A stretch of DNA of 64,000 bases from Raillietiella orientalis (Eukaryota), in the NCBI GenBank assembly GCA_036172245.1, contig JAYWIR010000012.1:1550001-1614000 (forward strand), written 5' to 3'. Shown piece by piece: positions 1 to 64,000 of this stretch (positions within the stretch are counted from its first letter, which is position 1; every line of letters starts with the position of its first letter). Under the pieces are notes generated by a model. It saw only the letters and a program-made list of their open reading frames with translations. It was not told where the DNA came from and did not search any database. Made by a program: the position numbers and the translations under genes.

Positions 1-85
1 ATCGTCCCTGAGTGCGGTTCACTGTGAAAAGTGGAAACTCTGAGTGGAAGAATGGTTCCCTACCTGTTTCTCTGTTTTCCTTCCA

Positions 86-959
86 TTTTTTTTTCTTTTC
101 GAGTTTTCTTTTTTTCTGGTTCTCGAGGAGTGCTGAAGAACCGTTTGCCTCCCTAGGGTGTAGAGGGAAGGGGCCCACGAAGCCCCTTAATACTGTTTCG
201 TGCCCGATAATGCGTGTTAACTCTTCAAGTTAGAGAGCAACCCCGTAGGGACCACCTCATGGATCCAGGAAGGCTCCAGAGGAAGGAGTCCGTTCCTCCT
301 ACGCTTGGGAGGGAACTCCGAAGGAAACCCTCGTCCTCGTTGTCTACGAAGGGGACTCCGAAGGGAACCATCTCTTCCTTGTTCTTTGCGGAGGGACTCC
401 CCCGGTTGCAGGAACCACCTCATTTCTTCTCTGAAGGGGACGTGGAAGTGACCCGCTCAAGAATTTCTTCTCTGCATGGCACCCTCAAGGGAACCGCTGA
501 TTGCTTTCTCCTCTGAAGGAAGCCCTGAATGGACGCTTCCAGCTTTCTCTGAAGTGTCGCTCCCATAAAGGAGCAGCGCACTTTTGATACTCTGGAAAGG
601 CAACCCCCCCGAGGGGGGAATGAACCGGCTTCAAGGTATGCGATGGAAGGCCCTTTCGAGGAGGGAAAGGCCCCACTTTCACAGCCGGAGGCGATTGCCA
701 AAGGGAACCTAGTTCTTGATTTCTGAAAGGACCCTGGAGCGTCAACTTCCTATCCTGGCCAGTCAACGGGGGCATTCTGAGGTCTCTGGCTTCCACCACT
801 GCCTCATACGAATAGGCCAACCAGAGTCATCTTAAGGGAAGGACCGAAAACCCACAACGCAACCCCTGTTCTCGGCCTCGATCCTTTCCCCGGTGGGATT
901 CGAACCCGCAATGCTTGGTGCCACGTGCGGAGGCAGCAACCACGCGGTCGCCAACGCGG
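86..959 (-). mobile_element. tRNA-derived SINE-like element, copy 1 (full length)
   Basis: Minus strand has Pol III B-box GGTTCGAATCCC (rc of 895-906), a 5' end CCGCGTTGG as in other copies, a body shared with 8 other loci, and an A-rich tail (T-run 86-115 on plus). Confidence 0.8.
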
Positions 960-3450
960 ACAACGCTCATCTGCATGCCCGCCTTGGTTCGATACGCTTC
1001 TCTGTCACCAGGAAGTCATCGAGGAGATTCGGCGGTGCAGAACTATTTGTAGGACCGCTGACTGGGACAGGAACACGATTCATACATTCCTCAGCCCACT
1101 ACGCTGCAACGGGAGGGTGGGAGAAGTAACGGAATTTGAACATCCAGGACCGCTCTAACTCGAAGTTCTGGGACCACTATGAGAGGCGGTACGTCTTTGA
1201 AACTCTGAAGGCGGAAATTGGCGTGCTGAAGAAGAAGATGATTGCCACTGGTACCTCCTACATTCAGTGCGACCGTCACGCCCATTACGTGTCGGGCATA
1301 ATCACATCCCCGACGCCAAGGTCTGTGCCCGGCGGAGCGCAGAAGACCGAATTTACGGCAGAAAGACAGGACCGAAGAGGAAATTACCATCGAAGAAGTG
1401 AAAGAGAGTCTTCTGGTTTGTGCAAGGGCGTGGTGGCCGGTCTTGATAGAGCGGCCATCCCTTCCTGTCAGCGGTGTCCGCACGACTACTCGCATCTGCT
1501 CCGCGTGCTCAAGCAAACGATCCAGAAAGAAAAAGCCCTCCGGCGTCATTCCACGAAAGCAGGATACGATTGTTGCCAGAGGGAGCCAAAGATCTGATTA
1601 AAGTCATCCAGTGACGACCAGTCTCCAACCTAAGTCAGGATGCCAGGTGGTGGGCAGAAAGCTGGACCAATCGCCTGAGGAGCACCATGCCATCGTTGGT
1701 TTCTTTAATGCAGACGTGGGCAGTGCTCGGAAGCCTTATTAAGTGTGACAATATGGAGTGTGTCCCACGCCATCCTTGGTTACGGTCTCTATGCCGGAGA
1801 AGACATGGTGCTGCATTCCTAGATATGGAGAAAGCATCTGATACTGTTGGACAGGATGCTGCTGCAGATATCTAGAAAACTGAGCCTCTCAAGTATCTGA
1901 TGGAAATTCACTAAAGGCAGTTTTCCATGATTCAGATCAGCGGACAAGACAGTCCGGATGGAGAGAGGAATTCGTCAAGGAGACGCTCTCAGCTCGATGC
2001 TGTTTGCGATCTACACAGAGGATGTGTCAGCTCTGGTCCAACAAAGTAGACATTTTTGACGCATTACAATAGGCAACGACAGACAGATTTAACCAGCATA
2101 TGCGGACGATTTCCACTTCTTCCTGGAGGAGAAGAGGAATCAGGATGATTTCCTGGAAACGGTCCGGTATCTGGAAAGAGGTTTAGGCTCAAGAATCATT
2201 CCACAGAAGTCTCCGCTACGCCCATTGGAATCCTGAATCTCTCCGCACTAATGCAAAAAAGAATCCTGGGAAACCACGTCGCCGTTGCGAAACTTGCGGA
2301 AGCAGTCCTTGGGAAGACCACAGAAGATGCTGCAAAGCACACACGTGTCGGCTCCAGAATACGCCAGAGGTCCGGCTTGTGAAATGACATGCTGCTCCCC
2401 AAGGTGTTCTACGGAGCGGCCTTCCGCTAAGTAGACAAGAAGACTCGGATGGAGATGGAACAGCTGCAACGGAACTCTCTGTGAGGGGATGAAAGTCAAA
2501 GCGCGGAGTGACGCTCGAGCTCTTGTGCCACCCACAAGAACGCGGTGCGATTGGACTGAAGCTGCAAGAGCACTCCGTCGAAACCATGGCGCGCGAGAAC
2601 TTTCGTACCTCGCCAAGGATGGGAGAGGTGTCCGATTGAGGCTCCAATTAAAAGTTATTGAACGAGTCGGCTGGCCAAACGACGGCGCTGTAGGCAGAAG
2701 TAGGTGAACATCGATACCCTCCTGGAACACTGTTGAGGATTCGTCGACTTGAACTTGTGCTTCGTAGCAAGGAGATATGGGAAGTAGCACTGACCTTGGT
2801 GCCTCCTGGCTTCCTTCCCTTTCCATGAGAAACGTGGCTATGAATATGCCAAAGGTCCAGCTGCAAAATCCCGGACTAGGAACATTTCGCTACCAGTGGC
2901 AGTCTTCATCGGATGCGACTATTCCGCGGTGGGCACGAGAAATGTGAAAAAAGCAGGACAACTGCGCGTGGACCAGAATAATAAAGAAGAGTCGCTGGGA
3001 ATACATTCCACAGAAAATAAGGAGTGAAAGTCTTCCTACGACTGCTGCCAACCGCTTCGGTTCCAAAACGTGAACCTGCGAGGGGGTGGAACTAGAGACT
3101 GGGGGAGCATCCTGCCATACCTGACACCCACGACGACCTCCTCATGTTTTACCACCAAAGGATCCTGAGCGGTCTAGGGTGAAATAGTAGACAGGCAACA
3201 TCCAATGCGAGGTCTGCACGGAGCGTGGGGATAAAGAAACCCTGCTCTGCGTTCCCACCTGCCGTACGCTGCGACAGGACTGGAAAGCGCTGAAGGCGAC
3301 GACACAGCTGCTGACCAGTGCAGAGGTGGAACTCATGGAGGGAATGTTTCGAGGGAGTTCTTCGATACAGTCGAATGGTCACCTTAGATCGCGAGAACCA
3401 CGATTGCCCTCTTCATCACGAGTATCGTGACAAGAAGGACCAAAGTGAGT
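960..3450 (+). mobile_element. Decayed L1/Tx1-type LINE ORF2 (linker, RT, C-terminal Zn motif), copy A
   Basis: Frameshifted motifs in the correct order: EEEITIEEVKESL (~1375), RPVSNLSQD..NRLRSTMPSLVS (~1615-1700), FLDMEKASDTV (~1816), GIRQGDALSSMLF (~1967), AYADDFHFFL (~2096), CEVC..KETLLCVPTC (~3206). Confidence 0.9.
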
Positions 3451-3899
3451 CCTTAGAGAAGTTCAACGCGAGCAATGCAAATTCTGAAAGGAATACGAAA
3501 AGAAATTGAAATCAGGAAATGTGGAAGAGTTCGGTCCTGGACGTATCGCTACATCTTGGAAGGGGTAGGAGACATTGTTTAAGTGAGTGAGACGCTCAAC
3601 ACGCTCCAAATGTAAGCTCCCAAATCCAGGAAAAAAAAAAAAAAACATTAGAAAAAATTTTCTGTTTGTTCTGGTCAGTTGTCGAAGCGAATTCACCCCG
3701 CCTCTTGTCGGACCGGAGGAAACCGAATTGAGGGCTCACTGGTTTCAGGTTCGGATGCAGAGCGATCTGGAGAGCCCTTCTCCAGTTTGTGCTGGCCGGT
3801 CTTCTGACACCGTTCCATTGACCTCATACATGTCTACTACAGACCACTTGCGGAAAGACGGTCGACAAGGTCGAAGGCGGTTCGAAGCCGCGTTCCTCC

Positions 3900-5150
3900 C
3901 GAAGTAATTTCTGATGCTTTAGACGAAGATTCGAATCCCCGACTTGTCACTACCTCCTATTGCTCTTACAGCATCCCTGAGCATCTCTTGCATAACACCG
4001 CAGTGCTGATGTGAAGAGGAATGCTGCTGTTGTACAGCGAAGTAATCGAAAAACCAATTTTTGAACGTTAGAGAGAAGCTGAGACCATCAGGGCAAAGGG
4101 AAAGCCACCTCCTCTCCAAAGGCAGGATATGAGGCTGCCATCACGTTTCCATGAACGGGGCTTCTCTGCCTTCTCGTACAACATCCAGCAGGATGGTATT
4201 TTGAAGCACTCTTATCCACTGTTTGATGAGGACGCCGGAAGCTCATCAAGAAGTGGTCGCATCTGCAAAGGTGCTTTCTTGCGAGCTCTGGACTTCCATG
4301 CCCACACGGAAAAAGTCTGCTCAACAAACTGTGAGCACGGTGGATCCGAAGCGTCTACTCCAAGAGAACTGTTCCCGGAAAAATACTGCGGATGAGTGAG
4401 TTCAGGTTTCCCTTCATCATGAAATTCGCTTTGGGTTCTTCCTTGCTTGGATCCTTCGAGAATAGGATAAAAAGGACGGGAAGAACTCTTCTCGCCCTAT
4501 GATCATGTGGTACTGTAGAAGATCAGACACTATAAAACAACCTTCTCAGAACCTTCTTCCTACGCCATGAATGATGCACAATCGACTTTTCTGGAATTAC
4601 CTACTCCAATGGCTCTGATATGCTTTGATATGCTAAATTTCTTCGGTATCACATGACAGTACTCAGAAGTAGCGCATAATACGACTTATTGCTTTGATCC
4701 ACAACAGCCACCAAGGGATAGAGACATCCAAACAAGCGAGCAAAGACGAAACACAAGCGTGGACTCACGGGTGAAGGAATGAAGGAACCCTCACTGAAGC
4801 CATGGTGTTTGAAAAACGAAAAATCTCAATACAGAACTACCCGCGTGTCTCCTTTGGTTCTTCAAAGTTGCGATTAAGAATTTCGGAGTTTGTGGAACTC
4901 TGATCTCTGAAATCCGACTTTAGCAGAAGAACGGACTCTTAGAGGACTCCGCTCCCTGATGCCAGATTTTGCAATAGGCGCAAGCATAGGCAAAGGTTTG
5001 CTATTTCCGCTGCATGATGTTACCAAACATCGCGTTGTGAACGTCTTCACAGCGAAAACACCCATCAGGTGTGCGGTGGCACCTTCATCTGAAGCGTTCG
5101 AATGTCCTTAGTGCTTTCTGTTTGTATCCTCTGGTCACAAAACTCGGCAT
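3900..5150 (-). mobile_element. Highly decayed LINE ORF2 fragment (RT C-half/thumb)
   Basis: PVSPRLCFVFA (PLSP-like), KANFMMKGNLNSLI and FSVWAWKSRARKKAPL (FxW thumb-like) occur in ORF2 order on minus. Confidence 0.45.
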
Positions 5151-5479
5151 TTAGAAACAGCAATCGAAACGCAAACTTTCGTAAAGTGGGTTGTGTGGTA
5201 GAATGGGTGGGATAATTGGCATGAAGGAAGTTCCTATATGTGCTAGAGCTCTTTATTGTGTCGCAGATTTCATTTGCTGTTGTTGCGAGGTAGGGAAGTA
5301 ATAATGGTAAGAGTGGATTGGAGGGAAGTCGGTGGGTTTACGGGAACATCCATTTTGGGTATTAAAGGATTATTTCTTGATGTAGGGACGGGGCTGCCCT
5401 TATTGTTTTTCGATTTACAAAATCGATCTTCCGGAAACTATTGAGAGTTACAGTGGAAAGAACAAAAAAAATAGGAAGT

Positions 5480-6400
5480 ACAAGGGAGATAGAATTTGTC
5501 TGAGTCCAGAACTGGAGCATAGATGCCAAAACATCGCTGCTCGCTACTTGGAAAACCCTATGAAGAACCTCTGAGACACCAGAGTAGGATGTTCTTCGGT
5601 GACCGTCGCGAATGAAGCACGCGACCATGCAGTTCCGGGAGATTCCAGAGCTTGCTAACGGAATGTCACCGGATCACGCGACTGTGAGACTGACTGCGTC
5701 GGATGAGTGCAGAAGGCTGATTCCTTCTTCTAAGTAGGCTTTCTGAAGGAATTCGGATTTTTGATCTCATTTTTGATCTCTCATCATTTCTGAAATATTC
5801 TTTAAATTTCTTATCGAAACGGAGCCTGCGAAGTTGGTGCCATGAATGCTTTCCTCCCGAGATGCCTTAAAATGTAGATGAAAGGCAAAAACCCCCGGCA
5901 TCGAATACCCTTTTAAAACCTTTTCACATTGGTTTGAAAAATAACTGAACTTTTGCCAAAGGAAAGATATTACTCTGACATACAGAACAGAAATGCAGAC
6001 GGAACCATAGACATCTTTCTCCTGATAGACGTGTCAGCAGCTACTTTGCTTCCGGATCACTGATAACACGGTGATTTCAATGCTTCATATCTTTGGGAAT
6101 CTTGGAGTGTCCAGGAAAGACGACCGGCTCCTTTGACTTCGACTCTTGTGCATTGCTTCCGGAAACCACCATAAGACCACTCTTTGGGCTGGTTCTTTCG
6201 ATCGCGAAGCCATTCCAAAGATAGAAGAGTGAGCATTCGAGGCTTACAGAGGGCATCCTAGATGAGAACAACCCTGAGAGTTGCAGCCGGATGCCACAGT
6301 GAGAACACAAACACTTGTAAACACCTCAGTGAGATCTTCTGATTCTTTCTTCCGCTAACGCACTACGGACTCCTGGAAAAACCGCGGATGCAAATTTTCC
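5480..6400 (-). mobile_element. Highly decayed LINE ORF2 fragment
   Basis: Minus strand CTAGGATGCCCTCTG (GCPL), then LRHLG (KYLG-like), then CFIRDGHRRTSY (FxW-like). Confidence 0.5.
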
Positions 6401-6489
6401 ATAATCCGCTATAATAATTTGATGCCATTTGGTTCAAGAATCATCCGTAACTAGTTGCGGGTCAAATTAGGAGATGAGAGAATGCTGTA

Positions 6490-6870
6490 TTCTGGGATCC
6501 CCTTTCAGACGTCGGATTTCGTTTCCTCTGCCTGTTTGTTTCTCGCATTCGTGATCCTCTATACATGCACTTTTTAATGTGAGGTTCCAAGCCTTCGTTC
6601 ATCCCAGGATAAATGCATTCTGGTTTCGATGGACTCATCTGAAGGATTCTAATTTGACCTTTTGCAACAGTTGACTGAGTGTTATTGAAGATGCACAATT
6701 AAGAGTGCTTTGGGAGTTTTCATCCGGTTTCACGATGGCATTCATTGCCAAAAAGGATACATATTTACAATCGACACCCTTAATATACAAGTAGGAGTCA
6801 TTCCTTCGTACCAGGATTGCGATCTCACCACGTTGGTGAACTCTAGGAGGATTTGCTGCCCACAACCGAG
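6490..6870 (-). mobile_element. Decayed AP-endonuclease domain fragment of a non-LTR element
   Basis: RVHQRGEIAILVRR (GGGVAILV-like), NAFILG* (ILGDFN-like, frameshifted) and GSRMRETN/GRG (WGSxxTNxRG-like). Confidence 0.5.
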
Positions 6871-6879
6871 GTCCTGCTC

Positions 6880-8250
6880 AGGAAAAGATAAGGAGGAGGA
6901 AAGTTCACGCACAAAAAATAAATAACAGAAAGACACAGGTTCAAGAGTTTGGGGGGAAGCGGTCCAGGAGTCCTCAGCTCTTTTTCCCGGATGCCAGCAA
7001 GTTCATCCCGATTGCTTTGTGGAATGTGACCATCTGATGGTCATCCTCAAAAATGAGATGTACATCAGGATGACGTCGCTGGTCCTTTCAGTCCTTTTTC
7101 TTAATGCTTCCTTGCTACCAGGACTGCACAAAGCTGCAATGGCGGTCAAGGGCGACATTGCGCTAGGCGTGCGGAGGAGCTTCAGCATGTTGTTTGGGTT
7201 GTTTCTTGGAGATTGGAGAGCCGTAAAGAGACGCTCCCACACAGTCCGGAGAACAACACACTCAAATAGCATGTGGTGGAAAGTTTCTGTTTCACCGCAT
7301 CTGACAGTCTGCAGCCACACTCATCCTTAGTCCATCCTCATATGTGGATGGTGGACTAGAGGTGGAAGAGTGAGCTGCATGGGATAGCCCTATGCGACAG
7401 TCGCAACACCGAGTCCTGTGCTTCAGAGCAAAGACGGAGGTGTCCGACAAAACCTCGGAGGCCTTTATTTCCTCAAGGGGATTCCAAGAAAATCTCTCCA
7501 GCGGAGAAGTCCTTTCGGGTGGTGTTGGCTTTGGAAGCATCGACCAGCTAATGAACCTCCTAACCTCTCAACATCTTTTTCTTTCCTGTAGTTTCGCAGG
7601 GCACCTCCCAAATTGTCGGTTGATCACCCTCCTTATTCCCTAGGAGGGAAAATAGTGCCTCCACCTCAACCAGGGTACTTTTCATCCAGGTGTTCTTCAT
7701 GGAGCTTTGCGATCTCTCCTGCAGCGAACGGCGAGCACCAGGGGACATCAGGGGGACACCAGGGGCATCACAGAAGCAGCAGTCACTGCGCGCTCCTGGC
7801 GTTGATTTTCGTCCATGTTAGAACTGTTTCCTGTTTTCAGACGTCAACACCCGTGGGAGAACAGGGAATCAAAGAGAAGTCCTGAACCAAGGCGACCCTC
7901 TGCCGAAGCTGAAGCCCGCCTCGGTGCAAGCTCCGGTGGCCGTAGGCGAGGAGAGATACCAATCCTTTGAAGCCGTCAGCTAGCTCGCTTCTCCAAGAGA
8001 CGTGCGTGAACGCATCAGTGTGTCCACCAACACTCGTCCGCCGGGGCAGTCTGCGGTACTGAGGGAGGACACCCAACCAGCATTCGTACGGAACAAGAAC
8101 TCCAATGACGCGTTTCCCTTTTTCAGTTTTGCTTTAGGATTCGTCGACAACCAGCTGCATTTGGACATGATTTTTGGTAGTCCAATTCATCTTCTTTCCC
8201 ACTGGAATCTCCACTGATAACCAATAATGCCCAAATGCTACATCGCCCCT
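6880..8250 (-). mobile_element. Decayed L1/Tx1-type LINE ORF2 3' half with T-rich 3' UTR, copy B
   Basis: LHRGGLQL (GGLGL motif, ~7920) and RCGETETFHHMLFECVVLRTVW (C-terminal Zn motif, ORF 7003-7320). Confidence 0.8.
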
Positions 8251-8671
8251 CAGGTTTTGCTTCCTTTTTTTTTGTTGTGGCTGCATCCTGAAGCTCCTCT
8301 AGATTACAATCCGAATTTCTCCCTTTTTTTACGAGGAGCATTTCAAAGTAAGAGCCGATCGGACATAAAGAAAGAACCAATAAGAGAAACAAACACGCAT
8401 TAGTGGTTCTAAACACATACATCCCCAGGTCATTTTTCTACGTAGTCACCATGTTTTTCCAAACACTTTTGATACCGTGGAACGAGCTCTTTTAATTCCT
8501 CTTCATAAAATTTTTCGGCCTGGGAGTTCAGCCAGTTCAGCAGCATTGCAGCTTTTAGCTCCTCATTTTCCTCGAATCGTTGAGATGGAAGAAGTCATTT
8601 CTTGAGGCGCAGGAAGGAGGACATCGTAGTCACTGGGAGCGAGGTCAGAACTATAAGGAGAGTGATCAAAA

Positions 8672-8799
8672 CGTGTTTTGAAAGTAGTAGATGAGAAAAA
8701 AATGTCTATGGAGGAGATAAGCAAGATGTTCAAAATTGATAGAAAAACAAGATATTAGTGGAGAAAAAGGAGAGAAGAAACAGGAAGCATAAAACCATC
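8672..8799 (+). pseudogene. IS630/Tc1-type transposase N-terminal HTH fragment, probably bacterial
   Basis: Translates RVLKVVDEKKMSMEEISKMFKIDRKTRY*WRKRREETGSIKP, fitting the IS630 pattern LRxRVL..SxxEIxxxFxIxRxTIYxWxKRxxETGS; AT-rich. Confidence 0.7.
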
Positions 8800-8871
8800 C
8801 CGCTATTTTAGCTGAAGTTCCTGACATAGAAACTTTTAGAGATGCCAGACAATTGGCAGCATATGCTGGAG
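8800..8871 (+). pseudogene. IS110-family transposase fragment (C-terminal domain)
   Basis: Translates AILAEVPDIETFRDARQLAAYAG, fitting the IS110 motif ILAExxDxxxFxxAxQLAAYAGL. Confidence 0.8.
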
Positions 8872-9139
8872 CGTTCCCATTTGAATTTCTGAGCTGCCTG
8901 GGCAGCAGTGTGTGTGCGCGCGTCGTCGAGAAGGAGAGCAATTCCTGATCTCAGCATTTCACGTCGTCGGTTCTGGATGGCACGGCGCAGTGTTGAAAGT
9001 GCTCCACAGTAGACTTGAGAAGTGATGGTGGTTGTTCCAGGCTCCATAAAGCTCATCAAAAGCACACCCTCTTGGTCCCACACACTGCTGTCTGCACATT
9101 CCAGACAATTCAGGAATTTAATGGGAACCTTTTGCATCC

Positions 9140-9400
9140 TCAGCTAGGCGGATAAATGACGGGGTGCCATCGAGAACGGTAAATTAAGGATGAGAGATCG
9201 GCTTCGACTGATTTCCTGGAGATGACTACCCACATCTCAAGTGCGAGGCTTGGTGCAAGGCGCACCAACGAGCGACGGCAGTCAGTGACTAATCGACCGA
9301 GCGAAATCAGCGTTTTAGGGATCTCCCGGTCTCGAAGGAGGCAAGATGGATGACTTAACATTAGCTCCAGTCTAACGTCTGGTACTAACATTAAAATCTG
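9140..9400 (-). mobile_element. Possible Tx1-type ORF1 fragment
   Basis: LLRDREIPKTLISLGRLV resembles the ORF1 IPxxLxIxG motif that precedes the zinc knuckle. Confidence 0.35.
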
Positions 9401-11599
9401 CACTCAGTCTCAATGAGGGAGAGGATATCGATCTCAATGAGACGTGGCAACTTAAAGAGTCAGACGTTTCGTGGGGATTTGTCACTTGACGGCGTCATTT
9501 TTCTGAGGCGTGTTCACTGTGACTGGAGCAGAGCGCAGGAGCGGTTGCACGCCAGAGAAGATCGCAAAGGCTGAGGTTTCGGCCTTAAAGGAACCAATTC
9601 AGGGACTTCAGTGTTTTCTTTCACAATTTCTTGCTAGTCTCCAGCCTCCCTCCTGTTCCCGTGTTCCTTCAACTTGCCTGACACCTTCGTCCGTGCCCTC
9701 AACACGTGCTTTCTCTCGCGAGAGTCGACGCACTGTTCTTCGCTGCAGCCAGGTCTCAACATCCCGTCTTCGCCTGCTCCAAATCTGCGCAAACGCCTTC
9801 TTCTTTCGGAGCAAAGTTTGCCCTTGAACACACCTCGGAAACCTGATGCCTCTGCAGCACAGCACAGCACAGCACACATCGGAACAGATTCTGCGATTTG
9901 ACAACGTATGCCGTGGGATGAGTAGCTGCTGCTGCTGGCAAATCCACAGATCGAACTCTCATCCACAACCACGAACCCATGGATCTCCTTTGACAGCCGT
10001 TCACGACGAGACGTCTATTCCAAATTGCAGCGATACACATAAAGGCAAGCAAAAGGAACCTTAGACAATGCAGACCAGGACATTGACTCCTGCCAAAGTT
10101 CGAGGAATCCTGTATAACCTGGAGTTCACCAGCTGACTTTACAGTAAGGTCTGCTCCGAGGAAGGAAGGAAAGAGGTAATGAAATGAAAAATGAAATCCC
10201 ATGCATCTTGTGCAGGATGATGGTGCAAGTTCTATTCTTAGGTCCCGAAAGCGAGTTCATCTCGCTGTGCTCCTCAAGAGGAAGGTCATCGTAAGGATTT
10301 GTACCCAGTGACTCTGAGGAGTTCATTAGAAAAATAAACCACAAATAAGAGGGGAACAGCGTTCTCAGAATAAAACAGATGCCGAAAAAAAGCACAAGTT
10401 CATTGGGGATGACCACGGACACACGCAGTCGTTTGTTGCCCGTTTGGAAGGAAGACTCAAGGACTTCATGAGTTGTCTTAGTATAAGACAACTCATGAAG
10501 TCCTTGAGTGAAGGGTGAGAAACTGGCTGCTGAGTGGTTCCCCAGCACGTGCCGGAGGGCAACTTAACCCGACAGTCGTGCCACCATGGACGACAGCGCT
10601 GCAGGGGAACATGCGGAAGTGTTGAGCAGCCATCATCCCGTTGGTCTTGAGTGAGCGAGTGGCGCATACTCGTCTCCTCATGGTGCAGTTGAACTCCTTG
10701 TGGCAGACCTCTCTTCCCGTTTCACCTTTCCTCCCGCCGGCTGGGGTGGTGACCGCTCTGGAAGAGCGAGTGTGGACCTTTCGCAGGGGAGGGCTCGGTG
10801 CTCTGTCAAAAGGGCTTCTGAAACTCCTTGCAGCTCATGCTGTGGGGTAGAGGTGGCTGGTTAGGCGAAGAAGCGCTTTTGACCGCCGAGACTCAGAGAT
10901 TTCGAGATGGAGGTGCACGAGAAGAGTGAAGGGAGAAGCAATTCCACCTATGTCTCAGAAGGTGGGGACCACGGCCAATGACGCAGTCCCCATACCCGTG
11001 TCCTGAAAGCCTTCAGCCGAAGTTCAGTCGCGCTTCCCTCGCATTCACGCGCCCCACCTCCCGACAGCGCGATTCAAGGAAACCTCTCATTCGGGGTATT
11101 TCGGCGGGGATTCGCCGTCCAGATTCCATCCCTGTTCGTCCGGTTCGATGCTGGGTTTCCGAAAGAGAGAGCTGGCGTGGACTTTCGGACCTCCGTGTCA
11201 GAGAAGTCAGAGAGTCCGCGTCTTCGGCGGGTAAACCCCTGACCCTCGGGAAAAAAAGGAAATGTCCGGTTGCGATGAGATTCGAAGATGCTGGGAAGCT
11301 GAGAAAAAGCGAGATAACACCACATCGCATTGAAACTTTCATTTCCTCAAGAGAAAAGACAGCGATCCTGTATTGTTCATCCCGAAATCCTCTCGTCTGG
11401 CAAGCACAGCCAAATAAGAGTGTGGGATTCATCCACAGAGGAAGAAAACGCTGCCACCTGAAGTGGTAAAAGCGGCGAAAGTCGCTTCTTCCTTCGGCTG
11501 CGAAAGAAAGGAAGCGCTCTCTCCATCGCAACCGGGATGGAGAAAGCTGCTCTAAGGAGGAATTGCAAGTAGACGCAAATGACCCGTGCGGCGGTCATT

Positions 11600-12050
11600 T
11601 CATGGCTGGGAATCGGTTCCTCATGCCGAGCGCAGCAGCTCCAAGAGAGGAGGGTAGGGCCGAGATTCCTGCCCGGAACCTATGAAAGGGAATGAAACTC
11701 GAGCACCGGAATACCACGCGCGGTCTCAGAATAATCCGGGAACCTCGAATCGGTGTGGATGTGGACCCAGGCAGATCGCCGAGTGCACCTTGCTTGGGCC
11801 GGTTAGACCGAAGGACTACCGGACGAGGAGCTCTGGACGTAGAGTCCTCCATGTACTCCCTCCTCAGTGAGCGGCAGTAGAGGCTGACTTTGGGGGAGGA
11901 GACACGCACTTCCGGCGCCCATCCCGAAGAAGAGCTGGAGATTGCCCTTGTGGGGGTTGCCTGTCTGCCAGTTTCGCAAACAGAGCCCCGTCTCCATCTG
12001 GAGCCAGTTTTCTGCCTGCGAGAGGAATGCTGCATCGCTGTGCCTCCGTG
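11600..12050 (-). mobile_element. Decayed LINE ORF2 thumb fragment
   Basis: LQLFFGMG / PKVSLYCRSL / VHGGLYV across frameshifts (FxW..VS..GGL). Confidence 0.45.
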
Positions 12051-12189
12051 CAAAACGATTTTTTAAAATGACGGCTGAGGAGACTTCCTTCCAGGTTTTT
12101 TGTTCTGGAGCAATTCGAATGGAAATGAACAGGCGGGGTCTTACCGAAACCGTTCGAGTTTCGAGACAAGCAATGCTTCAAGGAAAGAT

Positions 12190-13800
12190 GCTTCAAAAAA
12201 AAAGAAATGAATGGAAGCAGACGAAAGCGATCCTCCATTTTCCTCCTCCATTCAAATCCTCCTGCTATTTTCGAGTGCTCTTGCACCAACGGCGGTGACC
12301 CACAGATGCTTCTGATGCATACTGGTTGTTCCGGAGGACCATCTCTCTTCTGACGCACCCTGCCTGCTTCTCGAAAATTCCCTCGGGACCTCTTTAGCTC
12401 CCCGAACCGAAGAACCCAGAGAACCTGCACTGTGGTTCCTTTTGCGGCAGCGGGAGCTCCTTCGGAGACAGAGAGCCAACCCTAGAAGTTCCTTTCTTTC
12501 TGCTCGCCTCTTGCGGTACTGGTGCAGAGCACTCGTGGGAGTGAGGCACGTCCGATACGGGTCCCTGCTCTTGTCTCTGAAGCGCCAGGCCCCTCTTTGG
12601 CTCGGAACTTGTCCCGGAAAAGGTCCGACCGTCGAACACTGCCTCCCAGCGTTTTAGGATGGCCTCGTTGTTGCGGGTCACCGGTTCCGCTGTGGATGGT
12701 CGGGACCTCTCACAATCACCGTGTGGTCGCTGACGCATCTTCTGGAAAGTCGATTCGCAGCGCACGGAGAAATCCCCTGGGAAGAGGCGTTTGCTGCCAT
12801 GTAGTAGTCCCAGAGCTGGCCAACGCAGGGTCTGGTCTTCTCCCGATCTAGGCGTTTTTCAATGAGGACTGACCGCGCTGCCTTGAGCTGAGCTGCAAGC
12901 GGGCTAGAGGCGATTTTTTTCTGGTACGCAAGCCGGCGGTCGTTTCCCCGACTGTAGAACTGAGCAGCCCCATTTTTCGTTAGGAGACCGGACGGCAGCT
13001 GCGGTTTTGAGAAGGGAGGGCTTCCTGTTTGGGAATTTCGCGCTTCCTCCGCGATAAATTCGGCTGGCTGTGATTGCAAAGTGGCGACGGGGGCTGCCAC
13101 CGTCGCGTCAAGGTCACGCTTCAAGGAACAGGAAACCCGCGAGCGCAAAATTCCTTCTCCCTTTTCCGGTTTCTCTTCCACGTGGAAATCGCGAGATGCA
13201 CGCGCGGTGCCCCTTCCTAGGCACACACGAGCACGCACGCCAGCAAATCACCCGGGTTGGCCCCGCGGGAGCTCTGCGCGTGCACGCTGGCCTTCCCGCG
13301 CTTTTTGAATATGTCTAGGTGAACTCCGGGTAGCGCGAAGCTGATCAGCGGATGCCTTTGCCGGACGAGTCCGCTGCTGCTGGAGAGTCTTCGCAGTACC
13401 GAAGCCTCGGAGAAGCGAATTGCTCTCAGCCTCGACGTGATTCCTTGCTCTCAGGCAATCCACACAGTATTCAGCGCATCCACCGTGGTTCCTTTTTCGA
13501 TTTGAGGTGCTCTCTGTTCTGACTCTGCTCAATGGGAGACGGCTTCCATGGTTTCCCTCCTTCCTTGCTCTTCTTCCTCACTGGTCCTCACCCGAAGACG
13601 TATCCAATCTAAAAGCAAAGAGCGAATTCGACCTCCCGCATGTCTGCAATCTCATTCTTGAGTAGGAGGCCCAAAGACCTCCTGCTTCTCGTGGAACGGA
13701 CCCAGCACGCGACTGCGGAGGCAAGGGCGGAAATCATGAGTCCGTTTCCGACTTCCAGGGGTGCCTGGAAATATTCGTATAGGGAATCGGGAGTTGAGGG
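12190..13800 (-). mobile_element. Decayed L1/Tx1-type LINE ORF2 3' part, copy H1 (inverted homolog of 22900-23488)
   Basis: SRVRTESTSNRKRNHGGC (GGL-like), CAANRL (cf. AANRFG/AANRYG in copies A and E), GPYRTCLTPTSALH (degenerate Zn motif), stop and T-rich tail; nucleotide match to 22930-23488. Confidence 0.65.
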
Positions 13801-14249
13801 GAGATGGGACGACAAGGATTAACAAACGAAAGAGGATCCTGGAAGCGGCATCGAAAAGCAGAAGGCTTGAATTTCTCCCTTCTCTTTGGTGTGCGCTGAT
13901 GCTGAACTTCCATCTAGAAAGGAGATGTGGGTTCCTTGGTGATGGAGGAGACAAATTCGCGAAAGGCAACTGTTTCACGTATCAATCAGCGCAGCTATAA
14001 AAAAAATTCGACAAATTCACTTGCACTGAGGTTGAGTTATGATCCGGGGAAGCTGATTCGGAAGGGAGCATCCTTCAACGTCCACGTTTGCTCCGTAGGA
14101 GCGTTTTCGAACGGGGAAAGTCCCTTTTCCCTCAAGGAGGATGCACCAATTGATGTGTGCATTTATTTCTCGGAGTGTACAGGCTTCGAGTTTCACGTGT
14201 GTGTGTGTGTATGTTGTTTTTTCTGTCGGAGTCATCGTCAGTCATGAAG

Positions 14250-14600
14250 TCTCCATTAATTATTCAGTGTGGAGTTTAAAGGAACCGAAGAGAAGAGCCC
14301 TTGCTGAGGAGGGATTCTTTGCCGAGAGCATGGCTTCCTGTGCTTTGATGGATGTTCCCTATTATCACGTCAGTAAATCCGTCCGGCGGAAAAAGTGACC
14401 AGATGTTCTTATGGGATCGTTCCATTGATCGTTGCGTAATGCTCGTAGCACAGTTGCGGCTTGGAGGTACAGGAAAGCGCATTCTCCTCTTTTAATCTTC
14501 CTCCCAGCATCCCGGGATATTGTGCAATCCCCGCGAAAGTTACTCAGTTTACTGCCTGTACTTTTCCTCCCCTGGTAAACGCGATCTTCACGCATGAATT
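14250..14600 (-). mobile_element. LINE ORF2 C-terminal fragment
   Basis: RVYQGRKSTGSKL resembles the HGxLxTG motif before the Zn motif. Confidence 0.3.
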
Positions 14601-14999
14601 GTGGATGGGAGGAGGCGGAGCGTCCGAAATTAAAATTCGCATCTCATGAGGAGAAGGGGGGATGCAGCCGCGTTTCCCGGAGATTCCCGGATGGCTTCGC
14701 GTATGCGACGGCCGTACCTCTCAAGCGTTGGGCTGGCTGCCGGCAGCCGGTGCTCGTCGCGGCCTCGAGTGCGACAGGGGGGTCGCAACCAGCCTTCCTC
14801 CGCTTCCTCCCTCGTAAGATAGAGAAGCGCTCCGGTTCTTCACGCGGATCTCGCCTTCCAGAAGGACGGAGGAGGTTCCGCGTGCCGCATCTCAGAGACG
14901 CTCTTCTGGCCGTAGTCTGATGTTCGGTCGCCTCGAGCTTCTGAGACCACCAGCTTGAGCTCGGAGGCGGCATTCCTTCTGAGCTTGGGGACGTGATCG

Positions 15000-16300
15000 C
15001 GAGGTGTCCCGGGTGTTTGCAGCTACTCCATCAACTTTCCTGTCTAGGAAGCGCTCGTCCCACCTTCCTTTTCGTTTCTTCCTTCTTCTTCATTCCTCTG
15101 CTACTCAAGTTCCCTAGGTCACAGGTCTCCTTTCGTTTCATCTTCTCCTTCCGCTCTTCGATTGTTGGCCTTTCGTTGCCGCCGAGGTCACTGTCTCTCC
15201 TAGACTGCGTCGGGAGCGAAGTGGAGCTTCCAGAAAATCCTGTCTCCACCAAGAATTTCTTATTCAGTCGAAACGTTTCCCCAGAGGCTTTTAGCATGGA
15301 TCCCTCCTCCCACCGAATCTCATCCGGAGTCTTTTCTGATGCCACCAAGAGCCACGCCGACAACAACGGCCCTGGGCAAGCTCACGCCCGAGGCCTCACG
15401 TGCTCAACAGCACCACCCTCCCTCTCGCTGAAACCTGGAGGACATGTCTTCTTGGAATTCCAGAAGACAGAAACACATCTGTCCCAGCTCTCTGGTGAAG
15501 GTTTGACGCTTGAGGGCCGCACTTCCTAGTCGTTGAGCACTCCCAAGAGGTTTCCGACTTACATTGCCATCGTCTCGCTGTCCATACCAACTGACACCTT
15601 CCTTGAAATCTGGTGAGCTTTTCATCGCCTGCGCCGTGGCTCCCTCACATTCGCGTCATCCTGCAGCGCCGGTCCTACTGCCAAAAATTCGGATCCGTTC
15701 GCGGATCCTGGTGATTCTCAAGGGAAGATTGAGGTCGTTCCTTCTTCAGGACCTTTCCAATCATTTGCTCCACCAGATGAGACGCAGCCTTCAGCTTTCG
15801 ACTCGATGGATTCCCAGCACTCCCGGGGGAAACTTCGGAGGAACGAAAGCGCCACCGGATGATTGGATTCTTCTTTCTCCCCTGTGGCCAGCCGTTGACG
15901 ACAGTTCGCTCGCCAGGGATGGTTCGTCACGCCAGCAGCTTCATCTTGGCCGTGTACATCTCGTCATTTCACACTCTGCGAGTCCGTTTGTCATTTCGCT
16001 TCCTGGTGACCCGCTCCAGAGGGTGCGCTAAGGATCTCAGCAAGTTGAAGAGCCGGATGGAATCATCCCAGCACTTTGGGAGTTTCTCAACAGCAGTTAG
16101 GATCGCATCTTTCAGGGTAAGGGTTCCCGATATTGGCAGCAATCGAGCGCCCTAGGGAGGTCACAGTGGGGAATTCGGAGACGGACGGAATTCCCAGAGG
16201 AAGCTCCCACAGACTCGCGAAAGGCGTCCAGCGCTGCCGCAGCAGAGTGAAGCTGCCGAGGAGACCTTTCGGAAGGATGCAGCTCGCTGCTCCCAAGAAT
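15000..16300 (-). mobile_element. Decayed Tx1-type ORF1
   Basis: One frame (16118-15890) reads TAVEKLPKCWDDSIRLFNLLRSLAHPLERVTRK..RV*NDEMYTAKMKLLA*RTIPGERTVVNG, fitting ORF1 VxxLP..D..L..NG..MKL..IP..G; a Lys/Glu-rich tail follows (ORF 15031-15366). Confidence 0.55.
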
Positions 16301-17229
16301 CTGCCTGCTACCTCGTCTTTGAAAACTGGGAAGAGAGAAGATGGCGATGAAATTTTTCTTCAAGCGATCAAGTGAGGAAGCGACGGAGTTGAAATCCCTC
16401 TCTTGCCTTCGTCACGAATGATCGAGGCGCGAGCTGTGGAGAAAATGGGGTTTTACTAATTTTCCTCAAGCTGGAGAGATCACCCCAAGCCCCGGGAGGC
16501 GTCCCGCTGAGCGATGGCAGTGGTGCCAATGGCAAAACCCGAAAGCGTCAGCCAAAATCGAGTCTCTCATCTTGAACGGTTTCTGAAATCTTTTCCTCAA
16601 AGATGAAACTGTGGTTCATTGGGCAGAAGCGAGCTGGATCCAAGGGGCCTATCGTTGTCCCTACTCAGGATTGTCATCACTCGAGGATTCGTACAGGCCG
16701 AAAGCTTGGCACTCTCACAGAAAATGAAGGTGATTGAATGACCACCCCTCTTCTGCGAAGCGGATCTCAAGGAAAGACAGCAACAAGTGTGAAACTTAGG
16801 AAGGATATAGGGAAAAGATGGATGCGCCTCTGATGCAGGCGACAGCTTCAGTCACGTGATAGTAGAAGTCAGGAAGCCAAGATTTCACGGAGGAATGAAC
16901 TCCCATGGCATTCAGACTGTTCTATGCAAATCTGAAGATGTATGAAGCATTAGGGATCTTCCTTGCATCAGTATCAGGGTCTTAGGATAAGAGAAACCTT
17001 TGCAGCTCCGTTCAACACCAGTCCTTAATGCGTGAAAGGCGATGGGAAGAACACGCGACCCCGTTCGTGCAGAATGAACGTTTTTCACAATTCTTTTCGG
17101 GTTGTCAGGGAGTCGAGCCACCGCTTCCTAGTCCCGCGATGGGGAACAGATGTAATCTCCTTGTTTCCTGAAGTTCGTAGGGCCCAAAGGACCGTATGTT
17201 AGGTTTTTAACTTGATGCGCAATTTCCTA

Positions 17230-17453
17230 ATTACGATGCGATGGAGTCGACCCTACATGCGTGCTCCTCCGCCGTCTTCCTGCCTCGTGTCCTTCCTCAA
17301 AATCCACCCCCCAATAGAGGATGAGCTTGGGGAAGCTTAGTCGGCTCACGCGGTACCTCACCGACAGGTCCATCATCGCGGACTGCGGACAGCCTGTCGT
17401 GTGCTCCTCCAGCCCTCGTTCGAGATCGATCTCGCTTGCCCCAAGCTTCACGC
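17230..17453 (-). pseudogene. Possible orphan Death-domain exon
   Basis: Acceptor-like TTTTTTGCTGCAG then GVKLGASEIDLERGLEEH..CPQSAMMDLSVRYR..SFPKLIL, resembling Death-fold helices 2-5. Confidence 0.35.
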
Positions 17454-17559
17454 CTGCAGCAAAAAAACACTTTCTCCATCTTTTGGCCATTTCCGAATGA
17501 AATTAAAACTTCAGCCACGGGTTGAACTCTGGACTTTCGGTTCCCACAAGAAAGAGCAG

Positions 17560-18850
17560 AATTCCTAATGAGCTCCGGAACTGGAGGTGATGAGTCTGCA
17601 TAATGGCGAGTCCCAAGTATCCAAAAACTCAGTTGCCAACAGGTTTGTTAGAATGCAGATGACGCTGAGAATTTTCTTCGGGACTCTCTCGAGATGCGCA
17701 AGGAAATGCAGTACAAGGATTTTTCCCAGCTTCCAACGTCTCTGTACATCTGCTGGTGGACGCCACGGTAAGTGGAAACCGGCCCACCGGTCGGCCGCCA
17801 CATTGCGGAACGGAGTCCGCTGCCAACCGCTTGCCGAAACCTCGGGGCGGGGTAGGAGGAAGAGCCTGTTGATATTCCGCATCTCGCGAAGCGCCCAGGA
17901 ATGCTGTCAGCACACGCGAAGAGCAGTCTCGAATTTGGGAGACGCCAGCAAATGAGGATGAGGCGCGTCTGGTGGCTCCCGAGAGCGGAGGCACTACCAA
18001 GGAAAAACAAGTCGTAAATACGGGAAAGAAGGCAAAGAAGACTGTGCCAACGGAGGATGTTGGATCATGATTTCGACCTTGAAACACGGAAGCTTCTGGG
18101 CTCTTGCCTAGGGAACGAATCGGTCCAGTTTCCATTTTTTTGTCTTAAATATGAGATTTGGACTTCACGAGCAAAAGCTGCCAGATGTCACTCGAAAACG
18201 AAAACACACACAAAAAAAGTGCCCCGTTCGAGTTCAACGGTGAAGAAATCACGCCAAAATGCCCTTCCACTTACATGAGAGGAGCTGTACGGCGGAAGCA
18301 CATGACGCACTTCCGATGCAGAAAAGTGCAAATGCTACTTGGCAGTGGTACGTGAGCTAGTGGGAAGCAGGGGTTCCCTGGGAGAGCACAGCTGACAGGA
18401 ACTGGAGCTCAGGAGAGAACATTCGGTCCGAAGCCTCCCTCCCACCCATCCACCCTTGTAATGTTGAAAATGATCTTCATCGCTTGCTGGGCGGCAAGGC
18501 GGTACGAATTGTGGGGAGCGAAGAGTCGGATGAAGATCGTAAAGGTGGATGCTCAGAACGTTTGCTCTTATCTTGTGTAGCTTTGCGCACGGGCAATATC
18601 TCAGCCAAAGACTCTTGCGGAGGCGTGTTATTGCTAGTTGAAAACGTTTCTTGGGTAGCACGGAAGAGTTTCGAGATCGAACGCGAAGACTTCAAGGGGA
18701 CGCCGGCAAAGTGATGGAAGGAAGTGTTGGCACATTCCCGTTGTTTGAAAACTACGATCACGTGCAGGTGCGTGGGAGGGCTGCTCAGTGGAATTGTAGG
18801 CTGCTTCCCATCCAGTCAAAAAAAGTCACAATCCAAGAGATGTGTTTCAG
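17560..18850 (-). mobile_element. Two adjacent decayed LINE ORF2 thumb fragments
   Basis: KIRANVLSIHLY..FVPP, MKIIFNI..WEGGFGP (~18400-18600); ILICWR / GASR-MRNINRLFL (~17850-17960). Confidence 0.4.
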
Positions 18851-19620
18851 AGGCGCATTTTAGAGAGAACGCTGATCTGACCTCCTCTTGATGCAGGACC
18901 ACAGAAGTGCACGTCATCAGCACGATGGTTTTTCACCCGGATATGCACAATGGGGAGCCTGTGACGGTGGGATCTTCTAGAAAATCGGGTTGCGTAGGAG
19001 AGGGGAGCGAAGTTCTTCCGAATGATCTCAAGCAGGCGATGCAGGATGCCTGGAAAAGCCGAGAAAGCAGGAATAAGTTGCCATCTCTCGTCAGTGAATG
19101 TTATCTTTTCATCATGCGGATGAGGGTCGGCAAAGGTGAAGCAGCAGCTCCAAGCAAATGGTATCGAGGTGATCCTCTCCCAGGATAGAGTTCATTAAAT
19201 TGCATCCAAGGAAGACGCACTTTGGTGTAGCTAGGCAGTGCGCTCTGTTTTTGAGCCACACAGCTCCAGGTGAAAGCGTTCAGGAGGCTCGGTTTTCTGA
19301 TTCCACTTTTATTCTTCCGTGGACGGCGTTTTTCCTATTCTCTCTTCCATCGAAGAACGGGAGAGGTAGCTAGTCATTAGCAAGGGTCAACGGATGAGCA
19401 GGGGAGCACAGTCTCCATGGATTCCCGGCTGGCATGCTCTGTAAAGGGAAAGCTGCATCATCCAAGGAAACTTTGGGTTACATGGAGGCGTCTTCAGCTA
19501 CCCCCTTTCAGAAAGCGAAGAGAGTCGTGCCATTTACCAAGGGTAGTTGGCCAGCAAAAGAATGGAGGATTTGGAAGCGCTTTGTTTTTGCCCTCCACGC
19601 AAGAGGGCTCATCTCGTACG
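18850..19620 (+). mobile_element. Decayed LINE RT/thumb fragment
   Basis: HNGEPV..RKSGC, IKLHPRKT, KAFRRLGF and QQKNGGFG occur in ORF2 order. Confidence 0.45.
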
Positions 19621-19624
19621 CAGA

Positions 19625-20051
19625 AAAGATCCGCTCTTGGAAGCTCTTCTCTGGAGGAAACCCACAAGGGACGCTTCCGAATTTTTCCTGAAGGGCGCTG
19701 CCCGAAAGGAGCGGCACTCCTCTTAGACTCTGGAGAGGTGACATCAATCCACCAGAGCTCCATGCTACGAGATTAACAAAAGGGAGCAAACAGAGAGGGA
19801 ACCGGCCTCCTTGATTCTGTATCCTGGAAGGTCCCTGGAGGGTCAACTTCCATCCTAGCCACTCATCGGGGGCATCCGATTTTATCCGCTACCAGTGCCG
19901 CACCCGAATAGAGGCCAGACAACCAGCGTCATCTTGAAGGAGGAACTCGAAAACCACCCCCATCTCTCGGCGTCGATTTCTTCCGAGTATTCCAACCCGC
20001 GAAGTCTGATGCCACGCGCGGAGACCGTGACCACGCGGTCTCCAGAGCGGG
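19625..20051 (-). mobile_element. SINE copy 2 (3'-truncated)
   Basis: Degenerate head (rc GCGGGTTGGAATACTCGG) and body aligning to copies 1 and 7. Confidence 0.75.
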
Positions 20052-20599
20052 CCATCTCGGAGATCCTAAGGGACCCAGATACGCTACTCGGAGGCGCAGA
20101 TTTCTCTCTTCCTTAGCAGACAGACGATTTTCTCTGAATGACAACAAAATCACCCTTCGTGTCGGACTGATAGAAACCAGGGCAGGGAGAAGAGCTCATC
20201 CTGCGTGAGATGAAACTCGGTCCAAATGAGCATCCATCCTCGACAGGATCAGCTGTTCCTGGATGAGATGAGTTCATCCCAGAGGTGTGAGCTCCAATCT
20301 GAGCTCTAGGATTCGAGATGCTGGTGAAGACGCCCTCCATTCCGCATTCCATGGAAACGGTCCGGACTCTTCCGATTCCTAGATAAGCCGAGAATCAGAA
20401 AATCATTTGGAACTTCAGGATCCAGCATTAAACGAGCTCAGCGTCTGGAGGATATTTTTGGAAAGCAAAAAAAAAAAAAACAAGGCAAATTGAGATTTGC
20501 ACAAGCAAAATTTCATCACTTGGCTGCGCAGTTTTTAACAGCAGCTGTGCAGCGCATTGCATCGTTTAAATTTCTGAGCGTAACACTCTTGGACCCGAG

Positions 20600-21450
20600 C
20601 AGATGTGCCAGGTTTTTTTAGCGATGTATTGGTGGAAGAGCAGAGGGTGAGTAGGACCGCCTCCGAGAAGTGCGCACGGAGACTCCGGAAGTTGGTCAAG
20701 GAAACGAGGCAGAGGCGGGATTCGGGGACAGCTCACTGCGGAAGCGACCGACACGGGGGAGGGATTGAAGTTGACGGACGAGTAAAGTTGAGAAATCCAC
20801 AGAAACGAAGAGTGAAAAAATGATGTACACTCAATGGGGTCGCCCGAAATCTTCACAGGTAAAAGAATCTTCGTTAAATCCCAAGCTCTTCCGGTTTCCA
20901 CTTGGTCCCAAACTATCAGCAAGATGCATCGACAAAGCCTTCTTCCTGAAATGATGAAATTTCGGCTTCCATAAGAAAGGTAGGCAGACAGATTGGTAAG
21001 GGCGCAGCTGCCCCGACCTAAACGAAATGCCTGAGTAGATTTTCGAAAAGGCTGCGCTGGTTCCATGGAAGGAAACTGGGGCAAGATTGCCTCTGAATGT
21101 GCGTGAGCATGAACTACGGCGACTCAAAGATCACGCATTCCTCAACAACACGCTCCGTTGTGATTGCAGCATTCGCATCGGCAATCATCCGCATTTTCCA
21201 TCCGAGCATGCGGAAATCAAAACTCTGTCCTGAGCAGGGATGAGCCGTCCGCAGCTGCCGGGAACTGCAGAGGCAGCAAAAATGATTCTCTCTCTGCTGG
21301 AGATACAGCATTTACAAAGTTCAATCTCCACCTGAACTTCCAGGAAGCATTTGGGCCAAAGCGCTCACCTCTCGGAGCCGCTTTCACCGGAATCGTCGCT
21401 TCCAGGCTGGGCACGAACACGCGCACGTGAAAGCACCACCAGCGCCTCCT
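20600..21450 (-). mobile_element. Decayed LINE RT C-terminus/thumb fragment
   Basis: VRVFVPSLE..WRLNFVN, FRMLGW and CLPFLWKPKFHHFRKKALSM..LG. Confidence 0.5.
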
Positions 21451-22199
21451 CGATCGCGTCCTTCCGCATGTCTTCCTGTTCGGTCGAGGAACGCTGCCGC
21501 CGAGGGAGGAATGCTGCCTTTTCGATCCGTGGCGTTCCAAGGTCTTACTCGTCCCCGAAGGAGCAGCAGCTCGTTTTTATTAATGACGATTCCTTTTTAC
21601 GAGTCCCGAATGCCTCTCTCGCTCTTTCGTGGCGCAATCTTTGCAGGCCCAGCGACACGCTGAAGTCGGCGGCACATGCGAAAATTGCACCCTCGCATTG
21701 ACAGCGAAGAGTGTGTGCGGCATGGCGGGCCGCGTGGCTTGAGGGTCTTCCCAGGCAGTCAACCAGCAGCGGCGCACGGCAACGGGCTCCTTGGATGGAT
21801 TCGAATAAAATCAGAATGGCTTGGGAGAAGGGGAAGTTTCGTTCCTGTTGCGCCCCAGATGGCAGCAGCGGATGCACACGACCATCGTGCTCATCAAGCA
21901 AATACGTCACTCAGGACCACTGAAGGAGCTCGAACGATCTTGCCGATTGATTTCCAGCTTTGCATTCGAGCAATCTTGCGACTGCATACGCATTTGCTCA
22001 GCAAGAGCGGTAGCTGACTCAGACAAGAATGACATCTACTCAGAATGGCATCGACTCTTTTCTTATTGGCATTGATAATCTACTATAGCATCTGCCGATG
22101 ACTGTTTACAATGACAAAGACCAGCTTGCTACTATGATTCCCTATTTGGTCAGCGTACTGCTCTCAAATTTGCAGTGCCATAGGTAGCTGCCGTTTGTC

Positions 22200-22800
22200 A
22201 CATGATGTGTTCGTCTGTAGGTGGCTGCTTTTCAGTGTGAGTCCACTGTCATCCTCGCGATCTTCGAGGAGGCTTTCAGATTTATTGATCAGATCAAAAA
22301 GGAGGCTGCTGGCCAGAGCCCTTTCTCACTTGGTGCATTCCTTGCTCACGAATAGTCTCGTCGTGATCACCGTTGCAATGAAGAAATGGCCTACCTTTTG
22401 CTTAGATGATGAGAAGCTGCTTGCGCGAAGCCTCGTGTTCGAGGAAACCAGAGGCGCTAATTTCTTTTCAGGGGATGCTAAGCCTGCTGTCCAGACCACA
22501 CCAAACTCTCGACTCTCAAATTCCTCCAAAATCCGTCTTTAGAAAGCAGTAGGCTCGAAAACATTCCATTTAGGATCACTGAAGGACAAGGAGCAGAGTT
22601 TTTCGAGTGACGACGCCCTACGGTTCAGGATGGTTCCCTAAGCCAGTCTCTTCGTTGAAATGTCTTCATGAGTGACATTGTTTCTCGTAACGCTCAGACT
22701 TCTCTATGGCCAATTAAAAACCCCCAGTGATGTCCTGGGTAAGAAAGAAATGAAATCTTTCCGCTTACCATTTCCACTTTATCTTCAGTCCTTATGAACT
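22200..22800 (-). mobile_element. LINE ORF2 C-terminal fragment
   Basis: KGRPFLHCNGDHDETIREQG (degenerate CPxC..ET..H motif). Confidence 0.35.
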
Positions 22801-22899
22801 TCGTGAAGTTCATCCTCGGTCAACAACGGTGATAATCACGCGGCACGATCCTACCTTCTCCCTGTGAGGGCATCTACCGCCAGGGACAGCGCCAAAGAC

Positions 22900-23488
22900 G
22901 CAAAAGATAGGAAGAATCGCCATGCCACGCCTCGACAGATGCGTCGGCAACCATGCGATGATTGCTGGAGTTATTGTCGATGGTCCGGACCATCCGCAAG
23001 AACTCGGAAGGGAAATTGTGAAACGCTGGGAGCTGACGTCCCTTGGTCGGCCTTTTCCTGGGCAGGTCTTTTCCGGATCAGGGAGAGACCTGGCGCTCAA
23101 GGGAAGAGGGCAGGGAGCCGTATCGGACGTGCCTCACTCCCAATAGTGCTCTACAGCAGCACCGCAAGAGGCGAACAGAAAGAAGGGAACTTCTAGGGTT
23201 AGCTCTTTGTCTCCGAAGGAGCTCCCGCTGCCACAAGAGGAACCGCAGTGCAGGTTCTCTGGGTTCCTCTTCGGTTCGGGGAGCTAAAGAGGTCCCGAGG
23301 GAATTTTCGAGAAGCAGGCAGGGTGCGTCAGAAGAGAGATGGTCCTCCGGAACAACCAGTGTGCATCAGAAGCATCTGTGGGTCACCGCCGTTGGTGCAA
23401 GAGCACTCGAAAATAGCAGGAGGATTTGAATGAAGGAGTAATATGAAGGATCTCTTTCGTCTGCTTCCATTCATTTTTTTTTTTTTCA
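22900..23488 (+). mobile_element. LINE ORF2 3' end, copy H2
   Basis: Reverse-complement match to 12190-12760, ending CGTCTGCTTCCATTCA(T)n. Confidence 0.7.
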
Positions 23489-24899
23489 TGTGCGGGTACT
23501 TGGAGAAGGTGATGGGTAGATAGATGTAGTCTGCACAGAGTGATGGTAAGTCAGTGCTGATGTTTCGTGACTTGCAATGAACATTTGGTTTTTAAACATA
23601 AGAAGAAAAACAAGAGATCGGTTCTTGGAAAACTCTGAGCCTCTCTTCAGAAGATTTTCGTCTTTCTTTCATTACTTCCGCTCTTGCATCCTTTGGTAAT
23701 TTCGAATGAGATTGAGTTTCGTGTCTTAAAGAACTGGCAGGATGGTAGTGATCAATCTGCCTACCGGAACCAACCGGGTGCCCCATTGCGGCTTCGACAC
23801 ATCTATTTCCTGGTTTCCGTGCTCGAAGAATGCCTGTTCCAATTTGCTTCCACTGACATCTCGAGCAGTGCTCTCCGGATGTTTGGTTTTTGGCAGGGAG
23901 TTCGAGAGTCCTGGCTGTGAAGCTGCAGAGCAAATAGATGCGAAACGATCGAGCAACGTGAATTTCAGGAAAATTAAAACCCTTTGGCAAAGACGACGAG
24001 CTCCTTAGCCAACATGAAATGAAGGGGTATTCCACGCGAGCAGCAGACTGGCTCTTGGAGCACGCTGGCAGAACAGCGGCGGCGTTGAGAGCTCCATGCA
24101 AAGAAAAAAAAAAAAAAAAAAAAGACGTGAAAAATTAATGCAGATAACAACTGCAAGGGGAGGGCACTCTCAGAGCATACCAGATGTCATGAAGCACACG
24201 GTAATTATGTTTATTGCATTGTGTCATGAAAGAGCTCATCTCCCGTTCTTTTGGAAGCATCCAGAAACGTGGTTAGTGCATCATCGATAGGTGATCAAAT
24301 GATTATCGCTGCAAAATTTGCTCGATCGTGTCGCCACCTGGAGAGCTGGCGGCTACGAAAGGCAATGCGGAACACTGCAAGCTTCATGGAGAGGAAGCTC
24401 TTTGACATGAATTGATAAATAACCCATCTCCCTTCCGTCGGAGACGCTATACGGAATGCTCCAGAAGTGCGGTAATAATTTAGTTCACACAGAGGGATAG
24501 ATTTCGGGCATTTCTTTCCAAAAATGAATGCAAGAGGTCCTAAGGGCTTCTGGATTAAGACAAGCTAGTTTGAAAAGTGAGGGAGCACTTTGCGATGAAG
24601 GAGGCAGTACTCTTTGAGGACTGTACGCAGCAGTTCCTTGAGAGGATTGCGGGAGTCACATCGCAATGTCTCTGACGTGCACGAGTATACGGCAGAGTGG
24701 ACCACGACTTGGAATCCATCTTTCCTCAAATCTGCCCATTCTTCCGTATTGAACGCCCTGGTCAGATCCTTGCTTGGAAAATCGCTTATGGCGTCCAGTG
24801 TCGCGGGCAAACCGCCGTGGCATTTTTGAACTTTCCCTTCCCTTCCCGAAGTTCTAATAGACAGTCTTTTACTCTTTCTGGCGATCTATTCAAGAAATC

Positions 24900-26600
24900 T
24901 AAACGAACCGCTTGCCAATCTGCTGCTTCAAAAATCCTCTTCATGAAAACTATCTTTCCTTCAATCCTTATTCCTTATTATTCCTTCAATCAATCCTTGC
25001 AGTTCTAGGCACCTGACAAAGCTGATCTTGAGAAAATTTTTGGAGTTATTTTAAGAAAATTTATCGGTACTGCCAGCACTGCCCTCCAGTAATGTACAGC
25101 GCAACACCCCATTTCTTGCTTGTTTTCATTTTTTCCCCCTCATCTTCTCCTGCTTTATACAGTTCTTCTTCTCAAAGCATTTCCTACTGGATTCCGGTCA
25201 TATTCTTGTCCATAGAGACTTCAAGTTTCTTCCTTTTATTCTATGGCGAGACAATTGAATCTCTATCAAGAGAGTCGAACTCATCAATCTTAGCGTGCAT
25301 GGAAATGCCACCATCCTCCGAAAACAGTCGCTCGGGAATGAGTTTTCTGAAGGCGATTCGGAGGGCAGCTGAAGATCTCTTGCGGACCTCGGAGGTTTCG
25401 TTCCGACCGCTGCGTGCAATTCTTCATGGTCCACTCCGCGCACTCGTTCTTCGCGAGATTGCGGGAGCTCACATCCCATCTTGCCTGTCGCTTCCTTCCC
25501 CCTCGCGAAGTCCAAAATTCGCCCCCAGCAAATGGGACCGATCTCCTCACTGCAGATTTTTCCAGAATCATTTGTTTCCAGCAAATTGGACTCCAACAGC
25601 TCATCAATTCTTTCTGGCTTGATGCAGCCAATCGTGGGGCGTGCGGTAAAGTTGAGAGGCATCTGTAGAGCAAAGTTATCTATTTGCGGGAGTGGATCTC
25701 CCACAGAGTGTGACTCTTCGCTCTCGCACAGGTTTGATGTAGAACATCCTTCGTCTCCTTTCCTTGGGAAAAAAAGGATCACGTGCTCTCTGGGATGTCC
25801 GCATCCTGCTCTCCTGATTGTGCAATGGAGACTTCGACAATTATCTGTTACAATTATACGAGCATTTGAGTCCAGGTTCTTTCTCTGTCGATCTTTCCTG
25901 AGGCTTCCAGCGATTTCTTTCCTTTTCAGTACTCCTGTGCATCACGCAATTTTGCCTTTTCCAGATTCGGCAGTGTATTGGGTCCTCGGAGAGTCGTCTC
26001 TGTTTTTCGGAAGTTTCATTATCAGCAGCTTACGGAAGTGATCAGTGCAGAATCATCTTCCGTTGCAGCCATCTGAAGTCGTACTGAGCATTTTAGACAT
26101 TCGAAACACCTTTTGTGTTCAACAAGGGGAACACTGAGGCCATTGCTGAAGACTCTGGTCTCTGAAATCCAAGTCGGCCAAGCTCGGAAGCTGCAAACCA
26201 GTGAGAAGCAAGGGCAATACAGCCCCGAGTGGAGTAGAATGGACGTTCTTGAAAGTAGGAATCTTGGATCTTGCAATAAGAAGATATCGTGATGCAGGTT
26301 TCACAATTTGGAAATGCATGAAAGCAATAGTGAGTGCTGCTACCTCAGTACAAATGTCCATAATGCCTGTCAAAGGAAGGATGGAGAATCCTAGTTTCGT
26401 TGGTGTCCTCAGCATAGCAAAGTTGCGCTGTGCAAATCTTCAGTTGTGCCTGTGGTGAAAATTCCAACGAAGTTTGCATTTCTTTGCAGGAATGCAAAGA
26501 AATGCAAAGAAAAATTTTCCTCTTCAAGATCTCCATCTTGAAGTCCTGATCATTGGAACACCATGGGAAACAACCCGGAAGACATTTCCGATACTCAAAA
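24900..26600 (-). mobile_element. Decayed L1/Tx1-type LINE ORF2, copy M
   Basis: TKLGFSILPLTGIMDIC, GCxLPLLL, AATEDDSALITS (YADD relic), SLHCTIRRAGCGHP (GGLG relic), LHAAVGT..SCP, all in order. Confidence 0.6.
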
Positions 26601-26799
26601 GATAAAAAAATGTAGGATGCAGAGGATCATTCGAGGCAGACTCATTGGTTTCAAAACACACCCGTAAGAGTCCGGCATCTGGTCCTGTAGAACGTCACAT
26701 CCCACAAGACTGCGTCCATGGATCTGGGGTGGAACGTAGTGGTGTCTGTGTACAACTAAGAGCTTCTACAAAGCTCAATTGAATCTATGAGAAATAAGG

Positions 26800-28150
26800 T
26801 GGGAAAGAAGTCATCCCTCACAGAGGAACTTAGGCTGGTGTTTTGTTCCTTGGCAACGCTAAGTTGTCGTATTCTTCTTGAAGAAGCCGCAAATCCTCAA
26901 GGAATCCCCGATCGGCAGCTGATTGGGAAAAACATGGAGGCAAAAGTCGCCGTGAAAGTCAACTATTGACCCCAGGCTACAGGAAAACGCAAGACTTTCA
27001 CGAAGAGATGCTTTGATCCAGGCGAACACGAATAAATCCTCAGTCTTTCCAGTAAAATGTTTCTGTGTGTGTGTTCTGAACGAGTCCTGTGGTTTTCTCA
27101 GACCCCAACAACAAGTGTGAACCTGAAACTTGGACATTCAGGGCACATGCAGCTGAGGTCTGCCCAGGTTTCCAGGAAGGAGAACACAGGAAAATGGATG
27201 TTTGGTGCGCGCTTCCTCCCGAAGCTATTCCAGAGGAAGTACTGCGCTTTGAGTCCAGCAGAAGGTGGCACGGACTAGCTGGTAACGAGCCACATGACCA
27301 GCCCCAATGCCCATGGTATCTGCTGCTCAAAGCCATCGAGAACCCTTCCCTGCTTCCAACGGGATTCTTACGCCTCTTGAATTCGAGTTCCCTGCAAGTC
27401 CAGCTCGTCGCACTGGGGCCGAAGTTTCCATCGAGAAAGAGAGACACCATCCTTCCCATGTCAACAGAGAAAGCTACTCTCGCAGGAAGCCGCCATTCTT
27501 GCCGCTCATGAAGGAAGGTCTCCTAAAAAACTAAAATAAAATAAATGCCTGTGGCATCGGAGACTTCTTATGGAATCCTTGAACGACCACTATACTGTGG
27601 AGGCATTCGTCCAGCTTTTACACTGTGTGCTTGGGGAACCGTCCGTGAGCGAACATTCCAGGTGTCCGCGTTCTCATCAAGCTACCTGATTTCTCTACTT
27701 GATAGAGTTTCCGAAAGAGGGAGAATTTCAAGTTTCCATCTCCTCAATCGAAATCGTACCGCAGTTGCAAATATTCTCTCGAATATTCTTTGCAGTCTTG
27801 AGGCTCCGGACCAGCACAGCCTCGAATCTTGTCCATTTTACACAGTTCCGTTTGCAGCTCCAGGGAAAGAAGGCCTGGGATGCCTCCATCGAGGAGCACC
27901 CACATCCTGTGAAAGCCATGTCCTGTGCTGGACGACGTTGCACGCCTTGCGGCGTTCCCTGCACACGGGGATCTCCTCCTGCTGCCCGCTTCCGCTTCCG
28001 GGGAGGATTCAGCTCAAGGAGATGCCGCGTTTTACGGGCAGGGTCCCTTCCTGACTCATCTTCCAGGCCGCTGCGCCTGCTCCATCACCAACTTCATTAC
28101 CGGGAAGTGCGACCTTCCAGTCAACTCCATCAAGAGAGAGACCCAGCGTG
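26800..28150 (+). mobile_element. Decayed L1/Tx1-type LINE ORF2, copy N
   Basis: PQGIPDRQLIGKN, KRCFDPGEHE (KAFD relic), TSVNLKLGHSGHMQLRS, TGAEVSIEK and APGKEGLGCL. Confidence 0.6.
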
Positions 28151-29080
28151 CCCGCGTCGGAGGCTTTGTGGTTAAGGCTTCCGCGCGTGGCACCATGCGT
28201 CGCGGGTTCGAATACTTCGGCATGAAACTCTGACGCCACTCCGTCGTCGGGTTCCGAATTTCTCCTGCAACGGCGCTGGTTGGCCGAGACATTCGGGCGT
28301 GGCCCCGGCGGTGGATAAAGCCGGCGGCCTCCCGATGAAGTCCGGAACAATGGGAGTCGACCTTCGAGTCCTCCCAGGAATAAAGGAGTGGGGAGTTGTG
28401 TGCAAAGGAGAGTGGACCTCCGTCACCGAGGGACCGCCTCCGGTTTCAAGATGGAGCAGGAGCCCTCACGGGCACCTCTTCAGTTGTTCAAAGGAGCGGA
28501 CCTCCCCTGTTGTGGGGGTCCCTCCGAGTCGTCGCCTCTTCACAGAGTGTGCACAAGGAAGCAAGCGAGAGCGATTCCCTGCGAGAAGCTTCAGGACCTC
28601 TTCGGAATTTCGGAAGCGTCCCTTCGGGGTTCTCTTCAGAGGAGTGAACAAGGAGCGGTTCCCTTGCGGGTTCCCTCCGGAGAAGAAATTCCTACAAGCG
28701 GATCCTTTCCGGGTTCCCTTCGGAAAAGTTGAAATGGAGAGGACCACCCCTCTCCCAGGGGGGCGTCCCTCCAGAGAGAATGAGGAAGGAGATTCCCTTC
28801 AGGGTTCCCCTTCGGAGACAACCAGGGTGGGAGGTGCGATCCCTCCCCAAGCGTGAGAGGAACGGACTCCGAGCCCTTCCTGGATTCATAGGGCGGACCC
28901 TATTCCGGGGTGCCCCCTATCCTGAAGGATTACACTGAAGAATTTACACGCCCTCCCTGCGGTTGCTGCGGGCGGAGGGGCGTGGAAACAAAACAGTGTG
29001 TTAATGTTTAAAAAGAGCCACGTGCGCCGCGAGGCACGCGACCGGCTCTTGAGGTACTTAGTGAACCAAAAAAAAGAAAA
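28151..29080 (+). mobile_element. SINE copy 3 (full length, variant 3' hairpins)
   Basis: CCCGCG..GTGGTTAAGGC..CGTGGCACC..GGGTTCGAATAC head, ~40-bp tandem block ~28620-28830, hairpins at ~28947-28984 and ~29012-29050, GAACC(A)n tail. Confidence 0.85.
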
Positions 29081-29559
29081 CCTTATGTGAGGCTCGCCTT
29101 TCCGTGTCTCAAAGACGTCTGTTTGCGACCTCCATGACCACCTCTTTCTAATGTATCCCTTGGAGAAATTTGGATTCTCTGTGCTGTTTGTGTGTCGATG
29201 CCTCGAATCTCGCTGATGCTGATCTGCAGTTATCGGGATTACCAGCTTGACTGATTGAAAGGATAAATTGGACTACCTGATTTTGCCTGAACGGAAGATA
29301 GTCGCTTCCTGGCTTCTTTCATCTAAGTGCCCTTCCTTACTATCACATCCTCTGCTCTTTCCTTTTGCGAAGAGCACTGCCCTTTCCTGCTGCTCCGAAG
29401 AAGCAGACCTCGCCCTTGAACCTTTTTTTGGGGGAAGGGCAATGGCCCTTCTACTCGTCTCGCCTTCAGGATGGCATTAGAAGGCCGTAAGTTCTGAGAA
29501 AACACCTGTCTTGTGTCCATAGACTGTAGGTCACTGCAGTTAAAGCTCCCCGTTTTAAC

Positions 29560-31260
29560 AGCCGGGTGCGCCGGGGAGTTTATTTGAAAACAAACAAACA
29601 AACATGTGCAGGGCCATCGACCCTACAGCGCCCGAAAGAGTTCGGAACTTGCCGAGTTACCGGCAAGCAGACAGGCGAGGTTCGACTAGGCAGCGGAGGG
29701 GGAACAAAAACAAAAATAAAATAAACTCTATTTACAAAAGCAGGAGGGGCTAGAGAAGGAATCACGTTCCACTGCAGACCATCCTCTACATCCTTTCCAG
29801 TATGCTGGCAAGTTCCATCCGCATACGTCTCAAATGGGGCCATCTGTCTGCCGTTCTCTGGAAGCCCAGTGCGAAGCAGATGGCGTCCTTATCGTGTTGT
29901 CCATCAGTGGCGTAGCTCTAGGCCGCCACAATCCCACGTAGGTAGCAAAGGGCTGCTAGAGTTGAGGCGGGCTAAAGGGCATCGTTCACAAAGAGGCGCT
30001 TGAACACGTCTCTGTAAGCGATCACTGGTGCTCCAAGGGCCGCTGCAAAAAGCAACCACAGAGGCCGGAGGGCAACACAGTCAACAAGCAGTTGCAGAAG
30101 GGATTCCTATTGCCTGCACCTGACTCAGTTTGGGTCCACAGCCCCCTCGTTCAGCGAGATCGGCGAAGTCCCCGGCGAAGTTGCTGGGGAGTCCCCAATG
30201 TAACACCACTCCTGCCACTTCAGAGAAAGGTCCCGGGTATTCTTCAGCACTGGGGACCACTAGAGTACTTCCAACGGGATGCTCAGCAGCTAGCTGCAGT
30301 TCAGTAGTCACTTCGGTGGGGTCGCAGCGTCACTTAGCTAATCCGGGGTCCAATCACCTTGTTCCTTCTCTGTTCCCTATCACACATCGACCTCCCATTT
30401 GGCTGGTTGACTACTGCCCAGGTGCTCCCTGAGGTATGGCAGAGCCGCGGCTAAGGAGGTCCTTTTAGCTTACGCACGCTAGGCGAGCTGCACCTTGATG
30501 TCCTGCAGCGAGCGGCTTGTAAAAGGAGTGCAGCAGTCACTGCCGCAACTCCAGGCTCGCTTCCTTATTCTGGGCCCATGTGCGAAGACTTTCCTACAGC
30601 CAGGCAGTACCATTCGTGAGCCGACAGGATATCCAGGTGTTCGTCCTGGTCAGCTTGGCCACTCGCCGAAGTGCCAGTCCGCAGTAGAACAGGTACCGTC
30701 GTTGGCTGCGCGCGAGGAAGGTAGACAGTCCCGCGCAGCCGCTGACTCTCTGGACCAGGGTTCGTGCAAACTCACACCGGCTCAAAGTAGGTGATGGAGA
30801 GCAAGCGACTCTGGCTGTCGCCCTGCTGTATCCCGCGTCGCACCGGTACGCCAAACAGGTTTCTTCCACTGAAAAAAATGCTGGTCAGCACATCGCGCTA
30901 GCAATAGCGCAAAAAGGCTGTCAAAGAGGCCAGGAAGCCCAAGCGTTCCAGGAGCTCCAGAAGTTCCTGTTCAATGCAGACGAATGCTTTGCGCAATGCT
31001 TTGTTGACTGCAACCGTGGAGGACCCCACGCACTCCCGATCATCCTACGAACCACCAGCGGACGTCCCGGAAATCGGGGTGCTGACCGTGTTTCCTTCGT
31101 TTGTTCTGCTCCGCTGGAACTGAAACCAGACGTTCACGATGAGCAGATTGGCGTCCATGCTCCGCACGGGAGCAGTGTAAGTCTGCTGTGGACTGATGAA
31201 GCTTTCCGCCACTCGCCCCAGTCGCTCCGACCACAATTTCTCCAGCAACCTGGTGTCCAC
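29560..31260 (-). mobile_element. Decayed L1/Tx1-type LINE ORF2 plus 3' UTR, copy C
   Basis: ERLGRVAESFISPQQTYTAPVRSMDANL, LRKAFVCIEQELLELLERLGF, VRCRQ*ESLLQLLVDCVALRPLW; T-rich UTR with AATAAA. Confidence 0.8.
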
Positions 31261-31429
31261 CTTCAAACTCGCCGTGGTTCTCCCACGAGGAGATGAAGTC
31301 CAGGACTCGGGGCTATTTCCAAGGCACCACTGAAGAGGGCAGGCGGACTGGAATCCCAAGATGGATGGGAACCAGGGACGACTTCCCACCTCTTCTTTTG
31401 CATCCTCCTTCGGCTTCACACGCAAGCAG

Positions 31430-31750
31430 GTGTGACAGGGACCGTTAACAAAACTTCCCTTCAGGGAAGAAATAAAAGAATTTTCCCTTACATTACAGTC
31501 GTTTCACCAGCAGCAACCAATCTCTTGCCGGGTACCTTCTCTGAGAAGCAGAGTTCGATTCACCTACTGTCGGTGTCTTGCGCGTGTGCCGAGGGGCCTC
31601 GTGTCAGTGAGAGTGACTTGGGTTGGTTTGCAGAAGTGATTCTGGAAAACTCTGGCTTCCTTCTTCGCTCTCAGAAACGTTCCGAGATGACTTCCCGTGA
31701 CCCCACAGTCACATTGAGTCTTGTCGTCAATAGGGGCAGGCAGACAACAC
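31430..31750 (+). mobile_element. LINE ORF2 C-terminal Zn-motif fragment
   Basis: SEKQSSIHLLSVSCACAEG. Confidence 0.35.
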
Positions 31751-31949
31751 GAAAGTGTTCGTCGACGGCAGATGGAGAGCCCCTTTCTGGAATTCTGAAA
31801 GTGAATCTTCTAACATTTTTCACCCGGTCAGGCAAGAGGGTCTATTCTATAAAAGTAAATCAGTTGGAAACATGCTGGCTCCCAACCGAAGACAAAACAG
31901 GTTCAAGGGGAGGGTCCACCGACACGCAGGTCGGGATATCCAAAAGTAA

Positions 31950-32700
31950 ATAACAGGGGAAAGGAGGGGGTCAAAAAAAAAGAAAGGGAATACGGTGAAA
32001 TGGGACTGGGATCTTTGGGTTTGCTCCGAATGTACAAGGATCAAAAACAAAAAACGATAAACTTCCGGAGAGAACTTTCCCGTTTTTGAGGGAGAACGGA
32101 GCGGGGAATGAGGAAAAAATATAATAAAAGTATGCTGCGGACAAGGATCACCAGTGTCCACCATTTCTTCCTTTCAAAACCAGCTCTGGATGCCGGTGAT
32201 CTCCTTCACTTCCCCTTCCTGGTAGGTCACCTTGCAGACGTTCTCACGAGGGGGACAGCTGCCTTCCCAGCGACCTCCCTCCGCTGTACCACGGAGAGCC
32301 CTAACGATTGCAACGGACTGTTGCTATCACCGCGCCCAGGCGTGTCCATGAAGGACATTTCCCCTAGGGAAGCGTGGTCCAACTGCCTCCAGAAGGCAGA
32401 GTCGGTGCTCGGCCAGTTCCAAGGAGGCAACTTCCTTCCACATTTAAAACACTTTTGTGGCCCCTGTCTTGGATGAATGGATGTTCCAACGGCCAAAATA
32501 GAATGAAGAAGCGATGGCGGGAGAGAGTCCAAGTCGTCAAGGGGTGGGCACAGCCTCTCATTCGGCGGAAATTGTGTGAAAGTTCCCTGTCTAGTAGACT
32601 CCGGTCTCTTATTGGAATGAAATTGGTGCAAATAGGTCATTCCGGGGTGCGGGCAATGGAAGGGAAGAGAGGGCAGTTGAATGAGAGAGAAAAAACCAAC
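31950..32700 (-). mobile_element. LINE ORF2 3' end plus T-rich UTR
   Basis: HSILAVGTSIHPRQGPQKCFKCGRK..SAFWRQL. Confidence 0.55.
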
Positions 32701-32755
32701 TCTGGGATCTTTGGAGCAGCGGTCGCCCTCCTTCAGGAAGCGCAGGCAGAATGAC

Positions 32756-32962
32756 CTTTCCTTCGAGGCTCCAATTCTTCTCGAACTCGGACAGGAACTT
32801 CTTGAGGATTCGCTCCTCACTCTCTTCATTCAGGTACTTCAGGTTGCTCCTCACGCTGTGGATGTTCCGGCAGTTGTGGATACCGATTAACCCGTCTCCG
32901 TTGACATCCATCTGCTGGTACGAAGCTTCGCTGAGTTTCATCCGATTAGTATCCAGGGATGG
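32756..32962 (-). pseudogene. Orphan calcyphosin-like (EF-hand) exon, probably non-functional
   Basis: 69 codons PSLDTNRMKLSEASYQQMDVNGDGLIGIHNCRNIHSVRSNLKYLNEESEERILKKFLSEFEKNWSLEGK match the calcyphosin segment as I recall it (PPMS..R..I..AF.K.D..GDG.IT..DL..VY.V..HPKY..GE..E..IL.KFL..FE..DGK). Followed by GT, preceded by a pyrimidine tract lacking the AG. Confidence 0.8.
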
Positions 32963-33959
32963 TAAAAGCTCGAGCGTGAAAGAATAACAGCGCAAAGAAA
33001 GAGCTGCTACCCTCAAAATCAGGGTGTTCGTCCCAGAGTGAGTCACTTTACTGAGAGCAAACAGAACATTTTATTCCAGGCAGCTGGGCAGCACACATGT
33101 ACGTGCATGCACTCCCTCGAGGGCTCGGAAAAATGCCCTTGCGAAGTGAAAAATAAATCAGCTAAAAGAGGAGGCATTCATCAATGCAGTACTGAGGACT
33201 CTTCTCCGTTCCTGCTTGCGATGAGCAAACATTCAGCCCGGGAACAGCACAGTGCTCATAATTTCTTTGTCTGCTCGCGGAGACGGCCGTGTCTGAGCCA
33301 CGAGCGTTCTGGATGAAAATCTACAAAGACGTGAAGCAAGATGAGAGCAATACTTCGCGGCGACCGTGCCGGATATATTCGGATGGTTTCAGCCAGACTA
33401 CTGATGCGTGGCAGGACGCTCCTTGGTTATGCCGGAACTGCACTCTGTTGCCTTCATAACTCTCGTTAGCTGTTAAGGGAAACCTACGCTGAACGATAAA
33501 GTATTGGACTTTTATGTCTGCAGAGTGGGAGTCACTTCCGGTAGAAGGAAAGACGTGGATGCGCTTCCAGAAAAATCACAACAAAAGCGGATTCGAGTCA
33601 GCTTCCCAATGGCTCCAGACAGACTGACTTGCTCTCCCCATGTGTTCAAGTAAATCTCGATCGCTCGCGGTCGCTGAGGGCGTTCTGCACGACCATCAGC
33701 TGCAGGAAGCACCAGATCGCTCGCCGCAGGTTCTCTACTGGTCTGCAGAGATGCTGTGAATCGGAAGGAAAACCATCTTCGACTGCCTGAAACTGAAATA
33801 CCTCCGGCATCGAGACTGTAGGAGGCGCAACCTCGTCTTGGTTTGAAGGGGACGCACAGGGATGACTCGTTCCAGTCCTAGCAGTAGTGGGGAGCCAAGC
33901 CAAGGAGTTCTGATCGAGAAAGGGGTCCACGAGGTGGGGTAATAACATCTCGCGGTTTT

Positions 33960-34200
33960 TTCGAAGATATTCCTCTAGCAGTTTTCGCAAAGACATGCAC
34001 ATACGTAATTTATTCACAAGTGGTTCTGGTCCTGGGTCCAGACTTCTCCTGCAGCCGGAACATGCCTTTCATTTCTTTTGTAAGAAAACAGCCACCAAGC
34101 AAAAACGTGAGGATCCAAGGTGGGATGGAGAGCACTTGCATTTGACACGCCTGGCGATCCAGTCTGCCGTCCCAGTCTTCTTGCATATGGGGTTGTGGAT
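33960..34200 (-). pseudogene. Decayed RING-HC finger (TRIM-like N-terminus)
   Basis: Across frameshifts: PIC-EDWDG..VLSIPP..TF/FCL..KK*KACSGCRRSL..VNKLRMCMSLRKLLEEY. Confidence 0.5.
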
Positions 34201-34785
34201 TTCTTTGAGGCTTCTCAGGAATCGAGTCTCCAGAATATGAAGACTCGCAGGAGGGCAATTTTTGCTTCTTGAACCGATGACTCAGTCGTGTCACTGGAAA
34301 ATGACGAATCGCATTTATCTTGGCTCCATCTTCCTCATCGCCGATAAGAAGTTGTCTGTCTCTCTCAGTTAACTGATTGAGACGTGCAGGCTTCTCTGAA
34401 AGCCCCTTATCAGATCCTGAGGGAAACTCCAGTTCTTGCTGAGCCACCTTGAGAGCGGTGAAAGTACTTGAAGGGCAGGTGCATGGAGCGTTTTCCTGCG
34501 AGGTCTCTCTCCATCGAAATGCGAAGGACGCAGCTGCCCTGCAGGAGTCGTTCATGAAGGATTGCTTTGCGCGTTCCAGATCTGACTCCATCCTCCGAGA
34601 TGCAGGTTCTCTCGTGCGGAATCCGACTGAGATTTGTTACCAAGCGGCTCCCAGACGGGCTGCCGCAGCCACGATTCTGCAACGCCTCTTCCCCCGACAG
34701 GGGGCCGCTGAGATGCCTTTCACGCAGATTCCGCCGGAAACGATCAGCGTCCTCTTGCTTCCCGGACCAGGAAATCTTCCGCTAC

Positions 34786-35528
34786 TTCTTTTTTGGTTTG
34801 TTAACTACTCAAGAATCGCTCAAGGAAAAGGGGGGTCACGATGCTCTTTGACACTGTACACGGCACCCGAGGTGCCTGTAACTCTTCAATTTATAGAGGG
34901 GTACTCCAGGAGGGACCACCTTATGAATCCTGGAAGGCTCCGGAAGGAGTCCGTTCCCCCTACACATGGGAAGGAATCGCTCGTTTTGGTTGCCTTCGGA
35001 AGGACCACTCCTCATTTCTTCCCTGAAGAGAACCGGACCCACTCCTGAAATTTGTTCTCCGAAGCAAGGGAACCGCTCCTGGTTTCCTATTCTGAAGAGA
35101 ACTCCGAAGAGATGCCGGGGATCTCCTTTTTCAAAGAAGAGTTTGAAGGGATGCTTCCTAATTTCTATGGAGGTAGTTTCCCAAAGGGAGCAACAGAGCA
35201 CTTGACACTCTGGAGAAATAATCCCCGAGGGGGGTGTCAGCCAGCTTTATGGTACGCGATGGAGGGTGCCCCGAAAGATCGGGCGGGTTTCATTTGCACA
35301 ACTAAAGTGGAACCCAAAGGGAACCGGCCCCTGATTCCTGCAAGGACTCCGGGGGGTGAACTTCCATAGCCTACAGGCCAGCCATTGTCATCCTGCCGGA
35401 TAGGAGACTGGAAACCCTCGACGCACCACCCTCCATTTCCTGGCGTCGATCCTTCTCCGGGCGGGATTCGAACCCGCAACGCTCGCTGCCACCCGCAGAG
35501 ACCTCAGCTACAAGGCAGCTAGCGCGGG
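34786..35528 (-). mobile_element. SINE copy 4
   Basis: rc GCGGGTTCGAATCCCGC (35461-35477), shared body and tail. Confidence 0.85.
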
Positions 35529-35714
35529 CATCGGAAGTCCGTGCTCCTAAGCCCGACCTCACGCTGCAAGGCGGCCTTTCTTGACCCGGCTTGCACCTTG
35601 AAGAGCTTTCGTGCGGCTGGTGAACCGCAGGCCTGTCGGCTGCTCGGCAGAAATCTTGCTGAGGGTGCGCCCCTGACTGCGTGCCCCTTTTTTTCCGGGA
35701 AGCTTTTCACCCGG

Positions 35715-35900
35715 TCACGCCGGCGCGTTTATTGAAAATAAACCGGTCAAAGACGATGTCCTTAACCAAAGAAACGACAAGGAGCAAAGAGAAGTTACCG
35801 GCACACAGGCCTGGTTAACAAACCGCTTCCAACAACACTGAGGGAGTAGAGGGATAACACACACACACACACACACACACAAAAAAAAAAAATCTGGAGG
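35715..35900 (-). repeat. Probable LINE 3' UTR remnant containing a (CA)n microsatellite at ~35857-35881
   Basis: Shares GCCGG..GTTTATT(T)GAAAA and GTTACCGGCA..CAGG with 29570-29680; perfect CA run. Confidence 0.45.
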
Positions 35901-37675
35901 CAGGGGTAACGGGTCCGGGAAGTAGTTCTGCCCACTGCGCGCCCTCCCACTTGGAGGCGCTGGAGGCGAGCGCGCAAGCAACCAGGCTTGCGAAAGTGCG
36001 AGTATCGCGAGGCCTTCAGGGTTACTGGAGGCGCCTCCTGGCAGCTCGCCTGTTTCCTCTCGGCGCCCGGCTTATCGAATTCCCGAGCCTCCTCACTTCA
36101 GGGAATCGCCGCTGCCGTGTAGTAGTTATTGCTTAATCTGTTCGCCACTTTCATCCGCTGCTATCAACGGACTTTCTGACAGGTCTCGCTTTTTCATCTG
36201 CTCGTGTCCTTGCGCGTTATCAGCACCGTCTCAGGAGAGCACGGGAGACTCCGCACGATTCAGTCGGGCGCGCGGGAGGCCCACTGCTGAGCAATGAAGA
36301 TGAATGGGAGGGCCGCTTGCATCGGAGATTCGGCGCGGCAGGCGAGTATCACCCGACGCTGCCGCGCCGCGCCGGGACTTCCCGAAGACCGGTCTCGCCT
36401 CTGCTTCGCGCGGGGAAACATCTGGGTAGGGTCTTTTCCCGCGAACTGGAGGAATCGGACCTCGCCGTCTGAATTCCGGCACGGGGGAAGCACGTAACCG
36501 ACAGCCATTCTTGTGCCGCACGAAACTCAGAAACGGGCAGGTTTGTTGTTCCTTCATCCCGTTCTTTCTTCCCGTGGCACCTACAGTGCGCGTGCCGAGG
36601 TCAACGCCTTGCTCTTTGTAAAGGAGCGCATCTGCGCTCCCCAGCAACGCCGGGTTAGGACGGCGGCTTTCGCCCGCACGTGGTTCCGGGCGGAGACCTC
36701 CCCGCCAATCGTTTCGCGCCGCCAGTCCGATGTGCTGGCGCGCATTTTCCCATTGCCTGGAGGAAGGAAGGCATCCGGGTGTGATCCGGGAGGGCGATTC
36801 GATCCCCCTTCGAGGCGAGCACACGGGCTCGTTCGTCGCACCTCACTCCCGCGATTCGCTCCCATCCGGAGGATCGCGTACCCATGTAAGGCTGCAGTTC
36901 GTTTTCATCCCACCACCCTGATTCCTCCCCTGCTCTCTGGGAACCCGTTCCCTTCGACGTCCTCCTCGAGTAGCAGTCCTTCAGCATCCCCCCGAGGCGC
37001 GGAGGCACCCGCCGCCCGTCAGAGGGATGCTGCGGTCCTGGCGAACTCCAGCCAGCACGCAGGGAGAACCGCCAGATACGAGCGGGAGCCTGCGCGCGTT
37101 CCCGGGATCGGGAACCCCAAAGGGAGCTCCCTTGCCCTCGACAGGAGCAAGGGAAGGAGCTCTCGGTAAGAACACGGGAAAACCTCCTTCCTGCTTCCCG
37201 GGCTCCGTACCGCTGAGGTCGTAAAGGCTGGTTAGCCAGACTGCCACCGGGACGACGCCAGCGGGGAAGCCGCCATCCGATCAGCAGATTCTGGGGATTG
37301 GTTCCGGCGGATGGGCACGGAGTGCTCTCGCCGGGAGCTCGATGCTAGGGACGGGGGCACACCGACTTTTCCTCGAGAGCGCGCTGCTCCCACGTTCAGG
37401 AAGGGAGCTTGTTGAAGCGTCGGGGTGGAGGGGGAAGAGGGGTCGACACCTAGGCACGTGAAACACTCTGGAAGACTGTTGGTCCTGCAGAATTCTTCCA
37501 CGCATGCCGATTTCCTTCCTAAGCGACGTGTCCCTGGAAAGCTGGCGAGGTGGATGCACCCTCGTGAGAGGCGACCGACTGGGAAGTGGCCCATCCGAAG
37601 TGGGACCCTTCCGCGGGCAGTCCTTTGAGCTCTTCCTTTTCCGCTGCTCTTCTCCCAGCCTTTCCTTCTCCGGAT

Positions 37676-38427
37676 ATTTTTTGGCGCCATCAGAGAGTTC
37701 TGAAGAGCTGTTCGCCCCCTCAGGGAGAGGGGGCGCACGAAGCTCTTTGACACTTCACCCAGGGTGCGTGTGATGTTTCAAGTTATAGGGGGTCACTCCA
37801 GAGGAACCACTCCATGAATCCAGGAAGATTCTGAAAAACGAGTCCGTTTCTCTCTTACGGCTGGAAGGAGACCCTGGAGGAACCCTCTTCCTCATTCTCT
37901 CCGAAGGGACCCCGCGGTGGGGGGCATCCCTGATTTCTTCTCCGATGGGAACTCTGAAAGGATCATCTCCTGGAATTCTTGTTTCGGAGGGAACCGCTCC
38001 TTGTTTCTTCCTCCGATGAGACCTCCGAAGGCATGTTCCCAATTTTTCTGAAGGATCCGCTACCAGAGGGAAGCAGCTCACTTCCTGACGCTCTGGAGAG
38101 ACGTCAACCAACCGGCTCCGTAGTAGGTGATGGCGCCACTCCATTTCCACAACCGGAAGGAACTCTGAAGAGAAGCGGCTTCGTGATTCCTGGAATCCCC
38201 TCGGGGAGTCGACTCCCAATCCAGACCAGGGGAATCCGGTTTCCGTCTGCCACCAGTGCCGCACCTGAAGCCTGCGGACCAACCAGAGCCATCTCGAGAG
38301 GACACTCGAAATGCACGACGCATTCCCTGTTCTCGGCGACAACCCACTCTCCCTCAGGTGGAATTCGAACCCGCAACTGTCGCTGTACCACGCACGGACA
38401 TCGTGGCCACACACCCGCGTTGGCGGG
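37676..38427 (-). mobile_element. SINE copy 5
   Basis: rc GCGGGTTCGAATTCCACC (~38357-38374), shared body and tail. Confidence 0.85.
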
Positions 38428-38599
38428 AGGCTTCACCCGGTCGTTTTCGAGTGGCTCGTCCCGTGTTCCCTTCCTCAAGAGCGTGTTGCTCGAGTTGAGC
38501 TCACGCCGACATGCGGCGGGGTGACTCTGCTGTGCCCACCTTGTATTCCCGTGAGACGGGAACGGGAATTGTGTTTGTTTGTTTGCACCTCTTCCGGAA

Positions 38600-40400
38600 C
38601 ACGTCATCCGTCAGAAAAGTGTTTTCGAGTGCTGCCGATTAGTGGCATTCCACTGTGGCATGCCTTTGGAAAACAGGCTGGGATTTTGCCGCAGTTCCTG
38701 ATTCCAACCACCCTTTGGATAATTCCTTGTGAGAATGACCCTATGCGGTGCTGCTTTCTTTGCTTCTTCATTGTCGCTCTTTTCGTTGCTTGTGATGAAG
38801 AGGACAGTCATCGTCCTTACCATAGGATTGCATCCGGGAACGTTGCCGTTCCTTTCAAACAATCCATCCCGGTTTCCCATCCCTGCACTGGTCTGCAGGC
38901 TCGTCGCCGCCTCCGGATCTTAGCGGAGTTCGGGTGAGCACGTGGACCTCCGTTTCCTAATCTCCATACGCCGAGCAGAGCCCGCCTTGTGCATTCTTCG
39001 CGCAGCACTTGATCTTCCATCTACTGATTATTTATCCGTGATGGAGCAGGAGGGCGTCTTTCGGTGTGTCCCGTTGTAGGTCCCTCCTCGAGAACATTTC
39101 TCCAAACACTCGCAGCTTCACAAGTTGCATCCCGAAGCGGCTGGCGCCGTGGAGAAGGCGTTGCCTTCCTTGTGTGCACGAAATATCTGATCGCGGATGC
39201 CGGCATTGGTCGTCAGCATCGACGTACTGTTTGTACGGGTTTTTTAAACGTGAGCGTGCCCTGTAGATGAGTATTCCTTTCATCTGTTGCGTGTATGTTG
39301 CCACTGATGGCGAAATGTTCCTTGTCTTGGATTTTGAAGGTGCACCCTTGGCATATCAACAGCCGCGTTTCCCATGGAACAGGGAGGAATCCAGGAGTCA
39401 CCAAGGTCAGTTCTGCTTTCCATATCTCCTTGCTGCTAGGCACGAGTTCAAATCGAGGAATGGTTACCAGTGCTCTTGGACGTAAGATCGATGTTTACTC
39501 ACTCTTTTATTCGGCTTACAGGGCTATCATCAAACCAGTTGACTTGCGCAATAACTTTGTGAAAGAAGTTCACAGGGAATGACTACTGGCACTCAGGGCA
39601 GCTTTTAGAGAAATCCGGAAAAGGAACGGATAATAAAGAAAATGAAAGAAGAGGGAGGAAATGGGCAGGAGTCTTTGGTTTCAGCTGCTTATTTCTTCCT
39701 GCAGCTGGTGCCGAAAGCTGACGATCTCCCTGGCAACTGCTACTTGCAGGTTTGGCCATCTTGCAGCCATACTCATCAAGACGTCTGCAGTACGAGTGGC
39801 CTCCTTTCCCTGCGAGCGAGGCTCCATCGCGAAGCTCTCTGCGACGATTGAGGGAACTCAACAGGTCGTTGCGATCACGGCACCTGTCGTCAGCCTGCCT
39901 TGCGTGAAGCATTTCCGCAGCAAGTCCCGAGTGACGTCCTCCGGGTGACGTGATGCCGGAGCGAGTGTCCGCCGCATGTCCGCCAGGATACTGCAGACCA
40001 TCAGAGGATTCAGGGCTTTAAGCGAACCTCTAATCTCTTCTCGCCGCTTCTTCTCGCGAGCGCGTCCCGCAGATGGGACTTTTTGCCTGCTCTTGGTGAA
40101 ACGACAGGTTTCCTTCAGGAGGCCAAACGCTGCAGATGGCGCAAACTCTCGGGCACCTTGATGATGACTGCTCTCTTTTGCGCCAAGGTGAGCACGATGG
40201 AAAGGGATGAGGCTGGGCTGAACGGGAGCATGGGCGGGGGGAAGAGATGCCACGAATAGCGTGTCCAGCCGCGCTGCATTGAAGGCGCATTTTGATGAGT
40301 CGCTTCGAGGAAGCTTAAGGAACGCACGTAGCTGATTCAGATGCAGAATCCTCTTCCTCTTCTCGTCCAGCTGCTTGGAGTGCTGAACGACAAAAGACCT
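38600..40400 (-). mobile_element. Two or more decayed LINE ORF2 fragments
   Basis: HRVILTRNYPKGGWN (~38700-38750); RDLLRKCFTQGRLTTG (~39880-39930). Confidence 0.4.
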
Positions 40401-40949
40401 GCGCTTCCTCACGATCCCTTCATTGGATGAATTGGAAAATCAGAAAGAAGCCTGAAGCTCTGGTAGCCAAGTTTCGGCATCAACAGAAGCAGAAGAAATC
40501 AGTCCAGAGGTGCGTCATGAACCTTTTCGAAGCCTCGGTGAGTCTAAGCCAATCGAAAGCAATTGGTGCTCTGGTTCCTGACTCCAAAGATCAGGAACTC
40601 CTCAACAAGACGCCAGTGAGCGATCTTTAATTCGAGTTTCCTTCAGTCGGATTTTTCCTCGGGACAGCGCGCTGTCAGGGGCGACTCCCATTTTCTCAAC
40701 GGGTTCATTGCAATGTGAAAACGCTTTTGTTGTAACAATGCATCTGGAGCCTTCTCAAGTCTGAAGGCCGATCCTCTATAGTGGTGCAGATCTCGACGTC
40801 CCTGGAACTCTTCATTGCTAAATTTAAGGCGCTGAAGAGGAGTAATGCGGATTCTTTTCTCAAGTAGCGGCTCCGAGGCGCGCGAAGTTCTGCCGATGGG
40901 CTGTCGAAAGGGCAGCAACCACAGGAAGCACCTTGGCAGCTCCCTCGAG

Positions 40950-42430
40950 AAGCCTCGGATGCGCAGCTCTGGCCTCATGCCGTGGCGGCGGTAAGGAAAA
41001 CCGGGCCATCCCCGGAGACAGAGGAGAGCAGCCAACCCCCCTCTCCTTCAGCTCTCCGCGAGCTCGTGGGTGGCAAGGGAAAGGAGGAACGTGGCCAGAA
41101 AGCGGATTCCGCCGATTCGTAGAATCGCCCAGTATCCGTAAATCTCGGAGCGGGGCATCTTCACTCGGAGCCGTCTTCTGGGATTCCCAGCCCTGGGAGC
41201 ACTGCGCCCAAACACCCGACGTCCTCCAGAGTCCGGTCGGCCATTTGCTGAATAACGACCGTCCGTGGCTAAGAAGCCTGCGGTGAGATAAGCTCTGGGG
41301 TCTATTCCAGAAAGCATCATCCTTCATCCGCAGATGCTTGCTGAAGACCTTCAGTCTGGCAATGATTGTGTCTCCTCCTACAGCAATGCCCCTTTAGAAC
41401 CGATCCCTGTAATCCCTATCTTGTCCGTGCTAATCTAGGCTTCCCTTGATGCAGAGGCATCCCTGATCAAAAGGTAGTAGAAGGGCGCAAGCGTCAGTTC
41501 AGAAAGACTGCTGGGAATCCTCTTCCGGCGGCGGTGAAGAGCGTGAGAACTCCCTCCCGTCCTGTCAAGGTCAGCTGATGGCACTGAGGATCTTGTGCCT
41601 ACGGCAATGAGATCTTCCAGCGGCCCGGTCGTTGGGAGGGTCGGCTCCGCTTCCCTCGGCAGCACGCTGATAGAGGAGCACGTGAACTGAGGGCGCTCCG
41701 CAAAAGTAGAACCACGTAGAACCCGTAGAAAGACGGGAAGGCGTGAAGCCGACCAAAGAAGGAGCATCCTCGCGTCCCTCGTCTCACGTAGACGAAATCC
41801 AACATGGGGAGGGGAACGCCTATGGATGTCTGCTTCTCCCTCCTGGTTCCTCGCATCGAGCGAGGTCAGGAGGAAAGCCCGGGAGTTTCCGAAGAGCCCC
41901 ACCGCCGCTGAGCGTGGCAGTGCTCACGAGGCACGCGGCTGCTGGACTACTGGACATCTCGGGAAATCGGCCAAATGCTCGAAGACTTTCTGACCGGTCC
42001 TCTCGTCGCTACTGGCTGTACTGCTTGCTCGGAGCTGTCCCTGGAAGCCTCGAGCGAAGTCCGGGGAGCTGCGGCCGAAAGCCTCCGCACTTCGCCTTGA
42101 AGCCATGCTGGATTTTTCCGAGCCCCCTTTCATCTTTCCGAAGGTGCTTTCCTCTGGGAAAACAGCTCTTCCGAGCATTCTGTACGGATTGCATCTTAAT
42201 TCGTCTCCACTCTGTGCTCCTGAATTCTCCCGAATCTCCTTTGTGATAGATCAGATGTGCATCTTGCGGGCGTGGGCGGTGAATGTCTTCCGGATCATTT
42301 GTCAGCCCATGCGTGAAAGGCGCAGCCCCGGACCAAGGTTCCTCTTCAAAGCAGATTCCGATGAAAAAGCAGCAAAGCGTGGACTGAGGGACGGACGAGC
42401 CGCTGGCGCATTCCCATCAGCCTCTTCGAT
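40950..42430 (-). mobile_element. Decayed L1/Tx1-type LINE ORF2, copy K
   Basis: GMRQ..LSPRFA (~42370-42415), FTAHARKMHI (YADD relic), NARKSCFPRG (cf. INARKSQLLPRG in copy E), RSPPHVGFRL and LSHRRLLSHGR. Confidence 0.65.
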
Positions 42431-42779
42431 GGAGTCATAATGGAATAGGCTTATTTATTCAAATGTGGGAGTCCGAATGGTCTCGGGAGGAGGGGAAGGA
42501 GAACGGGGAGCGAACCGTTCCTGAGCAAGGAGTTCCGCCTTGCCTTCCCTACCTCTTCCGGAACGGGGCAGGCATCAAATCCCTGTGTTCCTTCCGCCAT
42601 GAGTAGCAACTCGAAACTTTAACAGTCGTGAAGATAAGACCTTGCGGTCATCTCCGAACAGCCGACCATCGCGCGACGGATATCGAATGGCTACTAGCGA
42701 TCGTTGATCCTCGATTCCCCAGCAGGATAGAGCTGGCTGGCCTGTAGGCTTCGGGTGAGACGACACTGGTTGACACCCG

Positions 42780-43240
42780 GTCACGTAGGGACATTTATTT
42801 ATAAAATGAACATACATATCTGTGGCAGGACGTTTGAAGCTGCCACGTTATTTATAACTACGAGAAGGAATCTGCCGGGAACTGGCACACAGGACAGCGG
42901 GTCTTCTCGGCAGCACAAAAAGGGAGACAAATAAAAAAATAAAAAAATAAAACAGAAAACATACAGTCAAAAAATGGGGGGTTCCGGAAGGGATCACTGA
43001 GTGCTGGATGGGGCCTTCTGCATCCTTGTAAAGATGCCCGCAATTTCATGTTTCAATACACCAAATGAGACCATCCTGACCCTGTCTTCATGAAGAGGAT
43101 AGCAAAATAGGCGACGTCTCTGTCGTTCGGGCCTTCTCTGGCGTTGCTCTATGCAGCCTCAATCCCGCGTAGGTAGCCAAGAGCTGCTAGGGATGCGGCC
43201 GGCGTGAGGGCATAGCGCAGGAAGAGGCGCTTCAAGTGTC
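42780..43240 (-). mobile_element. LINE 3' end, same family as copy C (copy D)
   Basis: 43110-43242 aligns with 29880-30013 (CAATCCC.CGTAGGTAGC.AAG.GCTGCTAG..GAGGCGCTT); T-rich UTR. Confidence 0.75.
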
Positions 43241-43865
43241 TCTGGCGGCACTGGTGAAAGCCGGAAACCCCTGGGTCCCCCCGATTGACTGGCCAGGATT
43301 GGAAGTTGATCTTTCTGGACTCCTCCAGGAATCAAGAAGTCCTTCGGGGTTTCTATCCGGCTGTGGAAATAGAACCGCCCCCTACTTCAAGGGGACCCTC
43401 CATTGCGTTGCATGGAGCTGCTTAATCCCCTTCGGAGGGTGCCTCTTCACTGCATTGAAAGGTGCTGCTGCCCTCGGGGTTCTCTTCAGAGGAAGATGCA
43501 AGGAGCATTTGCCCTCCGGATGACCGCTTTTTGCATCCGGGTTCCGTCCGGAGAAGAAATTCCAAAAGCGGATCCTTTCCGGGTTCCCTGCAGAGTAGGA
43601 ATGAGGAATGACCACCTTTGGGGGTCTCCCTCCGGAGAGAATAAGGAGCAGCTTCCTTTCAGTGTTCCCTTCGGAGACAATCAGGCTGGAGGATCCCTTG
43701 GAGTGAGAGGAACGGACTCCTTCCTCCGGAGCACTGAATTCCTGAATTCATGGGGTGCTTTCCTTCCCCCTAACTCGTGGAGCTGCACGCGCCCGGGTGG
43801 CGCTGGCTGAGTTGAAGAGCTTCTTGACCTGTAGGGGGAACGCTTCTTCGGCACTCGGCGATCCT
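43241..43865 (+). mobile_element. SINE copy 6 (head missing)
   Basis: Body from GGCACTGGTGAAAGCCGGAAACCC through the tandem block and GAGAGGAACGGACTCCTTCC to degenerate 3' hairpins. Confidence 0.8.
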
Positions 43866-43899
43866 TGATTGCGCGTTGCCTTCGCATCCTCCGTTTCCG

Positions 43900-44350
43900 T
43901 TTGAAAAGCGAAACCAATCTGGGAAACCACAAAGCGAGCCACGCTCTGCCACGACGAAGTGCTTATTTCAGGGGGAAGAGGGATGAAGTTTTCGGATGCT
44001 GACACCTAGCTCCACCCCCCGAGGGCCGTGCTAACAAAGAACGATTCCATCATCCTCAGTTCGATTCTTTGCGAACGCAGCGAGCCGCCAGCATTCATCC
44101 AGGGAGCTCTCAGGAACAATTCTGGAAAATGCTCCGGGGTTCCTGCAAAGGCAGGCGAGTGCAGGAGGAGCTGCACCGTCGTTGTTCGTCAAGAAATGGG
44201 ATATTGATTTAGTGCAAACGGGACTCCCGAAAGGAACGCATTTCGGGCCTTCGCATCCGCAACACTCCGCGGGGGAATTTTCCAGAAAGTGTTTCTTCAA
44301 CGCGCGCTTTGGAGGACATGTTTGTTCCTCCTATGTGTCCAGTCGGCGCG
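43900..44350 (-). mobile_element. LINE ORF2 thumb fragment
   Basis: KARVEETLSGKFPRGVLRMRRPE (GGL-like). Confidence 0.35.
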
Positions 44351-44699
44351 ATGTTGATTCTTGACTGTGGATCCGGGGAAGCCAGCCGGCGCTCGCAGCA
44401 CCATCCTCAATGCTTTCAGTGAAGCATGGCCCCGCGAAACGGGTCAATGTGAGATGCTGCCTCCTTTTCTTGTAAGTGCAGTATCACTAGTCGCTCACTA
44501 TCAGTAGGGATTGCTTTGTTATTCTTCATCCTCAAGGTAAGCCGGACTCTGCCTACTTACATTGCGGGTGCACAAAAAATGGCTGTGCCGTTCTCGTGGA
44601 AGACCGGAGCGTGCCTTCTGCTATCCACCAAAGGTTCGCGCGTCCGCTGGACACGCAGAGTCGCCCGTGTGTAAACTCAAGTGGCTCATGTGGGATATT

Positions 44700-46000
44700 T
44701 CGACCACACCGTGCGTGAGATAGTTTCAAAGTTCAGGAGAGCACGGGGACGTTGAGGCTGCCTGAAAGCCAACGGAGGAGCAGAAGTGACGATCTCCTAG
44801 CCAGAAGAAAGCAACCCGAAAGTTGCAAGACGAGGAAGCTTACGACGGACGACGCATTTCGAACAGCTGTTGACTTCAGCTTCCGTTTAAAATTCAGGGA
44901 TTGCTTCCATGTTCTCCGGAAAATTCCCGTTCCCAATTCTCGATCTGATGTCTTGAAACGACGGCAGAAGAGCCAGCTGGCCCTTACTGCAAACTCTGGA
45001 AATTCAAAAAAAGGGACAGGAAGAGTCGCTCGCCAGGTAGGAGGCCCCAATGAGGAAACTCTGCCATGATACAAAAGGAGACGCGGAAAGTAGTTTCGGC
45101 GACTCCAATCAAAACCTTCATTTTAGGTTTTTGGATATCAACCTTCTTCAACACAGTTTTTCTTTTTGCATTTAGGAAGCTGCTCTGCAGCTCTTGAGAT
45201 GCCAGGATTTCCTTTGAGAGTAAACTATGTCAACATCTTACCCTGTGAGCTTTTTGGTGCTGCTATGGTAAGCGATTACCAGTTTTGAGGTGCTCTCCTT
45301 CTTCAGAAGAGCTTCTTTTATCCTTTTCCAGGGTGCAAGACCGATTTGAGTCTCACGCCCAGGAGACGAGCGGTCTCTAGGCATCCGCCAACTTCTATCC
45401 TGCTCTCACCCGCAACTCGCTTTGAAAGCCGAGAGCAGCAAGAAAAGCGAGAAGCAAGTCGACTGCATCCTGCAGCGGTGCTCGTGGTACCAAAACTTCC
45501 AGACTCCAGAAAGAAACTCTTGAAATGACCATCTTTTGGGTATTTGGATTCAGGAGGCGTCACAGGAGAAATTCCCAGAAAGAGCTGTTTCAACACCTCC
45601 GTCGTCAATGCGACGTCGGTTCTCGATCGCAGATCCGGAGTAGCGAATGCTCGCACCACGATCCGGAGTTGAAGGCTTAAGAGGTGTTTTGACAAATGCA
45701 TCTTTGCCAGTCTTCCTCTTGGCAGTGAATCCTCTCTTGCACTGCGGAAATCGACTGGCCATTTCGCCTCGAGGGAACCGCAAGATTCGTCTGACCCTAA
45801 AGTGGCAGAACTGCAAACACTCTTTGCCAACATCCCTTGAATTCCGGGAAATCATTTGTCGAAGAACGACAAAACACGGATGGAAAGCAGAGCTAGAAGA
45901 GTCACACATGGATTGGTGTTCCGTCGGTGATCATCCCGAATGCGTCGACCATCAAAAAACTGGAATTCCCAATATGGATGCTGCAAAATTCACCTGTTCT
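44700..46000 (-). mobile_element. Decayed LINE ORF2 3' half, copy J1
   Basis: ASILGIPV, DSLPRGRLAKMHLSKHLLSLQLRIVVRA and LLYHGRVSSLG..PFFEFPEFA..LFCRRFK. Confidence 0.6.
45286..45801 (+). repeat. Direct repeat, copy 1 of 2 (partner 48492-49003)
   Basis: About 17 substitutions plus one 4-bp indel over ~512 bp by eye. Confidence 0.95.
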
Positions 46001-46199
46001 CAATGTTTTCTTTGCTTATTTGAAGGTGTGAGATGGAAGGCTGCCGAAAGACTGCTGTAAGCATTTATGAATGAAGAATGCCACCCGCTTATTCATACAA
46101 ATGACCAAAACCGCATCCCTTTAGTATTGATCAGAGGAACTGTTTCAAAGCATCGTTACAGCCATGGAACAATAAATACACATACGAACGGCCTGTGAA

Positions 46200-47750
46200 G
46201 CTGCATCAGGAAAGTTCCTTGTGACTACTCCACCTAAACGGACTTTCAACACCACCAAAGAATGTTTCATCTCCGATCACGTCTAAAAGAAGATAGTTTC
46301 CTTCTACTCTTCTTTTTCAGAAGCACCACAGTTGGGGCTAGAATATTTGTTCGTCTCCTAATGGACGACTCCGCTATGCACATGAAGGAAGTCAACTGGA
46401 ATCTGCGAACAGTGAGTGCAGCCTCAAGGAGGAGGTTTGAAGATTCCCAACTGCAAAGCACCCAGATCGAAGGGCAGTAATGACTTGTGTGGAACAGCAT
46501 CGTGCCTCAGGTCAGCTTCCATACAACGGGGATGCCTTAAATTCACGGGACCACAAGATTTATAGAAGGGGATCGACTGCATCACCTGTTTGTACGGGCA
46601 GTAGTGTCTCCTATACTGAGGATGCAGCTGAAAGAACGTCGAGATGTAGAACTCACGTCACGTCCTGGACTGCAACATCCACCGCCAAAGAATGGTCATC
46701 GAACGGGCCGACGGAAATGATCATCATCAATATATTTGCCGTGAAGGACAACCTATCGCTGAGCTCTCCCGCAACCCTTCCCGAGGAAATCCGTTTGCAT
46801 GCTGAAAGGACACTCACCAGCTGGGAAAATGACACGGATCCATTCATCTTAGGAACACGGAGTCCGCTTAAATTCTTGAGAAATGCAAAGCAGCAAGCAG
46901 TGGAATTTCCGAGAGACTCGAGTACTAATGAAACGCCTGAAGCTTCACAAGGCACATTCATGGGGTTTGGACGTGCTCGTCGACCAGAAAATAGAGCAGT
47001 GTGCGTTCCAAGTACCGCTAACTGCTTCTCACTGAACTTGCGATCCGCTATGGTCTACTTCTGGTTCCCTTGGTCGGTTTCTTCGTCAGATGATTGCAAG
47101 CATCACGGCTTCCTCTGAACCAAATTAGGGAGCTGTCACGAAACAGCACGTGGCTGAATAATGAACTTTGTGATGGACTTTCTCGAAAGATGCTACGAAA
47201 AACGAATAAGGCTGAGATGCAAAGATGCGATTCCTCTCCGCAAAGCCCTGTTGATATCTTGACAAATGGAACTCATGACATGTGGAAGACTAAATCCAAC
47301 TTGTAAAAAGCAGCACTTCATCTACGTAGTTTTAAAGATTTCCTTTATGTAGGTCATCCGTGTGAGACATGCCTCCTGGCTGAAAATGGTGTCGATGTTG
47401 CCTTTATGGACGCAACTCCCTGTAGGAGTTCTCCGAAGAAACCCTGAAGAATAAGTCTTTCCACAAGGATTTTACGAAACAATCAAGAAGAATTTAACAT
47501 TTTCTAGTCTCTAGGATGAGTTTCGGCCCAGAGAAATCCTCGCTGTCCAGTGAGCTCCTGATGATAAATGATGAACAACTTCCTGGAACTCATGTTTCAC
47601 TGTGTAGACGTACAGTCCTCCCAAGCGTACATTTCCCAAGCGCACATCACATATTCAAAAAAAAGCACACCTTTGTTGCTATCCCGTTTTCGATTAAAGA
47701 TGCATTTTAGCAGAATGTGACACCGCGATTGTAAATTGCCGATGACAGAG
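46200..47750 (+). mobile_element. Decayed LINE ORF2 (RT C-terminus to Zn motif)
   Basis: VRLLMDDSAM (YADD relic), EMIIINIFA..TLPEEIRLHAERTLTSW..PLKFLRNAK, RCPVSS..LELMFHCVDVQ. Confidence 0.5.
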
Positions 47751-48099
47751 ATGATAGTGGTTGCCACAAACTTTTTCCCTTTTTCTTCTTAGATGAAAAC
47801 TTATCAGGAAACTCGCGGTAGCACATCCCTCTACATTCAGAGCACACCGCTACTCTTCATGAAGAGGCGGTGGATGCATTTCCAAGGAGGAAATTATGCA
47901 ATCTTTCACTTTTTTCCGGGGCAGTCAAGCGTGGGGGAGGAATGGGAGTAGAAAGAAAAAAGAAAAAAAGTCTGCAGTTAACTTATTCGTGTCTTGCAAA
48001 TTTATGCAAAGCCTCCAGAGCTGACAGGAAAAAATCCTTCAGAAGCCCTCTCTCTCTAAGAGGCACTCATAGGTGAAAGAACACTACAGCTGGAAAAAG

Positions 48100-49003
48100 G
48101 TGTCAAACTCACGAGGATGCAACCTCTTAGGAGCGCTGGTTGAGAACAGACCTCCAATTAGAAGTCAAGGGAATCGGCTTCTCCTCTCTCCAGATGCCAA
48201 AATGGAAGAATACACCGAATGCAACAGTCGATAACGAAGTGTCTCTATTCTTTCCCGGTAGGCTGAAATTGCTAGTAACGATCGCATTTGATCTGCCGTT
48301 TGAGAGAGTCTCTCGTCCAAAGACTACTTTCCTTCGAAAAAGATCATCGCAGATCTTGATTGTCAAGGAAGAAATTGCATCTTTCTCAGCGGAATTCTCG
48401 ATTTTAAATAAGAATAGGCAAGAGTTAGGTAGCCGATCACATACGGCGAAGTCGGCTGAGAGAGGCTGATCATGGAAGCAATAATCAGCCGTGAGATGCT
48501 CTTCTTCTTCAAAAGAGCTTCTTTTATCCTTTTCCAGGGTGCAAGACCGATTTGAGTCTCACGCCCAGGAGACGAGCGGTCTCTAGGCATCCGCCAACTT
48601 CTATCCTGCTCTCACCCGCAACTCGCTTTGAAAGCCGAGAGCAGCAAGAAAAGCGAGAAGTCGACTGCATCCTGCAGCGGTGCTCGTAGTATCGAAACTT
48701 CCAGACTCCAGAAAGAAACTCTTGAAATGATCATCTTTTGGGTCTTTGGATTCAGAAGGCGTCACAGGAGAAATTCCCAGAAAGAGCTGTTTCAACACCT
48801 CCGTCGTCAATGCAACGTCCGTTCTCGATCGCAGATCCGGAGTAGCGAATGCTCGCATCACGATCCGGAGTTGAAGGCTTAAGAGGTATTTTGACAAATG
48901 CATCTTTGCCAGTCTTCCTCTTGGCAGTGAATCCTCTCTTGCACTGCGGAAATCGACCGACCATTTCACCTCGAGGGCACCGCAAGATTCGTCTGACCCT
49001 AAA
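48100..49003 (-). mobile_element. LINE ORF2 fragment J2, including direct repeat copy 2 (48492-49003)
   Basis: Near-identical tract to J1 followed by RERIETLRYRLLHSVYSSILASGER (pre-Zn motif). Confidence 0.65.
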
Positions 49004-49049
49004 AGGTTCTCAACCAATCACGTAACTTTGTTAAAAAGAAAATGGAGAC

Positions 49050-51650
49050 TTGATGGTCGCCATATGAGGAACAGTTCCTCTGCTTCCCGTATTTACTATC
49101 CTTCGATCTCAGAATTCTTTCGTTGCCGCTGATGTGAAAGTGGGAAACAAAGAGCTATGGAGTGAGGTGACCACTCTATGATTTCCTTGGGAAGCAGGGA
49201 GTGTACTTTTGTTCTCAGCAAGATCACATAGTCATCTCCAGCTGGTGATGGAAGCCGCCACCGGTCAATGGGTGCTTTACACTTGGTACTGAGATTCCGT
49301 GCTTCAAGAAATGCGGGTTTTCGAAGATTCCCGGAAACCGCAACAGCGGCGGACAGATGGTTTTGTGATTCTGCGACAGGTAGAGGCGAATGCACGCTGA
49401 CACGGATCCCAATGATGGATCTTCTGGCTGGAATTATAGAAACGCTAACACGGAAAGCTTTGCAGTGGGAGGAAAGCACGGACTAAATTACAGTGCCTGA
49501 AGAAACGCCTTTTGTTAGTCGAAGCCAAGGAAGATCACAAAAACAGAGATACAAAAAACAATCCTGAATACGGTGATGAAGAACAATGGGAATTAAAAAA
49601 ATGCGGCTTCACATCACAAGGGGACTTTAAGAAGCTCAGCTAGCATCTGCTGAAAATAAAGCTGAAAGGAAACTGTGAAAACAAATAGCTGCAAGGCATC
49701 CGAAGGCCTCTAAAGAAGAATGGTGGCGGAATTGGTTGACTAGAGGGCCAGTCCATATTCCATGCTGCTTTTCCTCTTGACTTCTCTCTAAATCGTAAGT
49801 TTTGAAACTGCACGATACTCCTGAACCCAGCCTCTTCATTTACGGAAGCATTTGGTCAGAGCACTCCGGAGTGACAGCTTCTAGTCGAAGAAGATATGCA
49901 GAGTGTTCCAGAGCTCCTATTTGCGTGAAAGAAACGAAAAAGATGATGAGAAGCAACACTCATGAGCATCAGCAAGCTGCAGAAGAGCGTGCGCTCCCAT
50001 GTAAAATTGGAATGTATCCTGGAATAGTCGCAGCCCTCCCGCTGGCTTCCAGGCCGCATGGAAGCCCCTTCCCTGCACAGGGTTTCCATTTCCGGGTTTC
50101 GAACTTCCCTGCCGCTTCGGACGGCAGGATACCATCATCCCAGATGTTTCCTCGGGGACTCGGCTCGGGGACTACTCGTAAGAGAGACTGGTAACACCCT
50201 TTGCTCCACAGCTGGTGGCTCCTTCGAGCTTTTTGCTCCTGTTCCACCACCGATTACAAGGTAGGTATTGTACAGCACAATGTTTGTAAACGGGTGCGAG
50301 TAAGCCTGTGAAAAATTTTGCCTGTTGTTACTCTGGTGCCAACGTCTGCTCATGTAGAGCACGAGGCTTGCAAGTACCCAGTACTTGCTTACTATGGATT
50401 CAGGAGCATTTCCGAATCATTGAAGGATACGACGAACCAAGTTCTGCTGCCAATGTGCCTGCAGTTTCTTCGGCAGAGGAAGGAAACTTCACGTCTGCCC
50501 AGCCTTTTAAAAAGAGCCCTTGTTTGCTCTTTTTTCAATAAAGGCGTGGGCAAGAAAACAACGTGGTCCGCTATTGCCTTTTCACCCGGCTGCGCCGAGG
50601 GCTTCATTTTCCAAAAAAAGAAAAATAAACAATGTGGATGAAGAAATGCGATGGATTCTTCTAAAATTTCAGGGAGAAGTTAAAAGAAAGAAAACTACCA
50701 ACTCGCGGGCCGTTTACAAAAAGGAGAGGAGAGGGTGTAGGGAAGGAGACGGCAGCAAGATAAATAAAAGGAAAAGGAGGGTCAATGGTCATGGGTTCTT
50801 CTGAAACCTGCGTGAGATGCAAACGACGTCCTACCGTGGATGTGGAAAGAAACACTTTGCCACATTCCTCATCACTGAGGAGGACACGTGGTCCTTCCTT
50901 GCTGGAGCTCCTCCCCAGTGTTTTGGGACGCCGAGGTCTTCCTGGAGCAGCACATCGCGGAAAGACGATCGCGGAAGCAGCCGAAAGCCCGTCCCCCGCA
51001 AAGCAGCGACGCAGCAGCTCTTCCGGCGTATCTTCGGGTCGGAGGACCGTTAATGGACTAGGTGAATTCGCGAGTTCCCTCACGGAATTATCAGGTGCTG
51101 GATTTGCAGAGCCCAGATCCTCCGAGACGAGAATCAGTCGTGTGTTTTTTTTTTTTTTTTTAAATAAAGTCGATACTTAGCAACGTGAGTAAATAATTAG
51201 TAGTTACAAATTACTGGTAGATGAAGGTTTCGAAAGTCCCTCGTTTTGCGAAAAGACATTCCGTGATGATCTGCCCCTATCCGTTTGATTTTGATATTCT
51301 CAATGCGACGTTGATGCGGGTTTTCCTTCAGCGATCCGTTCATCTAGTGAAATGGAAGAAACTTGAGCCCCGCATGGAAACCCCAGCAGCGGGGAAGAGA
51401 AACACCCTCAACCACTATCTGAAAAACCTGGGCACTCCCGCTTTCGGAAATCAAATTACTGCAAGGGAGACATATCGCTGATATGGGGTTTCGGGCAGCC
51501 AGTGGACCCCCGCGCGTTGGCCAGAGCCATCTCCGTGGGATGTGGGAAGTTTCGCGATACCTTGGAGTATGCCACGTTTGCGCAAGCGTGCAAGAGAAAT
51601 AGCGATCTCCTCTCTCGGATTTCCAGTGGCCTCCTGCAAGTTACCTCAGC
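49050..51650. mobile_element. Cluster of short LINE ORF2 fragments on both strands
   Basis: Plus: SLGSRECTFVLSKIT, HRVSISGFRTSLPLRTAGYHHP, GCGKFRDTLEYATFAQAC. Minus (~50900-51050): ELLRRCFAGDGLSA..RCAAPGRP. Confidence 0.4.
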
Positions 51651-51667
51651 CTTTTCCTCAGGTCGGT

Positions 51668-52512
51668 TCCTCTTTTTCCTTGACTCGCTAAATGTTGAAG
51701 AACCGTCCGCCTTCTTAGGGGAGACTCACCAAGCTCTTTGACACCGTCCACGCCATCCGAAGGGCGTGTGACTCTTCAGGTTATAGAGGGTATCCCCTAA
51801 GCGACCACCTAATGGATCCAGGAAGGCTCCGGAAGAAGGAGTCCGTTCCTCTGACGCTTGGAAGGGAGGGAACTCCGAAGGAAACCCTCGTCCTCGTTGT
51901 CTACGAAGGGAGCCCCGAAGGGAAGAGATTCTTACTTGTTCTCTCTGGAGGGACCCTCCGGTTTCTAGGGCCACTTCTCATTTCTTCTTCAGAGGGAACC
52001 TGCAAGGGAACCGCTCCTTCTTTACTCTTCTGAAGAGAACCCTGAAGGGACGCTTCCCGTTTTTTCTGAGGCGCGCTCTTCAAAGGGAGCAGTGCGTTTC
52101 TGACACCCTGGAGCAGCAATCCCCGAGGGGGGCATCAACCAGCTCCATGGATCGCGATGAAAGGTCCATCCAGAAAGAGGAAGAACGGCTCCATTTTCAC
52201 AACCGTGAAAAACCCCGAAGGACTCTTTGATATGCTGGAAGGACCCCAGAGGTCCAACTTCCAATCCCGTACAGCCAGCAGGTCAGGATTGGAAGCCAGT
52301 CAACAGGATCATCCGGTTTCATCCGGTTTCCAGATTCCACTGATGCTGCACTCGAAGCCTTCAGGTCACCGCGCTGGTGACCTGAAGGCGGGGGGACTCG
52401 AAACCCACGACTCACCCATTTCTCGGCGTGGAAAATTTCCCAGGTGGGATTCAAACCCTCAACGTTTTGCACCACTCCCGGCAGCCGCAGCCTGCACAGC
52501 TGCCACCGTGGG
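51668..52512 (-). mobile_element. SINE copy 7 (full length)
   Basis: rc GGGTTTGAATCCCACC head, second motif GGGTTTCGAGTCCCCC, shared body and tail. Confidence 0.85.
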
Positions 52513-52519
52513 CTGGGTG

Positions 52520-54780
52520 CACCTCTTCGACGAAAGACGTGACCAACCGGTCAATCAGATCAAGAGAGCTACCTTGAGACGCGGAGTTCTCCACTCAGTC
52601 CATCCCGGGAGTGCATTTGGAGCTCCACAAAGAAAAGGAAGTAACGTTTTTTTGAGTGATGTCCTGCTCGATTTGACTGCTCAGGAGCAGCTTCAGAAGA
52701 GACAAGGCAGAAGAAGGAGGTCGAACATAGAGTTTGCTTACAAAAGAGGCACTGCAGCAGCAGGAATTTTCTTCAACTCTGGGGTCTTCAGACTTTGGCA
52801 AACGACGGGCTGATGAGAGCACAGACGATTTCAGAGAGATGGAAACACCAGCAGAGAAATGATGCGCCCGCTGATGGGTGTGAATCCAGACTTGAATGAG
52901 ACTTGGATTTCGAACTGAATGAAGACGATTTCCGAGGTCACGACCGTGGGGATGCTGTTCGGTAAACTTGAGTTCCGGCGATCTGCTGCTGAGGTTCAGC
53001 AACCTGAGAAAATAGCAACGAGGACCTACGGGATATTCAGGCTGCCTCCTTATCCAGAACATCCTCAGTTATCAAACGAGAAGCGGATGCTAGAATGTGC
53101 CCCGCCAGAACTGCCGTCGATGAGCACAGGCTCACTCATCTGGCGTATGCGGATGATCTGTTCTTCTTCCTGAAGGACGAGAGAGATGATCATGCGTTCC
53201 TCGGTGTAGTCGAGTCCATGGAAAAGGCACTGGGCTTGAAGATCAACGCCCGCAAATCGCAACTTTTGCCGAGGGGAAATCCTCGACCTCAAGCATACTC
53301 ATGGCATTGAGCAAGAACAAGGGCACAAAATTTTCTGTGCTCTCCCTTGGAAGATATGACTAATACAAGCGACTACTGAGCAGCTGATGATTTCATTAAT
53401 ATTTTGTAATTTGAGTTTCATGACTTCAGTTTGGGCTCTTGTCAAATGTAAACATCAAACATGGAGAAGGGATTCGGCTTGGTGGACGACGTGAAGTACC
53501 TGGGCACCCACATTGGCGACTCGTCGTCGTCCCAGCTGCTGTGGACGGAAATCCTAGGGAAAACGCGAGAAGCAGTCAAGTACGTCCGAGCCGACTTCAG
53601 CATGAAGCAGAGGGCTAACTTGTGGAACGGCGTGCTCCTTTGCAAGGTGCCCTTCGGGACCGCCTTCTGCCGAATCAACAAAAAGACCAGGGCAGAAGTG
53701 GAGGAGCTGCAGATGAAGGTCATCTGGCGGGAGTCCAAGCCGCGCGTAAGCTTCAAGCTGCTATGTCGCCTGAGAGAGAAGGTGGGATCGGGATGAAGTC
53801 TCTGCCCCGGGTCATCGACCACGTGGATGTGCGGCAACTGGCTCTCGATTGGAAACAGCGACCTTATGTAGCCCACAGGGCTTACTCGAGACTGGTCAAC
53901 CACTCGAATTGCCTGATGTCGGCGCTCATAGGCAAATGCGGAGAGTGGGGCAACATCGACAGAGTGGGGCAACATCGACTCCACGTGGAAAAGGAAGCAG
54001 GCACTGGTGGCCAAATGCCCCCTCAAGATCTTGCCTCGAAGCAAGGAACTGGGGAACAAATAACTGACCATGGTTATCCCGTACTTTGTACCGGTACTTA
54101 GGGAGACTTGGAAGTGAATGTTTCAGAAGCCAGCAATGACCATCCGCGACTGCGAAAAGTTTGCAAGCAGTGGCAACCTCCACGAGATGCGACTGTTTCT
54201 CTACGCGTAATGCATGAGAGGGACATTCACCTGCAAGACGAGAGAGTTTTGGGAGCGTGAGAATCCAACGCCTGTATCCTGGAAACTAAAGTCAATATTT
54301 TCGACGTAATGAAGGGGAGCTATCCGGAAGAAGAAGGCGTTCTTTTCAGGGCTGCCAACCGCTACGGAACCCGAATGGTGAACCTGCAAGTTGTTGGAAA
54401 CACAGTCTTCAGAAACAACCTTTCACCAAGCAATCAGGACGAACTCCTCCTATTTTACCATGGAATCATCCTGAGTGGGAGCAGGGCAGCACACTGGATT
54501 GGCAACATCCAGGACGAGCTCTTCAAGGCGTGTGACAGCAGAGAAAAAAACAGCCCACGTCCTTACCTGCACGATGCTGATCCAGGACCGGAGCACGCTG
54601 AAGGCGGTGATCGGCCTGAAAGAGGACCACAGCAGTGCACCTCTTTGCGGGAATATTCGACTGGAGCGCAAATGTCCTGCGCTACAATCCTATGGTTCAA
54701 ACCACCGTTACTCTCTTCATCACGAGCGTCGTGATAAGAAAGGCGAAGACGAGGAAATGGCGACGCGATGTCCGAGTGAG
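52520..54780 (+). mobile_element. Decayed L1/Tx1-type LINE ORF2, same family as copy A (copy E), with an internal deletion and an insertion
   Basis: QGRRRRSNIEF..IFFN linker, LTHLAYADDLFFFL..LGLKINARKS (53131-53265), VKYLGTHI, PEREGGIGM, AANRYG, KACDSRE..TAHVLTC; 54350-54740 aligns with 3045-3435. Confidence 0.9.
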
Positions 54781-55599
54781 CTCCCTACAAATTTTCGAAG
54801 GTTTCAGTGCTCCAGATTCATCCCCCTCGCATCCCCAGATTTTAAAAAGTGAACTTCTACTTCCGCAAAACGGAATCAGCAAAACGCACAGCGGTTGCAC
54901 ATGTCAGAAGCTGCAGCTGAAATTCTAAAGTTTCTCTTCCCTGGATCTACGGAATTCGATGAATGGAACTGAGAACTTGAGACCGTTTCTAAGATGAAAG
55001 CGGTTGCCAAAAAGCCAGCTCGCGATGCTCATGCCCCCGCCTGACCTCGGGCGCTTCACGTGCATCATGTGGAACACGCCCTCGGCGCGTCCTTGAAATG
55101 CACCCTGGTACCTGCTAAACGCTTGCTCCATTGCCGAAGTCGCACAGAAAATCACAGCATCCGATCGGTCGAGCTGGAGCTTCTCGATGTTCTTTAAAGA
55201 AACTCTTCCTGGAAAATCAAAGTCGTCGCCGGCGCAACGGGATGAACGGGAATGGACAGTAAGACCGAGATAACAGGTACGGCAAAGATGTCAGGAGTAG
55301 GAGGACAACAGGAAGACGAGCTTCCGGACCGCAACGCCGAAACTCTCCTCCACCGACCACGCCGCTAATCTGCATGTGATAGGGTCACCTGGGGGGAGTC
55401 TAGCGACTCAGGTCAAGGACTGCGAAAGCCAATGGAGAACCCTGCTCCATAGTGAATGGGCACTCTGCATCGGGACGCTTCCTGTGTAACTTCAGAGCAC
55501 ACGCAGTTCGCGGACCGCGGAACCACCCACGCAGCTCTTAATCTCTCCGCCTTCGAGAAAAAGCCACCAAGAATGTAGCAGACTGGCAGGGGATGCTTC

Positions 55600-56050
55600 G
55601 AAGGGACGCCCTACACAAATTGCCAGCCCCATCACATCTGCTCGAGGATGGAATCCGCTGGCGATGGCTGCATTCAGGACTCTGCGGCTTCCGGAAGGGA
55701 GAGGACAGACGACCACCAAGGATGGAGGGGAGGATCATTTGCTCTGTCTGCAGCAGCGTTCACGGGACGTTTGTCGAAAGCGGAGCGGAATAAACTTGTC
55801 CTACAGACCATTCCAATCGGAGGAATGTAGGAACTGTTCATTGCACCCTGAGGTGAGTGCACGGGATGGACTTGCTGAAGAGGTCTTGAAGATATTCCCG
55901 TTGTCTCTTCCGTTTGTGATGAGTCACTGTCAGAGGGAGTAGAAAGACCTCTTCGATGCCGATGGATCGACCTTGCAGAAGAAGGGAAGAAGTTGCAGCT
56001 CCTTTTCTGAGAGAGTGACAAGATCCTCGCCGAGAATGAACCACTACAGA
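55600..56050 (+). mobile_element. LINE ORF2 C-terminal fragment
   Basis: NKLVLQTIPIG / CRNCSLHPEVSAR..VLKIF. Confidence 0.3.
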
Positions 56051-56339
56051 AATGACTAAAGCTGCTTCCTTCCTTACAAGAAGATGTGTAAATTTGAGTT
56101 CCTAGGGCCTGAAAAAGAAGTGAGAAGGAGGAAAGGAAAAAGAAAAGAGGGAGGATGAAGGGAATAGCACAAGGCTTTGTTCTTCGAGCTACGCGCCCGT
56201 CCGCGAGGCTTTAACTCGACTAATCAGCCAAGTGGCAAGCTAACATATCCCCCTTCCCCCCTGTACAGAGCAACGAAGAGGATCGCAGCATGAGGATCCT
56301 TCTGCTACAAAACGAAGCACCGAAATCGCCAGGGAGCAC

Positions 56340-57400
56340 TAAGGTGAGAAGAGGACTTTCGGCAAAGCCATGTAGACCTTTGCCGACAGTCCACATGGCT
56401 CATGGCACTTTGGGAGCAGGCTGGTAGGAACCAGGCAGAAAAATCCAGGACCGAACACAACAGGTCAGGATCTCGTGGAAGGATTTTTGGACTCCCTTCC
56501 GGAGAGACGACGCTGCTTTGAGCAATCCTCAGGCACCCCGGTTAATCCATCGGCGGACTCTGAGGAACGCTTCCAGTTCTACATTTCATCCACTCAACGG
56601 GCAACGTCCATCAGGGAAGGTGCCGGTCATGACGACCTTCGATGGTCATTTCCGCGATCTCTGTGGGCTCTCTACGCCATCTTGGAGAGTACGACGGTGG
56701 CTCATTCTTCCCGACTTTCGCGTCCCCCGATTCGTTATGGAGATTCGTTCCTGCATCTTTCCCGCCCGATTCTTCGAGTTTACGGTTCCTTAGTGAAAGT
56801 TGGGTCGCAACGCCACCCTGCGGCATCTTCAGAAACCGCCGCCTGCCCACCCTTGGCAGGCACCCGCGCAAGGAAACATGGCCTTCCTCTACCGAAGGGG
56901 ACGCAGACCTAGGCGGCCGTGCGTTCCACGGAAGACCACACCATGAGTCGGGCGCACTTCCCGTCTGAACTCAACAGGTCCGTCCGTGCGCCCTACGCTC
57001 GCAGAAGAAAGGCGCTGGCAGTCTGCACAGGCACGGTGCGTGGCAAGCTATGGGGCCTCAACCACGCCATCAGCTCCACAGGCATGCAGAACAAGAAGGC
57101 GACCAATCGGCTCCCTCCGGCAGCCCGAAGAGCAGTGGTACGGTGGCTGATGGTCTGCGGTCAAACTCCATTCCGGGAAGAATCCAGAGCCGTGACGGAA
57201 CCGAGGGCCCTCAGATTTCTATGAAGCGAGCCTCTCAAGACTCTACGAATCCCCTGCTGATCCCCCACAAGAGGAGGAGAGAAGACCAGCGCTCCATCTC
57301 ACCGGCAAAGGGATCTTCGGGAGACCTCGGAATACGGGATGGAACACGGCGCGAAGAGAACAGGCGATCACGAGGTGGCGGCGAGTGTGGCGCGTAGGGA
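56340..57400 (+). mobile_element. Decayed Tx1-type ORF1
   Basis: IRYGDSFLHLSRPILRVYGSLVKV, HFPSELNRSVRAPY, knuckle relic CTGTVRGKLWGLNHAISST, then a basic low-complexity tail. Confidence 0.45.
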
Positions 57401-57649
57401 GGGAGGCGTGCGCGTCACTTCCCTGGAGATCTGCCCGAGATTCAGATCGAGCCGCCGTCCGGATTAAGTCCTGACGAACCGCCGCCTCGGGTGGGAGCGG
57501 AAGCAGCGGGAACGGCTAGGCTGCGAACCCCCTAGTCATTGGCTGCACCTCAGACCCATCATCTGCAAAAACGGGCATGAGTGAAAGTGTTCCCTGAATG
57601 AGGCCGCTCCAAATAGAGAACTCAACGTTCATGATCTGGGAAGAAGTTC

Positions 57650-58434
57650 CCCGCGCTAGCGGCCATGTGGCTGCGGCTTCCGAGCGTGGCACCGGGCGTT
57701 GCGGGTTCGAATCCCGTACGAGGAAGGATCGACACCAGAGAAATAGAGGAGTGCGTCGTGAGTTTCGAGTCCCTCCCTTCAGTATGACGCTGGTTGGCCT
57801 GCAGGTTTCTGGAGGGCACTGGTGGAACCCGGAAACTCCCGTTGACTCGCCAGGTTCGGAAGTGGACTTTCCAGGATCCTTCCGGGAACCACTGAAACCT
57901 TCGAGGTTTTTCCATCCGGTTGTGAAAATGGAGCCGTCCTTCCTCACCCAGGGAGGAGGAACACTCCGCCGCATTCCATGGAGCTGGTTGATGCCCCCCT
58001 CGGTGGGTTGCCTCTCCAGGGTGTCGGAAGATGCTGCTTGCTTAGGGAAGCTCCCTTCAGAGAAAATGGAAAGCATCCCATCAGGGTTCTTTTCAGAGGA
58101 GAAAACAAAGAAGGAGCGGTTCCCGTGCAGCTTCGCTCTGGAGAAGAAATTCAGGAACGGATCCTTTCCGGAGAAGAAATGCAAGGAGCGGTCCCTTTTG
58201 GAGATAACCAGGGGCGAGGGTTCTCTTCAGGGTTTCCTCGCAAGCGTAAGAGGAACGGACTCCTTCCCCAGGATCATTCCTAGATTTGTAAGGTGGACCC
58301 TCTGGAGCGCCCCTTATAATTTGGAAAGTCACACGCACCCTCGGTTGGCGTGGACGGTGTCCAAGAGCATCGTGAGCTCTCCCTAAGTAGGCGGACGGCT
58401 CTTCAGCACCCCTTGAGAACCAAAAAAAAAAAAA
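57650..58434 (+). mobile_element. SINE copy 8 (full length, clearest poly-A)
   Basis: A-box-like TAGCGGCCATGTGG, B-box GGTTCGAATCCC at 57704-57715, second GTTTCGAGTCCC at ~57762-57773, tandem block ~58080-58240, two hairpins, A13 at 58422-58434. Confidence 0.9.
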
Positions 58435-59249
58435 CTGGAAGAAAAGCAGCGAAAGCAGAAGAACCCAAGAGGTTTCCATCATTCTAGGCCGATAGCAACA
58501 ATCTCCCCAAGAGATCGCTGCTAGTCTTTAAAAAATAAAAATAAAATAATGAAAACTAAAATTAAAAGAAAAGATGTTCCACGGTCTTTTGTGTCGCAAA
58601 GCGCTCACAAATAGGGGGCTTGCCCGACGGAAGCTGGACCGTTTTCAGCGCGTCCCCTCCGTCTGCCTACGAGTTCTGCGCACGCCGCAACCACCCCAAT
58701 GTGGACTACGGGACTGCATCTTTTAGCTGCAAGAAGCGCTCGAGGAGACCGAAAGGGCACTGGAGGGAAAGAGCGGCGTGCCAGAAACGCACAACGCGGC
58801 GGCGAGGAAAAAAGGCGGCCTCCTTTTCTTCTCCCCCTTAGATTGAGCTCCTTCTCTCTTTTTTTTTTTTTTTTGATACAAGGATGGAAGGCTCTCTTCT
58901 TGAGAGAAGAGGAGACGAATCCGAAAATAGTTTTGATTTTCGTCGCGACCCCTCTCGTTTCGGTCCCGATTTGCATCCGGGAACGAGTTTCTTCGAGCCG
59001 GATCCGTCCCTCGCTGTCGTGGAAGCACGGAAAGACAAGATCGATCTGCAGCCCTTGCTTCCGTAGCAGGACTCCGCTCCGCGGATCCCTTCCTTTTCCC
59101 GAGGAGGACTTCCTCGTGCTTCTTCCTCCCGGGGAGCCGGTGGAAATGCAAAGTTTGATGCAGAAGTCTTGGGGGATTCCCTCTGAAAGTTCGCCGGCGC
59201 TTCCGCCTTCCTCCTGACAGGCAGGTGACTCGAATCGTTAATTTGCCGG

Positions 59250-61200
59250 GAGCCCAAATGAAATTCCGCGCGAATCGCAAGACCTCCGCCACAGCGTCCC
59301 TGAAGGGAGGAGAGGCACGCATAGTCCCGTACTAGGGCGCGCAAGCAGTGATGGCTCCTATCCCGAATATACAAGGAGTGCGTCGTCTGGCAAGAATCAA
59401 ACCGTCCTTAATCCCCACGTCAGAGATCGAACTGGGATTATCGGGTGACGCGACCAACTGGTCTTTCATATCCGGAAGGGGCTATCTGGGAACACTGGGG
59501 GCTGTTTGCCTTTACTCGAGCTTCCCGAAAAAGGTTGGATGCTTGGGGGCTCCACGTGCCCCTACAACTACTGAGCCGTGGCTGAAGAAGATTCAAAACC
59601 ACATTTGTATCCCGACTGCATTCCTCAAATCTTTCTTGAAGTCACTTGACCTTTACTTGTTCCTTCAATGCTCTGGAGCGCTAGTCAGTCTCTCTGAGGC
59701 ATCAGAAATACTTCAAGGCTCCCGTTTGCACTCGTTTAGGGGCAGCAGTGGAGCAAACTTAGAGTTGTAGGAGCCATCTTCTGGTGGACAGCAAAGATTT
59801 GTGGCTCTTCATCTACGAAAATACAATGATGGCACGAAATCAGAGCATAAGGATCCGTCATTCCTTCGCATTTGCCGGTGGTTCGGATTCCCCCGACTTC
59901 CTTTGTTTCTTTTAGTATTTGTGTTTCTGAGGTGCTCCATTGATGGAAGTGCTCTGCAAGCCACCCATTGGCACAATCAACGTGTCACAAGAATTTCTTC
60001 GAGGGCATTCACTTCGGGTGAGAGTTATCCTTCGAAACGAGAGGCACCAACATCCTTCTGCAGAATGGAGAGAATAGGCAGCAGCGGCATCTCCCTCTCG
60101 AGTGCGACCTCTTTCGCACGCATCGCGCCTCCTCCGAGCTGCCTGTTTCCCATTCGGCGGACTGGCACGACCCGCGCATTCTCGTCCTTCCGTTTGTTCC
60201 TTCCAGACTTCAAGCTACGTAACCTTCAGACTGCCTTGGACATGAAATGAGCGCCCTCCGTATGCTCGTCACTTCCAGAGGACCGCGTCTTCTTGGTTTG
60301 TTGGTAAATGATTTGAAGATGATGCCACCAAGCAGAGCTGTGATCAGCGAAAGCAGTCGAAAGATCTGACCTCGCCCCTCCTATGTGCTTTCTTGCCCTC
60401 ACTGCATGTTTTTGTTTTTGTTCCGGCTTGCTTGTCCCACTTCATGGAAGTGACTATTCACTTCATGAGCAACGGGCAACGGACTTCTCCATAGAGCCCA
60501 CCCCCTTTCCCCCGCCCCTTCCCTGCAGTCTTGCATCCTCGATCCTCCGAATACGATCTCGACATGAATGAATGCACGAGACGCCACGTCCTTTGAGGGT
60601 CTCGGGAGCATTTCGTGGCAACTCCTGACAGTTGCGCCTCCGTGCGCAGTTGACCCGAATTTGCAGAGCTCGCAGACACGCGAGCGCTCGGGCAGACCTG
60701 TGAGGGATTTGCCCTGACCTCCAGAGTAGGCGGAACGGCATTTGTTTCCCCGGCTGGAAATCATGTACCGTCGCGGTACATGATTTCCAGCCGGGCAAAA
60801 AAGCGCAGGAGTGGACAGGACGCACTTCTCGAGCCTGCCGAAAATTCGACCAGGAAGAATCTCCACCCTGAACGGTGCTGCCACCTTGGGACCTTGAAAA
60901 CTCTAGGTGGGAGGTTGGCTGCCTCCTTGAGGCCTCAAGGAAGCACGGGGCAGTTGCTGCCACGTTTAGAAATTGCTCGTAAACCTGCTGTCCTCGAAGT
61001 CTCCTTTCACAGGTGTACAGATGCAGGGAAAAATGCACCCCAATCTCTGGAGTTGCGATCTCTGAAAATAACGACGGCGTCACATTTTCAGCCTCGCAGT
61101 GCAGTGTGCAGAAGCCTGTGCTCGGAAACTTCCGTACTCCCACTCAGGCTGGCAGCACCGATGTGGTCCTTGTTGTGCCCGGGCCTCTCCTTGCAGCAAA
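59250..61200 (-). mobile_element. Probable decayed LINE ORF2 fragments
   Basis: NKCRSAYSGGQG (GGLG-like) and FDSCQTTHSL..HHCLRALVRD (Zn-motif relic). Confidence 0.3.
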
Positions 61201-61799
61201 CGTCTGCACCACACAACGAGGAGGCCCGGGGGCGTAGCAGGTGTGGGAGACTGAATCGTCCGCGCACTGCTGATGAACTGCGGCGTTCTCCATCGGTTGC
61301 GAGAGCGGCTGGCTCCAGCGGTCCTGCATCCTGGGGAATCTCCCGCTGGACTGTTGCGCCAGTTTTTTTTTCTCTCTCTCTCGCGAGAGGGTCCTTCGTC
61401 TGCCTGTGTGATCGAAATGTTCTGTTGCCTCCTCGCTACCTCTGGAGCTGCAGCAGCGAAACAACGGGAAGTCACCAGCATCGCTGTTTCCTTCACCAGG
61501 AAGGCTTGCAAGTCGGCCCATTTCTTTTTCTTTTTTTTTAAAAAAAGTCACCAGGGAGATCGCCAACGTCTTGCAGAGGTTGTAAAAGAGGAGCAGCAGC
61601 TCGGGCGTTCTCTACCTGCTACCCATCAGCTGTGTTTATTTATTGATTTGCCTGCCTTTTTACGCCTCCGATGCTCTAAGCATCTTCCGCCTCTGACCTG
61701 CCAGTCGGCAAACCCCTCGGATTGAGCTTCGCGGGTGCGTGAGTGCTCGCGTGTTCCCGGAAGGACAAGGAGCTCTGCCTCTTCCAGAGTTTTGTTGTT

Positions 61800-64000
61800 T
61801 TATTTTGTTTATAAATGAACACTTCGACGTGGCCTTCTCATCCAGCACAGCCGAGCCGTTTATTTCAAATCAATAAATAAACAAATCAAAAGAAAACAGT
61901 TAAGGATCGGCATGCCTAGGCCCGAACCCAAAGGAAGTGCCCTCGCGGGGGACAGGAATAGGGAGGCACGGAGGAAGAGGAGAGGGAACGATGAATAAAT
62001 AAATAAATAGGAAATGGGATGGACCGGCCTCACGCTATTCCGCCTGATTCCCGAGGCCTCGCGCAGAGAAGGGACGAAAGAGGGGGAGGAGCTCTCACCA
62101 GATTAGTCCGTCCACAAGTGCTCGAAGACTTCCCGGATTGAGCCATTCCGCATGCCCTCCGCACGTGAGCGATGGTGCGAATGGCCCTCTGGGGTGTCAG
62201 CCGCGTCCCCGCTCCTCCGGCTCGGCGGCCGTCGTCCCTCACACTCGGCAGAACTTCCGCGACGAGGAGGCTGGCAAGCCTGGAGACGTGACCACCTCCA
62301 TCAGGAGGTCACCGGGGACGACGGCACCGCGGCACTGAAATGCTCCAGAGATGCGCTCCTGTCCCCGACGCAGCCTTTCGCATCCCAGAAGTACGTGACG
62401 GAACTTTCCCTCTGTCCTGCAGCGGAACGTTCCTTGGGCCACTCTCTTCCCGCTGCGGCGCAGTGCCGTCCCTCGTTTCCGGAGAGTACCCAATATGCAA
62501 GCAACATGGCTGCCCGCAGCTACCGGAGAGGGAGGGCGTCGGCGTCGGAAAGGACGCCCGGAATCTCGAAATTGTATCAGGGAATCCATTCGGGGGCCCC
62601 AAGCTGGAACTTTTGGGGTGGTCTTGTTGGCTAGGAGAGGGTTCTTCTACTGGCCAGTAAACTTGGTGACCCCGGAAACCCTGTTGGTCACCTCCCATGC
62701 TGCAGGAGCCTCCCTTTCCTCCTGATCCCAACAATGAATGAATGTCCTCAATGGTCGCACGCTGAGATCTGCAGAGTGTCGTCCGTGGCCCCCAGTCCAC
62801 CGTCCAGTGTCCCTGCAAGGGAGGGGTTCCCAAGCCAGGCATGGCATTGCTTTTAGGGAAGGTTTTCTTGTTTCTTGGGTCCTCAAGAGATGCTAAGGAA
62901 CCGCCCGCCTCTTTAGGAGGAACCCACGAAGCTCTTTGACACCGTCCACTTCACCCAAGAGTGTGTATGACTCTTCAAGATACAAGGGGTGCCCCGGGAG
63001 GGGATCATCTTATGAATCCAGGAAGAGCTACGGAGGAAGGTCCGTTCCTCTCATGCTAGGGAAGAAACACCGGAGGGAACCACCTTTTCCTTATTCTCTC
63101 TGGAGGGACTACCCGGAGAGTAGACTACTCTCACACTCCTTGTTTCTTCTCCGAAAAGAAGTCGGAAGAATCTTCCGAATTTTTTTTCCGGGAAGAACCC
63201 CTAAGGAGACCGCTGCTTGTCCCCACCTCTGAAGAGAACCCCGAAGGAATACGTTTGAATTTTCTCTGAAGGGTCGCTCCTAACGGCAGCAGCGCACTTC
63301 TTCACTCTCTGGAGAGGTATCCGTCCCCCAGCTCCATGGTACGAGATGTACAGTGCCCCCTCCCGAGAAGGGAGCGGGTCCGCTTGCACGACCAGAGGGA
63401 AACCCCCAAAAGAACCGGTTCCTTGATTCCTGGTAAAACCCCGAGGGTGAACTTCCAGTCCCGGAAGTCAAGGGGGACATCCGAGGGTTTTCGGTTTCCA
63501 CCAGTGCCTTCGCACCCGAAGCCCGCGGGCCGACCGGCGTCGTCCTGCGAGGGGGACTCGAAATCCCATTCTTCAGCGCCCTTCTTTCCCCGGACGGGAT
63601 TCGAACTCGCGACGCCGGGTGCCGCGCGCGGAGAGACGGCAGCACAACACGGCTACCAACGCGGGCCTGGCTCGGGGGGTGGTTGGACTTTCCGCCTGCA
63701 TCCGCGTTTCCGGTAATCCCTGAATCCAAGCATTCCTCTTCAGTGGATCTCCACTCGTGATCCTCCCTGAGCGACTCATTCGGGAGAAGTGGATGACCCA
63801 GACCGCTTCGCCTGCGGGTGCGTGGGAGGACGGATGCCAATCCTTCGCAGTTTTCTGCAGTCTTCGGAAGGCAACGCGAAAGGAAGCCCAGTTAGAGTTC
63901 TGCAGCCTCTCCGAGAGGGCCAACGTCCTGAATGATGCTCGCTCCTGCACCTTTTCCGTGGAGAATGAGTCAGCTCGCCTATCTTGACGAAAGGGAACAA
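61800..64000 (-). mobile_element. Decayed L1/Tx1-type LINE ORF2 3' half plus UTR, copy F, split by SINE copy 9 and running off the window
   Basis: ALPSEDCRKLRRI..VAQGGSR (63750-63900); FRCRTEGKFRHVLLGCERLRR (~62370-62430); T-rich UTR at 61800-62010. Confidence 0.7.
62862..63665 (-). mobile_element. SINE copy 9 (full length)
   Basis: rc GAGTTCGAATCCCG head, second motif GATTTCGAGTCCCCC, shared body and tail. Confidence 0.85.

Follow-up and report, generated by a model that had tools for sequence, protein, structure and literature searches.

A 200-bp patch of IS630- and IS110-family gene fragments matching Wolbachia-type genomes interrupts a decayed mariner

The mariner relic and its interruption

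Remains of a decayed mariner transposase were found on the minus strand at 8430-9143 of the window (the whole stretch of 64 kb that was analysed), as judged from ORFs and from reading of the sequence, and they are interrupted at 8672-8871 by an AT-rich patch of 200 bp. The part encoding the catalytic domain occupies 8872-9143 on the minus strand (…VWDQEGVLLMSFMEPGTTTITSQVY…LLLDDARTHTAAQAAQKFKWER) and relates to PF01359 and Mos1, while the C-terminal part covers 8430-8671 on the same strand (…RFDHSPYSSDLAPSDY…, then a frameshift, then …FYEEELKELVPRYQKCLEKHGDYVEK) and relates to the C-terminus of SETMAR. ORF 8808-9143(-), which terminates in the mariner peptide …LLLDDARTHTAAQAAQKFKWER, scored above the Pfam cut-off for PF01359 Transposase_1 (36.7 bits against a cut-off of 24, E 4e-9) and thus displays a mariner-type catalytic domain; among PDB chains it aligned to residues 197-259 of the Mos1 transposase (E 6.5e-5) and to SETMAR. 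RFDHSPYSSDLAPSDY is contained in ORF 8563-8754(-), and ORF 8430-8594(-), which terminates in …LVPRYQKCLEKHGDYVEK, aligned to the C-terminus of the SETMAR mariner domain (E 0.0038).

The mariner reading frame is disrupted by frameshifts and by the patch. Beyond ~9143 the element appears to be truncated or unrecognisable, its 5' half missing. Neither a second mariner nor a second copy of the patch was encountered within the 64-kb window, and protein word searches with the mariner piece returned no match. Its nearest Atlas clusters were 100% Eukaryota, with Arthropoda most frequent, which is to be taken as a lead only.

The preliminary description had stated that removal of ~198 bp rejoins the mariner frame. 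The rejoined frame, KFKWE-R-FDHSPYS, was indeed recovered; the period had to be corrected to 200 bp, since the R codon after KFKWE lies at 8873-8871 in one mariner frame and at 8673-8671 in the other. The codon boundaries of both frames are therefore exactly 200 apart, so that a deletion of 200 bp restores the peptide. The halves being in frame, a single mariner relic lies on both sides of the patch, in agreement with the colinear eukaryotic flanks described earlier. ACG had also been noted at both junctions, and CGT on the plus strand (ACG on the mariner strand) was read at 8672-8674 and at 8872-8874.

With a GC content of 36.5%, against 50.2% in 2 kb of flanks, the patch is as AT-rich as had been claimed; of all stretches of 200 bp in the 64 kb, only 0.19% reach this AT-richness. 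Two bacterial reading frames were recognised in it, an IS630-type frame (8666+3n) and an IS110-type frame (8793+3n). Both run on the plus strand, antisense to the mariner, and they are mutually out of phase, as expected from the out-of-frame joining of an IS630-type helix-turn-helix to an IS110 part that had been proposed.

The surrounding 64 kb

The window has a GC content of 52%. Its TpA dinucleotides are strongly depleted (o/e 0.44), yet CpG is near-normal (o/e 0.84). None of 138 long ORFs (113 aa or more) displayed a Pfam domain at E<=1e-4, and the 64 kb therefore seem gene-poor; these ORFs were hand-picked from 169 of at least 110 aa, the mariner ORF being excluded from the set and scanned separately. 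ARAGORN detected no tRNA in the window. Wolbachia-like DNA outside the patch was not found anywhere in the 64 kb by comparison with five of the bacterial genomes that match the patch best (G085, G086, G097, G082 and G050).

Several repeats were observed. Copies of a repeat with the tRNA T-arm-like sequence GGGATTCGAACCCGC lie in direct orientation at 869-965, 19960-20056, 35437-35533 and 52420-52516, and in inverted orientation at 57646-57738. They are 61-82% alike, and the repeat resembles a host SINE family derived from a tRNA. A direct repeat of ~500 bp (45259-45755 and 48465-48957), 93-97% identical and with a spacing of 3.2 kb, could have arisen by local duplication or mark both ends of an LTR-type element. 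Inverted arms of ~410 bp (12195-12607 and 23071-23486), 86-97% complementary and 10.5-10.9 kb apart, may bound a large DNA transposon or have arisen by inverted duplication. With a mariner relic, SINE-like repeats and 138 ORFs devoid of Pfam hits, the surroundings look eukaryote-like; they do not display a bacterial gene density, which fits a large eukaryotic genome.

The IS630-family piece

The first portion of the patch is an IS630-family fragment (8670-8799, plus strand), which corresponds to the 5' coding part of a transposase and is restricted to the helix-turn-helix region (…RVLKVVDEKKMSMEEISKMFKIDRKTRY, a stop, then WRKRREETGSIKPS). Translated through the stop as X, it reads SKRVLKVVDEKKMSMEEISKMFKIDRKTRYXWRKRREETGSIKPS, the helix-turn-helix start of an IS630 transposase. 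Its score against HTH_Tnp_IS630 was 19.9 bits, slightly under the cut-off of 21.3. The patch is devoid of the DDE_3 catalytic domain and of IS630 terminal inverted repeats with a TA duplication, homology to IS630 being confined to the helix-turn-helix coding part at 8670-8799. A related source element, L010 of genome G050, matches NF033545 ('IS630 family transposase') and displays HTH_Tnp_IS630 as well as DDE_3.

The two closest bacterial copies are L008 of genome G097, with 116 of 122 aligned bases identical (116 of 130 columns when one 8-bp gap is counted), and L009 of genome G082, with 114 of 130. Expressed over patch bases 1-128 (8672-8799), identities were 89% to G097 (in two places), 88% to G082 and 86% to G050, G053 and G096. 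Five substitutions of the piece are absent from both L008 and L009. One of them creates the TAG stop at 8756-8758 (plus strand), where L008 and L009 have TGG, encoding the tryptophan of a conserved …TIYWW… motif; judging by these copies, the stop is a decay mutation. L008 (G097:C1:259957-263076) is itself a pseudogene, with an 8-bp deletion in its helix-turn-helix part and a fragmented ORF. A tblastn search of the 30-aa IS630 ORF against phages gave no match. The host's own DNA of the Tc1/IS630 superfamily was also considered as source of this first half and was ruled out by the 86-89% nucleotide identity of the bacterial copies.

The IS110-family piece

The remainder of the patch derives from the interior of an IS110-family transposase gene (8802-8872, plus strand). 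Its translation, AILAEVPDIETFRDARQLAAYAG, corresponds approximately to residues 218-241 of a source ORF of 344 aa. The IS110 assignment of the preliminary description was borne out by a match of this peptide to PF02371 Transposase_20 (IS116/IS110/IS902 family; 27.5 bits, cut-off 21.3, E 4.3e-6), which spans only positions 17-47 of 87, and by identity at 67 of 69 bases to copy L015 of genome G086, homology extending from 8802 to 8870-8872. The piece maps to positions 235-263 of NF033542, the NCBIfam model of IS110. The G086 source is a 344-aa ORF displaying both DEDD_Tnp_IS110 and Transposase_20, and it reaches 229 bits with NF033542 ('IS110 family RNA-guided transposase').

Over patch bases 131-199, identities were 97% to G086, 96% to G085 and 93% to G039, G096 and others. 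Both differences from L015 recur in other bacterial copies (L019) and therefore need not be decay. Patch bases 131-200 also match, at 88.6%, two records of phage WO from wMel, under a gene annotated 'mobile element protein'.

The DEDD (RuvC-like) domain PF01548 is absent from the window. Homology is limited to 8802-8872, inside the transposase gene; neither IS110 ends nor the non-coding end that would carry a bridge/guide RNA are present, and an Rfam scan of the window yielded no match. Both pieces thus derive from elements such as the IS110 and IS630 elements of Wolbachia, of which the window retains only ~7% of an IS110 gene and the opening ~130 bp of an IS630 gene; unlike those elements, the patch lacks catalytic domains, ends and a non-coding end capable of carrying a guide RNA. 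Functionally it is neither an IS110 nor an IS630 element, since the defining domains and ends of both are missing. Lacking IS ends, a DEDD or DDE domain and the non-coding end of IS110, it is a relic, as had been concluded before.

Bacterial source of the two pieces

A pattern scan of species-representative genomes led to one contig, CACPSE010000036.1, 'uncultured Wolbachia sp.' (genome G001). The family of this genome was searched in 98 genomes, with eight candidates per genome scored, and 41 of the 98 matched the patch at E<=0.001. From the whole order, 401 genomes were drawn and 400 scored, with two candidates per genome; only six of the 400 reached E<=1e-22, and all six belonged to the G001-family set. 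Matches in the phage collection were restricted to Wolbachia phage WO. The plasmid collection gave only two matches of 40 bp, to replication genes of Clostridium perfringens, which were taken as chance.

Searched separately against bacterial genomes, both halves found counterparts, with best nucleotide E values of 9e-44 for the IS630 piece and 4e-27 for the IS110 piece, too low for chance matches. The prokaryotic source claimed for both halves is borne out by the identities to G001-family genomes, up to 89% and 97% respectively, and by the match to phage WO. By nucleotide comparison both pieces are bacterial, belong to families IS630 and IS110 and match genomes of Wolbachia type.

That the two fragments are non-contiguous had also been proposed, and the halves are adjacent in none of the 98 G001-family genomes: no alignment crossed patch bases 128-131 among the eight candidates per genome. 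The closest arrangement was found in G050, in which two genes separate an IS630 copy from an IS110 copy located 3.4 kb away on the same strand. Neither the IS630|IS110 joint nor the IS110 variant of the window was matched exactly in metagenome and viral contig collections. No reference genome was highly identical to both pieces. G097, the best donor for IS630, carries the IS110 piece at only 89%; in the best IS110 donors, G086 and G085, no IS630 match was found among eight candidates per genome. The donor strain, as far as these comparisons indicate, is outside the reference set.

The joints

Joints were read base by base from the assembled sequence and from the source copies. At the left joint, the mariner sequence before insertion (…ATCAAAACGT|TCCC…) and the IS630 source (…GGGAACGTGTTTTG…) share AACGT (8670-8674), a microhomology of five nucleotides, and BLAST homology to the IS630 source accordingly starts at 8670. 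Between the two pieces lie two filler bases (CC, 8800-8801) matching neither source, BLAST alignments stopping at 8799 and resuming at 8802. At the right joint, zero to one base is shared. Since AACGT also occurs in the IS630 source, the duplicated ACG is explained without a target duplication. A target-site duplication of ACG/CGT was accordingly rejected, the left copy being also within the IS630 source.

The microhomology-mediated repair proposed in the preliminary description holds for the left joint, with its AACGT, but not for the internal joint with its two filler bases or for the right joint with zero to one base. An overlap of five nucleotides at the left, a filler of two in the middle and zero to one nucleotide at the right argue for mixed end joining, not for a purely microhomology-mediated process.

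As assembled, the mariner halves flank the patch on both sides in one contig, and the junctions described are those of the assembly. A single low-depth run came up, X1 (probably DNA; Logan contigs, with 0.07 of the words), and no RNA run; X1 yielded 18 pieces on 8000-9700. One of these was identical to 8210-8360; the remaining ones were mariner relatives, mostly less than 90% alike. The run leaves 8627-8911 uncovered, and nothing in it bridges the patch. In one of its contigs, mariner position 8584 is linked to position 9121 on the opposite strand, suggesting that some relatives of the mariner are rearranged in the X1 data.

Origin of the patch

We consider it probable (roughly 0.7) that the patch is a small nuclear Wolbachia-type insert (nuwt), of which two pieces were end-joined into a break in a resident mariner. 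Fragments of DNA from a symbiont living or lysed in the germ line would have been present in a germ-line nucleus, and a chromosomal double-strand break inside the already resident mariner would have been the point of entry. A piece of 130 bp taken from the beginning of an IS630-family transposase gene and one of ~70 bp from the central part of an IS110-family transposase gene would have been joined together, and host end joining would have ligated them into the break, leaving microhomology at the left end, filler bases between the pieces and an almost blunt right end. Neutral decay of the patch would have followed. The patch is presumably without function now, neither transposing nor coding, and disrupts a mariner that was probably dead or dying. 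Transposition of either IS was excluded, since there are no ends or catalytic domains and the IS110 piece is internal to its gene.

Wolbachia-to-host transfers are widespread and, in Brugia malayi, 'Most nuwts are 100-200 bp' and mostly outside genes (PMC3849323). The patch resembles the nuwts of arthropods and nematodes in being non-functional DNA of Wolbachia type that probably lies within host chromosomal DNA, and its size class matches. It differs from typical nuwts, which are one colinear stretch, in being a two-piece mosaic of two IS families and in lying inside a host mariner. PMC10083226 describes, in the butterfly Aphantopus hyperantus, a Wolbachia sequence X with ISWpi4 that is located in a chromosome and is AT-richer than its flanks. 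The patch shares with it the probable occurrence of Wolbachia IS DNA in a eukaryotic chromosome and the AT-richness relative to the flanks. The insert of A. hyperantus is an IS with Wolbachia flanks, and its authors read it as an IS-linked transfer (PMC10083226). In contrast, the patch comprises only internal gene fragments without IS ends or Wolbachia flanks, and transposition can therefore not have placed the pieces.

Mosaic NUMTs and NUPTs consist of short, sometimes non-adjacent fragments of organelle DNA that end joining has captured at double-strand breaks, with zero to five nucleotides of microhomology and a few filler bases. The patch resembles these mosaics in its joints; their donor is an organelle, whereas an endosymbiotic bacterium is the donor here.

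Both pieces could also stem from one longer Wolbachia stretch (an IS-dense island, a prophage region or a larger nuwt) with co-oriented IS630 and IS110 copies, later reduced by an internal deletion, or by a template switch in repair synthesis, to ends of 130 and 70 bp. Such a donor would account for both pieces being IS-derived and having the same (sense) orientation; the G050 copies 3.4 kb apart are on the same strand and in the correct order, and in G039 an IS630-like and an IS110 piece lie within 2 kb, on opposite strands. Against it, hand inspection of the genomes matching both pieces found a co-oriented pair within 5 kb only in G050, neither adjacency nor the CC joint occurred in any of the 98 genomes, metagenome and viral contigs contained no exact copy of the chimeric joint, and the 64 kb hold no further Wolbachia-like DNA. 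We regard this single-donor route as unlikely, though it is the likeliest of the rivals. Donors other than Wolbachia, namely another intracellular bacterium, a phage or a plasmid carrying the same IS families, appear very improbable: all six strong matches among the 400 scored genomes of the order fell in the G001-family set, plasmids gave only the two chance-like Clostridium matches, and phages only phage WO. In favour of such a donor, IS are transferred horizontally among bacteria, the IS630 piece reaches no more than 86-89% identity when gaps are counted, and what is established for the matching genomes is just the family of a Wolbachia-titled genome.

Symbiont DNA is a frequent contaminant of arthropod and nematode sequencing data, and symbiont reads might have been misbuilt into the host contig, for instance by way of chimeric reads or errors in polishing. 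The frequency of such DNA, together with the lack of reads over the patch in X1, the one run found, would speak for an assembly or library artefact. This would require three false joints in 200 bp, exact resumption of the host sequence and restoration of the mariner frame. Ligation chimeras arise from long fragments, whereas the pieces here measure 130 and 70 bp, and five overlapping nucleotides are too few to misguide an assembler. The five substitutions of the IS630 piece outside the two closest bacterial copies, including the stop, fit residence in the host, not a fresh contaminant. An artefact is accordingly judged improbable.

Insertion-sequence origin of both pieces and its meaning

Table 1 of PMC3205602 gives, for four Wolbachia genomes, an IS share of 2.6-11%, with IS110 (6-39 copies) and IS630 (3-15 copies) present in all four. 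By these figures, the chance that both members of a random pair of fragments stem from IS would be ~1% or less. Possible reasons for the double IS origin of the patch are ascertainment by a reader attentive to transposase motifs, an IS-dense donor region or a bias towards free IS DNA. The last would mean that free IS intermediates or transcripts are the form of bacterial nucleic acid that preferentially enters break repair in the host, and that the double origin is not an accident of ascertainment, which strikes us as a long shot. Its sources may be excised IS110 circles, excised IS630 copies, or transposase mRNA reverse-transcribed by the host with template switching. If true, such a preference would be an undescribed bias in the flow of DNA from symbiont to host; should many patches in the same genome prove IS-derived, this would speak for a real bias in captured bacterial DNA. 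In a milder variant, the patch may be a fossil left by an earlier infection, the host lineage being without Wolbachia today.

Wolbachia-to-host transfers of 100-200 bp are common (PMC3849323), and the patch adds one case to a well-documented flow. As a single locus, a neutral scar, it carries little weight. It would mark the host lineage as having once harboured a symbiont of Wolbachia type, whose IS variants are outside the reference set, and its joints (a 5-nt overlap, a 2-nt filler and a blunt end) document the repair route at base level. Patches of this kind inside host repeats should not be filtered as contamination.
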